IMG/VR virus record: IMGVR_UViG_3300020349_000003
Length of the DNA: 64,000 bases
From: a virus
Lineage: Duplodnaviria; Caudoviricetes
Strand: one strand, 5' to 3'
The notes beneath the pieces are model-generated. The model made no database searches. It saw only the letters and a list, made by a program, of their open reading frames with translations, and was not told the origin of the DNA. Below, piece by piece: positions 1 to 64,000 of this stretch. The translations under genes and the position numbers were made by a program. The first letter of the stretch is position 1, and every line of letters begins with the position of its first letter.

Positions 1-3000
1 ACCTAAGTCAAGGTTAACAACATAGTTGAATGAAGATCTAAGACTTACTGCAGGTGTAGAAGAATATCCAGCACCTGGGTCTTTAACTTCAATAACATCC
101 AAACGACCATTCTTAATAGTAGCTTCAGCAGTCGCACCAGATCCACCACCACCTGTAATTACAACAGTGGGTGCTAGAGAATATCCAGAACCTGGATTCG
201 TAACGGTGATACTTTCAAGAATACTTGTAGAAGTTAACTGAGCATTAAGTGGGAATGTAATCTCAGGACGTAAAGTATAGTCATGAGGATAATCATAACC
301 AAAGTTATTATTTTTAAGTTTCTTAATCTTACCAACCTTATCACCCTTAGTGAAGATAGATGCTTCAGTACCGAAAGGTGGTATAACAACTACTAAATCT
401 GCACCAGATCCAGTCAATCCAGAACCAAGAATACCACTAACACCCTCAACATCAATTGTTGCAGATGTATATCCTTTACCTGGAGATGTAACTAAAACTT
501 GTTGAATCTGACCTGGAATTGTTATTCCTTCATCATCCTGTCCATCAGCAACTGTAATTTGAACAAATCCACCTTCACCATCACCACCAATAGGTACTCC
601 ATTGTATGTACCAACTGCATATTCAGTTCCTGGTTCAGTAATCTGAACTCTTTCAATTTTTCTTGTGGACCCAATACCAGTAACAATAGGTAACTTAGTA
701 TAGAAACCACCTGGATTAATGATACGAATATCACCAATAGCACCAACTGCTTTTAATGAACTTGTAGTATATGATGTTCGTGAAATATCACCAACACCTT
801 CTGGTTCATTCAATAATGGGAATTTAAATACATCAGCACCACGGGTAATTGTTTGACCAGAAGTACTACTAATTGTAAATGTACCAGTATAAGGTGAATC
901 TGTTACATCAAGATAACTATCAGAAATTACAGGAGAATCACTACCAGTTCTAGAAGGATCGAAGTAATAAGAAATATTAGTAACTATATCATTATCAACT
1001 TTTAACTTAACTGATGGACTTGGTTGTCCTTGACCAGTTAAACCAGGAGTTCCAATTCTTTCAATAGAGTTGAATGAATATTCCAACTTATAAAGATTAT
1101 CCTTAGCAAATGATAAGTTACCACCTTCTAATGTAGAGTGTCCCAAATCAAAGATATACTGGTGTCCATAGTACATCTTTAAGGTTGGAGATTTAACAAA
1201 TATGCCAACAGTAGAAGCATTAGTTGCAGGAGCAGTTATAGCAGTTTGTGGTAACTTGTAAGTAAATTCAAGTGGACTTACTACAGTATCAATTGCAAAT
1301 GCACCATCATACTCATCATAAACAAGACCACCATTTGTCTGTGATGGATTACCATCAACATAAACGATTTCTCCAGGACTTAAATAATGACTTGTTCCTG
1401 TAATTACATAGACCTCATCACTATTATTAACAGCAGTTACTTGAAGTATTCTCTCTAGATTAGAAATCAAGGTAATCTTAGTAACACCTACTAAATTTGT
1501 TATCTGACATGTGTTGTAATTGGCATTGAAAGATATATCATTAGATGTGAGTGAAACTACAGATCCAACAATGAAAGATGAACTACCACCAATTTCATCA
1601 ATTCTAACTGAATAGTCACCTACATTAAATGGTTTAAATCTAGCAAAGTCATCCAAGTTATTAGTGCCACCTATATTAGCAGGAGCATCATAAGTGGACA
1701 TATCAATGTCAAATGTTCCAGGAGTTGTATTATCAACCTGTGCGAAGGTATACGCCTTCATTTCATTAGTATCATTTGGAACAGGACCAACTATTCCATA
1801 AGTATCTTGCTCATCAAATTGCTCACTAACTAAGATACCATTGTTTAGATCATCACTCCAAGTATTATTCTGAACAGCAATATAAATTTTTCTGTTGGGT
1901 ATATCAGATTTGATGATATATCCACTATTAATAAATGAACCAGTGCTAAGATTATTAAGTCTTAACTTAGATCCTGTAGTAAATATGAATGGTTGATTTA
2001 TAGTTAATTCTTGGATGTTATCAATCTTAATTGTATTAGTAACCTTAAAGAAGTACCTATCCTTAACTACAGCAGATACTTGTAACTTTTGAGAACCTGG
2101 AGAAGGAACAGTTGCTGTTCTAGAACTCCAAATATCATTAGTATAAGTTAATGTCTCTGTACCAGGAGTCATTGTTATAGTAGCATCATCAAAGTCTAGA
2201 GTTTGTAGACCTGCATCACCCAATGCAAAATCAGCTTCTCCAATTACCAATGAAGAACCAGTAAGAGGAGTTACTTCAGTTCTAACAAATCCTAACTGAG
2301 TATTTGTTTGTAAACCTTTATCACCTAATCTAGTAGCATCAGCATTCTTATCTACTTTTAAATTCCATCCATTATAGTCAATATAATCATACTTAGTTAA
2401 ATTATTAGTAAACCAAGCAGTATCTGTCCAAGCAAATGCAAATGCAAATGATGCTACGGGTGGTAAACTTGATATATCAGAAGGTACAGTTGGTGTAACA
2501 GATCTATTTCTTAGTCTAATATTATCAATAAAGAATTGTCCTTGCTTAGATTGACTAAAGTCTGATGCTCCAGATCCGAAACCAATTTGGTTACCAAAAT
2601 ACAAGTCCTTGGCACCAAGAGCAGTATTTGCCAATGTACCAGTAATAACTTCTATAGCATTAACAAATACCTTAAATATATTACCTTCTTTCCTTACAGC
2701 AATAGTCTGCCAAGAATTATCAGCATACATTGTTGTCTGTGATGAAGATATACCAGATCCAGCATTTAATGCAGTTGTATTATTAGTAACAACCATCTGT
2801 AATTCACCAGTACTATTATCATAACCTAACCATAATCCACCAGTAGCATCTTGAGCACCACCAATACCCATTAGAGTTTGAGCTCCTTGAGATAGTGTCT
2901 GAGATGCTGACGCAGATTTGTAAATAAAGAACTCTAAAGTCCAATCATTTGCTAATGTAGTAGCTAAATCAGTTCCAGAAACTTTAAGATATGAATTTTC

Positions 3001-6000
3001 CCATGTAGAACTAGACCCAGCTGGTTGATAACCATAGATCTTTGCCATATTATCAGCATAAGTTACGGCATTACTTCCTCCAACTGAAGTTAAAGTATAG
3101 TGACCTGTTAAATCTGTTTGCTCATTAGCAGCAAAATCAAAGATAAACTCATTTCTATTCCATTGAGTTTGACCAGAAAGGTAAATATCACCAGAATTAT
3201 CAGTATTACATGCATGAACAGTTATACCTTCAACACGTTTCTGATTAAATTCGTTGGTACTATGATTTTTAATCTTACCATCATATCCAATTTTAACTGA
3301 ATCTACAGTCTTAACACCAGTTGTAGTATTATGTCTACTAAATGCAAGGTTTAGATCTCCAAATATATCAATAGAACTCCTATCTGCCATAGTGATATCT
3401 CTACCAGGAGCAACATAACGATAATTCCAAAGTATAGTACCAGATGTATTAACTTTACCAACCCAGAAACTGTCTTTCTGTGCAGGATCAGACTTAAGTC
3501 TTAATGTAGCAGAAATATAGCACTCATTAAATTCATCAAATACAAGACTACCATCAACTAATGAATATACAGATGTGCTGTACTCTTTAATAAAGTCTAT
3601 GTTAATTGCACTAGTAGTTAAAGTCGCTTTACCAAATGCCATATTGACATCTGTAGTAGATTGATTTAATCCTACTTCCATTAAGAAGTATAATTCTGTA
3701 ACACCAGCAGTGGTCGTTATGACCTTCATATCTACAATCTTTTCAGACTTACTAGTAGATACAAGCTTTCTCTTAATAGCAAAATTACCAGTACTATCAA
3801 TAGATGCTAAGAATGCATCATATGGATTACTGGAGTTTGTATTAGTATAACCACCGATAATGAAACGAGTATCACTCCACTTCTGAATTGAAGACACATA
3901 GTCAGCACGAGTAGCACCAGAGATACCAGCATAACCTTTCTGGAACTGTAATCCAGCACTCAATCCATTTTCTGCCTGAGTATACTTAGCGAGTATAACA
4001 TCTGGATTATAATCATTAAGTAAAGTGCTATTTGGTTGATTATTACCAACTACCCAAACATCAAGACCATCTACATAAAGTTTTTGAAACTCTGTATAGA
4101 ATTGTCCATCAGTACTCTCTAAAGTATTCTCCCACTCTTTAACACCTGTAGCAGATAACTTAGAAACAAAACCTACTGTATTTCCAACAGCATCCTTTGT
4201 TTTACCACAAATAAAGATCTCTTTATTATCACTAACATAAGAATCATTAATCTTAACATAATTTTGATTTTCGATTTTAGAAAGATAATAATCTGCTTTC
4301 TTAAAGACCTGTGGATGAGATAATATAACACGAGGATTTGATGTATATCCAGAACCAGAATTTAAAATATTAACCGTATCAATTGCACCAACAGTTGATA
4401 CAACTGCTTCTAATTTTCCAGCACTACCATCACCATCAATTGTAATAGTTGGTGGAATATCTGTATTATATCCAGAACCTCTTTGATCAATAACAATCTC
4501 TTCTATACCTTTATATTGACGAACTACAAACGTTTTGTTTGTGTTCTGCATTATAGGAGTATAATCTATATAAACAACGTCACTAGCAACTAGATTATGA
4601 GGATCTGCTGTTTGTAAAACACCGTAGTTAGCACCACTAATATTCTCGAAACTATATGCAGCAACACTTTCACCCTTAATTTTTGAAATACGAGCAGATA
4701 CACCAGATCCATCAGTATCAGTATTATCAAATATTAATCTATCATCTACCTGATAATTCTTACCTGTGTTCTCAACAGTAAATCCAGTAACAGAAGCATC
4801 TTCAAATTTAGTTGTTGTCTCAACTTCAATATCAACTTTAGAGTCAAATTTAACTTTAGGGAAGTAATCAAATAACTGTAAAGGTGACTCTTCAAACATT
4901 TGATCAGGATCTGCAGTCTCTTCTGCACCTATAATACCATCTCTATTTTCATCTTCCACTTCAAACAACAAGATTTCTCCATCTTCAGTTGTTAAAGCAG
5001 CAGTAGAAGCATTGGGTGTTCTTTCAACATCAATATCAACATTTTCATATGGGTCTCTATAACGTACAACTCCAGTTGGTATATTCTGCTGAATTGCATT
5101 TGCACTAAGATTCCAAGAATCAACAACAGAGTTAAAACTTGGTCCTATAACATATGGGAATAATGGAGCACCTGCATCGGTAGCATCAATAGTAACAAAG
5201 TAGCAGTAGTTACCATTAGGAAAATCGGGGGTTTTACAGAAACGACCATTATACTGGTCTAAGTCACCTAATCCAAAACTATACTCATAGTCTTCCACAA
5301 AATTACCAGAAGGTTCTTCTGTTAATAAAGGACCAGCAGTTCTATTTGGATTGGGGTTAGTTGTATCATCATATACTAATTCATCCTTCAATTTGTATGA
5401 AGTTCTAAGTCTAACAGTAGCAGAACTTTGGTCAGTAGGATCATTGTATCCATAAGGACCATAAATTGGGTTACCATCAAATGCCCAACCGATAATTGGA
5501 GAGTGATTTAACTGCTCTTCTTGCTCAAGAATATTTCCTGTGCCAATTTCTTCATAAAGGTTATCACCAAGAATGTATCTCATTTTTTGTGGGTTTGATA
5601 GGTGAGCATATTCACCACCATACTCATTATTATAACCAGTAAATACAGAACCCTTAGCAGTGTCAAACTGTGAAGTTGCTTGAAGGTTGTAGTTCCATTG
5701 GAATACATTTGCAGTAAAGGTAGCATTTTGACCAACAGAAGTCAAATTGATAATGGTAGTACCTTGAACGTAGTTAATACCTTTGTTTACAATCTCAATA
5801 TTGGTTACTCTTCCAGCATTTTCACCATCTGTATCAATAGTTGCTCTTGCAATCGCACCAAATCCAACACCCTGAATAGATACTTCAGGTGCAGTAGTAT
5901 ATCCAGATCCAGCAGAAATGATAGCAATAGATATAATTCTACCATCATTAACAATGGCTTGTGCAACAGCACCTCTACCAGAACTTAATGTTACTGTAGG

Positions 6001-9000
6001 ACTAGAAGTATATTCTACACCACCATTATTAATACCAATTGACTGAATAGGTCCACGAACAGATGCAGTACCAGCAGCACCAGCACCTTCTCCACCAACA
6101 ATAGTAATAAGTGGTTGTGAAGTATATCCAGAACCACCTGAGTTGATTAGAATACGTGAAACTGACCCTTTGGTTATAATAGCAGTTGCAGCAGCACCAG
6201 AACCACCTCCTCCGACGATTGATACTAATGGGGAAGAAGTGAATCCAGAACCACCAGCAGTTACAGTAATTTCACTAAGAGAACCATTAACTATAACACT
6301 AGCAGTTGCACCTTCTCCACCACCACCTGTCATAGTAATCGCAGGAGGAGATGCAGCATCATACCCAGAACCAGCATTAGTGATACTAACATCGGTTACA
6401 GCACCAAAGGTTTTTGCTTCAGTTGACTTATAAGACCAAATTGATACACCATTAACCCAAGTACCTATCGGACCTGAAGTAATAGCATTCTTAGTTGAAA
6501 TAGTAGTAGGTATTTTAGGGAACCTATTTAATTTACGTTGGTTGCCTGGAAGAAGAGCAGAACCTGGGAAAGGTCCAATTTCATAGTTAGGAATACCTGT
6601 AGAGGCAACATAAACATAATCATCATTAAAGAATGAGTTTTGTATGTTTGTAGTATAAGGACTAACTGCATTATTAACAGCAGAATTAATAGATTTACCT
6701 TTGTTAAGGTCAACAGATACTAGAATATTACCTTGTGGTATAACAGTAGCAGGTTGAGGTAGATTATACTGGAAAATAACGTCGCTGTCCCTAGAAGTGA
6801 CTAAGAACGTTCCGTTATAGATGATTGGGTTAGCACCATAAATGGTAACTTGGTCTCCAACTAATAAACCATGAGGATTGACACAAGTTATAGTAGCAGA
6901 CTGATTATTAACACCACCGTAAGTTACAGTTGAAACATCGATTAATTTTTTAACGTTATACAACCAAGTAGTCAGATCTGGTCCACTACCAGTACCACCG
7001 AGCTTAGAAACTGTTAATTTGTCTCCAGGTAAGTAATAAGAACCAGTATCTGTTAATGTTGTTTGTTGAGCATCAACAATACCAACAATATTCATCACAA
7101 CTTCTTGAATTGTACCCTTATTAAGATATACTCTGAAATTAGATGTTACTTCAGTAGCAGAATCCCAATCTTCTTCAACACCATTAACTGAACGAGTACA
7201 TTCAATAAACTGGTTAAGTGATTTTTCTTTATACTGTACCAATTCAGATCCAGTACCAGTACCAATTATAAATTCACCGTTTCTTTCAGGCCAACCAATT
7301 GTAGAGTCAACTGTTATAATACCATCAGTTAAATTCAATGGTTCTGCAAGTTTAGTCTTATATGGAACTGTAAATGTACCATTAATAGTTTCTTCGGAAA
7401 GAACCAATTCGTATATTGTCTGTTCTGAAGTTTTAATTGAAATAAAGTTCTCAACAAGAGCACTTGCATCTTGAACATTACTATCTGCTATATCCCTATC
7501 TTGTATTAATAAAGCATCTTTTATATTACGAGAATCACCACTAACTAAAGTTGCCCGAAGAATTGTATCAATAGACCAAGTAGCAGCAGAAGGCTTAATT
7601 ATTTGGTCTTTTGGATATGAAATACTTACGGTTTCACCATATAGTAACTTAAAGAGGTATGCAATACTATAAGAAGTACCTTTAGATGAATAAAAGTCCT
7701 TAATAGTCTTAATTGAAGTTCTAACGTCTATTTGAGTATAATCTAGACTAGGTACATCAGGTAAGAACTGTTCTGTATACTTATCGAGTAATCTTTTAAT
7801 GAATAGAGCATCTAAACATTTAACAGTAGTATTTGTAGAAGCTGCAGCAGCTACAGTATCTCCTGAGAATACTGCATTACCATCTTCTGAATATTCTTTA
7901 ATTCCACTTGCTGCTCTAGCACATCCTACTAATTTTGCTTTACTATATCCAGCACCTTCCTGATTTACTGTAAATCCAGTAACTTCATTAAGTCCAACTG
8001 TAGCAGAAGCTTCTGCCGAAGGTGGTTGTTGAATAAAGATAGTTGGAGGTTCAGTTGCACTATACCCAGAACCAAAATTAGTTATATTAATATCAATAAT
8101 CTGACCATTGAAAATAGATGCAACAGCAGTAGCATTAGTACCACCAGCATAATTTCCTTGACCATCTAGTCTTTCGTCAACAATATAAACAGACGGAACA
8201 TCTTGATATCCACTACCACCACTCAAAAGTTCAATATTAGTTACTCTTCCATCACCATCAACTTGTGTTTGAAGGATCTGTGCTCCTGTTGGATCTATAA
8301 CAGCAACTCTAGGAGTTCCAGTATATCCTTGACCAGCATTTAATACATTTACACTAGTAAGCACACCATCAGTTAGAACTGCCTGTAATGATGCTCTAAT
8401 ACCATCTTCTTCAGTAGGTTCATCAATATAGATGATAGGAACAGTTGTATATCCAATACCACCATTACTTACAGTAATACCACCACTAATAGAACCATTA
8501 GATATCGTTGGAGGAGCAATTTGACCGCCTCCAGGCTGGGTAAAAGTAAGTCTAGGTGTGAATGTATACCCACTACCAGAATTAAGTATTTCTAAGTCAC
8601 TTACAGCACCATTTGTAACAGTTGCCTTTATCTTTGCTGTTGTAGAACCTGGTTTTGTAGGTGCTTGTACAGTAACTATGGGTGGGTTTGTATCACTATA
8701 TCCATATCCTCCATCAAGAAGAGATACACTCTTAGTACCATTAACTAATGCTGTAGCAGCAGCACCAGTACCAGTTGTTATCCTATCTTGTCCGATAGAA
8801 ACTTTTGGTGGATATTCAAACCTATAATCTTTACCGTTATTGGTTATAGATATCCCATTTACTCTTCCTAGACCATTAACACGTGCATATCCTATAGCAC
8901 CTGAACCGAAAGATGGAACTGGAGCTTCAACTGAGTAAAGAGATAAGAATCTACCATTTAGAGGTGCATTCTTAAATATAAACTGGTCTCCATCAAGGAA

Positions 9001-9795
9001 GAAATCATCACATGGGATAAGAAGCTCGTTATCGTATACTGCTAAAATATACTCATCTATAACAGGTTCGTATGGAACACCATCTCTTGTTATAGTGAAT
9101 TGACGCTTACCTTCACCAAAACTATTTGATATATTATCAATTGGAACAATATTACTCTCAACAAAACCACTCAAGTATGTAATAAAGGTTAAATCTGCAC
9201 CATCAGCATCGAGTTTTGTTCTAGGGGCAGATGTAAAGATTACATCAGTACCATCTACAGTATAATCGATATTAGGAACTAAAACTTCACCATAAGACTG
9301 CACAATTAAATGTTGTGCAGAAGGTGGAGCTACAGGATTATTCTGAGAAGTTAACGGAAAACTTGTACGAGATCCATCAAATAATGTTATAGGATTTGCA
9401 AGACCCAACCACTTTAATTTAACCTGTTCGTATGAAATACCTGGACTTAAAGCAATATGGGGTGAATGGCTTATGGATTCATAGTAAATTACTTCATCAC
9501 CAATCAATATAGATCCATCGCTCTCTAAAAATGGGTCTACAGTCTCTACTACTATCGTATCATCAGTCAATCCAAGAGGTTCTACTAGCTTCGATGCACC
9601 ATCAAGTATTCCTATATCCAGTTTATCAATATCTAGATATTGAAGGAAATTATTTAAAATATTTTGTCCTAGACCAGTTTTTTCCTGAGATCTATAATAA
9701 AATTCAATGAATTTATTAAAGAGAGGATACTCATCCTCGATAAACGCTGGAGTCAGTGACTTGACTGACTGGGATACTTTATTGATATTTGCCAT
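1..9795 (-). CDS. gp7: Giant baseplate wedge protein (gp7-like), 3'-truncated by window edge, >3265 aa
   Basis: Not in the ORF track. ATG at 9795 (MANINKVSQSVKSLTPAFIEDEYPLFNKFIEFYYRSQE), 5 nt after the gp6 stop. Same frame open at spot checks at 9001, 6001 and 1-30 (FNYVVNLDLG). Many GxGY-xxxP-x-V repeats. Position after gp25-gp6 matches T4-like cyanophage synteny. Confidence 0.8.
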   Translation of the reverse strand, partial: MANINKVSQSVKSLTPAFIEDEYPLFNKFIEFYYRSQEKTGLGQNILNNFLQYLDIDKLDIGILDGASKLVEPLGLTDDTIVVETVDPFLESDGSILIGDEVIYYESISHSPHIALSPGISYEQVKLKWLGLANPITLFDGSRTSFPLTSQNNPVAPPSAQHLIVQSYGEVLVPNIDYTVDGTDVIFTSAPRTKLDADGADLTFITYLSGFVESNIVPIDNISNSFGEGKRQFTITRDGVPYEPVIDEYILAVYDNELLIPCDDFFLDGDQFIFKNAPLNGRFLSLYSVEAPVPSFGSGAIGYARVNGLGRVNGISITNNGKDYRFEYPPKVSIGQDRITTGTGAAATALVNGTKSVSLLDGGYGYSDTNPPIVTVQAPTKPGSTTAKIKATVTNGAVSDLEILNSGSGYTFTPRLTFTQPGGGQIAPPTISNGSISGGITVSNGGIGYTTVPIIYIDEPTEEDGIRASLQAVLTDGVLTSVNVLNAGQGYTGTPRVAVIDPTGAQILQTQVDGDGRVTNIELLSGGSGYQDVPSVYIVDERLDGQGNYAGGTNATAVASIFNGQIIDINITNFGSGYSATEPPTIFIQQPPSAEASATVGLNEVTGFTVNQEGAGYSKAKLVGCARAASGIKEYSEDGNAVFSGDTVAAAASTNTTVKCLDALFIKRLLDKYTEQFLPDVPSLDYTQIDVRTSIKTIKDFYSSKGTSYSIAYLFKLLYGETVSISYPKDQIIKPSAATWSIDTILRATLVSGDSRNIKDALLIQDRDIADSNVQDASALVENFISIKTSEQTIYELVLSEETINGTFTVPYKTKLAEPLNLTDGIITVDSTIGWPERNGEFIIGTGTGSELVQYKEKSLNQFIECTRSVNGVEEDWDSATEVTSNFRVYLNKGTIQEVVMNIVGIVDAQQTTLTDTGSYYLPGDKLTVSKLGGTGSGPDLTTWLYNVKKLIDVSTVTYGGVNNQSATITCVNPHGLLVGDQVTIYGANPIIYNGTFLVTSRDSDVIFQYNLPQPATVIPQGNILVSVDLNKGKSINSAVNNAVSPYTTNIQNSFFNDDYVYVASTGIPNYEIGPFPGSALLPGNQRKLNRFPKIPTTISTKNAITSGPIGTWVNGVSIWSYKSTEAKTFGAVTDVSITNAGSGYDAASPPAITMTGGGGEGATASVIVNGSLSEITVTAGGSGFTSSPLVSIVGGGGSGAAATAIITKGSVSRILINSGGSGYTSQPLITIVGGEGAGAAGTASVRGPIQSIGINNGGVEYTSSPTVTLSSGRGAVAQAIVNDGRIISIAIISAGSGYTTAPEVSIQGVGFGAIARATIDTDGENAGRVTNIEIVNKGINYVQGTTIINLTSVGQNATFTANVFQWNYNLQATSQFDTAKGSVFTGYNNEYGGEYAHLSNPQKMRYILGDNLYEEIGTGNILEQEEQLNHSPIIGWAFDGNPIYGPYGYNDPTDQSSATVRLRTSYKLKDELVYDDTTNPNPNRTAGPLLTEEPSGNFVEDYEYSFGLGDLDQYNGRFCKTPDFPNGNYCYFVTIDATDAGAPLFPYVIGPSFNSVVDSWNLSANAIQQNIPTGVVRYRDPYENVDIDVERTPNASTAALTTEDGEILLFEVEDENRDGIIGAEETADPDQMFEESPLQLFDYFPKVKFDSKVDIEVETTTKFEDASVTGFTVENTGKNYQVDDRLIFDNTDTDGSGVSARISKIKGESVAAYSFENISGANYGVLQTADPHNLVASDVVYIDYTPIMQNTNKTFVVRQYKGIEEIVIDQRGSGYNTDIPPTITIDGDGSAGKLEAVVSTVGAIDTVNILNSGSGYTSNPRVILSHPQVFKKADYYLSKIENQNYVKINDSYVSDNKEIFICGKTKDAVGNTVGFVSKLSATGVKEWENTLESTDGQFYTEFQKLYVDGLDVWVVGNNQPNSTLLNDYNPDVILAKYTQAENGLSAGLQFQKGYAGISGATRADYVSSIQKWSDTRFIIGGYTNTNSSNPYDAFLASIDSTGNFAIKRKLVSTSKSEKIVDMKVITTTAGVTELYFLMEVGLNQSTTDVNMAFGKATLTTSAINIDFIKEYSTSVYSLVDGSLVFDEFNECYISATLRLKSDPAQKDSFWVGKVNTSGTILWNYRYVAPGRDITMADRSSIDIFGDLNLAFSRHNTTTGVKTVDSVKIGYDGKIKNHSTNEFNQKRVEGITVHACNTDNSGDIYLSGQTQWNRNEFIFDFAANEQTDLTGHYTLTSVGGSNAVTYADNMAKIYGYQPAGSSSTWENSYLKVSGTDLATTLANDWTLEFFIYKSASASQTLSQGAQTLMGIGGAQDATGGLWLGYDNSTGELQMVVTNNTTALNAGSGISSSQTTMYADNSWQTIAVRKEGNIFKVFVNAIEVITGTLANTALGAKDLYFGNQIGFGSGASDFSQSKQGQFFIDNIRLRNRSVTPTVPSDISSLPPVASFAFAFAWTDTAWFTNNLTKYDYIDYNGWNLKVDKNADATRLGDKGLQTNTQLGFVRTEVTPLTGSSLVIGEADFALGDAGLQTLDFDDATITMTPGTETLTYTNDIWSSRTATVPSPGSQKLQVSAVVKDRYFFKVTNTIKIDNIQELTINQPFIFTTGSKLRLNNLSTGSFINSGYIIKSDIPNRKIYIAVQNNTWSDDLNNGILVSEQFDEQDTYGIVGPVPNDTNEMKAYTFAQVDNTTPGTFDIDMSTYDAPANIGGTNNLDDFARFKPFNVGDYSVRIDEIGGSSSFIVGSVVSLTSNDISFNANYNTCQITNLVGVTKITLISNLERILQVTAVNNSDEVYVITGTSHYLSPGEIVYVDGNPSQTNGGLVYDEYDGAFAIDTVVSPLEFTYKLPQTAITAPATNASTVGIFVKSPTLKMYYGHQYIFDLGHSTLEGGNLSFAKDNLYKLEYSFNSIERIGTPGLTGQGQPSPSVKLKVDNDIVTNISYYFDPSRTGSDSPVISDSYLDVTDSPYTGTFTISSTSGQTITRGADVFKFPLLNEPEGVGDISRTSYTTSSLKAVGAIGDIRIINPGGFYTKLPIVTGIGSTRKIERVQITEPGTEYAVGTYNGVPIGGDGEGGFVQITVADGQDDEGITIPGQIQQVLVTSPGKGYTSATIDVEGVSGILGSGLTGSGADLVVVIPPFGTEASIFTKGDKVGKIKKLKNNNFGYDYPHDYTLRPEITFPLNAQLTSTSILESITVTNPGSGYSLAPTVVITGGGGSGATAEATIKNGRLDVIEVKDPGAGYSSTPAVSLRSSFNYVVNLDLG

Positions 9796-9800
9796 CTAAG

Positions 9801-11831
9801 TTAGAAACAACTAGAAGTGAGAGAACCTGTATTACCTATTGTCGATACTTCAACTAAGGTTGGTGCTTGGTTAAAGACCTTTGGTGTCAAACTATTTAGA
9901 GGTACAGTAGGAGGTGGTGTTGTACCAACTGGACTTACTGTGACTTCAGGATTTATAACATTAATTATTGTTCCAGGAGTAGATGCTGGAATAGTAGAAC
10001 TGTTAGAGGGTATAAACAGAGTTGGTAACTGCAAATCTGTTGGTAATAGTGTAGTGTCGATTACACTACCTGTGCCAGTAATAGCATCCGAAAGATTTAA
10101 ATTAGTAGATGATGGAACATTATCTCCAGCTCCTACTATATTAATCGGTCCTATACAAATATCACCAGTCTCATAATTTATAGAACCTGCGGAAGTATTG
10201 GTATATACCTTCTTATTTCCAGTGTTATAGAAGGTTCTTAACTTACCAAAACCATCATCTTCAAATTGTTGATCAACACCAGGTCTATCTGCTGTTCTAA
10301 AGTTACCAGATAGTATCACTGGTTCTTTTTTACAACCAGTAGTGTCGGTATCAACGTTACTTGGAGCACTATCATATAAGGTTGAACCTGTTGATATGCA
10401 ATAAGTATTAGTTTGATTGGTTTGAGGTTTGATATACTTCAAAAGTGAAGTTTGTACAGAAACATCACTAATTGCCTTATTAGATAAGGTAATTGCTTTC
10501 TGGAACTGCTGATTCCTAAATGTTGAGTTAAAGTTATTAATTTGAGTTTGAGTTGCCCAATCATTAACAGAAGTCTGTATATTGGTCTTAATTTCGGAAG
10601 TATTACTAGTTACCCCAGTATCATATAAAGCAAATACTTTAGGATAGATGTAAAGTTGGTCTGGGTCAATAACTACAGGGTCAATAGATGCCATTGCATA
10701 ACTTCTAAGATCTGCAGCAATACTTTTCTTAGTAGCATCATTCAGGGAAGAACCTGTCTTAGTTTTAATAGCAATATAAACCTTGCCGTAGATTGGAGGG
10801 TTTAATGAATCACCACCATATGCAATAACTGAATCTGCATTAGAATAGATCTTCTTAGTAATTACAGCATAATCCTGTGCTGTAACTGCTCTATATTGGG
10901 AAGAATAGTATCTGGGAGCCATATACTTGATAGACTCTACAGACTCGGAGGCAGACCCCTGTTGTGATTTTTCTTTTGTTGCTAGAGTAACATTTCCGTT
11001 TGGTGGTTTAATTCCAAGACTATCAGTTAGTTCTCCGATAAAAGTAAACTTTTGAACTTCATTTGCTTCAGAACCAGAAGTAACCAAATACTCTAGACCG
11101 ATAATTTCACCATCCTTAAGTTTTCTACCAACACTATCGTCACCAAACCTTATCTCATATCTTTGGTCTTCTCCTTCAGAAATAAAGTAAACCCTAGTTG
11201 CAGCAGTCAAATTAGTAACAGTATCAACTAAGTTATACAGATCTGATGTAGTAGATGCTTCGTTTGGTTTAACGGTTACTACTAGAGTGTTTATATCTGC
11301 ATCTTCAGCAGGAACTATGTAATTTTGATTCTTAAAACTACTCACAGTATACTCAAAGTCTACAATAGTTCCTTCATTAATCATAAGATTATCAAATTCA
11401 GCAATACCAGAGGTCGTATTAACCTCTACAGTAGTGTCGGAAAGGATATTCCATATAAAGTTACCCCCACTAGCTACAGGCCCCTTAGAGAGCGTTATAC
11501 TACTAGGATAAGCACCATTTGTCTGGGAGGTTTGAACATGCAATTTCAAACATGCCTTAGAGCATGTAATTGACCTTGGGACATAATTTAAAAGCTTTGC
11601 AACATTAACAATGTTATCTCGCAATGTCGCAGAAGGAAGAAATGCCTCATTCATGGACATATTAGCATTGAATGCACTATAATAAGTGTTATATGCTAAA
11701 GTATCGATAAGATAGGACAATCCTGACCCTTCAAAATCATAATCAGAAAACTCATTTCGAGTTCTCAAATAAGTTTTGATAGATGATTTAATATCATCAA
11801 AATCTAATGCTGTCAGATTATTCGGTTGCAT
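9801..11831 (-). CDS. gp6: Baseplate wedge subunit gp6
   Basis: LDFDDIK...DYDFEGSGLSYLIDTLAYNTYY N-terminus and RAVTAQDY motif typical of T4 gp6. Confidence 0.95.
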   Translation of the reverse strand: MQPNNLTALDFDDIKSSIKTYLRTRNEFSDYDFEGSGLSYLIDTLAYNTYYSAFNANMSMNEAFLPSATLRDNIVNVAKLLNYVPRSITCSKACLKLHVQTSQTNGAYPSSITLSKGPVASGGNFIWNILSDTTVEVNTTSGIAEFDNLMINEGTIVDFEYTVSSFKNQNYIVPAEDADINTLVVTVKPNEASTTSDLYNLVDTVTNLTAATRVYFISEGEDQRYEIRFGDDSVGRKLKDGEIIGLEYLVTSGSEANEVQKFTFIGELTDSLGIKPPNGNVTLATKEKSQQGSASESVESIKYMAPRYYSSQYRAVTAQDYAVITKKIYSNADSVIAYGGDSLNPPIYGKVYIAIKTKTGSSLNDATKKSIAADLRSYAMASIDPVVIDPDQLYIYPKVFALYDTGVTSNTSEIKTNIQTSVNDWATQTQINNFNSTFRNQQFQKAITLSNKAISDVSVQTSLLKYIKPQTNQTNTYCISTGSTLYDSAPSNVDTDTTGCKKEPVILSGNFRTADRPGVDQQFEDDGFGKLRTFYNTGNKKVYTNTSAGSINYETGDICIGPINIVGAGDNVPSSTNLNLSDAITGTGSVIDTTLLPTDLQLPTLFIPSNSSTIPASTPGTIINVINPEVTVSPVGTTPPPTVPLNSLTPKVFNQAPTLVEVSTIGNTGSLTSSCF

Positions 11832-12250
11832 TATCCAGCTCTTTGTAAAACAAATTTAACTTCTTCAACAATAGGTATGCCTACTACTTGGTATGATATC
11901 GTTACTGACAGTTTATTATTTCCTTTAAACGGAACAGCATTAACATCTCTAAGTTGTACTCTACTCTCATGTTGGTTAATGGTATTTATTATCTCACTCT
12001 TAATTGCGTCTACACTAAATGCATCTAAAGGTTCAAATAGCATAGCATATACTTGACAACCTATAGTAGGTTGAAATAATTTTTCACCTGGTGCAGTCAT
12101 TACCAGATTTCTGATAGACTGTTTTATAGCATTATCATTCTTGACAACAGATATGTCATCAGTGAATGGATTCTTACCGAAAGCCATACCAATATCATTA
12201 AATGACCTAGATTGTGCTAGATCTTTACTACTAATCGGTTTTAGTGCCAT
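11831..12250 (-). CDS. gp25: Baseplate wedge subunit gp25
   Basis: AIKQSIRNLVMTAPGEKLFQPTIGC...LFEP motif; start moved to MALKPISS, downstream of the late promoter. Confidence 0.92.
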   Translation of the reverse strand: MALKPISSKDLAQSRSFNDIGMAFGKNPFTDDISVVKNDNAIKQSIRNLVMTAPGEKLFQPTIGCQVYAMLFEPLDAFSVDAIKSEIINTINQHESRVQLRDVNAVPFKGNNKLSVTISYQVVGIPIVEEVKFVLQRAG

Positions 12251-12279
12251 TATCTTTAACAATAGGAGATACCCTATTG

Positions 12280-12921
12280 TTATTTATCGTGGATAACAGT
12301 CCTTTCAAAAGAAATATTAAATGAGAGACTTATTCTTTCATTATCAGTTGTATTAGTCTGAATACCATGCATCAACCATCCAGGAAATAACATTATGTTC
12401 CCTTCTTCGGGTTTATACTCATGACGAGGGGTTAAATTGGAAAATATCTTAGATGTACCTAAATGGGGGTTTGGAGTTTCAAAGAATAGATTTCCATCCT
12501 CTCCATTGGTCTTAATATAATAAACACCCGATATATCTGTAGCTCCATGATGATGTATATGTCCGTAATTACCTTTTTTAAATAATGAAAACCAAGATTC
12601 TGCAACGGAACAATTTCCATTATAATTCAAATATTGACAATAGTTTACGATATGTTTAGATAGTTCTTGAACAAATACATCCATTTGATGTTCTTTGACT
12701 ACATTCAATTTAAAGAATATATCAGACAAATAATGACTAGACCAACAAGGATTCATTTCAAATTCAGTCTTTTTCAAAGCACCGAACATTTCCTCTTGAA
12801 TATCATCAAAATTACTCACCTTAGCGGAATAGATGGGTGTTGGGTATAGATTTTGGATTACATCATCATTATTGATGATAAACCTATCACTTACATGAGC
12901 TGGATTTACATCAGGCATCAA
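12280..12921 (-). CDS. Putative 2OG-Fe(II) oxygenase (TIGR02466-like)
   Basis: HIHHH...ISGVYY...LFPGWLMHG...RISLSFN double-stranded beta-helix motifs. Confidence 0.85.
   Translation of the reverse strand: MMPDVNPAHVSDRFIINNDDVIQNLYPTPIYSAKVSNFDDIQEEMFGALKKTEFEMNPCWSSHYLSDIFFKLNVVKEHQMDVFVQELSKHIVNYCQYLNYNGNCSVAESWFSLFKKGNYGHIHHHGATDISGVYYIKTNGEDGNLFFETPNPHLGTSKIFSNLTPRHEYKPEEGNIMLFPGWLMHGIQTNTTDNERISLSFNISFERTVIHDK
12281..12288 (-). promoter_or_regulatory. T4-type late promoter (GATAAATA)
   Basis: 1 mismatch to TATAAATA, overlapping the upstream stop codon, about 30 nt before gp25. Confidence 0.6.
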
Positions 12922-13643
12922 CGATACCTTTTAGCGTATGTCATCTCTTCAATAAACCCTTTAATAGCACTAAGAACTAATTTCCTGAATGATACACTCG
13001 CTTCACCCTGTATCTCCTCAAACATGTACATATTCAACCTAAATGCATAATTTGCTTCTACTACTATAGCATTAACATCTCCTTGGTCAACATCAATCAT
13101 ATTATCCAAAACACTACGATATGATTGCTTAAACATCTTCTTATCAAGAATCTCAGGGAATTCATAGAAGTCTAGACCTCTATCAAGTAGACCTAGAGCA
13201 TTTTTAGCAATACCACCAAGAATAACACCACCAGACAGATCTCCCATGTATCTTGTATAATGATGTGCTATTAGTAGTTTAGGATTGTCGTTTGCTACTT
13301 CTTTAATGCGATTTACATACTGTTGAGTCGCTTCCGTGGGTGATATTTGCTCTTCCCAATTATCACCCCAAAAATACTTACAATCCGCAACTAACGCATC
13401 CTTTCTTGCCAAACCGTTTAATCTAATAGGTCCAACATATGGATCATCTTTAAGCCTTTCCATCTCAGACTCCATAGTCTGATACACAAAGTAAAAATTA
13501 GCAATTAATTGACGATAGTTACTCTCATTAACAACTCCCTTAAGAAATTGTTTGACAAAGGTAGTATTCTCTGCCATAGTGTGAGCCTTTTTTGTACCCA
13601 TCTTCAATTGTAAGGAAAATGGACCTTCTTGTAGTGTTGTCAT
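12918..13643 (-). CDS. ho1: Heme oxygenase (auxiliary metabolic gene)
   Basis: GTKKAHTMAEN (proximal His) and AHHYTRYMGDLSGG heme oxygenase signature. Confidence 0.95.
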   Translation of the reverse strand: MTTLQEGPFSLQLKMGTKKAHTMAENTTFVKQFLKGVVNESNYRQLIANFYFVYQTMESEMERLKDDPYVGPIRLNGLARKDALVADCKYFWGDNWEEQISPTEATQQYVNRIKEVANDNPKLLIAHHYTRYMGDLSGGVILGGIAKNALGLLDRGLDFYEFPEILDKKMFKQSYRSVLDNMIDVDQGDVNAIVVEANYAFRLNMYMFEEIQGEASVSFRKLVLSAIKGFIEEMTYAKRYR

Positions 13644-13645
13644 AA

Positions 13646-15217
13646 TTATTCAAAAAATAAATTACCTGAAAGAACGTATCTACCATCAACAGGTGTTTCT
13701 GGTACTTTATGACTCATTCTGCCATCAAATAGAATCAATTTACCTTCAGCTGGTTCAATTTCTACATTATCATCTTTAAACATCAGTGGTGGACTACCTT
13801 CTGGGCAATTAATGTAATATGCAAAGGAACGTGTAGAAGTTCTATGATTATGCCAATCAATTCTTGTACCTTTATCATATCTAACACCCCAGATCTCCGC
13901 ATTAACTGGATACAGTCCATTAACTGCACTATGGTAATTTTCAGGAAATAGGACTAAACGCATCCAATTCCACAACTTCTCCACTTCAGGACATTGAACG
14001 TGTGCATCCCAACGAGTCATATGAGCTTTACACGCTTGTGGTCTAAATTCAAATAATGGTTCGTTATCAATCCACTCCATCATTCCTTTATTATCTCTTG
14101 CCCAAAATGGATATTCCCATTCATCAAGGAATGGTTCATAGTTAAGTGGCATTTCTTTCTTCCCTCCTCCTAATGGGGTGTTTCCTCTACGGTCTTTATC
14201 AGGGCTAAAATACTTATCAAAATCTGGTTGTTCAATGCTTATTTCATCAGTATGAGCAAATGCCTTTGAACTATATGACATTTTTGGTTGAAATGAGGAA
14301 ACTATAGGTGTAACTTCCTTTGGTTCTTTACCTTTAATCTCAACCTCATGTGCATATGTTATACACTGAGATATATCTCTACCAGAAGGTACTTTTCCAT
14401 GTATCTCTCGTTTAAATTGTACTTGCTGTTCACCATTGAAATCAACAACACGATTGAGATCTGTCGTTCTATATTCTTCAAGTTCAGGCTCTCTATGACT
14501 AATACTTCCTAAAATGGGAGGAGTCTCATAGAAATCCGTTTTAGTATCAAGAAATATGTTTCCAGATATACTAATTCTATCATCAGGACAATTATAAAAT
14601 GGATATACCGTATGTTTTAAACCAGATGGGAATAGTAATAGTGTATTTTCACGGGACTTATCCATTTTATAAAGATATCCCTGAACCTTACCTGCCATAT
14701 CCGTAAAAACGAATTCAAAGTCAGATATTACATTACCATTTCTATTCTGTCCAATAGGAAGATTATTCTGTTCTGTTGAATCTGTGGGAATCTTTAACCA
14801 AGCAACAAAACTATAAACACCAGCATGGTTGTGTACAGGATTGAATTCATGTTGTTTTTGGTAATTTACCCACCAATTATTCAAATAATATGGATGTTTC
14901 CCCTCAACAGGTACATGACGACCCATATTGTCGTAAGTATCAGCAAATTTATTACATAATGGATATAATGTAGTATCCCAAAAGATATTATCAATATCCT
15001 CTAATTTGTAACTGTTATCTATATGACCTACTAAAGTTCTAGTGTGAGTTGTTCCTTTCTGTTCAATACACTTCCAAATGTGGTCAACTTGGTGAGGTTG
15101 TAAATCAACCTCTAACCATCCTCCTACAGGAGGTGTTACTGCGGTAACAAACTCCCAATCCGTAGGAGTTCTCCTAGCAGTGTCTATGTATTCGTAAGGT
15201 TGAGGGTTTGTTTCCAT
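13646..15217 (-). CDS. Tandem two-domain 2OG-Fe(II) oxygenase-like protein
   Basis: Domain 1: NPVHNH...LFPSGLKHTV...RISISGN. Domain 2: DWHNH...LFDGRMSHKV...RYVLSGN. Confidence 0.8.
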   Translation of the reverse strand: METNPQPYEYIDTARRTPTDWEFVTAVTPPVGGWLEVDLQPHQVDHIWKCIEQKGTTHTRTLVGHIDNSYKLEDIDNIFWDTTLYPLCNKFADTYDNMGRHVPVEGKHPYYLNNWWVNYQKQHEFNPVHNHAGVYSFVAWLKIPTDSTEQNNLPIGQNRNGNVISDFEFVFTDMAGKVQGYLYKMDKSRENTLLLFPSGLKHTVYPFYNCPDDRISISGNIFLDTKTDFYETPPILGSISHREPELEEYRTTDLNRVVDFNGEQQVQFKREIHGKVPSGRDISQCITYAHEVEIKGKEPKEVTPIVSSFQPKMSYSSKAFAHTDEISIEQPDFDKYFSPDKDRRGNTPLGGGKKEMPLNYEPFLDEWEYPFWARDNKGMMEWIDNEPLFEFRPQACKAHMTRWDAHVQCPEVEKLWNWMRLVLFPENYHSAVNGLYPVNAEIWGVRYDKGTRIDWHNHRTSTRSFAYYINCPEGSPPLMFKDDNVEIEPAEGKLILFDGRMSHKVPETPVDGRYVLSGNLFFE

Positions 15218-15366
15218 TAACGTCCTTGACCTCTATACTTCTTCGCTTTAACGTTACGGGAAGTAGCACTTACTTTAGTGTTTTGAGACTTACCTTGACG
15301 GGTTTTCTTAGGTTTTGATGGGATGTAATCACCCGAATCATTCCATGCACCGCTTGCTTTTGCCAT
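15217..15366 (-). CDS. Small basic protein, 49 aa
   Basis: Read by eye: MAKASGAWNDSGDYIPSKPKKTRQGKSQNTKVSATSRNVKAKKYRGQGR; TAATG overlap with the next gene. Confidence 0.75.
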   Translation of the reverse strand: MAKASGAWNDSGDYIPSKPKKTRQGKSQNTKVSATSRNVKAKKYRGQGR

Positions 15367-15368
15367 AA

Positions 15369-15914
15369 TTAAATTCCAATGTATACATTTGCACTACTAC
15401 CTGCAATTACAGACTTACAGGGATATTCAGTAGTTCCGTTACCCAAAGGGTCACCTACTCTTGCCACGTACTTACCGTTAATTCTAACGGACTTTGATGT
15501 GGCATATGCTTTACGTTTGTGTCCTGTAGCTGGTTCACGACCTGCTGCAGTACCTATAACGCAATGATAAGCTGGGGTTTGCTCTGTATTAGTGCAATCC
15601 TCATTTGCAGACTTAGTAGTATGCATAGTAGGTGTGGAATGAGGTATTAACTCATCACCATCTAGTATTGGTATTTTACCATTAATTACTACATTTGTCA
15701 CCTGGGTAGATGAATCAGGTAACTGTCTTTCTGGTGGCCACCAAGTTGTAGGATCCATCTCATCAACTGTCTTTGCAACAATACTACTATCCGTAGGAGA
15801 ATGAGGACAATTAGAAAGAGTGCCTCCACCAAACCCAGGATGATGTATTGAAGGTAAAGAAGTACCGTGTCCAGTACAACTTCCATTATATGTTGCTATA
15901 GATTGAGTAGTCAT
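15369..15914 (-). CDS. PAAR-repeat spike-tip protein (gp5.4-like)
   Basis: NVVINGKIPILDGD, SKSVRINGKYVARVGDP...C..VIAGSSANVYIG; Cys/His metal ligands. Confidence 0.8.
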   Translation of the reverse strand: MTTQSIATYNGSCTGHGTSLPSIHHPGFGGGTLSNCPHSPTDSSIVAKTVDEMDPTTWWPPERQLPDSSTQVTNVVINGKIPILDGDELIPHSTPTMHTTKSANEDCTNTEQTPAYHCVIGTAAGREPATGHKRKAYATSKSVRINGKYVARVGDPLGNGTTEYPCKSVIAGSSANVYIGI

Positions 15915-18262
15915 GGTAGATATTCTCCCGTATTAAATGGATTGCCGTACTCTGTAATTGCGTCCTTCCAGACATTAGCAGATTTTGTCAAAGAATTGTA
16001 CATAGGTAGCGTTCCAGTAGCATTCCATGTTTGACATCCAGATCCAAGAAGCGGTGACATAGTGTATGTAGTAACGGTATTTCCGCTAGTATTATCAACA
16101 TTACCTGTATTAGGAGCACTACATCCTATATGTCCACACCCAGTATTAACAGGTGTGCATGATAATGCGACATTAATGTCTACTTTCTTGGTTGCATCAG
16201 CTCTATATTGACGCATATGGTATTTAGTGTAGTTAGAAGCATGAGGTAAACCGCTAAAACGCCCTTGTACAGTGGTAACCATGCGTTCACGGTTAACAGC
16301 ATACGCAGGAACTGACGCTTGTGTTATATCTTCTATGTCTTGTAACCGCATTTCTTTGTTACGATCCTTTTCATGCACCAATACATCACCAAACCAGGCG
16401 GGATATATGTCACCTACATGCACTAATGAGTAATTAACTGCGAATCTTGCGTCAAATTCCTCCATAGTTGTACTCTTATAGTGATATTGAGGTACTTTTT
16501 GCACTCTATTCAGATCTGGGTCTTGTTTTAGAGTGATTCTTGGTGCATAATTGACCTCGGCTTGTTCTCTAGGGTGCCGTAACCAACAATCTGCTACCTT
16601 ATTAAGCATCTCGGTATCCGTTCCACCAGGTATTGAGTTAAGAATGTTCTGAAAATCACTAACATCAGTATCTCTATACGCTGCATTCTGTATTCTATCA
16701 ATCTCTTCCTTATAAATGTTCTGCACATATGGTCGTGGTAGAGGTGTTTGAGTATATCCAGACCCTCCACGACTAACCTTGACTGCAGTAAGCACTCCAT
16801 TAGTCCATGCTGGCTTAAGTTCTGCCTGTGTTCCACTAACAGCATAGGGTGGAGGTACTATAAGATCTGGTTCTCTACCGTATTGGTTCCATCCAGACCC
16901 ACCATCTACTAATGTAACACCAGTCAAAATACCATTCGTAATGGTCACATCAATAACAGGTGGCACAAGTAGATTATATGTGTCTGGAGCGTTTTGATCA
17001 ACGTCTGCAGGTACATATTGCACTGATTTGTCCAAAAATTCGTAAAATCCGACTAAAATTGCCCTATCTGGCACCATATAACCAGCTTTTACCGTAATAA
17101 CGTGCGATCTATTGCTAGTATACTGCGTTTCTTTAGCAAAACTGCTCCCATTTCCATCAATATAGGCAATATGGTAAGGAAAATTGTCTAAATCGGTGTG
17201 AAATACCCTCTTAACTGTATGTCCATTAATAGTATCACCAGAACGTAAAACATCGAATCCTTCTTGCCCTTCTGTTGCTTGGTACGCTTGTACTGTCTTT
17301 ACTTTTAAATTTAAGTTTAGTACGGAGGTACTATTATCAGGGTGAGTGTGAGTATACTCTAAGGTAAACGTTTGACCAGCACTATACCCTACTCCTGGTG
17401 ATAAGATCTCTGAAATAGTCCACGAGGTACCTGAGAATGTTGTGGTTGCCCCACTATCGTCATATACTGCCTTAATTCTTGCCTTTACACTGAAACCTGT
17501 GGACGCTCCCGAATTTAGGGTAAAGATTTTAAAGTCATCAAAGAACTCATCCCCTGCCATATAAGGATTATCACCAGAAACGTACTCTGTACCGACTACA
17601 GTGTTCTCGTTCCATACGTCAGTCCATGTGGTTCCGTCGTCAGAGACCTCAAAATCAGAAACTCCATTAGGTAACGTGGTTGAAAGCGAGTTATAACTGA
17701 ATACAACCTTCTTACTAAGGGTTCCTATTGAAAATAGAGTTGGATGAGGGCAGTCGGGGTCGGCACACCCACATTCAGCAGCACCAGGTACATCATAAGT
17801 TAATGTGGTTGTCGCAGGGGTGCATGAAAACGCCCCACAAGGGTAGCAAGTGTCTGTAGATGAACTTGCACCTGTTTGAGTGTTTGTGACGTTCTCAGTC
17901 TCTATATGGTAGCAAGGAGTGCCTACTACACCTGCATCGTTTGAGGTGTCATACAGATAGGAGAACCATGTATCTGAGAAACCGTGGTCATATGATAGAC
18001 CCTCTGGGTAATAATCGAAATATAACGTCTCACCACATGCTGACTTAGTATACTTACCACAATTCGCTACACTACTTCCACTCAATGCGATAGATGGGTA
18101 CATTACTGTAGACCCATCTCTTCCAGGGATGTTATAAGCACCTCCCCTTATCGCATTAGTTGGATATTCTTTAAATTCTACAAGAGTAACTCCTTCTCCT
18201 GTTCCAGGTTCAAACCTTTCACAGGAATTGGAACTACAATCATTCTGTGGGTTGCACCCCAT
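15911..18262 (-). CDS. Cys-rich putative virion/baseplate protein
   Basis: 783 aa, Thr/Ser/Gly-rich, GGSGW/GGSGY repeat units like gp7; coupled to the PAAR gene. Confidence 0.6.
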   Translation of the reverse strand: MGCNPQNDCSSNSCERFEPGTGEGVTLVEFKEYPTNAIRGGAYNIPGRDGSTVMYPSIALSGSSVANCGKYTKSACGETLYFDYYPEGLSYDHGFSDTWFSYLYDTSNDAGVVGTPCYHIETENVTNTQTGASSSTDTCYPCGAFSCTPATTTLTYDVPGAAECGCADPDCPHPTLFSIGTLSKKVVFSYNSLSTTLPNGVSDFEVSDDGTTWTDVWNENTVVGTEYVSGDNPYMAGDEFFDDFKIFTLNSGASTGFSVKARIKAVYDDSGATTTFSGTSWTISEILSPGVGYSAGQTFTLEYTHTHPDNSTSVLNLNLKVKTVQAYQATEGQEGFDVLRSGDTINGHTVKRVFHTDLDNFPYHIAYIDGNGSSFAKETQYTSNRSHVITVKAGYMVPDRAILVGFYEFLDKSVQYVPADVDQNAPDTYNLLVPPVIDVTITNGILTGVTLVDGGSGWNQYGREPDLIVPPPYAVSGTQAELKPAWTNGVLTAVKVSRGGSGYTQTPLPRPYVQNIYKEEIDRIQNAAYRDTDVSDFQNILNSIPGGTDTEMLNKVADCWLRHPREQAEVNYAPRITLKQDPDLNRVQKVPQYHYKSTTMEEFDARFAVNYSLVHVGDIYPAWFGDVLVHEKDRNKEMRLQDIEDITQASVPAYAVNRERMVTTVQGRFSGLPHASNYTKYHMRQYRADATKKVDINVALSCTPVNTGCGHIGCSAPNTGNVDNTSGNTVTTYTMSPLLGSGCQTWNATGTLPMYNSLTKSANVWKDAITEYGNPFNTGEYLP

Positions 18263-18911
18263 CTGTCTTACCTTCTAGTGAATCCAATCTCTTGTTTATT
18301 GCTCCTATAAGGAAACTTAAACCTTGAAATTGCTGTTCCATACCAATCACCCTTGACTGAATTACTCCATCAAGTCTTGCTTCAAATGAATCCATCTTAC
18401 TATGTAAAGCATTGAAATTCTCTTCCAATGTCATAAACTGTTTAGTACCTTCATTACTGATTAAAAACTCTTGTAATATTCTTTCAGGTCTCTCCATTTC
18501 ACCAAGATACTTCTCCATACCCTCTAGACGTTTATGAAGTACTTCGATACATTGGTTAAGAGCAACGTGTGCTTCTTGGTTGTCATCTAGACAGTACTTA
18601 ATCCATTCCCAATCTATTTCATCACCTTCTGTACTATTAGGTATAGGAACGTCTACTCTAGCAGATCCTTTCATAAGGTCATCCAAGAAATCATCAATTT
18701 GTTCTCTCTTATCTAATTCCATTGCTGTGCCTATACCACCCTTCTGTATCTTATCCAGATCTGGAGGTAGGTCTTCTTCTGTTAATTGACTATCATAAGG
18801 AGTTCCCATCTCCTCTTTTGCTGCTTTTAAGTGTGCTTGATATTCTTCATCATCTTGTTTGTCAAGTTCTGTAGGATTGTCCCCAGTGAGAAATGGTGAT
18901 TCTTCAGTCAT
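18240..18911 (-). CDS. Acidic coiled-coil hypothetical protein
   Basis: 223 aa ORF with heptad-like C-terminus. Confidence 0.7.
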   Translation of the reverse strand: MTEESPFLTGDNPTELDKQDDEEYQAHLKAAKEEMGTPYDSQLTEEDLPPDLDKIQKGGIGTAMELDKREQIDDFLDDLMKGSARVDVPIPNSTEGDEIDWEWIKYCLDDNQEAHVALNQCIEVLHKRLEGMEKYLGEMERPERILQEFLISNEGTKQFMTLEENFNALHSKMDSFEARLDGVIQSRVIGMEQQFQGLSFLIGAINKRLDSLEGKTDGVQPTE

Positions 18912-19062
18912 CTTTTAATAATTTAAGTGAGTTTTCATCTATACTATAATTTAGCACTTCTCCAACCTCCCAATTTAGTTCGGAGTATACCTCTTCTGGG
19001 ATATACATGAAGAGATCTCCATATTCATCCTCTTCTACGTTTATTGTAAATCTCTTGGACAT
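18904..19062 (-). CDS. AbrB/MazE/SpoVT-like small DNA-binding protein, 52 aa
   Basis: Read by eye: MSKRFTINVEEDEYGDLFMYIPEEVYSELNWEVGEVLNYSIDENSLKLLKDD (IPxE...LxWxxGxxL pattern). Confidence 0.6.
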   Translation of the reverse strand: MSKRFTINVEEDEYGDLFMYIPEEVYSELNWEVGEVLNYSIDENSLKLLKDD

Positions 19063-19065
19063 ATT

Positions 19066-19281
19066 TCATAAGCGATTAATTTGTGTATTTGGATCAGGTG
19101 TACTATTCTTCCATCTTTCCCATAAGGTATATAGTTCCTTCAAATCTTTGGATATACCTTCTGTTAGGGCATGGTCTGCACAAGCATACATCCGAGTTTC
19201 TAAGTGCCCTTCTTTGCGTATCAATTGCTCTAAGCACCATGTTCTGTCATCTTGATAATCTTGGAAAAACTCTGGAGTCAT
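19066..19281 (-). CDS. Hypothetical phage protein
   Basis: 71 aa ORF; first gene after the non-coding boundary. Confidence 0.7.
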   Translation of the reverse strand: MTPEFFQDYQDDRTWCLEQLIRKEGHLETRMYACADHALTEGISKDLKELYTLWERWKNSTPDPNTQINRL

Positions 19282-19475
19282 GTTTTTGTACTGGGAAAAT
19301 TTTTTAAATATTTTTATATATCACTTGCTCTTGGGAACCTTTGTAGGTTAGGGTAGTTTGCTTTTTAATATAACGGCCCCCATCAAGACCGAGAACCCCC
19401 ATGAACACTGCGATTTGGGCGGAGTTCTTTACATTTAATAACCTATTAAACTGTCCTGAGTGTTACATAGGCATG

Positions 19476-19505
19476 AAAAAGGGAGTGCTTGGTTAACACT
19501 CCCAT
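19476..19505 (-). terminator. Rho-independent terminator
   Basis: GGGAGTG/CACTCCC stem followed by U5 on the minus strand, just after 19513..19743. Confidence 0.75.
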
Positions 19506-19512
19506 TCTAACA

Positions 19513-19743
19513 TTATGCTGCTAGATTGTCAAGAACTGACTGCTCAATCTCTGTGACGTTTGTAACACTTCCTAACCACTTATTGATGTGCCTAGATGTT
19601 GTTACAGACCAGAATTTAGATGTTCTAACATAACCTTCAGAAGGTAAATATGCTGCAACTGGTGTTCTATAACTGAAGAAGATTTGTGTTCCGTCGTTAA
19701 TAGTAACTTCGTTCTGATTAGCAGCGATAGGTGTTAGTTTCAT
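19513..19743 (-). CDS. Conserved early hypothetical protein
   Basis: 76 aa, SYRTPVAA...SVTTSRHINKW; own promoter and terminator. Confidence 0.8.
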   Translation of the reverse strand: MKLTPIAANQNEVTINDGTQIFFSYRTPVAAYLPSEGYVRTSKFWSVTTSRHINKWLGSVTNVTEIEQSVLDNLAA

Positions 19744-19774
19744 TTAGGATTAATCCTTTGTTTGTTACTCTCTT

Positions 19775-19832
19775 ATTATAACCCCTCAGAGGGTGCTTAC
19801 AACAACCTGTGTGCCACTTTGTCTACTGTCAC
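19775..19832 (-). promoter_or_regulatory. Early promoter: TATAAT plus upstream palindrome
   Basis: -10 at 19775-80; GTGCCA-N10-TGTCAC at 19811-32. Confidence 0.8.
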
Positions 19833-19891
19833 ACCCTAAGTGTTACTTAAGGGCAAAGATCTGTCATGGGTTTCTGTTACCTCTCAAGGTA

Positions 19892-19921
19892 ATTATAGCA
19901 TGATTTGTTATAATCTGTCAA
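19892..19921 (-). promoter_or_regulatory. Sigma70-like promoter
   Basis: TTGACA-N18-TATAAT with extended -10 TG. Confidence 0.65.
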
Positions 19922-19946
19922 GAATATTGTGATATCCTCGTTAACA

Positions 19947-19975
19947 TTGACAGTCGGTAGATTACGTGCTAAGAC
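19947..19975 (+). promoter_or_regulatory. Divergent sigma70-like promoter facing the DnaA-box cluster
   Basis: TTGACA-N17-TAAGAC with TG extension; weak -10. Confidence 0.4.
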
Positions 19976-19981
19976 TACATT

Positions 19982-20074
19982 TTCTCCACAGGTTTTCCAC
20001 AGTTAACTAACACTTAACCTAGTTTATTTAACCATTTAATTGTTTTCCACAAAAACACGATTACCTGTGGAAAA
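19982..20074. repeat. Cluster of four DnaA-box-like 9-mers
   Basis: TTCTCCACA 19982-90, TTTTCCACA 19993-20001, TTTTCCACA 20043-51, TGTGGAAAA 20066-74; non-coding with an AT-rich spacer. Confidence 0.65.
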
Positions 20075-20077
20075 GTA

Positions 20078-20218
20078 TCATTTAGTGACCCATAATCTGT
20101 TCTCTCTGATATACTCCCACTGTATGATGATTAACTCCTTTAAAGTAATAAACACATAATGCAATTGTTCTCCGTGAGTAACATCGTAGTGACTGTAATC
20201 CTTCTTGTTAATTGTCAT
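20078..20218 (-). CDS. Small hypothetical protein, 46 aa
   Basis: Read by eye: MTINKKDYSHYDVTHGEQLHYVF...; ATGA coupling with the upstream gene. Confidence 0.55.
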   Translation of the reverse strand: MTINKKDYSHYDVTHGEQLHYVFITLKELIIIQWEYIRENRLWVTK

Positions 20219-20493
20219 TGTACATCTCCATATCTTCCCTCTTGTGATTTATACATAGCGGCACCATCTGTAGGTGCTTCCGTAACATTTAACAGGTGGA
20301 CATCTTTCCAATACTTGTTATTACATAAGAGGTTAACTTCTCCATATGGGTTACAACTACCTAATGCTAATTCGGGTGACTTTTTCCACCTTCTCAACGT
20401 GATAGTTATATACATTTTGTCAATGAAATTAACCTCTCCTTGTTCATCATTCCAGCGTACGATTTGTCCCTTCTTAAACTCATTGAAACGCAT
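20215..20493 (-). CDS. Hypothetical early protein
   Basis: Likely start MRFNEFKKGQ, which avoids overlap with 20504..20692. Confidence 0.65.
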   Translation of the reverse strand: MRFNEFKKGQIVRWNDEQGEVNFIDKMYITITLRRWKKSPELALGSCNPYGEVNLLCNNKYWKDVHLLNVTEAPTDGAAMYKSQEGRYGDVQ

Positions 20494-20503
20494 GTAATTA
20501 CCC

Positions 20504-20692
20504 TCAGTGATTGTCAACAATGTCCCAAAACCATCCGATTGATTTGATATAATCAAAGCATGAAAAACGTGGGAGATCTTTATATCTATCTCCCCTAGAG
20601 TTTCTAACACCGTCCATGTACAATTCTAGGTCACTAACTGTTTCAAACGTACCATGTAATTTGTCTGAGTTGTCATATACTTTATACTGCAT
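20504..20692 (-). CDS. Hypothetical early protein
   Basis: 62 aa ORF tiling the operon. Confidence 0.7.
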   Translation of the reverse strand: MQYKVYDNSDKLHGTFETVSDLELYMDGVRNSRGDRYKDLPRFSCFDYIKSIGWFWDIVDNH

Positions 20693-20694
20693 GA

Positions 20695-20886
20695 TTAGAT
20701 GTGTATGTAATAACGTAGGTCACCAGATATCTCTCCATGAATGTTATTCTCTGGGTCATCTTTTAACCTACAAAATCTTCTTACTGGCACAACTGCCACA
20801 CAATCTTCATCCCAACATAGGGCATCTTGTAATAACATATCATCCGAAAATGATTGTAATTCTGTTAACAAATCAAGGTAAGTCAT
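20695..20886 (-). CDS. Hypothetical early protein
   Basis: Likely start MTYLDLLTELQ; N-terminus resembles 24500..24697 (MTYKELAEHL). Confidence 0.6.
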   Translation of the reverse strand: MTYLDLLTELQSFSDDMLLQDALCWDEDCVAVVPVRRFCRLKDDPENNIHGEISGDLRYYIHI

Positions 20887-20967
20887 GGTGTCGTTTGTGT
20901 TAAATTGGTGAGCGTAACTATCCCATCCAGTTGTTAATATGTTCCAAGGGATTAGGATGGGGTGCAT

Positions 20968-21234
20968 TTACTTATAGTGCAAATCTGTCGAGTAGTTAGT
21001 GTTACTATCATCTGGCAATTCCTCACCACTCTTTTTAACATACTCAGAGATAATCTCTCTTGCTTGTTTAAAGATAGGGTCGAAATTAAGACTACCTCGT
21101 AAATCATGAGCAACCTCATCTATCTGCTCTGATGTTAAACAATGGTCAGGATGTCTGACATCACATAGAGGGATAGTATGCTCTACTAACTCATTTAAAT
21201 TGATTGTAATCTCGTAGTCTCGATATACTGGCAT
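20968..21234 (-). CDS. Hypothetical early protein
   Basis: Likely start MPVYRDYEITINLNEL. Confidence 0.65.
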   Translation of the reverse strand: MPVYRDYEITINLNELVEHTIPLCDVRHPDHCLTSEQIDEVAHDLRGSLNFDPIFKQAREIISEYVKKSGEELPDDSNTNYSTDLHYK

Positions 21235-21359
21235 AGTGTGATTTGCGTAGAGTTGTTCTAAATCAGGAGTGATGATTACGTCCATTTGATGTTATTTAGA
21301 AGGTAAAAAAATCGGGGCGTGTAACCACAACCCTGACATATTGTTGATAGATCTATACA

Positions 21360-21488
21360 CTATTGGCATAAATCTTCAAACCTTGCATAAGCAATAGACT
21401 CGCATTGTTCTTCATCAAATTGAGGATATTCTTCTAATACTTCCTCATAGATTGTTTCTAATAGTGCTTCGTGATGTATAACTGACAT
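21360..21488 (-). CDS. Small acidic hypothetical protein
   Basis: MSVIHHEALLETIYEEV..., 42 aa. Confidence 0.6.
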   Translation of the reverse strand: MSVIHHEALLETIYEEVLEEYPQFDEEQCESIAYARFEDLCQ

Positions 21489-21493
21489 AATAA

Positions 21494-21721
21494 TTAAACT
21501 CCTACTAATGATACTGAATTTGCATAATCTTGTTTTAGATGTAAACAAGTCTTATGAATTTGGAAGAGTAAAGACATATCTACTCCCTCCCAATCTGTCC
21601 ACTCTGATACATAATCCCAAGCGTCAAAATCGCCTGTATTATCAACATTTAGTGGGCATGATTTGAATTCTAAATCTTCATCAATCCAGAAGATTCTTCC
21701 GAAAGCGTCACTACTATACAT
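21494..21721 (-). CDS. Hypothetical early protein
   Basis: Likely start MYSSDAFGRIFW with upstream GGAGG. Confidence 0.7.
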   Translation of the reverse strand: MYSSDAFGRIFWIDEDLEFKSCPLNVDNTGDFDAWDYVSEWTDWEGVDMSLLFQIHKTCLHLKQDYANSVSLVGV

Positions 21722-21974
21722 TGTAAGTAACCTCCGTTGATGATACAAACTGCCATGAGTTTGAGTGGTCTACGTTGTTATCAACGTAAGAGAATGTATG
21801 AATCTTGTCATACACTTCATTGACATACTGTTCAGTAGTCATAATTCTTTTGGACATAGTTTGTCCCATAAATGTTAAGATTCTAAGGACTCTATCGTAC
21901 TGTTTAACACCGTTGCGTGTCTTTACAGGATAGTAGTCACTAACCATAGAACCAGTTTTTGAAGAAAGTTGCAT
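21714..21974 (-). CDS. Hypothetical early protein
   Basis: Likely start MQLSSKTGSM with upstream GGAG. Confidence 0.7.
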   Translation of the reverse strand: MQLSSKTGSMVSDYYPVKTRNGVKQYDRVLRILTFMGQTMSKRIMTTEQYVNEVYDKIHTFSYVDNNVDHSNSWQFVSSTEVTYNV

Positions 21975-22006
21975 AATAAACTCCGTAATGTGTGTAATAA
22001 ATGTGA

Positions 22007-22318
22007 TTAAACTTGGGACATTGCCAAGTCTTTGAGATAATCTTCTGCACAATCTTGTGCGTCTTCGATGTTATCAAAAGAACCGAGATTAACTGATGTA
22101 CCTATAAGGCAACCTTTAGAGTCATCATAGTTCATAGACTCAACCTTGAAAAGGTCTCCACCGTAGTGATAGATTGAAAGATTAGGGTCTAGAGTATTCT
22201 CACGTCTGTAAGAATCAAATGAAGAGGTTCTTACACCCTGAGACCACTCGAAACCTAGATAGTCGTCACATAGATTGACGCACTGTTGAAAAAGAGTTTT
22301 AGAATTTGAATTTGACAT
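22007..22318 (-). CDS. Hypothetical early protein
   Basis: 103 aa ORF downstream of a palindrome promoter. Confidence 0.7.
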   Translation of the reverse strand: MSNSNSKTLFQQCVNLCDDYLGFEWSQGVRTSSFDSYRRENTLDPNLSIYHYGGDLFKVESMNYDDSKGCLIGTSVNLGSFDNIEDAQDCAEDYLKDLAMSQV

Positions 22319-22385
22319 AATTTTGAAATTGAATGTTTGTTACCTTGTTAATCAAGTGATTTTGCTCTTCCTTGATTATGTACTT

Positions 22386-22444
22386 AATATAGCACAGATT
22401 TGAGCAAAAATCAAGCGACCTTGTGCCACTTTGTCTGCTGTCAC
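22386..22444 (-). promoter_or_regulatory. Early promoter with palindrome
   Basis: TG-n-TATATT at 22386-91; GTGCCA-N10-TGTCAC at 22423-44. Confidence 0.75.
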
Positions 22445-22449
22445 TGGGT

Positions 22450-22659
22450 TTATCTGATGTAACCGTTTTCGGTTACCATGAAAGCATCTAGTCTAGCGAT
22501 GTCTAGGTCAGCATCATCGAAATCGATTTTAGCACACCCATAAACTCCCCACTCTGCTAACTCCTGACAGAACTCCATCCAGTTAGCACATACGCAAGCA
22601 ACATTCTGGAAGTTCTCAACTTCGAGAATTCTGTTGATGATGGTTTGAGTTTTTGACAT
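22450..22659 (-). CDS. Hypothetical early protein
   Basis: Likely start MSKTQTIINRIL, downstream of the promoter. Confidence 0.7.
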   Translation of the reverse strand: MSKTQTIINRILEVENFQNVACVCANWMEFCQELAEWGVYGCAKIDFDDADLDIARLDAFMVTENGYIR

Positions 22660-22686
22660 AATAGTTCTTTTCTTTGGTATATACCT

Positions 22687-22745
22687 ATTATACACACGCA
22701 ACTACCCCAAATGGGAAAAATATGTGCCAGTTTATCCACTGGCAC
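22687..22745 (-). promoter_or_regulatory. Early promoter with palindrome
   Basis: TATAAT 22687-92; GTGCCA-N10-TGGCAC 22724-45 (perfect half-site symmetry). Confidence 0.8.
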
Positions 22746-22761
22746 AAGATCTGTTGACTGT

Positions 22762-23007
22762 TTATTTAACTACACTTAGTGTTACAGATGGTGCTGTTAC
22801 GTTATCAACTAACTCATCAAATAGTTCAGGGTCGTAATCATCTATGTTCTCTTTTAACTCTGTTGATGTAAACTCTCCGTATGTAAATACGAGGTCATCA
22901 AGTACATATTGTGCAAGAGTCTTTACGTCCATGTTATCAACTAAGAGTTCAGCATACTGCTCAATTAGTTCTTTCTTTTGTGCTGGTGTGAATGATACTT
23001 TAGTCAT
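22762..23007 (-). CDS. Acidic hypothetical early protein
   Basis: Likely start MTKVSFTPAQKKELIEQY. Confidence 0.65.
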   Translation of the reverse strand: MTKVSFTPAQKKELIEQYAELLVDNMDVKTLAQYVLDDLVFTYGEFTSTELKENIDDYDPELFDELVDNVTAPSVTLSVVK

Positions 23008-23305
23008 GGAAACCTGTAATGAATGGTTCGGGGTTAATGTTACATAGGGCATCTATCTCTGCCTCGTGAATGTCAACTGCTGTCTCTAACTTCTCAAAGA
23101 TGTTATCAACATCCTCATTAAATGTCTCATCGTTAGTATCATCACTGTTAACAATGTACCCTTCTAAAACATATAGAATGGTGCTAATTTGGTCAACAGT
23201 TAGTGATACTGGCAACTCACAATCTTCAATACCACGTTGTAAGTTAGTCTTAGCATCTAACTCACTATCTGTTGAGTTAGGGTTTGCAGTTTGCTGGTAA
23301 TTCAT
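23000..23305 (-). CDS. Acidic hypothetical early protein
   Basis: 101 aa; GGAGG Shine-Dalgarno. Confidence 0.7.
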   Translation of the reverse strand: MNYQQTANPNSTDSELDAKTNLQRGIEDCELPVSLTVDQISTILYVLEGYIVNSDDTNDETFNEDVDNIFEKLETAVDIHEAEIDALCNINPEPFITGFHD

Positions 23306-23463
23306 GTTAACCTCCAGTCGTATTTGGTAATGGATTCTTTACACTCAGGACATGTTAATCCTGAGAAGTTGAAGTGATAAACTGTGCGTACTGATTCACA
23401 TTTAGGACACGCAATCTGTTTGCCATTCTTACCACTTCGAGTGTAACGATTAACATGTTTCAT
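23302..23463 (-). CDS. Zinc-ribbon small protein, 53 aa
   Basis: Read by eye: MKHVNRYTRSGKNGKQIACPKC...LTCPECKESITKYDWRLT; ATGA overlaps at both ends. Confidence 0.75.
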   Translation of the reverse strand: MKHVNRYTRSGKNGKQIACPKCESVRTVYHFNFSGLTCPECKESITKYDWRLT

Positions 23464-23669
23464 GTTAACCACTTTTCATCAGTTGTTTCTAACATTTTAC
23501 CCACCTTATATTCATATCCTTCACAATACTCAACCTCTTCATAATGTTTGCAATGTTCAAAATCAGATGCAATTCTCTTTGCTTCAGTCTTATTTTCTGC
23601 ACCAACTGTTACTGAATAGTAAACAACTTTCTTTGCTGAAAATGTGTAACTGTTTAATAGTTCACTCAT
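23460..23669 (-). CDS. Hypothetical early protein
   Basis: Likely start MSELLNSYTF with GGAGG. Confidence 0.65.
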   Translation of the reverse strand: MSELLNSYTFSAKKVVYYSVTVGAENKTEAKRIASDFEHCKHYEEVEYCEGYEYKVGKMLETTDEKWLT

Positions 23670-23829
23670 TAGAATTGTCCTCCATAGAATCAGGTAAGTG
23701 TGCAATCGTTAATACTTTATCAAACAAATTTGTTTGATTTGTTGTAAACTCAAAGTCCATATCTCTGAGTGTATCGTATAACTTAACGAACTCATATAGT
23801 TCGTCATTAGTAACTCGAATCATTCTCAT
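23662..23829 (-). CDS. Small hypothetical protein, 55 aa
   Basis: Read by eye: MRMIRVTNDELYEFVKLYD... Confidence 0.6.
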   Translation of the reverse strand: MRMIRVTNDELYEFVKLYDTLRDMDFEFTTNQTNLFDKVLTIAHLPDSMEDNSNE

Positions 23830-24065
23830 TATGCCTCCCAATAAAGTGAATTAAACTCTGCAATGTTTAGGTGTTCATCATCATGTACACGACCTAATTG
23901 CTCATCATCACCATCACAATCAAAGATGAATTCTTCACAAAAGTATTCAACTGAGCAACCTAATCTCTCTGCTGCTCTTAAGAATTCTCCGATATGTTCA
24001 TCGGATAAATCTAACTCATCAATGCAAAATGCAATGTCACGTTCTAATTGAGATTTGCTCATCAT
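23829..24065 (-). CDS. Acidic hypothetical early protein
   Basis: 78 aa; GGAGG; coupled to neighbours. Confidence 0.7.
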   Translation of the reverse strand: MMSKSQLERDIAFCIDELDLSDEHIGEFLRAAERLGCSVEYFCEEFIFDCDGDDEQLGRVHDDEHLNIAEFNSLYWEA

Positions 24066-24301
24066 GCACCTCCAAAGGAAAATTGTGGACTTTGTAGTAA
24101 AATATCTCTTACATGTTCTCTATCTAAACTATCACCATCACCCCATGAATATTCGGGCATTGATGGATAACAACACATCTGCAAGTATAACCAACTTGCC
24201 TCTAATATGTCTTGCTTTGTTAAACCTTTGATAGGATAAAGGTCGGATTGTGGGTTATAAAATGACCACACATAATCAATGAATTCTTGTAAATTGTTCA
24301 T
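24062..24301 (-). CDS. Hypothetical early protein
   Basis: 79 aa, WGDGDSLDREHVRD; GGAGG. Confidence 0.75.
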   Translation of the reverse strand: MNNLQEFIDYVWSFYNPQSDLYPIKGLTKQDILEASWLYLQMCCYPSMPEYSWGDGDSLDREHVRDILLQSPQFSFGGA

Positions 24302-24445
24302 TACTTTTTACCTCCCTTAGTTGTAGATTTGGTTGATAGATTTGATAAGAAGTAATAACGAATTGTTGGAGTTGGATTTAACAACTGTTCATACACTTCT
24401 TTTGAAAGACTTGTTTTCATTAGTTGAATTCGTTTGAACATTCTT

Positions 24446-24503
24446 ATTATAAGGGATATTCAAGGGTAATGGGGTGAATAGTGGACAGTTTGAGATCTGT
24501 CAC
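24446..24503 (-). promoter_or_regulatory. Early promoter with palindrome
   Basis: TATAAT 24446-51; TGGACA-N10-TGTCAC 24482-503. Confidence 0.75.
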
Positions 24504-24697
24504 ACATTAATTGATATCATTACATCAGGTGCTAATGTAAGATATACTAAAGGTGGAAATGTTGGTTCAATATCAATAACCTCTAGTGAATTAGCAGGGA
24601 AATATCTACCATTAGAGTCATCATAAAAGGTGACTTCAGTGTTACTTTGTTCATCAGTTAACTTGCTTAAATGTTCTGCTAATTCTTTATATGTCAT
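24500..24697 (-). CDS. Hypothetical early protein
   Basis: 65 aa ORF. Confidence 0.65.
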   Translation of the reverse strand: MTYKELAEHLSKLTDEQSNTEVTFYDDSNGRYFPANSLEVIDIEPTFPPLVYLTLAPDVMISINV

Positions 24698-24840
24698 AGT
24701 TAGTATAATTTAACCTCTGCTCTTATATTTAAATGTTTAAAGTTTTCAATACAATCTAATGCTAATTGATATGTTTTAAATGATAAATGTCTGCACATAG
24801 ATTCATTTTGGAACCAGTATCTAACAGTTGTGTTCATAAT

Positions 24841-24864
24841 AAAAAGGGGGGATATTATCCCCCA
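24841..24864 (-). terminator. Rho-independent terminator
   Basis: GGGGGAT/ATCCCCC stem plus U-tract. Confidence 0.7.
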
Positions 24865-25046
24865 TAAGTGTACATTTAGAATTAAGAGTTTGCTATGAAG
24901 TCCTCAATGATTTGAACAACTTCTGCACTTGTTTGTGCATCTTCAAGTAGATTGAATAGAGCAACTTCAGGATTAAATGCCATGATTGTAGTAAAGAAAG
25001 GAACATCAAATAGCAGTTTAGAGTCATACTTAGGACTAAGGATTGA

Positions 25047-25376
25047 TTATCTTATGTAAAGATAACCACCCGCCCAATCTGCTCTTGAATAACACTCTTG
25101 ACGTTGAGAAATGATTCTTAAATCATATCTAACGTGCTTCGCTGGTGCTCTCCAAGATGCAGGTTTGTAAACTTCTCCAGTTTGCTTATCAATGAAGGCA
25201 TGAACTCCTCCATCAACTTGATTAATCTTTATGTACTTACGACCAACCGATGTCTCGAACTTTACAGGACTTGTAGAATCAGGGTAACGACTTGTGTAGT
25301 TTGCTTCAAGAGCATCTACCAAATCCATTGCCCACATTTCAACTCGTGCGGTTTGTGATAAGTTTGAGACTGTCAT
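25047..25376 (-). CDS. Conserved phage hypothetical protein
   Basis: GRKYIKI...VHAFIDKQTGEVYKPASWRAPAK motif; start moved downstream of the promoter. Confidence 0.8.
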   Translation of the reverse strand: MTVSNLSQTARVEMWAMDLVDALEANYTSRYPDSTSPVKFETSVGRKYIKINQVDGGVHAFIDKQTGEVYKPASWRAPAKHVRYDLRIISQRQECYSRADWAGGYLYIR

Positions 25377-25403
25377 AGAGGTGTCTTTGTTTGGTACTCT
25401 GTT

Positions 25404-25460
25404 ATTATAAGTCATTTTAGAGGCAGTGGGGAGAATAGTGTGCAGTTTGAGATCTGGCAC
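25404..25460 (-). promoter_or_regulatory. Early promoter with palindrome
   Basis: TATAAT 25404-09; TGTGCA-N10-TGGCAC 25439-60; spacer identical to the 24482 copy. Confidence 0.75.
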
Positions 25461-25461
25461 A

Positions 25462-26709
25462 CTAGACGTATGCTCTTGGTGGAATACCCTCTATAAAGAT
25501 ATATGAAACAATAGATTTCAATCTATCTGCTATTCTCTTACCATACTTACCAGTCATAGGTACAACTATTTGACCATGACTTTTATGGTATAAGTTATAC
25601 TGACCAGCAGGTATCTTACCCTCCTTCATTGATACTCTATCCTTCTCATGTATCCTAATAACTCTACCTATTGTCTGTGCCATTTCAATGGTAGGTAGAT
25701 TTCTAAGCATGATTGAATGAGTCAATCCAGGAACATTTATACCCTCTGATAGTATAGAATAATGGAAGATTACGAACTTCTTAGTATCATCTTTGCCCCA
25801 ATCTGTAAGGACTTGGAAGAACTTTTCTCTACCAACTTTCTTACCATTGATAACAGCACCATGCTTAGATGTGATGTGCATGATGTTATAATCATGCTCT
25901 AATAACCATGACTGAATATCAGTTTGTGAGAGCATATTCCACATGATTCTTGTTGTTGGAGCACTCACAAGTACCTTTGGATTGTTATCAGTTATGCTAG
26001 TAAGTATGTCCTTTAAGTTATCACTATCAACCTCATGTGCGTTCTGTTTAGTACGCTCTCTATCGGTCTCAAATGGTATAACTTTAGGGTACAAGATAGT
26101 GCCACTATCTATTAACTCCTTAGCAGCAGTTTCTTCTAACTTCTCACCATATATCTCCGCATTATTCATACCACGTTCCGCACTAATACTATTCTTAGAA
26201 CGTGAAATGCGTGGAGTAGCAGTAAAGAAGAAGCGTGGTATTTGAAACTTAGCAACTCTCTTTACTTGCTGAAAGAATACTTTGCTAGTGCCATTGTGTG
26301 CCTCATCAAAGTATATTCTATCGATATTTACACTACTATCTAATACTCTGTGGAGTGAATGATAGGTAGTAAATATCAACTTATCACTAGCATTATTACA
26401 TGCCCAGTGTGTTAATTCTTCGTGTTTTGTGGTGCTAAAATGATGTGTTTCACCACTATGTACATGTGCTATTTGTACATTTGGAATAACAGATTCAAAC
26501 TCATTAGATAATTGATTAGCAAGCAATATGCGTGGTGCTACTATAACAATTGTCTGTGATTTGCGTGTAGTTTGTGATAATATTCTATCGCAATCTGCTA
26601 TCATAATGAATGTTTTACCACCACCAGTAGGTATAATAATCTGACCACAATCTGCTGCGGTCATGTTATCATAAGCACGTCTTTGGTGTGGTCTCAATGT
26701 GTCTTTCAA
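25462..26709 (-). CDS. SF2 DEAH-box helicase (type III Res-subunit-like)
   Basis: LRPHQ, PTGGGKT, FDEAH, FTATP, LSEGINVP, QTIGRVIR. Confidence 0.9.
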   Translation of the reverse strand: MKDTLRPHQRRAYDNMTAADCGQIIIPTGGGKTFIMIADCDRILSQTTRKSQTIVIVAPRILLANQLSNEFESVIPNVQIAHVHSGETHHFSTTKHEELTHWACNNASDKLIFTTYHSLHRVLDSSVNIDRIYFDEAHNGTSKVFFQQVKRVAKFQIPRFFFTATPRISRSKNSISAERGMNNAEIYGEKLEETAAKELIDSGTILYPKVIPFETDRERTKQNAHEVDSDNLKDILTSITDNNPKVLVSAPTTRIMWNMLSQTDIQSWLLEHDYNIMHITSKHGAVINGKKVGREKFFQVLTDWGKDDTKKFVIFHYSILSEGINVPGLTHSIMLRNLPTIEMAQTIGRVIRIHEKDRVSMKEGKIPAGQYNLYHKSHGQIVVPMTGKYGKRIADRLKSIVSYIFIEGIPPRAYV

Positions 26710-26733
26710 AGATTCATTTTAAAGGACATTATC

Positions 26734-26792
26734 ATTATAAACAAAAAAACCACCCTTGTGGGGTGGTTGTGTGCAGGTTTGTTGACTGTCAC
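26734..26792 (-). promoter_or_regulatory. Early promoter with palindrome and embedded terminator hairpin
   Basis: TATAAT 26734-39; GTGCAG-N10-TGTCAC 26771-92; AACCACCC/GGGTGGTT hairpin 26748-68 plus U-tract. Confidence 0.75.
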
Positions 26793-26793
26793 A

Positions 26794-27078
26794 CTAAGCG
26801 GTTACTCCTGTCTCTTTTAGAATTAGTTTAACAAATCCCTCAAGATATACTAGAGGAAGTATTACTAACTCAAGACCATTTAACTCGGTTAGGTTTCTTC
26901 TTTTCACATCAACTTTCACTTCTTGTTTAACAGTTTCAGTCACAATAGGGTCTCCATTGAGTTTAGTTTCGACTGTTGTATTTAGTGGAGTTGGTGTTAC
27001 TTTCTTTGCAGTTGCCTTGCGTGTTCTTCTCTTACGTGGTGTTGTAGTTGAAGACTTACGAGGTGTTGCAGTTGGCAT
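26794..27078 (-). CDS. Basic K/R/T-rich hypothetical protein
   Basis: PRKSSTTTPRKRRTRKATAKK N-terminus, hydrophobic C-terminus. Confidence 0.7.
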   Translation of the reverse strand: MPTATPRKSSTTTPRKRRTRKATAKKVTPTPLNTTVETKLNGDPIVTETVKQEVKVDVKRRNLTELNGLELVILPLVYLEGFVKLILKETGVTA

Positions 27079-27127
27079 AGATTAAGAAATCAAATGAATA
27101 ATGTGTTGAGGATGTCTCAACAATACT

Positions 27128-27185
27128 ATTATACATCATTCAGCAGTGTTGTCAGTGGGTTGTGTGCCTCTTTGTCAGTTGGCAC
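27128..27185 (-). promoter_or_regulatory. Early promoter with palindrome, inside the methylase 3' end
   Basis: TATAAT 27128-33; GTGCCT-N10-TGGCAC 27164-85. Confidence 0.7.
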
Positions 27186-28091
27186 ATGGTATTCTCTCAC
27201 TCTCTCCTCTATTAAATGACCATAATCCTCATGCAATTCACACCCTAAGTAATACCTACCTAATGATTTTGCCACTGCTGCTGTTGTACCACTACCCATA
27301 AATGGGTCGAGTACAATATCATTTAGTGCTGAACCTGCTTTGATACATGGTTCAATTAATTCAGGTGGGAAAGTAGCAAAATGAGCACCCTTATATGGTT
27401 TCTTAGTTATACTCCATACACTACGTTTGTTCTTTGTTGGATATGATTTAGTGAGACCAGTATGAGGTGATAAACCTGTACCTTCATTGTGATATTTGCC
27501 TTTAGATCTATCACGAGTTCCCCAATCTTTAGCAGGTTCTTTAATAGAATCATTATCATAATAGTAGTTCTTATTCTTACTTAAGAGGAAGATATACTCA
27601 TGTGCTTTTGTACATCTATCTCTTACACTTTCGGGCATTGGGTTAGGTTTATGCCATATAATATCTTGCCTTAAGTACCATCCATCTGCCCTCAATGCAA
27701 ATGCCAACATCCAAGGAATACCAATTAAATCTTTCTCTTTATATCCTTTTAGTTTGTTAGATCTACGAGGTGTAGTTACAGGTAAATCTTGTCTATTATT
27801 AGAGAATGTTTGTTTAGGGATACATCCATCTTTCCTATAATTATAATAACTATCACCAATATTCAACCACAATGTACCATCATCAGTCAATACATTTCTA
27901 ACTTCTCTGAACACATTAACCATCTCGTTAACATATTCTTCTGGTGATTGTTCTTGTCCTATTTGATTGTCTTCTCCTCCATAATCTCTTAGTCCGTAAT
28001 ATGGTGGTGATGTTACACACATCCTCGCACTATTTGGTAAGAACGCTGATAACGTCTTACGACAATCTCCAAATAAAATTGTGTCTTTCAT
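27129..28091 (-). CDS. DNA N4-C/N6-A methyltransferase, beta class
   Basis: TSPPYY (motif IV) precedes HFATFP...VLDPFMGSGTT (motif I); start MKDTILFGD. Confidence 0.93.
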   Translation of the reverse strand: MKDTILFGDCRKTLSAFLPNSARMCVTSPPYYGLRDYGGEDNQIGQEQSPEEYVNEMVNVFREVRNVLTDDGTLWLNIGDSYYNYRKDGCIPKQTFSNNRQDLPVTTPRRSNKLKGYKEKDLIGIPWMLAFALRADGWYLRQDIIWHKPNPMPESVRDRCTKAHEYIFLLSKNKNYYYDNDSIKEPAKDWGTRDRSKGKYHNEGTGLSPHTGLTKSYPTKNKRSVWSITKKPYKGAHFATFPPELIEPCIKAGSALNDIVLDPFMGSGTTAAVAKSLGRYYLGCELHEDYGHLIEERVREYHVPTDKEAHNPLTTLLNDV

Positions 28092-28097
28092 GTGCCT

Positions 28098-28135
28098 ATT
28101 ATACATTAAAAAAGAGGGTTTTGCAACCCTCTTTT
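28098..28135 (-). promoter_or_regulatory. Promoter TTGCAA-N17-TATAAT overlapped by a terminator hairpin
   Basis: -10 28098-103, -35 28121-26; AAAAGAGGGTT/AACCCTCTTTT inverted repeat 28110-35. Confidence 0.7.
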
Positions 28136-28155
28136 ACGCAATTTGTCATTTAGTC

Positions 28156-28317
28156 CTATACCATAAGTATTTCCTTACATACCCTCCTACAACTAGATTG
28201 ACTGTCCTCACAATCTATTAAACATTCAAAATAGTCATCTAATAATTCTTCTTCTTGTGTAGGAACTACACTATGGTTCCACGATGCCATTTGATTGTGG
28301 GATATTGACCTGGACAT
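28156..28317 (-). CDS. Small four-Cys protein, 53 aa
   Basis: Read by eye: MSRSISHNQMASW...DDYFECLIDCEDSQSSCRRVCKEILMV; GGAGGT Shine-Dalgarno. Confidence 0.8.
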   Translation of the reverse strand: MSRSISHNQMASWNHSVVPTQEEELLDDYFECLIDCEDSQSSCRRVCKEILMV

Positions 28318-28394
28318 AAATTAACCTCCATCTAACATTGTTTTCATAATAAATAACGGTTTTGGTTACATCTTGTGCCTTAATTCTACGTTAC

Positions 28395-28402
28395 TATTTA
28401 TA
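28395..28402 (-). promoter_or_regulatory. T4 late promoter TATAAATA
   Basis: Perfect consensus, intergenic. Confidence 0.65.
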
Positions 28403-28430
28403 CTTGTGTTATGATATTCACACGTATTAG

Positions 28431-29069
28431 TTAATACAATTTAACCCAATTTCTATCTTCAAAGTAATCATCTGCGTCATAAGTTCTATGATTTGCTAAT
28501 GGGAAACTTACAGATAATCTAACTGTATTAGATGTTGCTTTATGAGGATAATTCTTTGGTATCCATATTGTATCTCCTGGTTTCATATTAACATCTATAA
28601 TTGGTTCATCTTTAATATCCATTAAGTATCTTTGTTGTCTAGTATCTGTTACTTCATCCCACACTTTCCAATTAGTTTCACCTTCACATTGAACTATAAC
28701 ATTATCATTATAGTCAAAATGTGTACCAAAATGATGTTTAATAGATGTATTCATACAGATATAAATGTGTGCATCTGCCTGTAATCTATACTCCTTCTCT
28801 ATCATTTTAGCGAACTCATTTATCTTCTTAGTAGATCTCGACATGTCTGCAATAAAGACAATATAGTTATCTAACACCTCCCTAATTAATGAAGGTGGTA
28901 AACAACTATAGTCTTTAGTCCATTCAGTATTTTGCCATTTAAGACCAGGTTCGTCACCCAATATATTAACTCTACTGGCAGACATTAATGGTCTTATGTT
29001 AATTAAATACTCTAATTCTTTCCAACTAAAAAGACTATCCCAATACGATTGTTCATAATGTGGTTTCAT
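28431..29069 (-). CDS. JmjC/cupin 2OG-Fe(II) oxygenase
   Basis: HFD...VIVQCEGETNWKVW...MKPGDTIWIPKNYPH (HxD...H triad). Confidence 0.85.
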   Translation of the reverse strand: MKPHYEQSYWDSLFSWKELEYLINIRPLMSASRVNILGDEPGLKWQNTEWTKDYSCLPPSLIREVLDNYIVFIADMSRSTKKINEFAKMIEKEYRLQADAHIYICMNTSIKHHFGTHFDYNDNVIVQCEGETNWKVWDEVTDTRQQRYLMDIKDEPIIDVNMKPGDTIWIPKNYPHKATSNTVRLSVSFPLANHRTYDADDYFEDRNWVKLY

Positions 29070-29475
29070 CTTTCTTCTTATCTTTTGAAGGATAGACTGA
29101 TTTAACTATACCATAACTAACACTACCACCAAGAGTAAGTATTAATATTGGTAACCAATATTCAGCAATTAATATTACTCCTACACCAATAGGAAGTAAT
29201 GCTAAGATACCTAATCCATTACCTTGAGTATTATTAAATGCCCATTCAAATGCAGTTGGTCCAGTGTATCTGGTTCTTTCTGCATGACGTTCAAATTGAT
29301 TGAAGTCATTAGATTGTTGATTCATTGGACCTTTATACAATACTCGAAGTACCTCTTGACCGTACATATTCTCAGCAACAGATTGTGCTTCTGATTCATA
29401 CATACAATCCTCAATGATAACGGTACGATTGTGACCGTTATCCCTTGCTAGTAATACTTCCCATTTGTTAGTCAT
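29053..29475 (-). CDS. Putative membrane protein
   Basis: Two hydrophobic C-terminal segments. Confidence 0.65.
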   Translation of the reverse strand: MTNKWEVLLARDNGHNRTVIIEDCMYESEAQSVAENMYGQEVLRVLYKGPMNQQSNDFNQFERHAERTRYTGPTAFEWAFNNTQGNGLGILALLPIGVGVILIAEYWLPILILTLGGSVSYGIVKSVYPSKDKKKDETTL

Positions 29476-29609
29476 AGGTTTGATAATACATCATAAAGAG
29501 CATCCGATTCAGTTCCTATTACTGAAGAAACCCAATCATCTTCTTGCTCTTGACAATTGTCATAATTCTCATCATATTGAACTGATGGAATGAATAGTTT
29601 CTTAGTCAT
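29472..29609 (-). CDS. Small acidic hypothetical protein
   Basis: Likely start MTKKLFIPS. Confidence 0.55.
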   Translation of the reverse strand: MTKKLFIPSVQYDENYDNCQEQEDDWVSSVIGTESDALYDVLSNL

Positions 29610-29775
29610 AACCAAAACCTCGGTTGCTAATTTGTCTTGTTTTTTCCCTCTCATTCAATAGTTTTTGAAGAGAGGTCTTTAGTTTGATGAGTTCTTCATC
29701 ATTGTAAAGATGTGACTGCTTAAGTGCCTTTCGGATGTACTTAATTTGCAGTTTGTCGGAGAAGAATTTCCTCAT
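29602..29775 (-). CDS. Small basic hypothetical protein, 57 aa
   Basis: Read by eye: MRKFFSDKLQIKYIRKALKQSHLYNDEEL...RGFGYD. Confidence 0.65.
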   Translation of the reverse strand: MRKFFSDKLQIKYIRKALKQSHLYNDEELIKLKTSLQKLLNEREKTRQISNRGFGYD

Positions 29776-30329
29776 GCCTTTAGTATAAGAGATTGAATAG
29801 GATTTGTGGTCAGATCTTGTGACACTTTATTGAATGGCACATACAATGTACCATACTTACCAAATACTTCATTGAAGTGGGTAATATCATCACCAAGATA
29901 TATTATAGCAGATTGAAATGGTGATGCACTCTTAGCATCACCAAATCTCATGCGTTTGTTAATAGCAATCCAAGGATAATTGCAACATGATTTCCACCAT
30001 TTAGTAGATACATCTAGTTTAATTAATAACACTAACTCCTTAGCATTTCCCTGTTCATATTGTGATACAGCGTATGGAATCCATTCCTTACTATTACTAT
30101 AAGGATGATTAACAAACACTTTACCATGCCATTTATGTAATAAACCATCATCACTTTCATCATAATAGTTATTAGCAGGTACATTAGGATTGTCCTTACT
30201 ATTACAACATGGGTCGAGGTCAATCGTACCAAAGAACTTAACAACATCTCCTACAAAATCAGTAGGAGTGTTCCATTTATCAGTACGATTACCAGTCGTT
30301 TGTGTTAATGCTTGAAGAGCAGTTGTCAT
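29772..30329 (-). CDS. Phage DNA N6-adenine methyltransferase (phage Dam family)
   Basis: DKWNTP...IDLDPC...DDGL...W.GKVFVNHPYS...RMRF; motif IV reads NHPY. Confidence 0.85.
   Translation of the reverse strand: MTTALQALTQTTGNRTDKWNTPTDFVGDVVKFFGTIDLDPCCNSKDNPNVPANNYYDESDDGLLHKWHGKVFVNHPYSNSKEWIPYAVSQYEQGNAKELVLLIKLDVSTKWWKSCCNYPWIAINKRMRFGDAKSASPFQSAIIYLGDDITHFNEVFGKYGTLYVPFNKVSQDLTTNPIQSLILKA
29782..29840 (-). promoter_or_regulatory. Early promoter with palindrome, inside the Dam-like gene 3' end
   Basis: TATACT 29782-87; GTGACA-N10-TGGCAC 29819-40. Confidence 0.75.
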
Positions 30330-31334
30330 TTAATCAATAACTAAATTGTATTTTTTAAGTAATTCTTCACCTATAGATGTAGAATTAGGGTCATCATTAT
30401 GTTCTTTAATGATACGCAATGCACCAACAATTCCTGTTGTAGAACCAGAGATACCTTCATACCATGTAGTTCTCTTTTTAAGGATTAACTTGTTATCAAT
30501 GTAATCATTGATAGATACTAACTTCTCTTTAGCACCACCTCCTATCTTAGCATCTTTAATGAATTTGTAAAGTGTTGATAGAATAATAACCATATCACTA
30601 CGAATAGCAGTTACTATTTTCTTTTGATTCTTTGGTTGTCTCCAATTCTGGTGTTCTTGTAGTTGAACTAACTTAGCACATGCCTTAGATACTATGGATA
30701 CACCAAATTTGTTAATTGCTTGCCTCCATTGATACTCTCCAGTCATGGGACATCCTGATTCATCACCAAGATAATCATATCCATCAATGTAAACACCACA
30801 TTCAACTAGATTATCATTATATTTAACAGCATCAGGCAATCCAAATGCCAAACCTGCTTTCATTTTATCTACATGAGTTGGGTCTTTACGATTGTTATTT
30901 AAAGCATAGAATATTGCTGCTTCTATTTCTATACAATCATCAAGAGATCTATGTGGGGGATGTTCAATAAAAAGACATGGAAGAAGTTCGGGATCACCTC
31001 CTTCTGTTGCTGCTAGGTCTAATATTGCTGTATGTTGTCCATCAACATCAACAAGTTTGCCATTAGGTCTAATTGCAACAATTAAAGGTCTTGCAAAGTG
31101 TCTTTGAAAACTTCCATAAATGTTGAGTTGTAGAGTTGAAATTAATCGTTGTACTCTACGAGATACAAATAATTTTCGAGGGTCTACTTGACCTGCTTTT
31201 AACCAATCACCAAAAATTCCTTTTTCAATTTTTAGTTTTGATTTTATGTCATTAAAAATCGAGGTCAACGACACTAAGTCATCATCCTCGTCATTAAAAT
31301 CTTCTGGACCTTCTAGGTACGGTATAGTTGTCAT
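30330..31334 (-). CDS. ParB/DGQH(R)-superfamily-like protein
   Basis: VQRLIS...RPLIVAIRPNGKLVDVDGQHT...EAAIFYALN. Confidence 0.65.
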   Translation of the reverse strand: MTTIPYLEGPEDFNDEDDDLVSLTSIFNDIKSKLKIEKGIFGDWLKAGQVDPRKLFVSRRVQRLISTLQLNIYGSFQRHFARPLIVAIRPNGKLVDVDGQHTAILDLAATEGGDPELLPCLFIEHPPHRSLDDCIEIEAAIFYALNNNRKDPTHVDKMKAGLAFGLPDAVKYNDNLVECGVYIDGYDYLGDESGCPMTGEYQWRQAINKFGVSIVSKACAKLVQLQEHQNWRQPKNQKKIVTAIRSDMVIILSTLYKFIKDAKIGGGAKEKLVSINDYIDNKLILKKRTTWYEGISGSTTGIVGALRIIKEHNDDPNSTSIGEELLKKYNLVID

Positions 31335-31405
31335 ATTCGTGACTATGTAAACGGTTGGGTCGTTAGTTTAATGACGTGGAACAATTTCCTTTGCGGTCAG
31401 TAGTA

Positions 31406-31434
31406 ATTATATAAGATAAATCAAAAAATGTCAA
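31406..31434 (-). promoter_or_regulatory. Consensus sigma70 promoter
   Basis: Perfect TTGACA-N17-TATAAT upstream of the DGQH and methylase genes; no palindrome. Confidence 0.8.
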
Positions 31435-31459
31435 TAATATTATAAATCTTCAACATTTC

Positions 31460-32068
31460 TTAATCAAATAATAACTTCTCAAACTTTGTTGTTAGATAAA
31501 ATCCCATGTACTTATTCTTTAGTTGCTGACCATTATATACTAATGGAGTGTACTTACCTGTTTTCTTATTCGGACTTGCTTTAGTTCTAATTTGTAATAG
31601 TTTGTTAACTCCATTCTTATCTCTAGGTCCATTAAATGTTCTTAATTGTTCACCATTATTATATGCTGAACGAACACAATCACTAATGTAATCCCAATCT
31701 TCAGATAATTTATCAAATATCAAAGGATGTGTATATCTATTGAAAATAAGATCTCTATCAAACTTATCGTCTTTAGTGAATCTAATAAACCAGCAATTAC
31801 TTAACTTTGTAAATACTTTACTCTGTTTAAATGATACTCCATTAATCAGTTCATCTAAAACATGTAATAATTGAGTAACAGCAATAGTTTGTCTTGATTT
31901 AAATGATTTACCTTCACCATCATCAAAATCAAGTAGACCAGAGCATAAGTCTTTACCTAATAGTTGTTCAAGTTCTTGTCCTCTCTTGCCTTTGTTTTTA
32001 CCATCATAGTTAGGTATCAAACTTTTATCAAGAGAGTCAAACTTAGATTTCGCTTCTCGAAGTAACAT
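31460..32068 (-). CDS. MutH/Sau3AI-family PD-(D/E)xK endonuclease
   Basis: NKGKRGQELEQLLG...LDF.DGEGKS, SKVFTKL, LSEDWDYI, LLQIRTKAS, GFYLTTKF match MutH-family blocks; start probably MLLREAK. Confidence 0.8.
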   Translation of the reverse strand: MLLREAKSKFDSLDKSLIPNYDGKNKGKRGQELEQLLGKDLCSGLLDFDDGEGKSFKSRQTIAVTQLLHVLDELINGVSFKQSKVFTKLSNCWFIRFTKDDKFDRDLIFNRYTHPLIFDKLSEDWDYISDCVRSAYNNGEQLRTFNGPRDKNGVNKLLQIRTKASPNKKTGKYTPLVYNGQQLKNKYMGFYLTTKFEKLLFD

Positions 32069-32087
32069 GACAATAATAAAATAGCTA

Positions 32088-32243
32088 GCGGATGTTAGTT
32101 CTTTCTTCGGTTGCGAACCGAGAGGCACATCCATCTCCTCGTTAATAGGTGAGCGAAAACAAAACTGAGAGACATTGCATTACCCCAACAGTCATGTGAC
32201 TGCTTCTAAGTCAGTCTAGTCGGGAACTCGTTTGTTTTCGCTT
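32088..32243 (-). ncRNA. Structured 5' leader / candidate ncRNA
   Basis: 12-bp perfect stem 32152-63/32231-42 enclosing inner helices; second hairpin GGATGT/ACATCC 32090-132; begins at the predicted TSS. Confidence 0.6.
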
Positions 32244-32247
32244 CTCT

Positions 32248-32304
32248 ATTATAATAGATCTCGTTGCCTTGTGTCAACTAGGTGGACAGTTTACTCACTG
32301 CCAT
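32248..32304 (-). promoter_or_regulatory. Early promoter with degenerate palindrome
   Basis: TTGACA (32272-77)-N18-TATAAT (32248-53); TGGACA-N10-TGCCAT 32283-304. Confidence 0.75.
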
Positions 32305-32497
32305 ATCCTAAATGCAATTTCTGTATCATACCCTCAAGTTGATACCTCACCTCCTGATATGCTTCAGCAGTTAGTATCTTCTCTTTCTTTGCTTTAACTT
32401 CCAACTCTTTAATATATGATAAGAAAGCATCTTTTAACAGTTGTTTCTCTCTATCATTTAATAGTATGCACTCAGGCAATTCGATGTCCATCGTCAA
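32291..32497 (-). CDS. Hypothetical protein
   Basis: 68 aa ORF, coupled. Confidence 0.65.
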   Translation of the reverse strand: MTMDIELPECILLNDREKQLLKDAFLSYIKELEVKAKKEKILTAEAYQEVRYQLEGMIQKLHLGYGSE

Positions 32498-32799
32498 TAC
32501 TCCCTTTTGTCTGCATAATAATCACCCAATGCACCACTCATTAGAGTTTCACTAATATCACCGTTAGGTGTACTAATAGTTGGTTCAATGTGATTATTCT
32601 TTTTACCAAATGCTAATGGTGGAGTATGTGGATTAGACATATTCCCCACCAGTTCAATTACTTGCTCACGTATCTCAAGTAATTCGTGATAACACTTTTG
32701 ATTGTGGGCACATCCCCTCAATCTATCATCAGGTTTATGTAAAGACTCCAACATAAGAGTCTTACCACGTTCCCACTTTTCTTGTTTAGTTTCAGTCAT
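32494..32799 (-). CDS. Conserved phage hypothetical protein
   Basis: 101 aa, KWERGKTLMLESLHKPD.RLRGCAHNQ.CY. Confidence 0.75.
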   Translation of the reverse strand: MTETKQEKWERGKTLMLESLHKPDDRLRGCAHNQKCYHELLEIREQVIELVGNMSNPHTPPLAFGKKNNHIEPTISTPNGDISETLMSGALGDYYADKREY

Positions 32800-32938
32800 T
32801 AACTCTGAGTTGTGTATTCTATTTCTACTCCATCAAATGAAGCATCATCATACTCTAGGTCTGGGTTGGTGTCTTCATAAAATGTTTCGGGGAATAAACC
32901 ATGAGATTGATTAGATACATCAACTCCTGGTATTTTAC

Positions 32939-33106
32939 TTACCTTGTCCATTTTTCTTCCTCATAATTATTAGGTTTAGGTTTAGAACGATTGTTGTCAT
33001 CTCTAAATTCAGAACGATTAAGTCCCCTTTGACGCTTATCTCGTAGTGATTTACCTGGAGAAGAGTATCCTCTTTCTGAACCACCACGCCTATAAGTTTT
33101 GCCCAT
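32939..33106 (-). CDS. Small basic hypothetical protein, 55 aa
   Basis: Read by eye: MGKTYRRGGSERGYSSPGKSLRDKRQRG... Confidence 0.6.
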   Translation of the reverse strand: MGKTYRRGGSERGYSSPGKSLRDKRQRGLNRSEFRDDNNRSKPKPNNYEEEKWTR

Positions 33107-33147
33107 GTGTCTGAAAATTCACATTTACTGAACTACAAATTATATAT

Positions 33148-33375
33148 CTAGTTTCTGTCTTCTCCTGCTAAGTGTTCTAATTCGGCAATCACTCTTGGAT
33201 TTGTGTAATCAGTTCTATCATATGCTTTAATAACTCTTAAATCATTAAAACAAAATCCACTACCTTTAAGGAAGTCTTGAACGTGGTCAACTACATCATC
33301 AATGTAGTTACCGTTGAAGGATTTGGTAGTTGTTACTCCTTCATCGTCAGTCGATTGCAAATAAAATGAGGGCAT
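33148..33375 (-). CDS. Hypothetical protein
   Basis: 75 aa, DDVVDHVQDFLKGSGF. Confidence 0.7.
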   Translation of the reverse strand: MPSFYLQSTDDEGVTTTKSFNGNYIDDVVDHVQDFLKGSGFCFNDLRVIKAYDRTDYTNPRVIAELEHLAGEDRN

Positions 33376-33396
33376 CTGTCTATTGAATACTTTGCC

Positions 33397-33453
33397 AGTA
33401 TAACAGATAGTTGCCCTCTTTGTCTATAGGTGTGACAGTTTATGTTTTGGTTA
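33397..33453 (-). promoter_or_regulatory. Early promoter with half-palindrome (start of the early region)
   Basis: TAGACA-N18-TATACT; GTGACA half-site at 33432-37. Confidence 0.6.
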
Positions 33454-34783
33454 TCTTAATATATCCGTTACCTGAATATCCTCCACCATCTTGTCCACTG
33501 TTACCACCTTGAGTATTTTGAGCAGAAGTTCCTGTATTGTATGAACCTCCTCCACCACCACAGTGACCATAACTACTCCATGAACCACCAGTACATCCTC
33601 CAGTCCATCCTCCAGCAGCACCAGGAGATGTTAAATTACCTCCTCCACCACCACCAAATCCACCTCTATTACCTTGACCAGAACCTGTATAGCAATGGTC
33701 ACCTCTTCCTCCTATCATTCCATTATTCCAACTTCTACCACCTTGAACACCACCACAATGCCCAGAACCATCTTGACCATTAGTATTATAACCTCCTCCA
33801 GCACCACCAACGTGGGGACCACATCTACTACCACCATTTCCTGGTGATGGTTGACTTGGTTGACAATAGCAACTGGTACGTCCACCATATTCTCCAGATC
33901 TACCGTAAGCATGTGATGTTGGTCTTCCACATGACCACCCATAAGAACCACCCATTGAACCACCACCACCTCCAGCAGAAATGATTAATTGATTAGCGGT
34001 TTTATTCTTAACAAATGAACCACCTCCACCACCTGCTTCATTTCTATGTGGTGAATAGTATTGATTACCACCCACACCTACAACTAATTCCAATTCTGTT
34101 TCTTTTGTTAGTGCAAACGTTCCTTTAATTTTAGCACCCCAGAAGTCATACTGACCACCACCTAAATCTCGACCACCTCTAGCACCACCACATTCTATTT
34201 CGTAATTACCATCTTCAGGAACAGTCCATTGTTGATACCCTCTCTTAGTCCCTTGCTTCATGTAAGTACCATCATTCCAAGGTTCACCAGAATATGCGTT
34301 CTGTATTTGAGACTCAGTTGGTCCTTCATACTCACCTCTACTTACAATAGATTTAAATGTATATGAAGTGAAATCAAATAATGAACCACCTCCACCAGCA
34401 CCAAATGGTGTTATCCATCCCATTGTGCCAGGATCTTCCTCATTATCACCTGGTTCTCCAGGATCCCAATATATTTCTATTACACTACTATCAGTATTAT
34501 ATCCTACTCTACCATCAACCAAACCTGTAGTTGGTCTCGTATTATCATCCCATGTTGGAAGCACATCCATTGCTCTACCAACTGCCACCCATGAACTACC
34601 GTTCCAAACTATCAATTGTTCTAATGTCGAATCGTATATACAACAACCAGCATCCGAACCAGTTAATGATGTAGGTCTTTGAGCAGTAGTAAAAACTGGA
34701 AATCCGATTCCACCATCTCCTGTAACCATACTGGTTGCAGTTATGTTTATTGAATTTACTCTAGCAGCACTAAATTGAGACAT
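33440..34783 (-). CDS. Glycine-rich adhesin/tail-fibre-like protein
   Basis: Two N-terminal 'RPt..G...YN....E.wnG.W' fibre modules; Gly-rich C-terminal domain nearly identical to 36780..38075. Confidence 0.75.
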   Translation of the reverse strand: MSQFSAARVNSINITATSMVTGDGGIGFPVFTTAQRPTSLTGSDAGCCIYDSTLEQLIVWNGSSWVAVGRAMDVLPTWDDNTRPTTGLVDGRVGYNTDSSVIEIYWDPGEPGDNEEDPGTMGWITPFGAGGGGSLFDFTSYTFKSIVSRGEYEGPTESQIQNAYSGEPWNDGTYMKQGTKRGYQQWTVPEDGNYEIECGGARGGRDLGGGQYDFWGAKIKGTFALTKETELELVVGVGGNQYYSPHRNEAGGGGGSFVKNKTANQLIISAGGGGGSMGGSYGWSCGRPTSHAYGRSGEYGGRTSCYCQPSQPSPGNGGSRCGPHVGGAGGGYNTNGQDGSGHCGGVQGGRSWNNGMIGGRGDHCYTGSGQGNRGGFGGGGGGNLTSPGAAGGWTGGCTGGSWSSYGHCGGGGGSYNTGTSAQNTQGGNSGQDGGGYSGNGYIKITKT

Positions 34784-34809
34784 GAGAAACTATTCCTTCT
34801 TATATGTAT

Positions 34810-35949
34810 TTATTGATCTGAAGTTAGTGTATTTGGAAATGCTCTACCTTGACCCCATATGATGCGAACACCACCTACACCACCATAGGAACCATACTGG
34901 TCATTAGAACCAGCACCACCACCGTAGTTACCACCTGGAACATCTTGGTCTTGGTTTACATTACCTTGACCAGAAGAACCCCCAGATCCACCAGTACCAG
35001 CACCACCATTACTGGTAGTATTTTGACCATTAGAACCTTGACCGTTGAGACCTACGCCTCCTCCACCTCCACCATATCCTTCGGTGGAACCATATCCTCC
35101 ACCTCCTCCACCACCTGCACCATCAGAACCTCTACCCCAACTTGCATTATGGTGACCACCATATCCTCCGTTTCCAGAGTATCCACCAGCACCACCTCCA
35201 CCACAAGATTGTCCTGTATCATTTAGACCGCTTCTATTACCATCTCCTCCATTACCACCGAATCCTCCACCTTGCTGTGTTCCACCCGAACCACCGAATC
35301 CTCCACCTTGACCACCGTAACCTGGTCTATTAGCAGAACCATTTCTATCTCTACCAGTTCCACCTCCACCTCCACCATAAACAGTAGCAACGTCTATAAA
35401 ATGTGAAGTACCACCATTACCAGCATAATTTCCTGAAGATGCTGGTGTTCCTTTTGCTCCTACTTGTACTTGATAACTCTGACCTGGTTCTACAGGTATA
35501 AGATTTGCCCATCCGAGACCAGCACCACCACCTGCACCTTGTTCATCTCTGGTAGAACCTCCACCACCACCAACACATACTACTGAAACTTCATATACAT
35601 TTTCAGGACATGTCCAGTTTGATGTTCCAGCAGATGTATATGCTTGTTGACCTACATCAGTTGTTTCACCAGAACCAGCACCTCCAGCACCTCCTACTGG
35701 GGGTTGTACTATTAATAACCAATCACTACCATCATATACTTCTACCCCTAACTTAGTTTCATTAATTCTTATCATCCCCTTTTGAGGACTACTAGGTCTT
35801 TCCGCAGTAGTTCCTGAAGGTATGCAGATTTGTCCACCATCTCCAGTCTCCAACTTACCTTGAATATTAAGATGCGAAGTAGAATCCATCTGGATCTTCA
35901 TGTGAGTCTGTTCGGCACCCAATAATTTATTGGCACGTACTATACTCAT
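34810..35949 (-). CDS. Glycine-rich adhesin/tail-fibre-like protein
   Basis: PSGTTAERPSSP module; WTCPENVYEVSVVCVGGGGG...GGVRIIWG Gly-rich domain. Confidence 0.75.
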   Translation of the reverse strand: MSIVRANKLLGAEQTHMKIQMDSTSHLNIQGKLETGDGGQICIPSGTTAERPSSPQKGMIRINETKLGVEVYDGSDWLLIVQPPVGGAGGAGSGETTDVGQQAYTSAGTSNWTCPENVYEVSVVCVGGGGGSTRDEQGAGGGAGLGWANLIPVEPGQSYQVQVGAKGTPASSGNYAGNGGTSHFIDVATVYGGGGGGTGRDRNGSANRPGYGGQGGGFGGSGGTQQGGGFGGNGGDGNRSGLNDTGQSCGGGGAGGYSGNGGYGGHHNASWGRGSDGAGGGGGGGYGSTEGYGGGGGGVGLNGQGSNGQNTTSNGGAGTGGSGGSSGQGNVNQDQDVPGGNYGGGAGSNDQYGSYGGVGGVRIIWGQGRAFPNTLTSDQ

Positions 35950-36452
35950 TATTCTACCCCTTCAGGTTTTCCAGTCTCTGCATTATTAAGTCCAGTCTCA
36001 ATTGGACCAGTAGCAGGTTCATTTTCATCAGTATGATCATCTATGGTCTTTGCTTTCGCCTCTGCTACTTTTGCTGCTTCTGCTTTTGCTACTGCCATAA
36101 TTGCTTCATCATCCACCTCTCGTATCTCTTCATCATCTCTTTCTAATATTAAATTACCATCTTCATCTGTCTCTGCATCCCTCAATATATCTTCTTTAGT
36201 AGGTTTATCCTTTAAACCATGTCCAGTGAATCCAATTAAAGACTCTGTATTAATATCATCTTTACTCTGCTCTACAACTACTCCTGATTCAACATCGGCA
36301 GGTGCTATGGTTGACTCCCCAATAACTTCAGTAAATTGCATAAGAAGATTTAACTTATATTCAACCGCTTTAGCTACTTGTGCCTCCAAATCTATAATCT
36401 TCCTATTTGCATCAGAAATAAGAGTTTTCATTTGTTCTACTGATCTTCCCAT
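35949..36452 (-). CDS. Acidic hypothetical protein
   Basis: 167 aa, after a late promoter. Confidence 0.7.
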   Translation of the reverse strand: MGRSVEQMKTLISDANRKIIDLEAQVAKAVEYKLNLLMQFTEVIGESTIAPADVESGVVVEQSKDDINTESLIGFTGHGLKDKPTKEDILRDAETDEDGNLILERDDEEIREVDDEAIMAVAKAEAAKVAEAKAKTIDDHTDENEPATGPIETGLNNAETGKPEGVE

Positions 36453-36481
36453 TGTCTAATCCAATAACGGTTATCTCAAGT

Positions 36482-36489
36482 TATTTATA
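36482..36489 (-). promoter_or_regulatory. T4 late promoter TATAAATA
   Basis: Perfect consensus, intergenic. Confidence 0.75.
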
Positions 36490-36780
36490 TCACCACTTCT
36501 TAATGGGACAAGTTGCATCAGGCATTTTACTTTTAGTTTTCATTATACAAAAACATTTATTGCACATATCATTAGCAATATCATAAGCATCACACTTATT
36601 ACATATTGATAATCTTTCTGCTTGATGTTCAGGTCTCACAAACATAATGGGTTTACCAATTTCAGATAGAGTCCCATCTGCCCACTCCAATACTCTATCC
36701 GAATACCAAGTGGGCATAAAAGTTGGTGGGTTTGGAGTTGGTGGTGGTAACTTAGAAAGATCTATACCGTCAAAATTCAT
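36490..36780 (-). CDS. Cys-rich small protein (DUF6171-like)
   Basis: RLSICNKC...CNKCFCIMKTK...CPIKKW. Confidence 0.75.
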   Translation of the reverse strand: MNFDGIDLSKLPPPTPNPPTFMPTWYSDRVLEWADGTLSEIGKPIMFVRPEHQAERLSICNKCDAYDIANDMCNKCFCIMKTKSKMPDATCPIKKW

Positions 36781-38075
36781 TACTTCTTAGTAATCTTAAT
36801 GTATCCGTTACCTTGATATTGTCCACCAGTTGTTCCTGAATTACCACCTTGAGTATTATCAGAAGCAGTTCCACCATTATAGGAACCTCCACCACCTCCA
36901 CAGTGACCATAACTAGACCAGTTACCACCAGTACATCCACCAGTCCAACCACCTGCACCACCAGGACTTGTGAGGTTTCCACCTCCTCCTCCACCGAATC
37001 CACCAGAGTTACCTTGACCATTATTAGGAGAATAACAATGATCTCCTCTACCACCTATCATTCCATTATTCCAACTTCTACCTCCCTGTACACCTCCGCA
37101 ATGTCCAGAACCATCTTGACCATTCGTATTATATCCACCACCAGCACCACCTACATGAGGACCACATCTACTACCACCGTTACCTGGTGATGGTTGACTT
37201 GGTTGGCAATAGCAACTATAACGACCACCGTACTCTCCAGATCTACCATAAGCATGACTTGTTGGTCTACCACAACTCCATCCATAACCACCACCCATTG
37301 AACCGCCAGCACCTCCAGCGATAATCATATGCTGGTTTGTAGTAGCGTTCTTAACAAATGAACCTCCACCTCCACCACATGAATTTCTATGAGGTGAATA
37401 GTATTGGTTACCACCAACACCAACAACCATTTCCAATTCTGTTTCTTTGGTTAATGCAAACGTTCCTTTAATCTTAGCACCCCAGAAGTCATATTGACCT
37501 CCACCCAAATCTCTACCACCTCTAGCACCACCACACTCTATCTCATAATTACCATCTTCAGGCACAGTCCACTTTTGAAAACCTTGAGCAGCACCTTGCT
37601 TGAAAAATGTACCATCATTCCATGCTTCACTTCCATACTCACTCTGCATCTGAGCAAATGTTGGTCCATCATACTGACCTCTAGGTACAATAGACTTAAA
37701 AGTAAAACTATTAAATTCAAATAATGGACCACCAGCACCGTCAGCAGATGAACCAAATAATAACCAATCAGAACCATTAAAAATTTCTGCCTGTGATGTA
37801 GTGGTATTAAAACCAAACTGTGCAACTGAAGGAGATGATGGACGTGTCTCTGTTGTCCATGTTCGCATATTACCAGCACCCAAACTTAACCAAGACGTAC
37901 CTTTCCAGACCTCAACATCAGTTCCAGTTGTGTTGTATATAACCGTTCCTGGTTCGGCACTAGCAGGTTTACCTGAATCCGCATAATTTGGTGCTTTAAG
38001 AGCACCGCCAGCAGACACAACTCCTGTTGCGTGTACATCCTGCCCATTAATTGTGTCTACGTTTAAGGTACTCAT
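36780..38075 (-). CDS. Glycine-rich adhesin/tail-fibre-like protein
   Basis: Paralog of 33440..34783. Confidence 0.75.
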   Translation of the reverse strand: MSTLNVDTINGQDVHATGVVSAGGALKAPNYADSGKPASAEPGTVIYNTTGTDVEVWKGTSWLSLGAGNMRTWTTETRPSSPSVAQFGFNTTTSQAEIFNGSDWLLFGSSADGAGGPLFEFNSFTFKSIVPRGQYDGPTFAQMQSEYGSEAWNDGTFFKQGAAQGFQKWTVPEDGNYEIECGGARGGRDLGGGQYDFWGAKIKGTFALTKETELEMVVGVGGNQYYSPHRNSCGGGGGSFVKNATTNQHMIIAGGAGGSMGGGYGWSCGRPTSHAYGRSGEYGGRYSCYCQPSQPSPGNGGSRCGPHVGGAGGGYNTNGQDGSGHCGGVQGGRSWNNGMIGGRGDHCYSPNNGQGNSGGFGGGGGGNLTSPGGAGGWTGGCTGGNWSSYGHCGGGGGSYNGGTASDNTQGGNSGTTGGQYQGNGYIKITKK

Positions 38076-38100
38076 TCTTCAGTTTGCTCCTTTATATTGT

Positions 38101-38108
38101 TATTTATA
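38101..38108 (-). promoter_or_regulatory. T4 late promoter TATAAATA
   Basis: Perfect consensus, intergenic. Confidence 0.75.
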
Positions 38109-38110
38109 CG

Positions 38111-40138
38111 TTAGTACATCTTCTGTGTACCATTAACTTCTACTTCATAATTAGAATCATATTCTGTGCTAAGATCTACACCAGTTGAAGGAAATGCTCT
38201 ATCATTACCATCTATTTGACCATAGACAATCCTCACAACTCCATGTCCACCCATACCATAGGAATCACCAGAGTTTCCTCCTCCACCTCCTCCACCAGGA
38301 AATCCTCCATCGGGACAAGTGTAATTATTATATGAGTTATATGATGGGTGGTATCTATTATATCCTGAACCTGTACCTGAGAATGTACTGTTACTAGATC
38401 TATTAGAATATCCTCTAAATCCAGTATTGTGTGCTGTAGAACCTCCCTTACCACAAAAATCAGTGGTGTTATTAGGATATGAGTTTCCACCAGCACCACC
38501 TCTTGCACCATTAGAACCTTGTCCATATATACCAGTTCCACCTCCACCATTGGAGTAGTTATTGGATGAACCATTGGCAGAAGAACCTCCTCCACCTCCA
38601 CCTGCTTGACCTGCTTGTGAAGTACATCCACTATATGAAGGATTTCCTACTCTACCTGAACCTCCTTGACCACCACCATTATATCCTCCAGCACCTCCAC
38701 CTGCTTGACGACATCCACCATAATGTGATGATGCTCCTCCAGCACCTCCACCATCTGAATTTGAAAAATTTCCACCAGGAATATTATGACATCCACTACT
38801 GTAATTACCTTTACCACCTGTTCCACCACCAGCATACGCATGGTTTGAACCAGCAACTTGAACATAACTATTACCACCATTAGTTCCATAAGCACCCCAA
38901 CCATTTGCCATTCCACCACCACCAACATAAACGTTGATACTATCACCAGCAGTTACAGATATATTATTTTTATATGCTAATGCACCTCCTCCAGCACCAG
39001 CACCATCATGGTTTGCTTCACCACCTCCTCCAGCACCAACAGAAATAACATGTATCTTATCAACACCAGAAGGAACTTCCCATGTATATGCCTTAGTTGC
39101 ATTTGGTCCATCAGCATGAAATATTGCTTCACCAACTGCACTACCAGCACCAGCACCAAATGGATTATCCTCACTCGACGCAGTATTACCATAAGTAACA
39201 ATTGGTCCAGGAGTTCTTACAGCAGTTGCTGGTGTAACAGCATTAAGACTTAACATCAAGAGTTCAACAGTTGCAGTTGAAGCACCTTGACTGGTTGTTG
39301 TTAATGCGGATATTGGTGTTGGTAATGGAGAAGGTTGTAGTGAACTATTTGTTACACGAAAATTGGAGATATTACCAGTAAATCCAGCACTACCTGATCT
39401 ATTAGCACCAATTTTTAATTTATCTCCTTTAACCGCTTGATGAACACTAGTGAAAGTATGTGTTGCTACTGTACTACCATTAAGGTGCATTTTCCAGTAA
39501 GTACTGCCACCAGTAGTCCTAGAGTCAATTACAATATAATGCCAAGCACCATCATTAATAGCGTTCCAACCACCAGAGTGAGTTAAATATGTTGTTGTAC
39601 CCTCTTGAAAAATATAACTAGAACCACTTCTTCTAAGTGTATATTTACTAACTGATCCACTATGTTGATAGAATTCAAATAGAGTAGTATCATTAAAACT
39701 ACTACCAGTATCTTTTACAAATAATTCAATTGTCCAATTTTCTGATGATGCAAAGTTCCAACCACTACTAGGTCCAGGAACCTCTAAATAATCTCCACTA
39801 CCATCAAAAGCAGCACTATATGATGCTGCTGCAGAACTTGTTGTACCTGCTCTTTCAGTAAATTCACCATAAGGATACCACTGATAACCATCGTAATACT
39901 CTACACCTATCTCATTTCCTTCTGCATTATTATCATTATTCCACCTCAAATAACCTGCTTTAGGATTAGAAGGTCTTTGTGAAGTATTACCAACTGGTAA
40001 CTGAAAAGCACCACTATTCTTACTTAAATCTACTACACCATCAATCTGTAAAGTATGACCAGCACTGATACTAACTTGACCAAGTGTTGTACCTATACCC
40101 GATAGATTCTGAACTGTCAATCTTGCTGCTTCAGTCAT
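38111..40138 (-). CDS. Fibre-like protein with LamG/concanavalin-like and glycine-rich domains
   Basis: LPVGNTSQRPSNP module; SAAFDGSGDYL...WTIE...WHYI...LKIG...FTGNISNFRVT (LamG-like); Gly-rich C-terminus. Confidence 0.75.
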   Translation of the reverse strand: MTEAARLTVQNLSGIGTTLGQVSISAGHTLQIDGVVDLSKNSGAFQLPVGNTSQRPSNPKAGYLRWNNDNNAEGNEIGVEYYDGYQWYPYGEFTERAGTTSSAAASYSAAFDGSGDYLEVPGPSSGWNFASSENWTIELFVKDTGSSFNDTTLFEFYQHSGSVSKYTLRRSGSSYIFQEGTTTYLTHSGGWNAINDGAWHYIVIDSRTTGGSTYWKMHLNGSTVATHTFTSVHQAVKGDKLKIGANRSGSAGFTGNISNFRVTNSSLQPSPLPTPISALTTTSQGASTATVELLMLSLNAVTPATAVRTPGPIVTYGNTASSEDNPFGAGAGSAVGEAIFHADGPNATKAYTWEVPSGVDKIHVISVGAGGGGEANHDGAGAGGGALAYKNNISVTAGDSINVYVGGGGMANGWGAYGTNGGNSYVQVAGSNHAYAGGGTGGKGNYSSGCHNIPGGNFSNSDGGGAGGASSHYGGCRQAGGGAGGYNGGGQGGSGRVGNPSYSGCTSQAGQAGGGGGGSSANGSSNNYSNGGGGTGIYGQGSNGARGGAGGNSYPNNTTDFCGKGGSTAHNTGFRGYSNRSSNSTFSGTGSGYNRYHPSYNSYNNYTCPDGGFPGGGGGGGNSGDSYGMGGHGVVRIVYGQIDGNDRAFPSTGVDLSTEYDSNYEVEVNGTQKMY

Positions 40139-40169
40139 TTGATATTAAGTAATCTCTTTTATATTTATG

Positions 40170-40352
40170 TTACCACTTACCAAGAGGACATTTCATTCCA
40201 GGTATTCTAACCTTGACTTCCATTAGACATCCACACTGATCACATTGATGAGTATTTTTGAGGTATTTGTGAACTATAGGAAAATCTATAAAGTGTTCAC
40301 ATTCACCACATATCTCTAAACGATGTTTAATTTTATCTTGGAATTTACTCAT
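40170..40352 (-). CDS. Cys-rich small protein (DUF6171-like)
   Basis: RLEICGEC...CDQCGCLMEVK...CPLGKW. Confidence 0.75.
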   Translation of the reverse strand: MSKFQDKIKHRLEICGECEHFIDFPIVHKYLKNTHQCDQCGCLMEVKVRIPGMKCPLGKW

Positions 40353-40354
40353 AA

Positions 40355-41209
40355 TTAAGATTGATCGTACATATATCCACCAGGTGTATGTGTATAGAAC
40401 CCTTGTCCACCATTAACACTACCATCAGTTGAATAACGTAATACTAAATTAGAACTAGCACTGGTACTGTTAGAGAAAGTATTCATTGTTATTTCATAAG
40501 GTTGGTGTGTACTAGAACTAGCAGCACCCCTAATTTGATCCCAACTACCTGTATAGGTACTACCAAACATACTTTCATATCTATATGGGTCACAACATGA
40601 CTCACTTTGACCACTAACACCAGTAATCGCTAATCTTTTTCCAGAAAATAAATATCCAAACTTTTGAAAGGTCTCTACAAAATTTGTATTTAATGTTCTA
40701 TTCCATGTTTGGTTAGCATTATTACCAGGAAAACTTGTTCCACTAATACTTCCCAGAGATCCAAGAGGAAATACTATCTTACTACCATTTTGAGTTGTCT
40801 GTTGTTGTGGAGTAATCATCTCTTGTCCTCCTGTTGCTGTTTGCACAAGATGGGGAGTATCTGCTTGTGCCATACTATTCCACTCAGCAAGACTGGTAAT
40901 AATTGGTTGTGATGCTTCTTCTTGACCAGATTCAGTATTAGCAGTAGCAGAACCTGGATTTATATATTGCCACCCACCTTTACCTGGACCTTTCCAATAC
41001 TCTAATTGACCTGTCCATGTATTCATCCATAAAGATCCATATGTAGGATTGGATGGTCTTTCATTATCAGGACCACCTGGAATCGGTGCATATGATTGAT
41101 TGTTTAATCTTAAGTCACCATGAATTTCTAAAAGAGTATCATCTTCTAATTCTACTCTAAAATCGGGGGATTTGCCTTGTATGTCAGCAACATTAAGACG
41201 TCCTGGCAT
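40355..41209 (-). CDS. Fibre-like virion protein
   Basis: IPGGPDNERPSNPTYGSLWMN...LEYW module. Confidence 0.65.
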   Translation of the reverse strand: MPGRLNVADIQGKSPDFRVELEDDTLLEIHGDLRLNNQSYAPIPGGPDNERPSNPTYGSLWMNTWTGQLEYWKGPGKGGWQYINPGSATANTESGQEEASQPIITSLAEWNSMAQADTPHLVQTATGGQEMITPQQQTTQNGSKIVFPLGSLGSISGTSFPGNNANQTWNRTLNTNFVETFQKFGYLFSGKRLAITGVSGQSESCCDPYRYESMFGSTYTGSWDQIRGAASSSTHQPYEITMNTFSNSTSASSNLVLRYSTDGSVNGGQGFYTHTPGGYMYDQS

Positions 41210-41632
41210 TTAGATAACACTCCATGCTGCATTACTTTCAATAGTTACTGTGTAACCAGAGTTAATAGTTACAGGACCACAAGTAAAACCATTAGTGTAC
41301 TTAGCATCATTATTTGCTACTGGTCCTATTGTTAGGTTCTCTGCTATTGTTGGTGGGTTGCACCTAATAATACTATCCTCACCTAGAGAAGGACCACCAC
41401 CAGCAACGGGTGCCCATCCAGCAGTACCATCACCAATATCATTAACATATATTTCTGCGTTATCTATCTCGCTGTTATACCTCATAGTACCAGCAGTAAC
41501 ACCAACAGGTCTCTGTGCTGTAGTACCAACAGGTAATTTGAATACACTATTGGTATTCATAAATGATAACGTTGTTAGAATTGCTTCTGTTGTAGTGGAA
41601 ATCTGATTTCCACTAATTCTTGAAATTGCCAT
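41210..41632 (-). CDS. Small fibre/virion protein
   Basis: LPVGTTAQRP module; GPVTINSGYTVTI...WSVI C-terminus. Confidence 0.7.
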   Translation of the reverse strand: MAISRISGNQISTTTEAILTTLSFMNTNSVFKLPVGTTAQRPVGVTAGTMRYNSEIDNAEIYVNDIGDGTAGWAPVAGGGPSLGEDSIIRCNPPTIAENLTIGPVANNDAKYTNGFTCGPVTINSGYTVTIESNAAWSVI

Positions 41633-41657
41633 AAGTTCCCCCTTATCCTGTTATTAT

Positions 41658-44600
41658 TTAGATAGGTAGCTCTAAGATATGTATAGTATCAGTTGTTAAT
41701 GGTGCATCACCAGCATTGAATACTATATTAGCACCGTTAGCATCAACACTATAGTTGGTACCTGCTATCTGTGCTACTCCATTTAAGAAGACAGCAACAG
41801 AACTGGCAGCATGTTTAATACTACCACCATATACGGTAAGAGCAAACGTTAATGTAGTACCATCTCCTGTATATGATTTTGTGATGTACTTATCAGCAGC
41901 AACACCACCTCTACCAGTAACAACTAAGTCACCATCAATTCTCACAGATCCAGTACATCTAACTCTATAATCTTGTTGAGGTGTTTCACCAATACCAATG
42001 TTCTTAGTACCAGAGAAATCTCTAATTTCGATTTGACCTGTATCAGTTATACCAAATTCTTTCCATGCTTGACTGTGATATATCCAACCAAGAGATTGAC
42101 CTGGTGACCAGTTGATATTATAAACTAAATCACCATCAGAAGGTGTATCATAGTCAGTAATATTACTAAAGTCTGGTAATCCATTAACTAATGCTGGTGC
42201 TAGTAGAGTCTGCTTAATAACTGTACCATCTTGGTTGAAGTAAGATAACTTCTTAGATTGTAAGTTCTTAGTAGAAGTAACTAGACCTTGGAATGTAACA
42301 GGACCAGCGAATATAGATTCTAACTGGTTAGATGCTCCACCAATTACAGTTATTTTATCGGTAAGAACCAACTCGGAGAATGTCTCGATAGTTGTGTTCT
42401 CTTCACCAATAACATTCAACTGTGCAATATCTTCATTAGTGATTTGTCCTGTAACTGGGTTAATAACCTGGTTACCAATGAATAGGTCACCATTAGAGTT
42501 AAGACCAGAGTAGAAAGCAACACCTGCTTCTTCCTTAATAGACTGAGAGAACTTAACCTGTTCAGCAGATAGTGTCTCAACCTGAGTTTGAGGGAACGCA
42601 GTTGAATAGTTACCTGGACCAAAACCAAGATATTCAAACGTATGGTTACCCGATCTTAGGATAGAGTGTCGTCTAAACTCTACATTGATTGGTGCTACCG
42701 TTCCATCATTATTCTGTCTAATCATAATTGCTCTTGTTTCTTCATCACCAGCACGAGCAGTCAATTCTACATTAGATAATCTCTTATTAACTGAGTCATA
42801 GTTTGGTGTACTACCTGGTTGAGTCCATCCAGTATCTGTTAGTAAGAACTGTGTACATTCCTTAGTAATAGATAACTTAGGATCTAATGCTGGTGTTGGT
42901 GTAGCACCATCAGTTGCATTAACTAAACCAATTACTTGGTTATCAGCAACAGATACAGAAGCATTAGGGTCAGCAAGAGGATTATCTCTATCAAATGTAG
43001 GATATACTTCGTTAACATTTTGAGAGAACTTCCTATCATTGAAGTTAGAAGTTGAAGGTGCTATAGATGCACACAATAGTGTTAAGTAATAGATACCATC
43101 ATCAACACCTCGAACAAATGGTTGTACTACTTCAATGTCATACACATAGAAACACTTAGATAGTGCATATGATGTAGTATCACTATTCAAAGGTTGCATT
43201 ACATAACCAGATAGAGGATCTCTTGGTAATGGATTACTCTTATCCTTATCAATTACATAACGGACTCTGTACGTTCTATCCTGTAAATCTCTTGGATCTG
43301 GGATTCTCTTGAGGAAAGTAGTAGGAGTGAAGTTAACATTATTATAAACGTTATTAGTCGAAAGGGTAGTATATATTTCATTTGATGTAGCATCAACCGC
43401 TAAGTACCAACCACCTACAGTGTCAGGAACACCATTTATAGTATAAGTTGCACTATCATATTGTAGTGGTGAACCAGCAGTTCCTGCTGTTTTACCTGAT
43501 ACACTAGGACCATAAGGTGTGATACTCGCTGATTGAACAGTGGGTTCAGTTGCACCGTTAGCAATTAGTAAGCAATTTAATTTATCTGCTACCGCAGTAT
43601 TTCCAGTTCCATCTTGTCTAGCACCAACTGTATAACCCTGTACTCTTGTTGTTGGTGGAGATGCTTCTACAGTATAACCATAGAGATACAATCTAGTTCC
43701 TGGAGTACCACCTTGCCCTGCTAATGCAGAGTTAATTGTTTTTGTTCTCTTAATATCAACGTTTGTCCAGTTAGCAGTAGTTTCTTCACCAAAGATAATA
43801 TTACCAGCAACACCAGCAGTATTAGCAATACTTAGAGTAACCACTCTAGTATTAGTATTGAAACTTCCAACAGTTGAACCAGTAGCAATACCCTCACCAT
43901 GAACTAACATTCCTTGAATCAGACCATTAACACTACCATCATTAGCAAGTGTTATTGTAGTTGCACCACTAGCACCAGTACCAGTTGTTGAAATAACACC
44001 TAAAGCTTTAGGTGGTATAATATGAGTTAATGCACCTGCTTTATCTTTAGAGAATGCTTTTTGTTTAAATCCAGCAGATCTTAATGCAGTATTACCAAAG
44101 TTACTGTTACTGTTGGTAATTGACATGTCAGCACCACCAATAGCAGAGAAGTGAGCATAGTATCCAACAGCGAACACCGAGACTGCCTGAATAAATGCAT
44201 CATTAGATGCAACAATGTGTCTATGACCCCAATCTTTTCTATATTCTGCATAACCATCTAAGTGAGCACCATCTCCAGATGTTGCTACATCATAGTTACC
44301 AGTTGATTGATTATATCTTACAAATGCTCTATCGTCTTTCTGTAGTGATAGTCCAGTAAACTGAGCAACAACCATCGATTTGAAACCAGTTGCTTTAAGA
44401 CCATCTGCCTTCATTCCATTCATACCCCATACAGAACGTAGGGATAGGTTGAACGCATAAGGTGATGCAGAGTCAACTGTATCAATCTCTGTCTTAACTG
44501 TTACGTTTGAACCAACGGCATTACCTGAAGGTTCTGCTGACATTTGGTAAGTAAATACGTTACCAGATGCAGATGTTACAGTGAATGAACCATTGTATAT

Positions 44601-45620
44601 ACCAGAGTCTAATTCTGATTGAGGTCCAGTTGAACCTGTAACTCCAGAGATGTTAATGTTAACACCAACAGAGAATCCATGATCTCTTGGGTTGTCAAAC
44701 TCATCAACAGTAACAGCAGTTGCTGTCTGACCGTTTCTTGTAATCTGTAGGACTCTATATTCATCAGAAATAGGACCAACGATTCTATTTTCCTCAACCC
44801 TTGCCTGAATCTGGTCAGTTGTTGGATCTCCAGAAGTATCAGGTATAGTAGCGAATGCTTTAGATATCTTCTGATAATATATGTCTAAATCAGTTCTTGA
44901 AAGTATGTTAGGAACAGCAGAATAGTCTGCGTTAGGAACAGTTCCAGCAGAAATAAGAGATGATAATGTATTTAAACCATCAGCAAACTCAAAACAAGTA
45001 AGTCTATGATGAGAATACTTAGGTGGTAATGTCTCTACACTATCAGGTTTGAAATATACACCTTCTTCTGCACCATCAAAGAATGAGAATTGCCAGAAGT
45101 AAGTACCACCAGTTACTTTGAAGATTGCGGTTCTTGCAGGTACTTGCTCTTCTGTGTTTATACCTTTAGCAGCGTATGTTGTAGGATAAGGAACATACTT
45201 TGGAATTATTTTAGTTCTTCTAAGGTCAGTACCAACAACAGAACAACCTCTAGGTACAATGACACCACCTTCAACGGAGTTGTATTTGTATAGTACATTA
45301 TTAGGAGATGTTAAGTCTAGGTTGGAATTAGCGTCAATAGGAGCAACGTTTGTATATAATACATCACCAGGTCTGTTATCAATCTCGTAAGTAGCAGGAT
45401 ATAAGTAAATTGAAAATGCATCAAATTCGTCATTACTCAAACCAACTCTATATGAGAACCTTGCTACTTCAAGAAATGCACGTTGCAATGACTTGAAAGG
45501 ACGCAAAGCAGAGTTACCCCTGTTGTCAATAGCGTCTGACGCATCGAAATCGTCAGGGTTGACGTAGATAATCCGTCCCGTACGGGACGTGATAATATTC
45601 TTTAACCTAGTTAGTGACAT
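41658..45620 (-). CDS. Large tail-fibre-like structural protein
   Basis: 1320 aa; MSLTRLKNII...IIYVNPDDFDASD...RPFKSLQRAFLEVARFSY N-terminus typical of cyanomyovirus fibres. Confidence 0.75.
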   Translation of the reverse strand: MSLTRLKNIITSRTGRIIYVNPDDFDASDAIDNRGNSALRPFKSLQRAFLEVARFSYRVGLSNDEFDAFSIYLYPATYEIDNRPGDVLYTNVAPIDANSNLDLTSPNNVLYKYNSVEGGVIVPRGCSVVGTDLRRTKIIPKYVPYPTTYAAKGINTEEQVPARTAIFKVTGGTYFWQFSFFDGAEEGVYFKPDSVETLPPKYSHHRLTCFEFADGLNTLSSLISAGTVPNADYSAVPNILSRTDLDIYYQKISKAFATIPDTSGDPTTDQIQARVEENRIVGPISDEYRVLQITRNGQTATAVTVDEFDNPRDHGFSVGVNINISGVTGSTGPQSELDSGIYNGSFTVTSASGNVFTYQMSAEPSGNAVGSNVTVKTEIDTVDSASPYAFNLSLRSVWGMNGMKADGLKATGFKSMVVAQFTGLSLQKDDRAFVRYNQSTGNYDVATSGDGAHLDGYAEYRKDWGHRHIVASNDAFIQAVSVFAVGYYAHFSAIGGADMSITNSNSNFGNTALRSAGFKQKAFSKDKAGALTHIIPPKALGVISTTGTGASGATTITLANDGSVNGLIQGMLVHGEGIATGSTVGSFNTNTRVVTLSIANTAGVAGNIIFGEETTANWTNVDIKRTKTINSALAGQGGTPGTRLYLYGYTVEASPPTTRVQGYTVGARQDGTGNTAVADKLNCLLIANGATEPTVQSASITPYGPSVSGKTAGTAGSPLQYDSATYTINGVPDTVGGWYLAVDATSNEIYTTLSTNNVYNNVNFTPTTFLKRIPDPRDLQDRTYRVRYVIDKDKSNPLPRDPLSGYVMQPLNSDTTSYALSKCFYVYDIEVVQPFVRGVDDGIYYLTLLCASIAPSTSNFNDRKFSQNVNEVYPTFDRDNPLADPNASVSVADNQVIGLVNATDGATPTPALDPKLSITKECTQFLLTDTGWTQPGSTPNYDSVNKRLSNVELTARAGDEETRAIMIRQNNDGTVAPINVEFRRHSILRSGNHTFEYLGFGPGNYSTAFPQTQVETLSAEQVKFSQSIKEEAGVAFYSGLNSNGDLFIGNQVINPVTGQITNEDIAQLNVIGEENTTIETFSELVLTDKITVIGGASNQLESIFAGPVTFQGLVTSTKNLQSKKLSYFNQDGTVIKQTLLAPALVNGLPDFSNITDYDTPSDGDLVYNINWSPGQSLGWIYHSQAWKEFGITDTGQIEIRDFSGTKNIGIGETPQQDYRVRCTGSVRIDGDLVVTGRGGVAADKYITKSYTGDGTTLTFALTVYGGSIKHAASSVAVFLNGVAQIAGTNYSVDANGANIVFNAGDAPLTTDTIHILELPI

Positions 45621-45661
45621 TACTTATACGCTATTCCTATATGGTTATTTATTAGCCAGCA

Positions 45662-47116
45662 TTAGGCACCGCCAAACACTCTGGTTGGTAATGCTGTTGA
45701 AGCATCCTCAAATCCAATAAGACTGAATGAGTTATTAGCAGTAGTACTATTAATAACCACTCTCTCACCAGGACCAACAACAATAGAAGTAATTTTATCT
45801 ACTTCATTAGCACCATTGGCAACACCATTGACAATATAATTTGCATCCTCAAGAGCAGTGGTCGCAGTACCTACTGAACTTACAGTAACAGTAGATCTAT
45901 CTCCTGAAAGTAGTAGTGGCACATCTCTAAATGTATCACTACCAGCAAAATCACCAGAACCTGGACCTTTAATTACTTTAAGATCTGTTCCACTATAACT
46001 ACGAACAACTCCATATGGTTGAACATCTTGAGCAGTTACAGTAAATGTTGTACCTGCTGAAGTAAATGTATCAGCACCATTAGTCCATGTTCCAGTTATA
46101 TTATAAACATAAGCATCAAGATATGTGAAAGTAGATGATATAGTAAGAGAACTATTACTACCACCGTAATTAGCATTACTAGCAGTACCAGTACCTCCAT
46201 CATAGAAGTAAAGTAATCCTTGTAATGTTGAGTTTGCACTAAAGTCATACTGAATATATCCGTTAGCACCATCGCCTTCAGCACCACTAGTAGTTTTACC
46301 AGTGGTATATTCTGTACCATCATCAGCGTTACCAGCAATACCGTCTAATCCCCACTCACCATTAATACCTATTGATAATTTAAAATCTCTACCACTCATA
46401 GAAGCATCACCAACATTAAATCTATAAACCCTATCCCCAAATACTGATAAGTTGTCTGATACATAAGAATTGTAAGTACCACCAGCAGTTGTAGTAGAAT
46501 AGCACCAAGTTTGAACACCTGTTGCAATACCACCAGTAGATACTGTTGCTGTAGCACCACCAGAAGCAGTTATAGAATCACCATCAGTAAATTCTGCACC
46601 AGAACCATTAATAGTTGATGGTCCTAAACTAATTACTGAAGCATCTACATTGTAAACAACTGCTGTTGTTGTATCACCACCAGTTCCTTTAGTTATTGTC
46701 TCACCAACTGTGAATGTACCAGTTATTGATTCAACAGTAACTCCTCTAAGTAAAAAATCTTTAACAAATATTTCTGTATATGCAGGTACTACAAATGATT
46801 CAAAGGTAAAACCCTTTTCATTGTCATCACTCGTTATAACATTTCCTGGAACTAACCCAGTAGCATCGGACATAGCGTTATTAACTGTTACCTTATATCC
46901 AGTAATAACATCACCTTCACGTAACTTATACGCACCAGATCCATCAACAGTTAATGCTTGGTCGAAATCCTTTATACCAACTTTGTATGCTGAACCTGTT
47001 CCATCGTTTGCGATAGTCAATACAGCACTTGCCGATTTATCTACATCAGCACCGTACAGAAGCACGTTGGTATTTGCTCCTGGTTTTGATTGTGCTAAGA
47101 GTCCTTGGTCTGCCAT
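45662..47116 (-). CDS. Virion structural protein
   Basis: 484 aa, Gly/Thr-rich beta protein in the late cluster. Confidence 0.65.
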   Translation of the reverse strand: MADQGLLAQSKPGANTNVLLYGADVDKSASAVLTIANDGTGSAYKVGIKDFDQALTVDGSGAYKLREGDVITGYKVTVNNAMSDATGLVPGNVITSDDNEKGFTFESFVVPAYTEIFVKDFLLRGVTVESITGTFTVGETITKGTGGDTTTAVVYNVDASVISLGPSTINGSGAEFTDGDSITASGGATATVSTGGIATGVQTWCYSTTTAGGTYNSYVSDNLSVFGDRVYRFNVGDASMSGRDFKLSIGINGEWGLDGIAGNADDGTEYTTGKTTSGAEGDGANGYIQYDFSANSTLQGLLYFYDGGTGTASNANYGGSNSSLTISSTFTYLDAYVYNITGTWTNGADTFTSAGTTFTVTAQDVQPYGVVRSYSGTDLKVIKGPGSGDFAGSDTFRDVPLLLSGDRSTVTVSSVGTATTALEDANYIVNGVANGANEVDKITSIVVGPGERVVINSTTANNSFSLIGFEDASTALPTRVFGGA

Positions 47117-47122
47117 TGTTAA

Positions 47123-48448
47123 TTAAAAACCTGCGTAAAAGAATTGTTGTAGTCGTGTCCGTGAAGTTAAGTTAGCAGCACCAATACCAGCACCGAAGTT
47201 AACATCATCAACAGTAACGTTTTCTGTAGAAAGAAGCGTTGCGTCAGCATCAGGAAATCTAATTATCCTATTTGCTGTCAAGTTATCCACTTCAATAACA
47301 GCAGAACCGTTGTTATTATTTACACTCCTTATACTAGGAGAGAAAATTGTCTTATTCTTAAGTTCCTGAGTTGCTAACTCAACAACTAAAGTTGAAGTGA
47401 CGTTACCACCATTATTTAGTAGAGATGTAGCAGGAAACTGATAATTTGTATTTGTTAATGCGTTTTGATTAGCAAGACTAAAATTAAGTTTCTTAGTTAC
47501 ATCTGTAGTATCTTGAAGTATCAATCCACCAACACTTTTATTAGTTAAAACTTGAGTAGCATCTGTTCCAACTAAAGTTAAACTTAAGTCAGGAATAGTG
47601 ATTGTTCTATTACCTGATAAACCACCAGTAGAGAATTGGGCATAACTTGTACCTACATCTGCATTAGAAACAAACCTTGGATTAACAAGAGTCTTACTTA
47701 AGACTGTTTGCTCAGTTTTAGTGTCAAGTAAAGTAGATGAAGTAGCAGTGGGTTCTGTTGCAGTTGTTACAGCACCAGCATCAGGCAAGAAATAAGATCT
47801 CCTAGTACCTGAAGTCGTTGGCCAGTTAATTTGGAAGATTGCTTCCTCTGTACCATCAACAATAACAAAATTATCCTCATCAATAAGAATAGTTTTATTT
47901 GTTAATGTCTGAGTAGTATCATCTCCTACTACAGTAGTTCCACTTCCCTGAGTAATAGTAGGAAAAGTGAATATCCTAATACTATTACCTGTTCCTACAT
48001 TACCAACCTCAAATCTCGCTCTCGGACCTTGAGTATCTTCCAATACAAAAGAACCATCCTCAACCAAGAACTGACCTGTTACTTTAACAGATCCAGTACC
48101 TTTTGGAGCAAAAACTATATCCGTATTATTAGCAACATCGTCAACAGCGTTTACATATAATGATGTACTGCTGTTACCGTTATCAAGACGAGTACAATAT
48201 AAACCACCATCACCAAAAGCAACACCAATTTGGTCGTATGCATTCTGGTATATACCAGTATCTCTATCCAAATCAAAAGTGAGTCCTGGTTCCGCTTTGG
48301 TTCCTTGTGATACACCCTTAAATAATTGATTTACTTTCGCTTTCCTGTTAGGAATCAATGGGTCAGATACAACAACAGGTAGAATTGCTTCACCCGATAG
48401 ATTGGAGTCTGATATTGTTTCTAACTGCGATATCTTCTTAGTTGCCAC
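47123..48448 (-). CDS. Virion structural/fibre protein
   Basis: KKISQL N-terminus; repeated QTLTNKT/QVLTNKS/QELKNKT units. Confidence 0.7.
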   Translation of the reverse strand: MATKKISQLETISDSNLSGEAILPVVVSDPLIPNRKAKVNQLFKGVSQGTKAEPGLTFDLDRDTGIYQNAYDQIGVAFGDGGLYCTRLDNGNSSTSLYVNAVDDVANNTDIVFAPKGTGSVKVTGQFLVEDGSFVLEDTQGPRARFEVGNVGTGNSIRIFTFPTITQGSGTTVVGDDTTQTLTNKTILIDEDNFVIVDGTEEAIFQINWPTTSGTRRSYFLPDAGAVTTATEPTATSSTLLDTKTEQTVLSKTLVNPRFVSNADVGTSYAQFSTGGLSGNRTITIPDLSLTLVGTDATQVLTNKSVGGLILQDTTDVTKKLNFSLANQNALTNTNYQFPATSLLNNGGNVTSTLVVELATQELKNKTIFSPSIRSVNNNNGSAVIEVDNLTANRIIRFPDADATLLSTENVTVDDVNFGAGIGAANLTSRTRLQQFFYAGF

Positions 48449-48473
48449 GAATAATCATACCTTTGCTACAAGT

Positions 48474-49109
48474 CTATTTAGCCATATTGAGACTCATATG
48501 TTCTCTATCAGTTGATGTGAAAGAATTAACAAACCGTGGAACAATATCATCTAGTTTGAATATGCTTTCTAACGTTATATTAGCATCTTTACATGCAATA
48601 TCTGCCTCACCATTCTCTTGTCTATCTACAATACAAAGTATTTTTCTAACATAATATCCAGCATCACGACATTTTTCAGCAGCAAATATAGCAGATTTTG
48701 CAGTAGTAATAACATCTTCTAAGATTGTTATCGTAGTTGCTTGAGGTGGTAATGGTCCTTCTAACCATGCTCCAGTCCCATGTCCTTTAGGTTCTTTACG
48801 AATTATTAAACCACCAGGAACACCAAATCTACTTGCACTACCATCCCAAAATCTATTAGATGCCATAACAACACCACTAACTAAAGGATCTGCACCTAAA
48901 GTAAGACCTGCTACACAGTTAGAATAAACGGATATACGACGCAATAACATATTAGAAACTAAATCTAATCCATCACCTCTTAATATAACAGGTTTACAGT
49001 TAACATAATGCTCTGTCTTACGACCAGAAGAAAGTGTGAAATCACCCTTTCTATAAGCATACGATCTCAATAGATTTTTTAATTTTCTTTTTTGTTCTGT
49101 ATCATTCAT
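48474..49109 (-). CDS. pyrE: Orotate phosphoribosyltransferase
   Basis: GDFTLSSGRKTEHYVNC, GLTLGADP, IRKEPKGHG, ILEDVITTA PRPP-binding loop. Confidence 0.95.
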   Translation of the reverse strand: MNDTEQKRKLKNLLRSYAYRKGDFTLSSGRKTEHYVNCKPVILRGDGLDLVSNMLLRRISVYSNCVAGLTLGADPLVSGVVMASNRFWDGSASRFGVPGGLIIRKEPKGHGTGAWLEGPLPPQATTITILEDVITTAKSAIFAAEKCRDAGYYVRKILCIVDRQENGEADIACKDANITLESIFKLDDIVPRFVNSFTSTDREHMSLNMAK

Positions 49110-49261
49110 AGTAAAATAGCACCGATAATAAGTCCTTTAGTAAAAGCGAGGCAAAGCATTTGATAGTTGGATAGTTTAAACTTACCTTGTATCTTATATG
49201 CAAGGTTCTTATCCCACTCTTTGACAGTATGAAATGTTCGTTTTAAGTTAAGATTCCACAT
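49106..49261 (-). CDS. Small membrane-anchored hypothetical protein, 51 aa
   Basis: Read by eye: MWNLNLKRTFHTVKEWDKNLAYKIQGKFKLSNYQMLCLAFTKGLIIGAILL. Confidence 0.7.
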   Translation of the reverse strand: MWNLNLKRTFHTVKEWDKNLAYKIQGKFKLSNYQMLCLAFTKGLIIGAILL

Positions 49262-49412
49262 TATTTTTTTTCTTCTCCTTTATATCATACTCGATAGTAA
49301 TCTTTTTAGATGTTCTACCAGTACTATCATATGTAGTAGATCTTGATACAGTTCCACCAAGTAGTACTGTTAATCCTTCAATCTCTGATACTAAGTCAGT
49401 TGTGTTAGTCAT
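49248..49412 (-). CDS. Small hypothetical protein, 54 aa
   Basis: Read by eye: MTNTTDLVSEIEGLTVLLGG...SKKITIEYD. Confidence 0.65.
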   Translation of the reverse strand: MTNTTDLVSEIEGLTVLLGGTVSRSTTYDSTGRTSKKITIEYDIKEKKKNNVES

Positions 49413-50134
49413 GATTTATCAAAATTAATGTTGAATGCCAAACTTACCCTATCTTCTTTTGTTTCATTGGTTGTTACACCATGATCTAAGTAAGCAGGGA
49501 ATAACACCATTTTACCCACTTCTGCTAACATACTTTGCTTAAACGCATAATGAGCATAAACAAATGATGTTACTGAAGAAGGTGCAGGTGAACTAAAGTA
49601 TATATTTCCTTCTGGTTGAGTACCCCAAGGAGTATTGTAAGTTGATATCTCTTCACTAGATGGTGCTTGAAAATAATATACTCCAGACACATCACTATTA
49701 CCATGATTATGTAAATGAGCATAATCTCTATATCCAAATTTAGACCACCAAGACTGTGCGATTGTATAGTTCACATCCTCTATTTTAGTCTTACTACTCC
49801 TCCCAACATCTTGGGGAAATTTTATCCCAGTCATGTAATTACAAAGATGAAAATGAATTACATCCTCAAAGAGTTTTAAGTTATCTTCAACTATAACATT
49901 ACCACCAAAAGAAGTATCGGATAATTGATGTGTCATCCCAAATTCTTCTTTATAGGTAAATGTATTTTTCCTATAAGATCTACCAAGTTCTGCCTGAATT
50001 TCATTAAGATTCTCTTTAACCCTAGTTGCATATATCGGTGTCGAAAACGCATGAAACAATGTTCCACTAGGGAAATGTGCTACCGTTGAGGCTAGTAAAT
50101 TATCTGTTTGATATCCTGGATTCTCACTCATCAT
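49409..50134 (-). CDS. Putative 2OG-Fe(II) oxygenase (TIGR02466-like)
   Basis: HLHNH...VSGVYY...LFPAYLDHGV...RVSLAFN. Confidence 0.85.
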   Translation of the reverse strand: MMSENPGYQTDNLLASTVAHFPSGTLFHAFSTPIYATRVKENLNEIQAELGRSYRKNTFTYKEEFGMTHQLSDTSFGGNVIVEDNLKLFEDVIHFHLCNYMTGIKFPQDVGRSSKTKIEDVNYTIAQSWWSKFGYRDYAHLHNHGNSDVSGVYYFQAPSSEEISTYNTPWGTQPEGNIYFSSPAPSSVTSFVYAHYAFKQSMLAEVGKMVLFPAYLDHGVTTNETKEDRVSLAFNINFDKS

Positions 50135-50315
50135 CTTCAATGCATAATTTATCCTTGATACTATCAACAAGAATAAGATTATCTATCTGCATCAACATAT
50201 CAGCAATATGTTTACTGATATATGATTCTTCATTACGAGCAGAATACGCAAGTGCATTTTTTAGTTGACTCTGTGCATCTCTAAGAGACTCTTCAACTTG
50301 CTGTGTCAGTGCCAT
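50124..50315 (-). CDS. Conserved phage hypothetical protein
   Basis: MALTQQVEESLRDAQSQLKNALAYSARNE. Confidence 0.7.
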   Translation of the reverse strand: MALTQQVEESLRDAQSQLKNALAYSARNEESYISKHIADMLMQIDNLILVDSIKDKLCIEDDE

Positions 50316-50454
50316 GATGTTTTTTTCGGAGTTTGATGATACGTTTGTTTTCCTTTTTAAATTGTTTTGCATAAAAAACATCCTTTTTGGAATACCAATC
50401 AGGATGTTCTTTTGCTAATTTTATTAATTTCTTTGCTGCTTCGATGTTATTCAT
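50293..50454 (-). CDS. Small basic hypothetical protein, 53 aa
   Basis: Read by eye: MNNIEAAKKLIKLAKEHPDWYSKKDVFYAK... Confidence 0.65.
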   Translation of the reverse strand: MNNIEAAKKLIKLAKEHPDWYSKKDVFYAKQFKKENKRIIKLRKKHHGTDTAS

Positions 50455-50677
50455 CTAATTGTATTGGGCTTTTCTTATCTCTTAAGTAAGTATTTATTAC
50501 TTCTATCTGGTCATGATACCTAGAGATCTTGTCTATTTCTACTTGAATTGCATCTGTTATATCTGAATGTTCACCTATACCAGCAGGATTACTAAGATAT
50601 ACCTCAACATTTGCTCTGTGTCTTTCAATCTCACCTCTAGCATGGGCAGATATTGCTTTTAATAATTGATCTCTCAT
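50447..50677 (-). CDS. Conserved phage hypothetical protein
   Basis: HARGEIERHRANVEVYLSNPAGIGEHSDI. Confidence 0.8.
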   Translation of the reverse strand: MRDQLLKAISAHARGEIERHRANVEVYLSNPAGIGEHSDITDAIQVEIDKISRYHDQIEVINTYLRDKKSPIQLDE

Positions 50678-50746
50678 GGTAACATTTGGTACTGGTGTAT
50701 ATAGGCAGAGGGCGTTCCTTCTAATCGGAAATCTTTTGTACTCCCT

Positions 50747-51379
50747 CTAGTTGTTTATTGCTCTTCCTATTGTAGCAGAATTAAAATCTATGTCAAGGGT
50801 TATATTAAATGAAATAGATATTCTTTCTTCATCTGTAGTATTAAATTCCACATTATGATCAAGACATGCTGGAAAAATAACACACTGTCCTATTTTAGGT
50901 TCAAATACAAATTGATCCCATAACAAATTTTTACTTTTAAACTCCTCAGTATAACAAACGCTCTCTTGAAATCTGGAATAGTTGTTAGCATCGTCAAATA
51001 CTAAAGAACCTACATCTGGACCAGATCCCTTAACCCAAAATACTCCAGACAAATCAGCATTAGGATGATTGTGTTTCATATTATAATTATTCTTACCGTT
51101 TATATTAATCCACATTGCAGCACATTCCATTTGAGCTCCTTTCTCAAATATATCATTTTCAGACCATTTATTCAATCCTTTCAAAAGAGTTCTGCTTAAT
51201 ATATTATCAAACCTAGAATAATGGTCTTGAGATTGCCATCCTCCTCTATTAGATTTTTGTTTTCCTTCTGGATCTATCCTACGTTCACCATAACAATACT
51301 CTTCTATAGCACCTGCATCAAAATCAGGAATCATAAATTCATGTAGTACCATTGGGAAGAGTATTATACTATTAGTCAT
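50747..51379 (-). CDS. Putative 2OG-Fe(II) oxygenase (TIGR02466-like)
   Basis: SNRGGWQS, WININ...HNHPNADLSGVFW...IFPACLDHNV...RISISFN. Confidence 0.88.
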   Translation of the reverse strand: MTNSIILFPMVLHEFMIPDFDAGAIEEYCYGERRIDPEGKQKSNRGGWQSQDHYSRFDNILSRTLLKGLNKWSENDIFEKGAQMECAAMWININGKNNYNMKHNHPNADLSGVFWVKGSGPDVGSLVFDDANNYSRFQESVCYTEEFKSKNLLWDQFVFEPKIGQCVIFPACLDHNVEFNTTDEERISISFNITLDIDFNSATIGRAINN

Positions 51380-51500
51380 TATAGAGTTTCTTCACAAATA
51401 ATTTTGTACGTTTCTTTAATTGTCGTAAGCGAGCAGACGCTAGACGGGATTTGATGTTGCGTCCTCGCTTTCTAGGAGTTTCATGGCTTTTAAGACGCAT
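51372..51500 (-). CDS. Small very basic protein, 42 aa
   Basis: Read by eye: MRLKSHETPRKRGRNIKSRLASARLRQLKKRTKLFVKKLYND. Confidence 0.55.
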   Translation of the reverse strand: MRLKSHETPRKRGRNIKSRLASARLRQLKKRTKLFVKKLYND

Positions 51501-51534
51501 TGGTCTGCTCAGTTACTAGATGATTATAAGATAT

Positions 51535-51753
51535 TTAGTTAGGATTGTCAACAAAATCCTGTCTAAATTCATCGACCTGTTTTAATACTTCGTCATCAAC
51601 TGGAGGACCAGACTGAATGACTGGAGATATTAAAGCAACTGCACCCTCTGGAGATTTGACTCTCCAAACAGTACGATTCCTTTCAGTCATAGTCAAAAGA
51701 AATTTGAGGTTTTTACATGCCTCTTCTTCTGTTACATCTTGAATGTCAGTCAT
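51535..51753 (-). CDS. Hypothetical protein, possibly Phd/YefM-like
   Basis: VTEEEACKNLKFLL...VWRVKSPEGAVALISP pattern. Confidence 0.55.
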   Translation of the reverse strand: MTDIQDVTEEEACKNLKFLLTMTERNRTVWRVKSPEGAVALISPVIQSGPPVDDEVLKQVDEFRQDFVDNPN

Positions 51754-51907
51754 TAGTAAATTCCACGTTTAATTTTGCATCAGATAAAGCACCAACCATT
51801 GTCCATGCAGTTTCACCTGATACCAGGTTTTCATCACAAAAATACTGAATAGTATCCTCAAGTATTTCCTTGAGTTCTATTAGTTGTTGTTGTCGTAGTT
51901 CATCCAT
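51746..51907 (-). CDS. Small hypothetical protein, 53 aa
   Basis: Read by eye: MDELRQQQLIELKEILEDTIQYFCDENLVSGETAW... Confidence 0.7.
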   Translation of the reverse strand: MDELRQQQLIELKEILEDTIQYFCDENLVSGETAWTMVGALSDAKLNVEFTND

Positions 51908-51930
51908 AATAATATTATACCACAGGTACT

Positions 51931-54900
51931 TTAATTTAGGAAGATAGAAGTACCAGTCTGTGAAATGGCACCATCAGCATTTATACCAATGTTACCCTTT
52001 GCTTTAATGGTTGCTGGTCCAGTCTTAGACTCCATACGAATGAGTCCATCATGTGCCATTACATTATAAGCACCTTCCATTACATTTAAATTAAATCCAG
52101 TTGAACCGCACTGCATAGAAACTGGTCCTGAAGGATTAGCGACTGTAAATCTAGGTACTGCATCAGTTGTAGACCCACCAGGCATAAGAGCAAGATCTAC
52201 AGAACCATGACATATGGTACTGATACCTGACTTAGTTGCAGAAGGGTTCTTATTAATATTAATCTTTTGATACAATGCAGTGGTAACCATTTCAATTGAG
52301 TTATCTGCACTAATAATACATTCTACACCAGAATACTTTTGTAGTTTTGATGCATTTTCAAATTCTTTACCTGTAATAGATGTCTTAGTTGCAGCCATTC
52401 TTAAGTTTGCTGCTTGCATTTCAAATGCAGCACCAGCAACATTCATATCAACATCAGATCCAAAACTAATAATATGTTTTTGAATCTCAGTACTTTTAGG
52501 TACACCATGCTTACTAACAGATTTTGGAGCACCTTGAGCACTGAAGAAAAATCCTCCACCAACTTCAATATGACAATCACCTGTTACTTTTAATCTATAA
52601 TCACCTTGAACCGTTCTACAGTAATCATTATCAACAACCTTTGCATCATCCCCATGTACCTCTTCAGTCTTAGTACCAGCCCAACTAATATGATCGGCAA
52701 GTAAATTACCTTCATCTCCATTAGCAGCACTACTAGGATGATATCTAACTGGAAATGCATCAAGAGATGTTTTTATAACTGTTCCTGTAGGATCCTTTAA
52801 TGTCCATGCAATACCAGCAGGATTTCTTTCCCATCCAGAACCAGCATTTTCAGTATATACATTGGTTATAGAACCCTTAATAGTATGCGTACCAGCTTGC
52901 ACATTCTCCACAGTAAATGTAGATGTTACGGCATGTGATTGGAACATTGATGTCTGACCCAAAGTTACTCCATCCCATGAAATACTACCTTGATTATCTG
53001 CCTGTACTTCAAAAGTATATGTTCCTTGAACAGTAACAACTACTTCCCATGTACCAGTATGAGTTCCTAGTAGTGCCGAAGTATTAGATGGATAAACACC
53101 ATAAGTTTTTAAGAAGTCACTCCATAAACCTTGTACACCATCTGGTAAATTGTCAGCAGATCTAACCCAAGGGGTCTGTGAAGATGTTGTTCTAGTTGAA
53201 GCTGCAACTGCTTCTGCTGCTGCAATACTAACCTCATCCTCTGATAGATCTGGAAACTCTTCTTTAATCTTTCTCTTAGCCATCCACTCTTGGTGCATAG
53301 CATTATTCAAACTTACTGAAGTGTGTGTAGTACCATTCTCTCTCTTTATAATAGTTGCTTGACGACCAGGCGTACCAACATATAATTCAAACAAACCATT
53401 AACTTGTGTCTTAGCAGTAGTTAAATAAGGATCTGCTTCAGAGAATACAGAATCAAATAGTCCACCAGCAATGGTAGTAGATTCTCCACATTTACCTCTA
53501 GTTTCACCTCTAAGTACTGCTATAGAAGCAAATTCTTCAGGAGTACAATGAGTTACACCAAATAAAGGGAACCAACCAACATCATCTTCACCACCTTTAG
53601 GTGGTCTAACACAACCAGACTCAGAAAATTCAACAAATAATTTTATCAACCCAGTCAATGTATTAACATCTTTAGTGAATAGGTCAGTTTTATCAGAGAA
53701 TATCTTATTACCAGCCTTCCAAGTATCTAATACTTCCTTTGCATCTTGATAATTAGCAACTACTGATTCAGTTTCTGACACTACAGTAGTAAGAGTATTC
53801 AATAATTTTTCAACATTACAAATTACAATGCTAATAACACCCTCAACACCCTGAGTAACAAAAGTTGGTTTATCAATCAAACTAGATAAGTATGAATCTA
53901 AATTAGTTGTTACAGTAGTTAATGGTGTGTTAATAAAATCTGTTAGGTTATTATCAATAGCACATAGACTAGATAATATCTTACTTACTTCTGCCTGTAC
54001 AGTAGTTTGCACTACATAAGGTGCTCCAGTTGACTTATTCAATAGAACAGATAACTCCAAATCATCTATAAGATTAGAAGTCGATGTACGCATAGCACTA
54101 ACAACTTGAGTGAATACAGTACCTAAGAAATTTTGTATTTTTGCAGTAAGTTCTGCATTTGTTACAAGAGTTCCAGTAATAACATTTAAGTATTGGTCAC
54201 CAGATTTAACTAAAAGTCCAGCTTGGTCTGCTAAGTCTTCTAGCAAATAAGATAAAGTATAATCTAAACTCTTCCAAGGTCCACCAACACCATTAGCAGC
54301 AGGTATTGGTTTAATTGGTTGTCTTGGTTTTTGAGGATTGCCCGAACTACCATTAATTCCAGGAGTCATACCTACATTAAGAGGTGATCCCTTACCCCCA
54401 ATCTCTGTAGTTGTAGTTGCTGCAACTGTTGATACACTATTATTTTGTAATCCTGGTCTTCTAAAATTATCCGACCCAATACCATTAGGATCTCCTGGTC
54501 TATTTGAAGCAGGGTTTATAGTACCTGTGCTACTTGCTTTCATATCTTCACCAGTGAAAGCAAATTCTTTTATCTGTCTTGATGCTGCTGCTTTATTAAT
54601 ACGCATAACACCAATTACAATTGGCATCTGTGCATCATCACCATCCATAAAGAATCCCATAACAACTGCACCAGGTTGCAATTGTCCCGAAGATTCACCT
54701 TGACCATCATTACCAGCTTGAGATGTATGTTGTAATACTGTTGCCCAAGGAAGATGGTCTGTCTTTAGATCTGCTGTAGTACCACCACGAACATTAGTGT
54801 AATATCCAAGCACACGAACTCTAACCCTACCCAACTCCATAGGGTCTTCATTATCTTCTACTTCACCAACCCACCAGAAAAATCCGTCCTTCCCTACAAA

Positions 54901-54945
54901 GTTAATATTATTCTCATTAATTATACCATCTATTGTCTGGTTCAT
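51931..54945 (-). CDS. gp5: Baseplate hub / central spike gp5
   Basis: FFWWVGEVEDNEDPMELGRVRVRVLGYY...LPWA...VMGFFMDG OB-fold; C-terminal V.GD beta-helix repeats. Confidence 0.92.
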   Translation of the reverse strand: MNQTIDGIINENNINFVGKDGFFWWVGEVEDNEDPMELGRVRVRVLGYYTNVRGGTTADLKTDHLPWATVLQHTSQAGNDGQGESSGQLQPGAVVMGFFMDGDDAQMPIVIGVMRINKAAASRQIKEFAFTGEDMKASSTGTINPASNRPGDPNGIGSDNFRRPGLQNNSVSTVAATTTTEIGGKGSPLNVGMTPGINGSSGNPQKPRQPIKPIPAANGVGGPWKSLDYTLSYLLEDLADQAGLLVKSGDQYLNVITGTLVTNAELTAKIQNFLGTVFTQVVSAMRTSTSNLIDDLELSVLLNKSTGAPYVVQTTVQAEVSKILSSLCAIDNNLTDFINTPLTTVTTNLDSYLSSLIDKPTFVTQGVEGVISIVICNVEKLLNTLTTVVSETESVVANYQDAKEVLDTWKAGNKIFSDKTDLFTKDVNTLTGLIKLFVEFSESGCVRPPKGGEDDVGWFPLFGVTHCTPEEFASIAVLRGETRGKCGESTTIAGGLFDSVFSEADPYLTTAKTQVNGLFELYVGTPGRQATIIKRENGTTHTSVSLNNAMHQEWMAKRKIKEEFPDLSEDEVSIAAAEAVAASTRTTSSQTPWVRSADNLPDGVQGLWSDFLKTYGVYPSNTSALLGTHTGTWEVVVTVQGTYTFEVQADNQGSISWDGVTLGQTSMFQSHAVTSTFTVENVQAGTHTIKGSITNVYTENAGSGWERNPAGIAWTLKDPTGTVIKTSLDAFPVRYHPSSAANGDEGNLLADHISWAGTKTEEVHGDDAKVVDNDYCRTVQGDYRLKVTGDCHIEVGGGFFFSAQGAPKSVSKHGVPKSTEIQKHIISFGSDVDMNVAGAAFEMQAANLRMAATKTSITGKEFENASKLQKYSGVECIISADNSIEMVTTALYQKININKNPSATKSGISTICHGSVDLALMPGGSTTDAVPRFTVANPSGPVSMQCGSTGFNLNVMEGAYNVMAHDGLIRMESKTGPATIKAKGNIGINADGAISQTGTSIFLN

Positions 54946-54971
54946 TTTTATTAGGGTCTTATCATGTATAT

Positions 54972-55430
54972 TTATTGAACTCTCAGGTACTTATAAATTT
55001 CATCTGCACCCCAGACAATTCTACCTTTAGAATCTAAAAATCTATCTCTCATAAAAAGTTTAGTACCATACACACCAAGTTCAGCATGTCCAGTTATAAC
55101 TTCCCCAGTTTCATCCATACTAGTATCAAACTTACCTAACCATGCTTGCCCATCATACTTTAATACCATATCACAATCTTCATTGCGAGCCAAACCACTA
55201 TAGGTTCCACCCCAATGCTCTAAAATAACTTCTTTATCCGATACTTCTACTAATTTCTTGTAAGTTTTTAAATACGGTTCATGGGGTGTTCTCCTACCCC
55301 AATGAATCGAATTTATAAACTCATCATTTTGCTCCCATCTAACAGATACGGATTTGTATAAAGTAGGAGCTGATTGTGCTTGATGCTTATTAGACCAAGT
55401 TCCAAGTAACCATGATAAAAAGTTTGTCAT
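54972..55430 (-). CDS. cpeT: T-type phycobiliprotein lyase
   Basis: GTWSNKHQAQSAP...PYLK...CDM...RDRFLD..GRIVWG. Confidence 0.85.
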   Translation of the reverse strand: MTNFLSWLLGTWSNKHQAQSAPTLYKSVSVRWEQNDEFINSIHWGRRTPHEPYLKTYKKLVEVSDKEVILEHWGGTYSGLARNEDCDMVLKYDGQAWLGKFDTSMDETGEVITGHAELGVYGTKLFMRDRFLDSKGRIVWGADEIYKYLRVQ

Positions 55431-55657
55431 TAATCGTCATATACTAGGCACTCTGGCTCGTCAGGATGCATTTCACAGAATAGTTCAATAGTGTTAGGAT
55501 CATGATGGTCTCCAGCATTGATCTCTTCAATATGATGCTCACGATAAACTTCTAACTCGTGTAGCTCTTCTGCAACATGCCTACGAGATGCAGGACTAGT
55601 TGTTGGATTGTCAAGGATATCCCTATCTTTTTGAATGTGTTGTTCGATAGTTGTCAT
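55430..55657 (-). CDS. cp12: Calvin-cycle inhibitor CP12
   Basis: C-terminal ELFCEMHPDEPECLVYDD. Confidence 0.93.
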   Translation of the reverse strand: MTTIEQHIQKDRDILDNPTTSPASRRHVAEELHELEVYREHHIEEINAGDHHDPNTIELFCEMHPDEPECLVYDD

Positions 55658-55698
55658 AATTTTTTGTCTCCGTTACTAATAGGTAACAATACTATTTA

Positions 55699-57078
55699 TT
55701 ATCCTAGTATACTATCTCGACCTAGCAACAGTTCTGTCTTCATTTTAAGACCATCTCCTGTATGATGACGTACACCCATAATAACATATCTACCACTATA
55801 CTTCCTATCATTCTGCACTGTCGTACCAGATCTGAACGTTCCTGGTAATTTAATCTGTACACCATGTCCAGCATAAAGGTCTAAGTTACCTGGAATAGTA
55901 ATCATCAATTTAATATTTTTGAGTGTCTCTCTACGCAAATATTCATATGCTTGAAGTTCAACAATCTCTTCATAGTTTTTCTGAGGGTTATTCTTATATT
56001 TTGGATCAAATAATTGATTAGGTATCATCGTATATCTAACTCTCTTTGGTTGGTCAAGAACTTTTTGTATTTCTTTATCCATCAAAGAAATTGGATTAAC
56101 GTAGTTTGTACCACCAACATGGGACATCTTTTTCCATACCTTCTTAAGAGCATAATTATACTCTTTCTCCTTCATATCAGTACTAACACCAAGTCTTGAT
56201 TGATTGATAGAAACTGGGTCAAACCCAATACTATATCCAGCCCACGCACCATGTCTCAATCCCATAAGATAACTCCTCTCTTCTGGGAAAATAACACTAT
56301 CAATTTTATACTGGTCATCACCAGTTTCAATCTTAGTACCTTTAGGTGAATATGTGTAAGTATAGAGTGCTGGTTTACCCTTTATAGCATCTGTCTTGTC
56401 TTCCTTTTGTTCATTAACATCATCAATCATCTTATCAATTGATTTAAAATGAAATCCTAAAGCAGATTCCCAGAAATTAAATCCATTCTGTAATACTCCA
56501 CCCTTCTTAGATTTGCGTACAGATCTCTCAGCAACCCAATAAACAACATCAATAGGTCTCCAGTTAGGGATAACCAATCTCTGCTTATTAATAGTCTGCT
56601 CTAAGAAAAGACGTTTCTTACTTCCTAAGTACTTTTTATCTCTCAATAATTTCCTAATAATCTGTGATGCCTCTATAGAACCAGCAAATATCTTTTCAGT
56701 ATGACCAAAGACATTCTTAATTTCATTCTTAATAAACTCATCAGAAACACAATTGACTATAAAGACATCTGCTGTTTGTGCTGTTCTAACTCTATCCTCA
56801 ATATGAGCACACCTCAACCAATAATCTCTATTACCAGTATAATGAAATACAGTCAATTTAAATACTTCAGATCCAGTCAATGCTCCCATTAAACCTGATG
56901 AATCTTCAATTATAATACGTGCTTCAATAGTAGAAGACTCGACAGCTTCTATAATTTCAAAACCCTTAACATATTCAGCAAGTTCATACTTACCTTCAGA
57001 GTTCTCCATCCTCTTACCATTACGCCAGAGGCTGATTTTAAAATCTATTTCTGCTGTGTTAGCTCTTTTACTACTCAT
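55699..57078 (-). CDS. Baseplate hub protein (gp27/gpD-like)
   Basis: ITIPGNLDLYAG..VQI...YSGRYVIMGVRH C-terminal motif; position in the hub module. Confidence 0.65.
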   Translation of the reverse strand: MSSKRANTAEIDFKISLWRNGKRMENSEGKYELAEYVKGFEIIEAVESSTIEARIIIEDSSGLMGALTGSEVFKLTVFHYTGNRDYWLRCAHIEDRVRTAQTADVFIVNCVSDEFIKNEIKNVFGHTEKIFAGSIEASQIIRKLLRDKKYLGSKKRLFLEQTINKQRLVIPNWRPIDVVYWVAERSVRKSKKGGVLQNGFNFWESALGFHFKSIDKMIDDVNEQKEDKTDAIKGKPALYTYTYSPKGTKIETGDDQYKIDSVIFPEERSYLMGLRHGAWAGYSIGFDPVSINQSRLGVSTDMKEKEYNYALKKVWKKMSHVGGTNYVNPISLMDKEIQKVLDQPKRVRYTMIPNQLFDPKYKNNPQKNYEEIVELQAYEYLRRETLKNIKLMITIPGNLDLYAGHGVQIKLPGTFRSGTTVQNDRKYSGRYVIMGVRHHTGDGLKMKTELLLGRDSILG

Positions 57079-57080
57079 AA

Positions 57081-59834
57081 TTACTTACTCTTACTAGAAC
57101 TTAGTTTGGATGCCAACGATTTGAAGATTCCCATAAAGGATGCACCTTGTTGTTGTTGTGATTGCTGACTTAATCTTGCAACCGCTTCTGCACCCATTCT
57201 TGCCTGACTAGCAGCGGCTTTATTGGATGAGTTAACAGCAGAAGTAATCTCTCTAGCATTTTGACTAGATTGGTCATGCAGTCTGGACATGATATTACGT
57301 TTCTGTTGCGATGCTTCATACTTCATTATCTGTCTATGTCTTTCATTCTGTCTCTTCTTAAATTCCATCCTCTCTTCTTTCTTATCTTTTGCACCTTTAC
57401 CACCAAATATACCCTGTAATACTTGACCCAACCCACCAGACATTGAACCACCTTGTTTAGCAGAACTGCCTTTCTTAGTAGGCATTCCAAATATACCAAA
57501 TAAACTATCCATTAGTCCACCTTTTTCACCACCTTTACCACCAAGTCCACTTTCAGTTAGTAATCTAATTAAACTCGTTCCTATATTATCATCCTTACCG
57601 CTTGTTATATTACCAACTACACTCATTAATCCTTTTATCATAGCAGGGTTCATTCCACCTAACAAACCAGCCATATGATTAGATTGCTTATTACTAAACT
57701 GATAATTACCAAATTTAACAGCACCTCCACCAGTAAGCAATGCAGCCAACCCACCTTTCTTACCTATACCAGAAGCAGATTTGAATATTGTAGAACCAAT
57801 CAACTGACTTGCTTTTGCTGGATCTACACCAGTTTCTTGTATACGCTCCTTAAGTCTACCGCTTTCTTTTGCTAACTTCATTGCTTTACCAGCCATATTC
57901 AATTCATTATTAGAGAATTTTCTCTTAACTGCACCATTACCTACATTAGGATATTGTCCAGGAGCATTCAATATATCAGTAAGACTTCCACTATTTGCTC
58001 CAAATTGCATAGCATTACCAGTCTTATCGATAACTGCTTTCCTATTCATAACAGTTCTAGCCAAGAGGGCACTAGTAAGTTCATCACCACGATGAGAAGC
58101 AACCAATCTCTGTAATATACCTAATCCACCTGACTGGGGTTCTTGATATGCTTGAGGGTGTCCAAAAGCTCTTTGACCACCACCCTTTAATATAGAAGAA
58201 ATACCAGAGAGACCCAATCCACCACTTTCAAATCCTGGTGGACCATTATTAAATCCAAGTTGCTTAGCTTGTGCCAATCTCATCATAGTGAGCATTGGAT
58301 TTCTTCTAGTTGCAGCATTGTCAAACGGTACTATAAACCCATCATTACTACCAGATTTAGTAAACATTCCTTCCAACCCGTGAGCCACCAATGGTTGTCC
58401 ATTATGCTCTTCAAGATATCCTCCATGAGAACCATTCATCCATCTACCCATTTGCCCACCATTTGCATAAGAACCAATTGGACCACCACCTTCTCTAGAT
58501 GGTATATCATGACCTGCCCATTTTAAAAAATCACCTATACTAGTCTTATCACCATTAGCTACATTTTCAGCACTTTCGACAAGATTTTGAGTACTCATCT
58601 GTAGTTTCTGGAACATTTGATTCTTACTACCCAATGCAGATTCAAGTGTACCAGCAAGCTTGAGCAGCAGATTTGCTTTACCAGCTCCATCAGCATCATT
58701 CATCCTATCGCCAAATTCTTTACTTTCACCTTTGAAGGTTTTAATCAAACCCTTCATTTGCTCATTTGCTGTATACATTCCAGCAATAACACCTAATGCA
58801 TTAGGTGAATCACCATCCTTCTTAGATTCCTTTTCTCCACCCTTGAACCAATTCTTCGGGTTCCACTTATTCTCCTTCTTCTCTTCCTTCTTTTTTATTC
58901 CGAGTGCCTTAGCAATGTCAGTATCGTACATTGCAGTAGTAAGGTCTTCCCCAAACTGCTCTATAGAAAATGCTCTATCTGTACCTCTATTTCCACCTGA
59001 AGCATTAGGACTACTATCATCACCAGAATCTTCATTCTCCTTCTTACCTAATGCCCACTGAGCAAACTGAAAAAGTGAATATGCACCAACAGCACCACCA
59101 AGTAACCAAGCACCCTTACCCCATTTACCACCAGTTAAGAATTTTTTCCTCTTAGTTAATTGTGCCTTTGCTAATTTTGTTTTGATGGCAAGCATCTTGC
59201 CAACATTTGCCACAGATCTTAAAAGTTTAACTGGATTAGCTAAGAACTTGATGGCCAAAAATCCAGCAGCAAACTTAATCCAAAGTTTAGTAAACGATGT
59301 TATCTTTTTCCAAGGACTAGTTTTTTCATCAAACAAATCATGAAGTTCATTTACAGCATGAACAAACTGACTACTAAGAAAGTCAGTAATACCTTTTAGG
59401 ACTTTCCAAGTAGTCTCAAGTATCTTTTCTAATTTCTTTTTATTTGCTGGATCTGATAACCAATTCAATATTGGTCTAATAATGAATATCTTAAGTAAAC
59501 TTCCAAAGAAGGAAAGCATACTTTCTAAAAATCCCTTAACTTTATATGCTTTTATATTAAGCATTAAAGATTTAAATGGATTCCCTTTCTGCTTTGTATA
59601 TTTTGGTTTAAATTTTTGTTTTGATGCTTTAATATCTTCATTTAATCGATGAAGAGCAATATTCTTTAAAGCAACTACAGTTGAGGCAATACCATTAATG
59701 GTACGACCCATATTGTTTTGTGCCTGAGTCTGTACATTAAGACTTTTAGCGACTGGATCAACATCTCCACCAGAATCTGAGTTCGTATTTACGAACTTGT
59801 ACATATTAATCTTAGTAGATTTTGATATAGTCAT
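57081..59834 (-). CDS. Tape-measure-like protein with degenerate cell-wall-hydrolase-like segment
   Basis: 917 aa, helical, K/G/L-rich; N-terminus paralogous to 59860..62913. Confidence 0.55.
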   Translation of the reverse strand: MTISKSTKINMYKFVNTNSDSGGDVDPVAKSLNVQTQAQNNMGRTINGIASTVVALKNIALHRLNEDIKASKQKFKPKYTKQKGNPFKSLMLNIKAYKVKGFLESMLSFFGSLLKIFIIRPILNWLSDPANKKKLEKILETTWKVLKGITDFLSSQFVHAVNELHDLFDEKTSPWKKITSFTKLWIKFAAGFLAIKFLANPVKLLRSVANVGKMLAIKTKLAKAQLTKRKKFLTGGKWGKGAWLLGGAVGAYSLFQFAQWALGKKENEDSGDDSSPNASGGNRGTDRAFSIEQFGEDLTTAMYDTDIAKALGIKKKEEKKENKWNPKNWFKGGEKESKKDGDSPNALGVIAGMYTANEQMKGLIKTFKGESKEFGDRMNDADGAGKANLLLKLAGTLESALGSKNQMFQKLQMSTQNLVESAENVANGDKTSIGDFLKWAGHDIPSREGGGPIGSYANGGQMGRWMNGSHGGYLEEHNGQPLVAHGLEGMFTKSGSNDGFIVPFDNAATRRNPMLTMMRLAQAKQLGFNNGPPGFESGGLGLSGISSILKGGGQRAFGHPQAYQEPQSGGLGILQRLVASHRGDELTSALLARTVMNRKAVIDKTGNAMQFGANSGSLTDILNAPGQYPNVGNGAVKRKFSNNELNMAGKAMKLAKESGRLKERIQETGVDPAKASQLIGSTIFKSASGIGKKGGLAALLTGGGAVKFGNYQFSNKQSNHMAGLLGGMNPAMIKGLMSVVGNITSGKDDNIGTSLIRLLTESGLGGKGGEKGGLMDSLFGIFGMPTKKGSSAKQGGSMSGGLGQVLQGIFGGKGAKDKKEERMEFKKRQNERHRQIMKYEASQQKRNIMSRLHDQSSQNAREITSAVNSSNKAAASQARMGAEAVARLSQQSQQQQGASFMGIFKSLASKLSSSKSK

Positions 59835-59859
59835 TAATACACTATCTCCACCATTCTAT

Positions 59860-62800
59860 TTATTTACCAAATCCTAAACGACTTAGGAGTCCACCAGATC
59901 CACTGGAACCGCCTCCTCCACCGCCTGACTGAACTCCAACTGGTGTTGGAAGTGCCATAAGTTTTTGAATGACAACAGGGAAACTAACAACAGATATACT
60001 TCCAATCTCCTGCATAATTTTTTGCTTCTCTGATTCACCACCCTCTCTTAACATTTGTAGAGTATCAATGACACCAAACATTTCAGGACTCACACCCATT
60101 TCACTAGCAAGATCTATCATACCTTGTTCAAAGTTACCTCCGACCATACCAAGAGCTGCTTTAACAAGTCCACCATAACCATGCTTCTCTGCCATACCAG
60201 TAATAAAACCAGCAGCAGAGAAATCACCTGTTAATAGACTTGAAATTCCAACAACATCACCGAGACCCATATTCTGTAGGGTTGGTCCTAAGCCTGGTAT
60301 GGCTCCAAGGACACCTCCGAGTCCCATTTCATCTACACGATTACCAAGGTTGGCTAAGGTAGCACCTAAAGATGTACCATCAATAGCAGCATTAAATGCG
60401 GCACCATAGTTACCAGAGAGTATACCCACACCAATCTTACCCATCTTAGTACTCAAGAATCCACCTGGTCCATTCATGTTGGCCATAAAGTTACCAAACT
60501 TACTGAACCTCATATTTGTCATCCACTTAGGCATTGATATCGCATTAACAGTATTAATACTACTAAATGCCCCAGATAGACTCATTATGGCACCCAGTGG
60601 GTCACCACTTGCCAATGCCATAACAGCATTAATACCTTTTAATACTGGTCCTAACCAAGCAACAGCAGGGAACATTACTGGTAATGCCATCATCAAGATT
60701 TGTCCTAATGGACCACCCATGACATCTTTCACAGTATTAATAACTCCACCAACAAAACTACCAATACCTTTAAATACACTACCAATACCTTTACCAATAC
60801 CTTTAAGAAGACCACCAATAAAGAATGATGGTATTTTTCCACCACGTTCCCACGGCTTCCACCAAGGTTTACTCTTAGTAACTGGTTGGTCAGCAGAAGA
60901 ACCAGTACTATGCCTAGATGTTGTATCTTTGTGTGTAGAACCTATACCAAATGAACCTTCAGGAACACTATATCCATACTTTTTAACATCCCTCCTGACC
61001 ATCTTGTCAGTTTGAGACTTATTCCTAAAGAGTTTTAAGAATCCCCAACCTCTACCACCTGTCTTATCTTTTTGATAGTCAGATTCCTCTTTGGAAATAC
61101 TAGATCCAGAACCTTCTGCTTCAGTTATATGCTTTGTCTTATCTGCCTCTTTCTCAGCACCAATCCATTTATTAATACCATCAAATGCTTTACCTATCTC
61201 CTGTTTGGCACCTGATACTATATTCTTAGTAGTTCCAAAAGCACTATCGAACATATTGGCCATACCTGGAACTGCCTTAGTTCTCTCCCATTCCATTACA
61301 GATTCACCTATACCACCAGGAACAATCCTAGAAAGTAGGTATAGATCTAATGCCATACCAGCTGGTATTGCCCATTGCATACCTGGTACTAGATAACCAG
61401 ATAACTCTGCTCCTCCAGCAATAGATTCCAATACACCACCAACATTATCACCATTCTTAAACGAATCAACAGCAAAGTAAAAATTGACAAGAGCACCCAA
61501 AAGAGGTATATCCTTTAACCTTGAAGCACCTACTTTCTTTGCTCCTGCACCTCTAATAAGTTTACCAACAGGAGAATTTTTAACCGCATTATTAAACGGT
61601 TTCGTCACATTTTGAACTTGATTCTGAATCGGTTTAACCTTTTTCCATACAGGTTCAAGGAACCTCTTGGAAACTGCATCCATACCCTTCTTGGGGATTT
61701 TACTTAGATAATCCCAACCATTAGTACCCCACTTTCCTATTTTGTTGACACCACCAGTTACCCCATTAACTGTCTTCTTCCACCTAGTATTCATCCACTT
61801 ACCGAAGGCGTTTTCCTTCATTGGTACAGGAACACGGAAATCTTTAAAATCTAATTTCTTTAATAAATTACCAAACTTACTACCCTTTCCAAAAAACTTC
61901 TTAAGAGTTTGAGAAACTGTTTTTCCAGCCTCAAATGCCTTACCACCCTTCTTAGATCCAGATGCTATATGGGGAAATAATGTATTGGTAGTCTTAGCAA
62001 TATCTGCTGCATTCGTTACACCCTTAAAACCCTTTTTAAAATTATTAAATTGCTTCCCAATGAACCTAATCGGTTTCATTATGGGTTTGCCAAACTTCTT
62101 GATGGTACTAACCATCTTCTTAAGACGTTTACTCTCCTTAAGGGCATTAAATCCCTTCTTAATTCGTTTACCCCAAAGTCTCTTTAATCCCCCTATCCTC
62201 AACTTTGGCAATCGCCAATTCATTATAAAGTCAAGTAACCCTACAATATCAGTTACTGCTGCAAACGGATTGAGCAACCATCGCATCATGGTAAGCCCAA
62301 ACATGAGCTTACCTAACCCACGTACTCTATCAAAGAATGAATCCTTACCGTCTTTACCTCCAGCCCCCATGAGATCTGAGAGTCCATCAAGAATATTATC
62401 CTTTACAATCCAAGATACAAATGAATATAATTTCTTTACAACAAAGACAAACTTCTTTAAAAATGTTTTTAACGCTGTTTTATTCTTCGGATCTTCCAAC
62501 CAATTAAGAATACTCTTAATGACTGTAAGTTTAATTAACCATCCAAAGAATTCTACTATGGGTCTAAGGAACCCATTTAACCAACCAAATTTCTTTTTCG
62601 CTAAACCCTTTTGTTTACCATCGGGTTTAACTTTACCACCTTTTTGGAACGACTTATCTAATTCTGCTGCTTCCTCTGCTTCAGCATCCCTTTCTCTTTG
62701 TTCTGCTCTTCGTTGTGCCTGTTCTGCTAGTATTCTATTTGCTGCACTCTTGACAGCAATCTGTCTCATATCCCATACAACGTTACCTATACTAGCAACA

Positions 62801-62913
62801 CTATTACCTATTCTATTGGTAGCAGTAATAGATTTTCTTGCAGCAAAAAGTGCTGGTGTAATTTTACCCTTTACTCCAGCATTTACAAACTTATGTGTAA
62901 ACTTATTTGCCAC
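59860..62913 (-). CDS. Tape-measure-like protein
   Basis: 1017 aa, GTG start, amphipathic G/K/F repeats; directly after gp26-gp51. Confidence 0.6.
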   Translation of the reverse strand: MANKFTHKFVNAGVKGKITPALFAARKSITATNRIGNSVASIGNVVWDMRQIAVKSAANRILAEQAQRRAEQRERDAEAEEAAELDKSFQKGGKVKPDGKQKGLAKKKFGWLNGFLRPIVEFFGWLIKLTVIKSILNWLEDPKNKTALKTFLKKFVFVVKKLYSFVSWIVKDNILDGLSDLMGAGGKDGKDSFFDRVRGLGKLMFGLTMMRWLLNPFAAVTDIVGLLDFIMNWRLPKLRIGGLKRLWGKRIKKGFNALKESKRLKKMVSTIKKFGKPIMKPIRFIGKQFNNFKKGFKGVTNAADIAKTTNTLFPHIASGSKKGGKAFEAGKTVSQTLKKFFGKGSKFGNLLKKLDFKDFRVPVPMKENAFGKWMNTRWKKTVNGVTGGVNKIGKWGTNGWDYLSKIPKKGMDAVSKRFLEPVWKKVKPIQNQVQNVTKPFNNAVKNSPVGKLIRGAGAKKVGASRLKDIPLLGALVNFYFAVDSFKNGDNVGGVLESIAGGAELSGYLVPGMQWAIPAGMALDLYLLSRIVPGGIGESVMEWERTKAVPGMANMFDSAFGTTKNIVSGAKQEIGKAFDGINKWIGAEKEADKTKHITEAEGSGSSISKEESDYQKDKTGGRGWGFLKLFRNKSQTDKMVRRDVKKYGYSVPEGSFGIGSTHKDTTSRHSTGSSADQPVTKSKPWWKPWERGGKIPSFFIGGLLKGIGKGIGSVFKGIGSFVGGVINTVKDVMGGPLGQILMMALPVMFPAVAWLGPVLKGINAVMALASGDPLGAIMSLSGAFSSINTVNAISMPKWMTNMRFSKFGNFMANMNGPGGFLSTKMGKIGVGILSGNYGAAFNAAIDGTSLGATLANLGNRVDEMGLGGVLGAIPGLGPTLQNMGLGDVVGISSLLTGDFSAAGFITGMAEKHGYGGLVKAALGMVGGNFEQGMIDLASEMGVSPEMFGVIDTLQMLREGGESEKQKIMQEIGSISVVSFPVVIQKLMALPTPVGVQSGGGGGGSSGSGGLLSRLGFGK

Positions 62914-62915
62914 TA

Positions 62916-63122
62916 TTATTTACGTTGTTGGTTGACTCGCTCTTCCTCCATTCGTTTATTTTCTTCTTTAAGATAGTTCATCAAGAGATTCATATAGATC
63001 TCTTTCTCGAATGGTATTAAATTATCAATATAGTCACATGACCACTTATGGTGGTGCATTAGAGCAAAATTAACCTCGTAGAAGCTTTGTAACGTCTGAT
63101 GGAGTAGAGCTATCCGAAAAAA
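62916..63122 (-). CDS. gp51: gp51-like baseplate assembly protein; first ATG at 63059, frame open back to the slippery site at 63122
   Basis: Not in track. Reads (FFRIALLHQTLQSFYEVNFAL)MHHHKWSCDYIDNLIPFEKEIYMNLLMNYLKEENKRMEEERVNQQRK. Confidence 0.8.
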   Translation of the reverse strand, partial: FFRIALLHQTLQSFYEVNFALMHHHKWSCDYIDNLIPFEKEIYMNLLMNYLKEENKRMEEERVNQQRK

Positions 63123-63820
63123 GCTGATAAACCTTCCAGAGTTATATCACTTATAACTTTCGTCTTAGGATTAGTCACCTTAACAGTATGAGAGAGTTTA
63201 GGCATACTATCAAAGAAATCTTGGACTTCTTGGAACTGCTTACTACTCAATTGGTCGAAAAATTCCACCAATTCCTCTTTAGGTGTATCCATAGCATCAT
63301 ATACCTGTTCTTCATCAGCAATCTGCTTTACACAACTTGCTGCCATTTCAAATACAGAATCTACAGTAGGTTCTTCATCTTGGAAATTCATTTGAACGAA
63401 TGTATCTAAACTAGGGTAACCCATAGTTAATATGACATCTGGGCCCAATTTAATTTCTTTTTTGTGCTTCTTATCTTTCTTAACCTTAATTTCATTTAAA
63501 GGTATCTTAACAGGAACTTCCGTTACTCCATCATCAGGACATGTTACATTGACTTCAACAGCCTCACCAACTGATTTGGTACGGATCTGTAGGAAGACAA
63601 ATTCAATGTCAAAAGTTGGAAGATCGTCGATATCATGAATGTCAGTACATTCTACAATAATATTTTTAATTGCACCAACAATATCTTCTTGACTGCCTGT
63701 CTCAGTTGCTAGGAGTAGCAATTTCTCTTCTTTTACAAGAAAAGGTCTAAAGTTCACTGTTCTGCCATCAGACGGCAGTTTCATTTTGTACTTAGGTACA
63801 TTTAATTTAGGTAATGGCAT
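63110..63820 (-). CDS. gp26: Baseplate hub assembly protein gp26
   Basis: MPLPKL..P.Y...LPS....FRPFLVKEEKLLL...FDIEFVFLQIRTKSVGE...LEGLSAFF. Confidence 0.92.
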   Translation of the reverse strand: MPLPKLNVPKYKMKLPSDGRTVNFRPFLVKEEKLLLLATETGSQEDIVGAIKNIIVECTDIHDIDDLPTFDIEFVFLQIRTKSVGEAVEVNVTCPDDGVTEVPVKIPLNEIKVKKDKKHKKEIKLGPDVILTMGYPSLDTFVQMNFQDEEPTVDSVFEMAASCVKQIADEEQVYDAMDTPKEELVEFFDQLSSKQFQEVQDFFDSMPKLSHTVKVTNPKTKVISDITLEGLSAFFG

Positions 63821-63840
63821 AGTGTTTTCAATTCATAAAA

Positions 63841-64000
63841 TTATTTATGGAAGTTCTCAGAACCACCACCTTTCCAAGGACTATGTTTTTCAACCGCTAA
63901 ACGGTATGCCATTTGGTGTGGTGTTTCTGGTTTCTCTTCCTCTTGGGGTTCTACCGAACATGGTGGATCATAATTATCGGGATTAGGGTCAGGTTTTGCC
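63841..64000 (-). CDS. 3' end of a hypothetical protein (partial)
   Basis: ...PETPHQMAYRLAVEKHSPWKGGGSENFHK stop; runs off the window. Confidence 0.55.
   Translation of the reverse strand, partial: AKPDPNPDNYDPPCSVEPQEEEKPETPHQMAYRLAVEKHSPWKGGGSENFHK
63842..63849 (-). promoter_or_regulatory. T4-type late promoter (CATAAATA)
   Basis: About 20 nt upstream of gp26. Similar NATAAATA sites at 59857, 55693, 54969, 45646, 40162 and 34807. Confidence 0.65.

Follow-up and report, generated by a model that had tools for sequence, protein, structure and literature searches.

The early, hyperplastic part of an uncultured cyanomyovirus genome of the T4 type probably encodes a GATC-directed, restriction-modification-like pair together with a ParB-like/methylase cassette that is transcribed from its own promoter. 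The region lies within a 64-kb stretch of viral DNA, referred to here as the window. Taken as a whole, this explanation has slightly better than even standing in our judgment. The original prediction treated a folded leader RNA, a MutH-like nuclease, a ParB-like protein and an adenine methylase as one restriction/modification system. By a similarly modest preponderance, the locus is instead best described as a composite of three separable things: the nuclease-methylase pair, the ParB-like/methylase cassette and the leader RNA. Its features, in order of transcription, are as follows.

32248..32277, minus strand: sigma-70-type promoter TTGACA-18-TATAAT (12/12 consensus), from which the leader and the nuclease gene are transcribed
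32147..32246, minus strand: RNA module 1, a 5'-terminal hairpin of about 100 nt with three helices (29 examples, with covariation)
32090..32141, minus strand: RNA module 2, a hairpin whose 6-bp outer stem is invariant and whose 5-bp inner stem covaries; it includes GAGGAG/ATG
31460..32068, minus strand: MutH/Sau3AI-fold endonuclease gene (202 aa from its most likely start; phrog_15364); the ORF was first read to 32134
31406..31434, minus strand: perfect promoter TTGACA-17-TATAAT (12/12), which serves the ParB-like/methylase pair
30330..31334, minus strand: ParB/Srx-fold protein gene (334 aa; phrog_2558), with a DGQHT motif and a helical C-terminal half
29772..30329, minus strand: PF05869-type N6-adenine DNA methyltransferase gene of 185 aa, in which motif IV has the variant form NHPY

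The gene arrangement is as originally described. Three consecutive ORFs (31460-32134, 30330-31334 and 29772-30329) are co-oriented on the minus strand, and the methylase ATG immediately follows the TAA of the ParB-like gene. The perfect promoter claimed for the latter pair is present, and every locus with the order MutH-like, ParB-like, methylase (nine in all, the window and eight related loci) has a consensus promoter scoring 11-12/12 ahead of the cassette. The promoter on the nuclease side carries a GATC inside its spacer (32257-32260). GATC occurs 138 times within the 64-kb window, so a phage with a GATC-directed nuclease would need self-protection.

Structure comparison and residue alignment confirm that the first gene encodes a stand-alone MutH/Sau3AI-like nuclease with an intact E...D...ExK set. 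The ten top Foldseek matches of its AF2 model (pLDDT 87.8) are all MutH or Sau3AI structures (E 1e-6 to 1e-3, probability about 1). The best of these are 2aor_B (E 1.4e-6), 2azo, 4pxg (Sau3AI) and 7xm0, with TM scores of 0.56-0.61 and a fold that spans the whole protein. The nuclease profile aligns end to end with E. coli MutH, placing E34, D47, E52 and K54 opposite E56, D70, E77 and K79; the PDB profile match to MutH by itself has an E-value of 1.2 and was used, once the fold had been matched, solely to map residues. Across 18 nuclease homologues D47, E52 and K54 are invariant and E34 nearly so. R161, K163 and Y191, which are conserved, align with R184, K186 and Y212 of the MutH adenine pocket, and the residues with which MutH reads adenine N6 show no variation within the family. 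Sequence models do not by themselves place the protein in the family: the NCBIfam MutH model (NF003458) matches at E 0.001 and 18.2 bits, below its equivalog cut-off of 243, and Pfam MutH gave no match at E<=0.1. Pfam, PADLOC and PDB sequence searches with the nuclease and the ParB-like protein returned nothing decisive, and no account of a MutH-like nuclease from a cyanophage turned up in literature searches. The family is nearly confined to viruses, with only two bacterial-genome relatives found. GATC specificity is suggested by family membership and by the partner methylase families, which include non-GATC enzymes, and cleavage would be expected to be methyl-sensitive.

The most likely start codon of the nuclease is the ATG at 32068: most homologues are about 200 aa long, and the 22 codons upstream of it form part of a conserved RNA module. 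These extra N-terminal codons (MDVPLGSQPKKELTS, to 32134) were rejected as protein: in 8 of 17 other contexts the frame that opens at the module 2 ATG closes ahead of the following gene, and covariation is seen in the module's inner stem. The spurious extension has its source in the GAGGAG/ATG of module 2, and database entries of the nuclease carry along these approximately 22 codons.

The third gene was predicted to encode a phage Dam-type methylase, an identity upheld by its match to Pfam PF05869 (70.4 bits; gathering score 28.1). It also matches the phrog_111 DNA methyltransferase family (2.4e-33) and falls below the TIGR01712 (NCBIfam) equivalog cut-off. The canonical motif IV, (D/N/S)PP(Y/F), was not found in the window methylase, which has NHPY instead. 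All 23 nuclease-linked PF05869 homologues have NHPY, which is thus a conserved variant and one that may retain methylase activity. Hia5-type non-specific methylases (PMC3299994) were set aside as a guide to PF05869 specificity, since theirs is another family, whose motif IV lies near residue 194.

Comparison across related loci supports a non-random link between nuclease and methylase. An adenine methylase adjoins the MutH-like gene in 32 of 80 viral loci. A PF05869-type methylase lies directly downstream in 18 of the 80, mostly overlapping; a D12 Dam-type methylase lies beside the nuclease gene, on the same or the opposite strand, in 9; and an intervening ParB-like gene links the two in 5. 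Counted by lineage, the adjacency holds in 24 of 37 and involves two unrelated methylase families. The window is among the loci in which it runs through the ParB-like gene. The cultured phages S-RIM8 and S-IOM18 have a D12 methylase followed by the MutH-like gene, and both bacterial-genome relatives of the nuclease also abut a D12 methylase.

Such neighbours could be functionally unlinked, with orphan anti-restriction methylases, aided by a ParB-like helper, and an independent nuclease brought together by a shared variable early region upstream of the helicase. The nuclease would then serve host DNA breakdown, recombination or replication priming. This account, which we regard as rather unlikely, draws on the 13 of 37 MutH-like lineages without an adjacent methylase, many of which adjoin DUF6267 instead. 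It also draws on contigs in which the ParB-methylase pair lies 13-20 kb away from the MutH-like gene, and on S-CAM7, where 32 kb separates the MutH-like gene from the D12 methylase. Methylases occur in the region of every cyanomyovirus checked, nuclease or not; D12 enzymes are present in all of them, which makes genome-level co-occurrence uninformative. Several palindromes are strongly avoided by the genome, which fits host restriction pressure. Against these points, the adjacency recurs with two unrelated methylase families and in both orientations, the stop and start codons often overlapping, and it extends to the two non-viral relatives, a pattern that is hard to explain by the region alone. 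The invariance of the MutH residues reading adenine N6 also argues for a functional tie.

The locus does not amount to the single integrated unit of the original prediction. The nuclease-methylase link stands, in 24 of the 37 lineages, but the genes are separable and occur in part independently in relatives: MutH-like with methylase and no ParB-like gene in S-RIM8 and 18 viral loci, ParB-like with methylase and no MutH-like gene in S-RIM2 and the loci L247 and L259, and MutH-like with no methylase adjacent to it in 13 lineages.

The second gene had been read as a 334-aa ParB/DGQHR-like protein, and structure comparison establishes the ParB/Srx fold for residues 43-152. The closest match is PadC (Z 9.5 over 96 aa, rmsd 2.6), followed by pNOB8 ParB-N (8.4), KorB (8.4) and sulfiredoxin (7.9); Foldseek likewise retrieved Noc/ParB with probabilities of 0.96-1.0. 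The window protein gave no Pfam match to DUF6551 (PF20188) at E<=0.1, and its S-RIM2 homologue matches at E 2.7e-4, below the cut-off. Among 46 distant relatives found by profile, 27 match DUF6551, the best at 5e-28, and on this sequence evidence the protein is probably a divergent relative of that family. PSSM2_067 was rejected as a homologue. The arginine of the P-motif (GERR/DGQHR) is absent, the window protein having threonine (DGQHT); relatives at 40% identity have DGQHK, and distant relatives DGQHR. According to published work (PMC12704722), NTP binding requires this arginine, phages often carry ParB-fold/methylase fusions, and CTP or ATP is bound by DUF6551 proteins of phages.

A ParB-like gene is followed by an adenine methylase in 17 of 17 viral loci, as well as in S-IOM18 and S-RIM2. 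The junction is usually a 4-bp overlap, and the partner comes from either methylase family. With odds modestly in its favour, the ParB-like protein belongs with the methylase and not with the nuclease, forming a self-promoted, translationally coupled cassette. It probably binds DNA and may interact with the methylase, which it would load, target or regulate, making the two a putative split version of the phage ParB-methylase fusions.

In the preferred explanation, the MutH-fold endonuclease would be paired functionally with the N6-adenine methylase. The methylase would mark phage DNA, probably at GATC, and the nuclease would cut or nick unmarked DNA, plausibly that of the host chromosome or of a co-infecting phage. 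Its use would be nucleotide scavenging and host shut-off, or exclusion. E. coli MutH nicks the unmethylated strand at hemimethylated sites; nicking in this style would damage replicating phage DNA, unless the phage enzyme differs.

MutH and Dam form the strand-discrimination pair of enterobacterial mismatch repair, and one GenBank record names a homologue 'DNA mismatch repair protein MutH'. The MutH-like and Dam-type proteins might accordingly serve methyl-directed mismatch repair, for the phage or the infected cell, with host MutS and MutL. We consider this highly improbable, since neither MutS nor MutL lies near any locus examined, the nuclease scores 18 bits against a MutH equivalog cut-off of 243, and the family is almost confined to viruses. 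MutH activation moreover needs a co-evolved MutL, and cyanobacteria are not known to have MutH-type repair.

The leader (about 32069-32246) had been proposed as a folded element belonging to the nuclease. It is structured, as covariation attests, and consists of two separate conserved RNA modules. Module 1 begins 1-3 nt past the predicted transcription start. Its three helices are a long closing stem, one of 7 bp, and a 5-bp hairpin whose ACUUAGAAG loop is invariant. In 29 distinct examples from IMG/VR and cultured cyanophages, pairing holds at 99.1% across its 12 core pairs, of which 6 show double-sided changes. RNAalifold recovers the same pairs, and the covariance model R1 scores 80.8 bits at the window copy. 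A 'switch' between two inner helices is not supported: the 5' strand is the pairing partner of the covarying W on the 3' side (18 UA / 11 AU), and the alternative partner column is an invariant A. Module 2 is known in 13 distinct copies, with covariation in 4 of its 5 inner-stem pairs, and has about 92% nucleotide identity with P-SSM2, where it precedes an unrelated gene. The window, P-SSM7, P-SSM2 and a 202-kb contig each contain one copy of module 1; one contig has two copies of module 2. The leader's minimum free energy is not unusual against shuffled sequences (z -0.5), so a thermodynamic argument for structure was dropped and the case rests on covariation. Rfam gave no gathering-score match in the window and 11 related loci, and nothing relevant at E<=10 over 31900-32400; a known Rfam family was rejected for both the small and the ~220-nt forms. 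ARAGORN found no tRNA or tmRNA, and literature searches found no description of these motifs.

The proposed specificity for the nuclease did not hold. The leader RNA lies upstream of a MutH-like gene in only 2 of 84 other loci, both of the window's close lineage, and in other cyanophages its modules stand before eight or more unrelated genes. The same distribution bears on a single four-part system, in which the leader would delay nuclease translation until the separately promoted methylase had modified the DNA. L126 and L127, both close relatives, preserve the order RNA, MutH-like, promoter, ParB-like, methylase, and module 2 is able to sequester the GAGG beside an ATG. However, that ATG is not the gene start, the ParB-like and MutH-like genes are each found without the other, and 18 loci have a single operon with no leader, in which translation of the nuclease comes first and its gene mostly overlaps the methylase start. 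A translationally delayed nuclease thus finds no support, and we judge the four-part system improbable. The leader is a widespread and apparently undescribed cyanophage element, separate from the nuclease module. Its two modules are best read as generic 5' leaders that move with a strong early promoter and are not tied to this gene.

Cyanomyoviruses kill a large share of marine picocyanobacteria, and the nuclease-methylase tie offers a concrete candidate for how they tell their own DNA from that of the host and recycle host nucleotides. The analysis defines a widespread, virus-specific, MutH-type nuclease family tied to adenine methylases. The invariable coupling of ParB-like gene to methylase extends the known fusions to pairs that are split but translationally coupled, and it makes a simple system in which to study what a methylase gains from the ParB fold. 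Strong covariation, strong early promoters and no place in Rfam make both leader modules good candidates for RNA motifs new to phages. A bolder scheme, which we hold to be doubtful, would have cyanophages use adenine methylation as a self-mark, with the ParB-like protein as an NTP switch loading the methylase and the MutH-type nuclease destroying the unmarked DNA of the host or of a rival phage. T4-like cyanophages are not known to have T4's hydroxymethylcytosine, and the scheme would be a functional counterpart of the T4 hmC/EndoII-EndoIV host shut-off, built from mismatch-repair and partition parts. Independently of this, the leader modules would be the first members of a family of regulatory RNAs at cyanophage 5' ends, each acting with a specific partner, either protein or RNA.

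Among known systems, the nuclease most resembles E. coli MutH and Sau3AI of the PD-(D/E)XK group, with which it shares the whole-protein fold, the E...D...ExK residues and the C-terminal QIR-K and FY motifs. Like MutH, it is a single-domain protein of MutH size. In contrast to both, it is encoded by viruses, lies below Pfam and NCBIfam thresholds and has no MutS or MutL nearby. Sau3AI has a second, effector domain, which the phage nuclease lacks, and its partner is a C5 methylase, whereas the usual neighbour here is an adenine methylase. The chlorovirus GATC system CviAI exemplifies a type II restriction-modification system carried by a virus. In such systems, too, a lytic virus carries a nuclease gene next to one for an adenine methylase, with host DNA degradation as the proposed use. 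The present loci differ in having a MutH-like nuclease, a methylase swapped between two families and an optional ParB-like gene between them.

The ParB-like protein shares its ParB/Srx fold, a probable DUF6551 kinship seen through distant relatives, and its obligate methylase association with the phage ParB-CTPase-fold/methylase fusions (PMC12704722). Those fusions involve N6_N4 or Methyltransf_23 domains, whereas here a separate gene is coupled to PF05869 or D12 enzymes and threonine replaces the P-motif arginine. The methylase resembles other PF05869 phage Dam methyltransferases in its small size and in having DxDPC and then motif IV in the usual order. Nuclease-linked members differ in having NHPY, not (D/N)PPY, and the window protein in falling below the TIGR01712 cut-off. 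Finally, the leader recalls the promoter-early-stem-loop (PeSL) cassettes that Arbiol et al. reportedly described in T4-type phages in 2010. Both place a stem-loop immediately after an early sigma-70 promoter and are common to unrelated genes of hyperplastic regions. Module 1, however, is about 100 nt long, with invariant loops and covarying helices, and does not show the PeSL hallmark of many copies per genome flanking variable ORFs, occurring once per genome in the three complete genomes that carry it. Its single copy, invariant loops and covariation point to a specific RNA function rather than to a simple repeated recombination cassette.

The original prediction joined a folded leader and three genes into one possible restriction-modification locus. 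The window belongs to an uncultured T4-like cyanomyovirus, with structural genes at ~73% DNA identity to S-SSM5 and P-RSM4. The only DNA matches of the locus itself to cultured phages are two short non-coding pieces, shared with P-SSM7 and P-SSM2. The locus comprises the following features.

32277-32248, minus strand: sigma-70 promoter of leader and nuclease, 12/12 consensus
32147-32246, minus strand: RNA module 1, 29 distinct versions in cyanophage contigs
31460-32134, minus strand: ORF 1 as first read, MutH-like nuclease
31434-31406, minus strand: sigma-70 promoter of ParB-like gene and methylase, 12/12 consensus
30330-31334, minus strand: ORF 2, ParB-like protein
29772-30329, minus strand: ORF 3, adenine methylase

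The three consecutive co-oriented ORFs, the ATG of ORF 3 immediately after the TAA of ORF 2, and the two perfect promoters, one belonging to the ParB-like gene and methylase, establish that the arrangement first described is real. A GATC at 32257-32260, within the spacer of the leader/nuclease promoter and kept in a close relative (L019/L126), might render that promoter sensitive to methylation. The ParB-like gene has a conserved motif of its own, GACCGCAA..GUC..UAAACUAACGA, in its 5' UTR (31335-31405, minus), located downstream of the consensus promoter in several lineages (L126, L246, L255, L174). Also in this early region (27129-29069, minus) are genes for another methylase (N6_N4, PF01555, 200 bits) and for a protein resembling JmjC/cupin 2OG-oxygenases.

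Gene 1 has no match in Pfam and reaches only E 0.001 with the NCBIfam MutH model. The top ten PDB matches of its AlphaFold model (18 homologues as input; pLDDT 87.8, pTM 0.84) are all MutH or Sau3AI (E 1.4e-6 to 2aor, 2e-4 to Sau3AI), the first unrelated fold appearing only at E ~0.1, which confirms a stand-alone protein of this fold. The family profile is alignable to E. coli MutH (residues 22 to 198). With the chain's +3 numbering offset corrected, E34, D47, E52 and K54, invariant or nearly invariant in the family, correspond to MutH E56, D70, E77 and K79, so the predicted E...D...ExK residues are indeed intact. R161, K163 and Y191 correspond to MutH R184, K186 and Y212, which line the pocket sensing N6-methyladenine in GATC. 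Given these conserved catalytic and pocket residues, the nuclease is very probably active and plausibly methyl-sensitive, with GATC as its presumed cleavage site. Most homologues are ~200 aa long and begin at the equivalent of M23. The 22 codons upstream of M23 sit inside a 52-nt element (module 2, 32090-32141) that recurs ahead of unrelated genes at about 92-100% DNA identity, shows covariation in 4/5 pairs of its inner stem, and has its reading frame closed before the next gene in 8/17 contexts. Together, these features point to 32068 as the start of gene 1.

Starting from the pieces shared with P-SSM7 and P-SSM2, the leader was resolved into two RNA modules. The 12 core pairs of module 1 are 99.1% paired, versus 30-44% with the 3' partners slid. 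Double-sided changes occur at six pairs, the long closing stem has compensatory changes too, and RNAalifold recovers the same two helices. Covariation gives no support to a proposed switch between two inner helices. Module 1 starts a few bases past the -10 box in every case; P-SSM7, P-SSM2 and a 202-kb contig hold one copy each, and none was found in S-IOM18 and S-RIM8. It lies ahead of a MutH-like gene in only 2/84 other loci; elsewhere, the genes behind it encode a basic protein, a zinc-ribbon protein, an N6_N4 methylase or one of several unknown products. The predicted folded leader thus stands as a structure but not as a nuclease-specific one: covariation, the rarity of MutH-like contexts and the unrelated downstream genes argue for a real RNA separate from the nuclease system.

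At three loci (L091, L098, L104), module 1 directly precedes relatives of the window's PF01555 methylase. Elsewhere (L208 ~8800-9090; also L210, L212, L214-L218, L223, L224, L231), it lies inside conserved structured RNAs of about 220-280 nt, whose closing stem, GUUGAGAGG/CCUCUCAAC, sits right behind the promoter. Neither module, nor the ~220-nt RNAs embedding module 1, has a match in Rfam 15. A third conserved piece, GCAAGGAUCUAUGGUUGUCUC...GUCCUGUAAGUCC (L002 ~5090-5150; L019; L122; L221), has differing insertion sites inside or beside module 1 among phages, like a mobile sub-module.

Gene 3 is a clear PF05869 member (70 bits), in keeping with the predicted phage Dam-type methylase, and scores under the TIGR01712 equivalog cut-off. 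It has NHPY in place of (D/N)PPY; this variant is common to 23/23 nuclease-linked homologues and so is maintained by selection. To survey neighbours, 80 viral loci with a MutH-like relative were retrieved, of 158 found, and their neighbours typed with seed sequences.

Neighbours of MutH-like genes in 80 viral loci
Methylase of PF05869 type immediately downstream, overlapping in most cases: 18/80
D12 (Dam-class) methylase adjoining, same strand: 4/80
D12 methylase adjoining, opposite strand: 5/80
MutH, then ParB-like, then methylase: 5/80
No adjacent methylase: 47/80
MutH-like ORF not typed (match at contig end): 1/80

By sequence cluster, a methylase is adjacent in 24/37 and absent from that position in 13/37. 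Only two MutH-like relatives were found in 185,579 species genomes, both abutting a D12 methylase. In the cyanobacterium Raphidiopsis brookii D9 (L261 4001-4983), only a C-terminal MutH-like remnant persists (residues 138-200 matched), with an intact D12 methylase directly downstream; here a restriction gene may have decayed while its neighbouring methylase survived. Many methylase-unlinked loci have a DUF6267 gene ahead of the MutH-like gene instead, and six such contigs carry a ParB-D12 pair 13-20 kb from it. In another phage lineage (L157 3969-4868 and about 40 related loci), a DUF6267/phrog_455 protein, not a methylase, precedes the MutH-like gene.

An adenine methylase of either family follows the ParB-like gene in 17/17 viral loci, usually with a 4-bp overlap, and an 11-12/12 consensus promoter lies just ahead of the ParB-like gene in every locus ordered MutH, ParB-like, methylase. 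Among cultured phages, S-RIM8 has D12->MutH, S-IOM18 ParB->D12->MutH, S-RIM2 ParB->D12 with MutH absent, and S-CAM7 MutH alone, its D12 gene 32 kb distant. The reading of three genes as one locus therefore holds for each partner's adjacency to the methylase but not for nuclease and ParB-like gene together, which are separable (S-RIM8, S-RIM2). The methylase is the hub, to which the other two are each linked.

Recurrent, orientation-independent pairing of the nuclease with two unrelated adenine-methylase families is most likely a restriction-modification signature. In the favoured model, the methylase would mark phage DNA, the MutH-like enzyme would attack unmarked DNA of host or rival phages, and the ParB-like protein would serve the methylase in loading, targeting or control. 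The window holds 138 GATC sites, so the phage would need protection if the nuclease reads GATC. Palindrome avoidance is extreme in the window: CCGG, CGCG and GCGC occur 0 times each per 64 kb (expected 25, 7 and 14), and AGCT, GATC and TGCA stand at 0.30, 0.54 and 0.60 of Markov expectation. A restriction-modification role also has its difficulties: if the enzyme nicked hemimethylated products of replication as MutH does, it would harm the phage's own DNA. The variant catalytic motif of the methylase, the ParB-like protein's lack of the P-motif Arg, and the 13 lineages without an adjacent methylase are open problems for the same model.

Literature searches found no description of a cyanophage MutH-like nuclease, of the ParB-like/methylase pair or of the two leader RNA motifs; one homologue is already labelled 'MutH' in GenBank. 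The parts are of known kinds, and the combination and RNA modules represent new variations. Gene 2 has no sequence match in Pfam, PADLOC or PDB. Its model (pLDDT 81) bears out the ParB/DGQHR-like identity, with a ParB/Srx-fold domain at residues 43-152 (PadC Z 9.5, pNOB8 ParB-N 8.4, KorB 8.4, sulfiredoxin 7.9; Noc and ParB likewise among Foldseek matches) and a helical C-terminal half with no clear match. When 1.8 billion representatives were searched with a profile, 410 related clusters emerged; 27/46 distant relatives match Pfam DUF6551, and their consensus contains DGQHR. The Arg of this motif is necessary for NTP binding in the ParB fold, according to a 2025 survey (PMC12704722); the window protein (DGQHT) is without it. 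The same survey reports that phage DUF6551 proteins bind CTP or ATP and that ParB-fold/methylase fusions are frequent in phages (PMC12704722).
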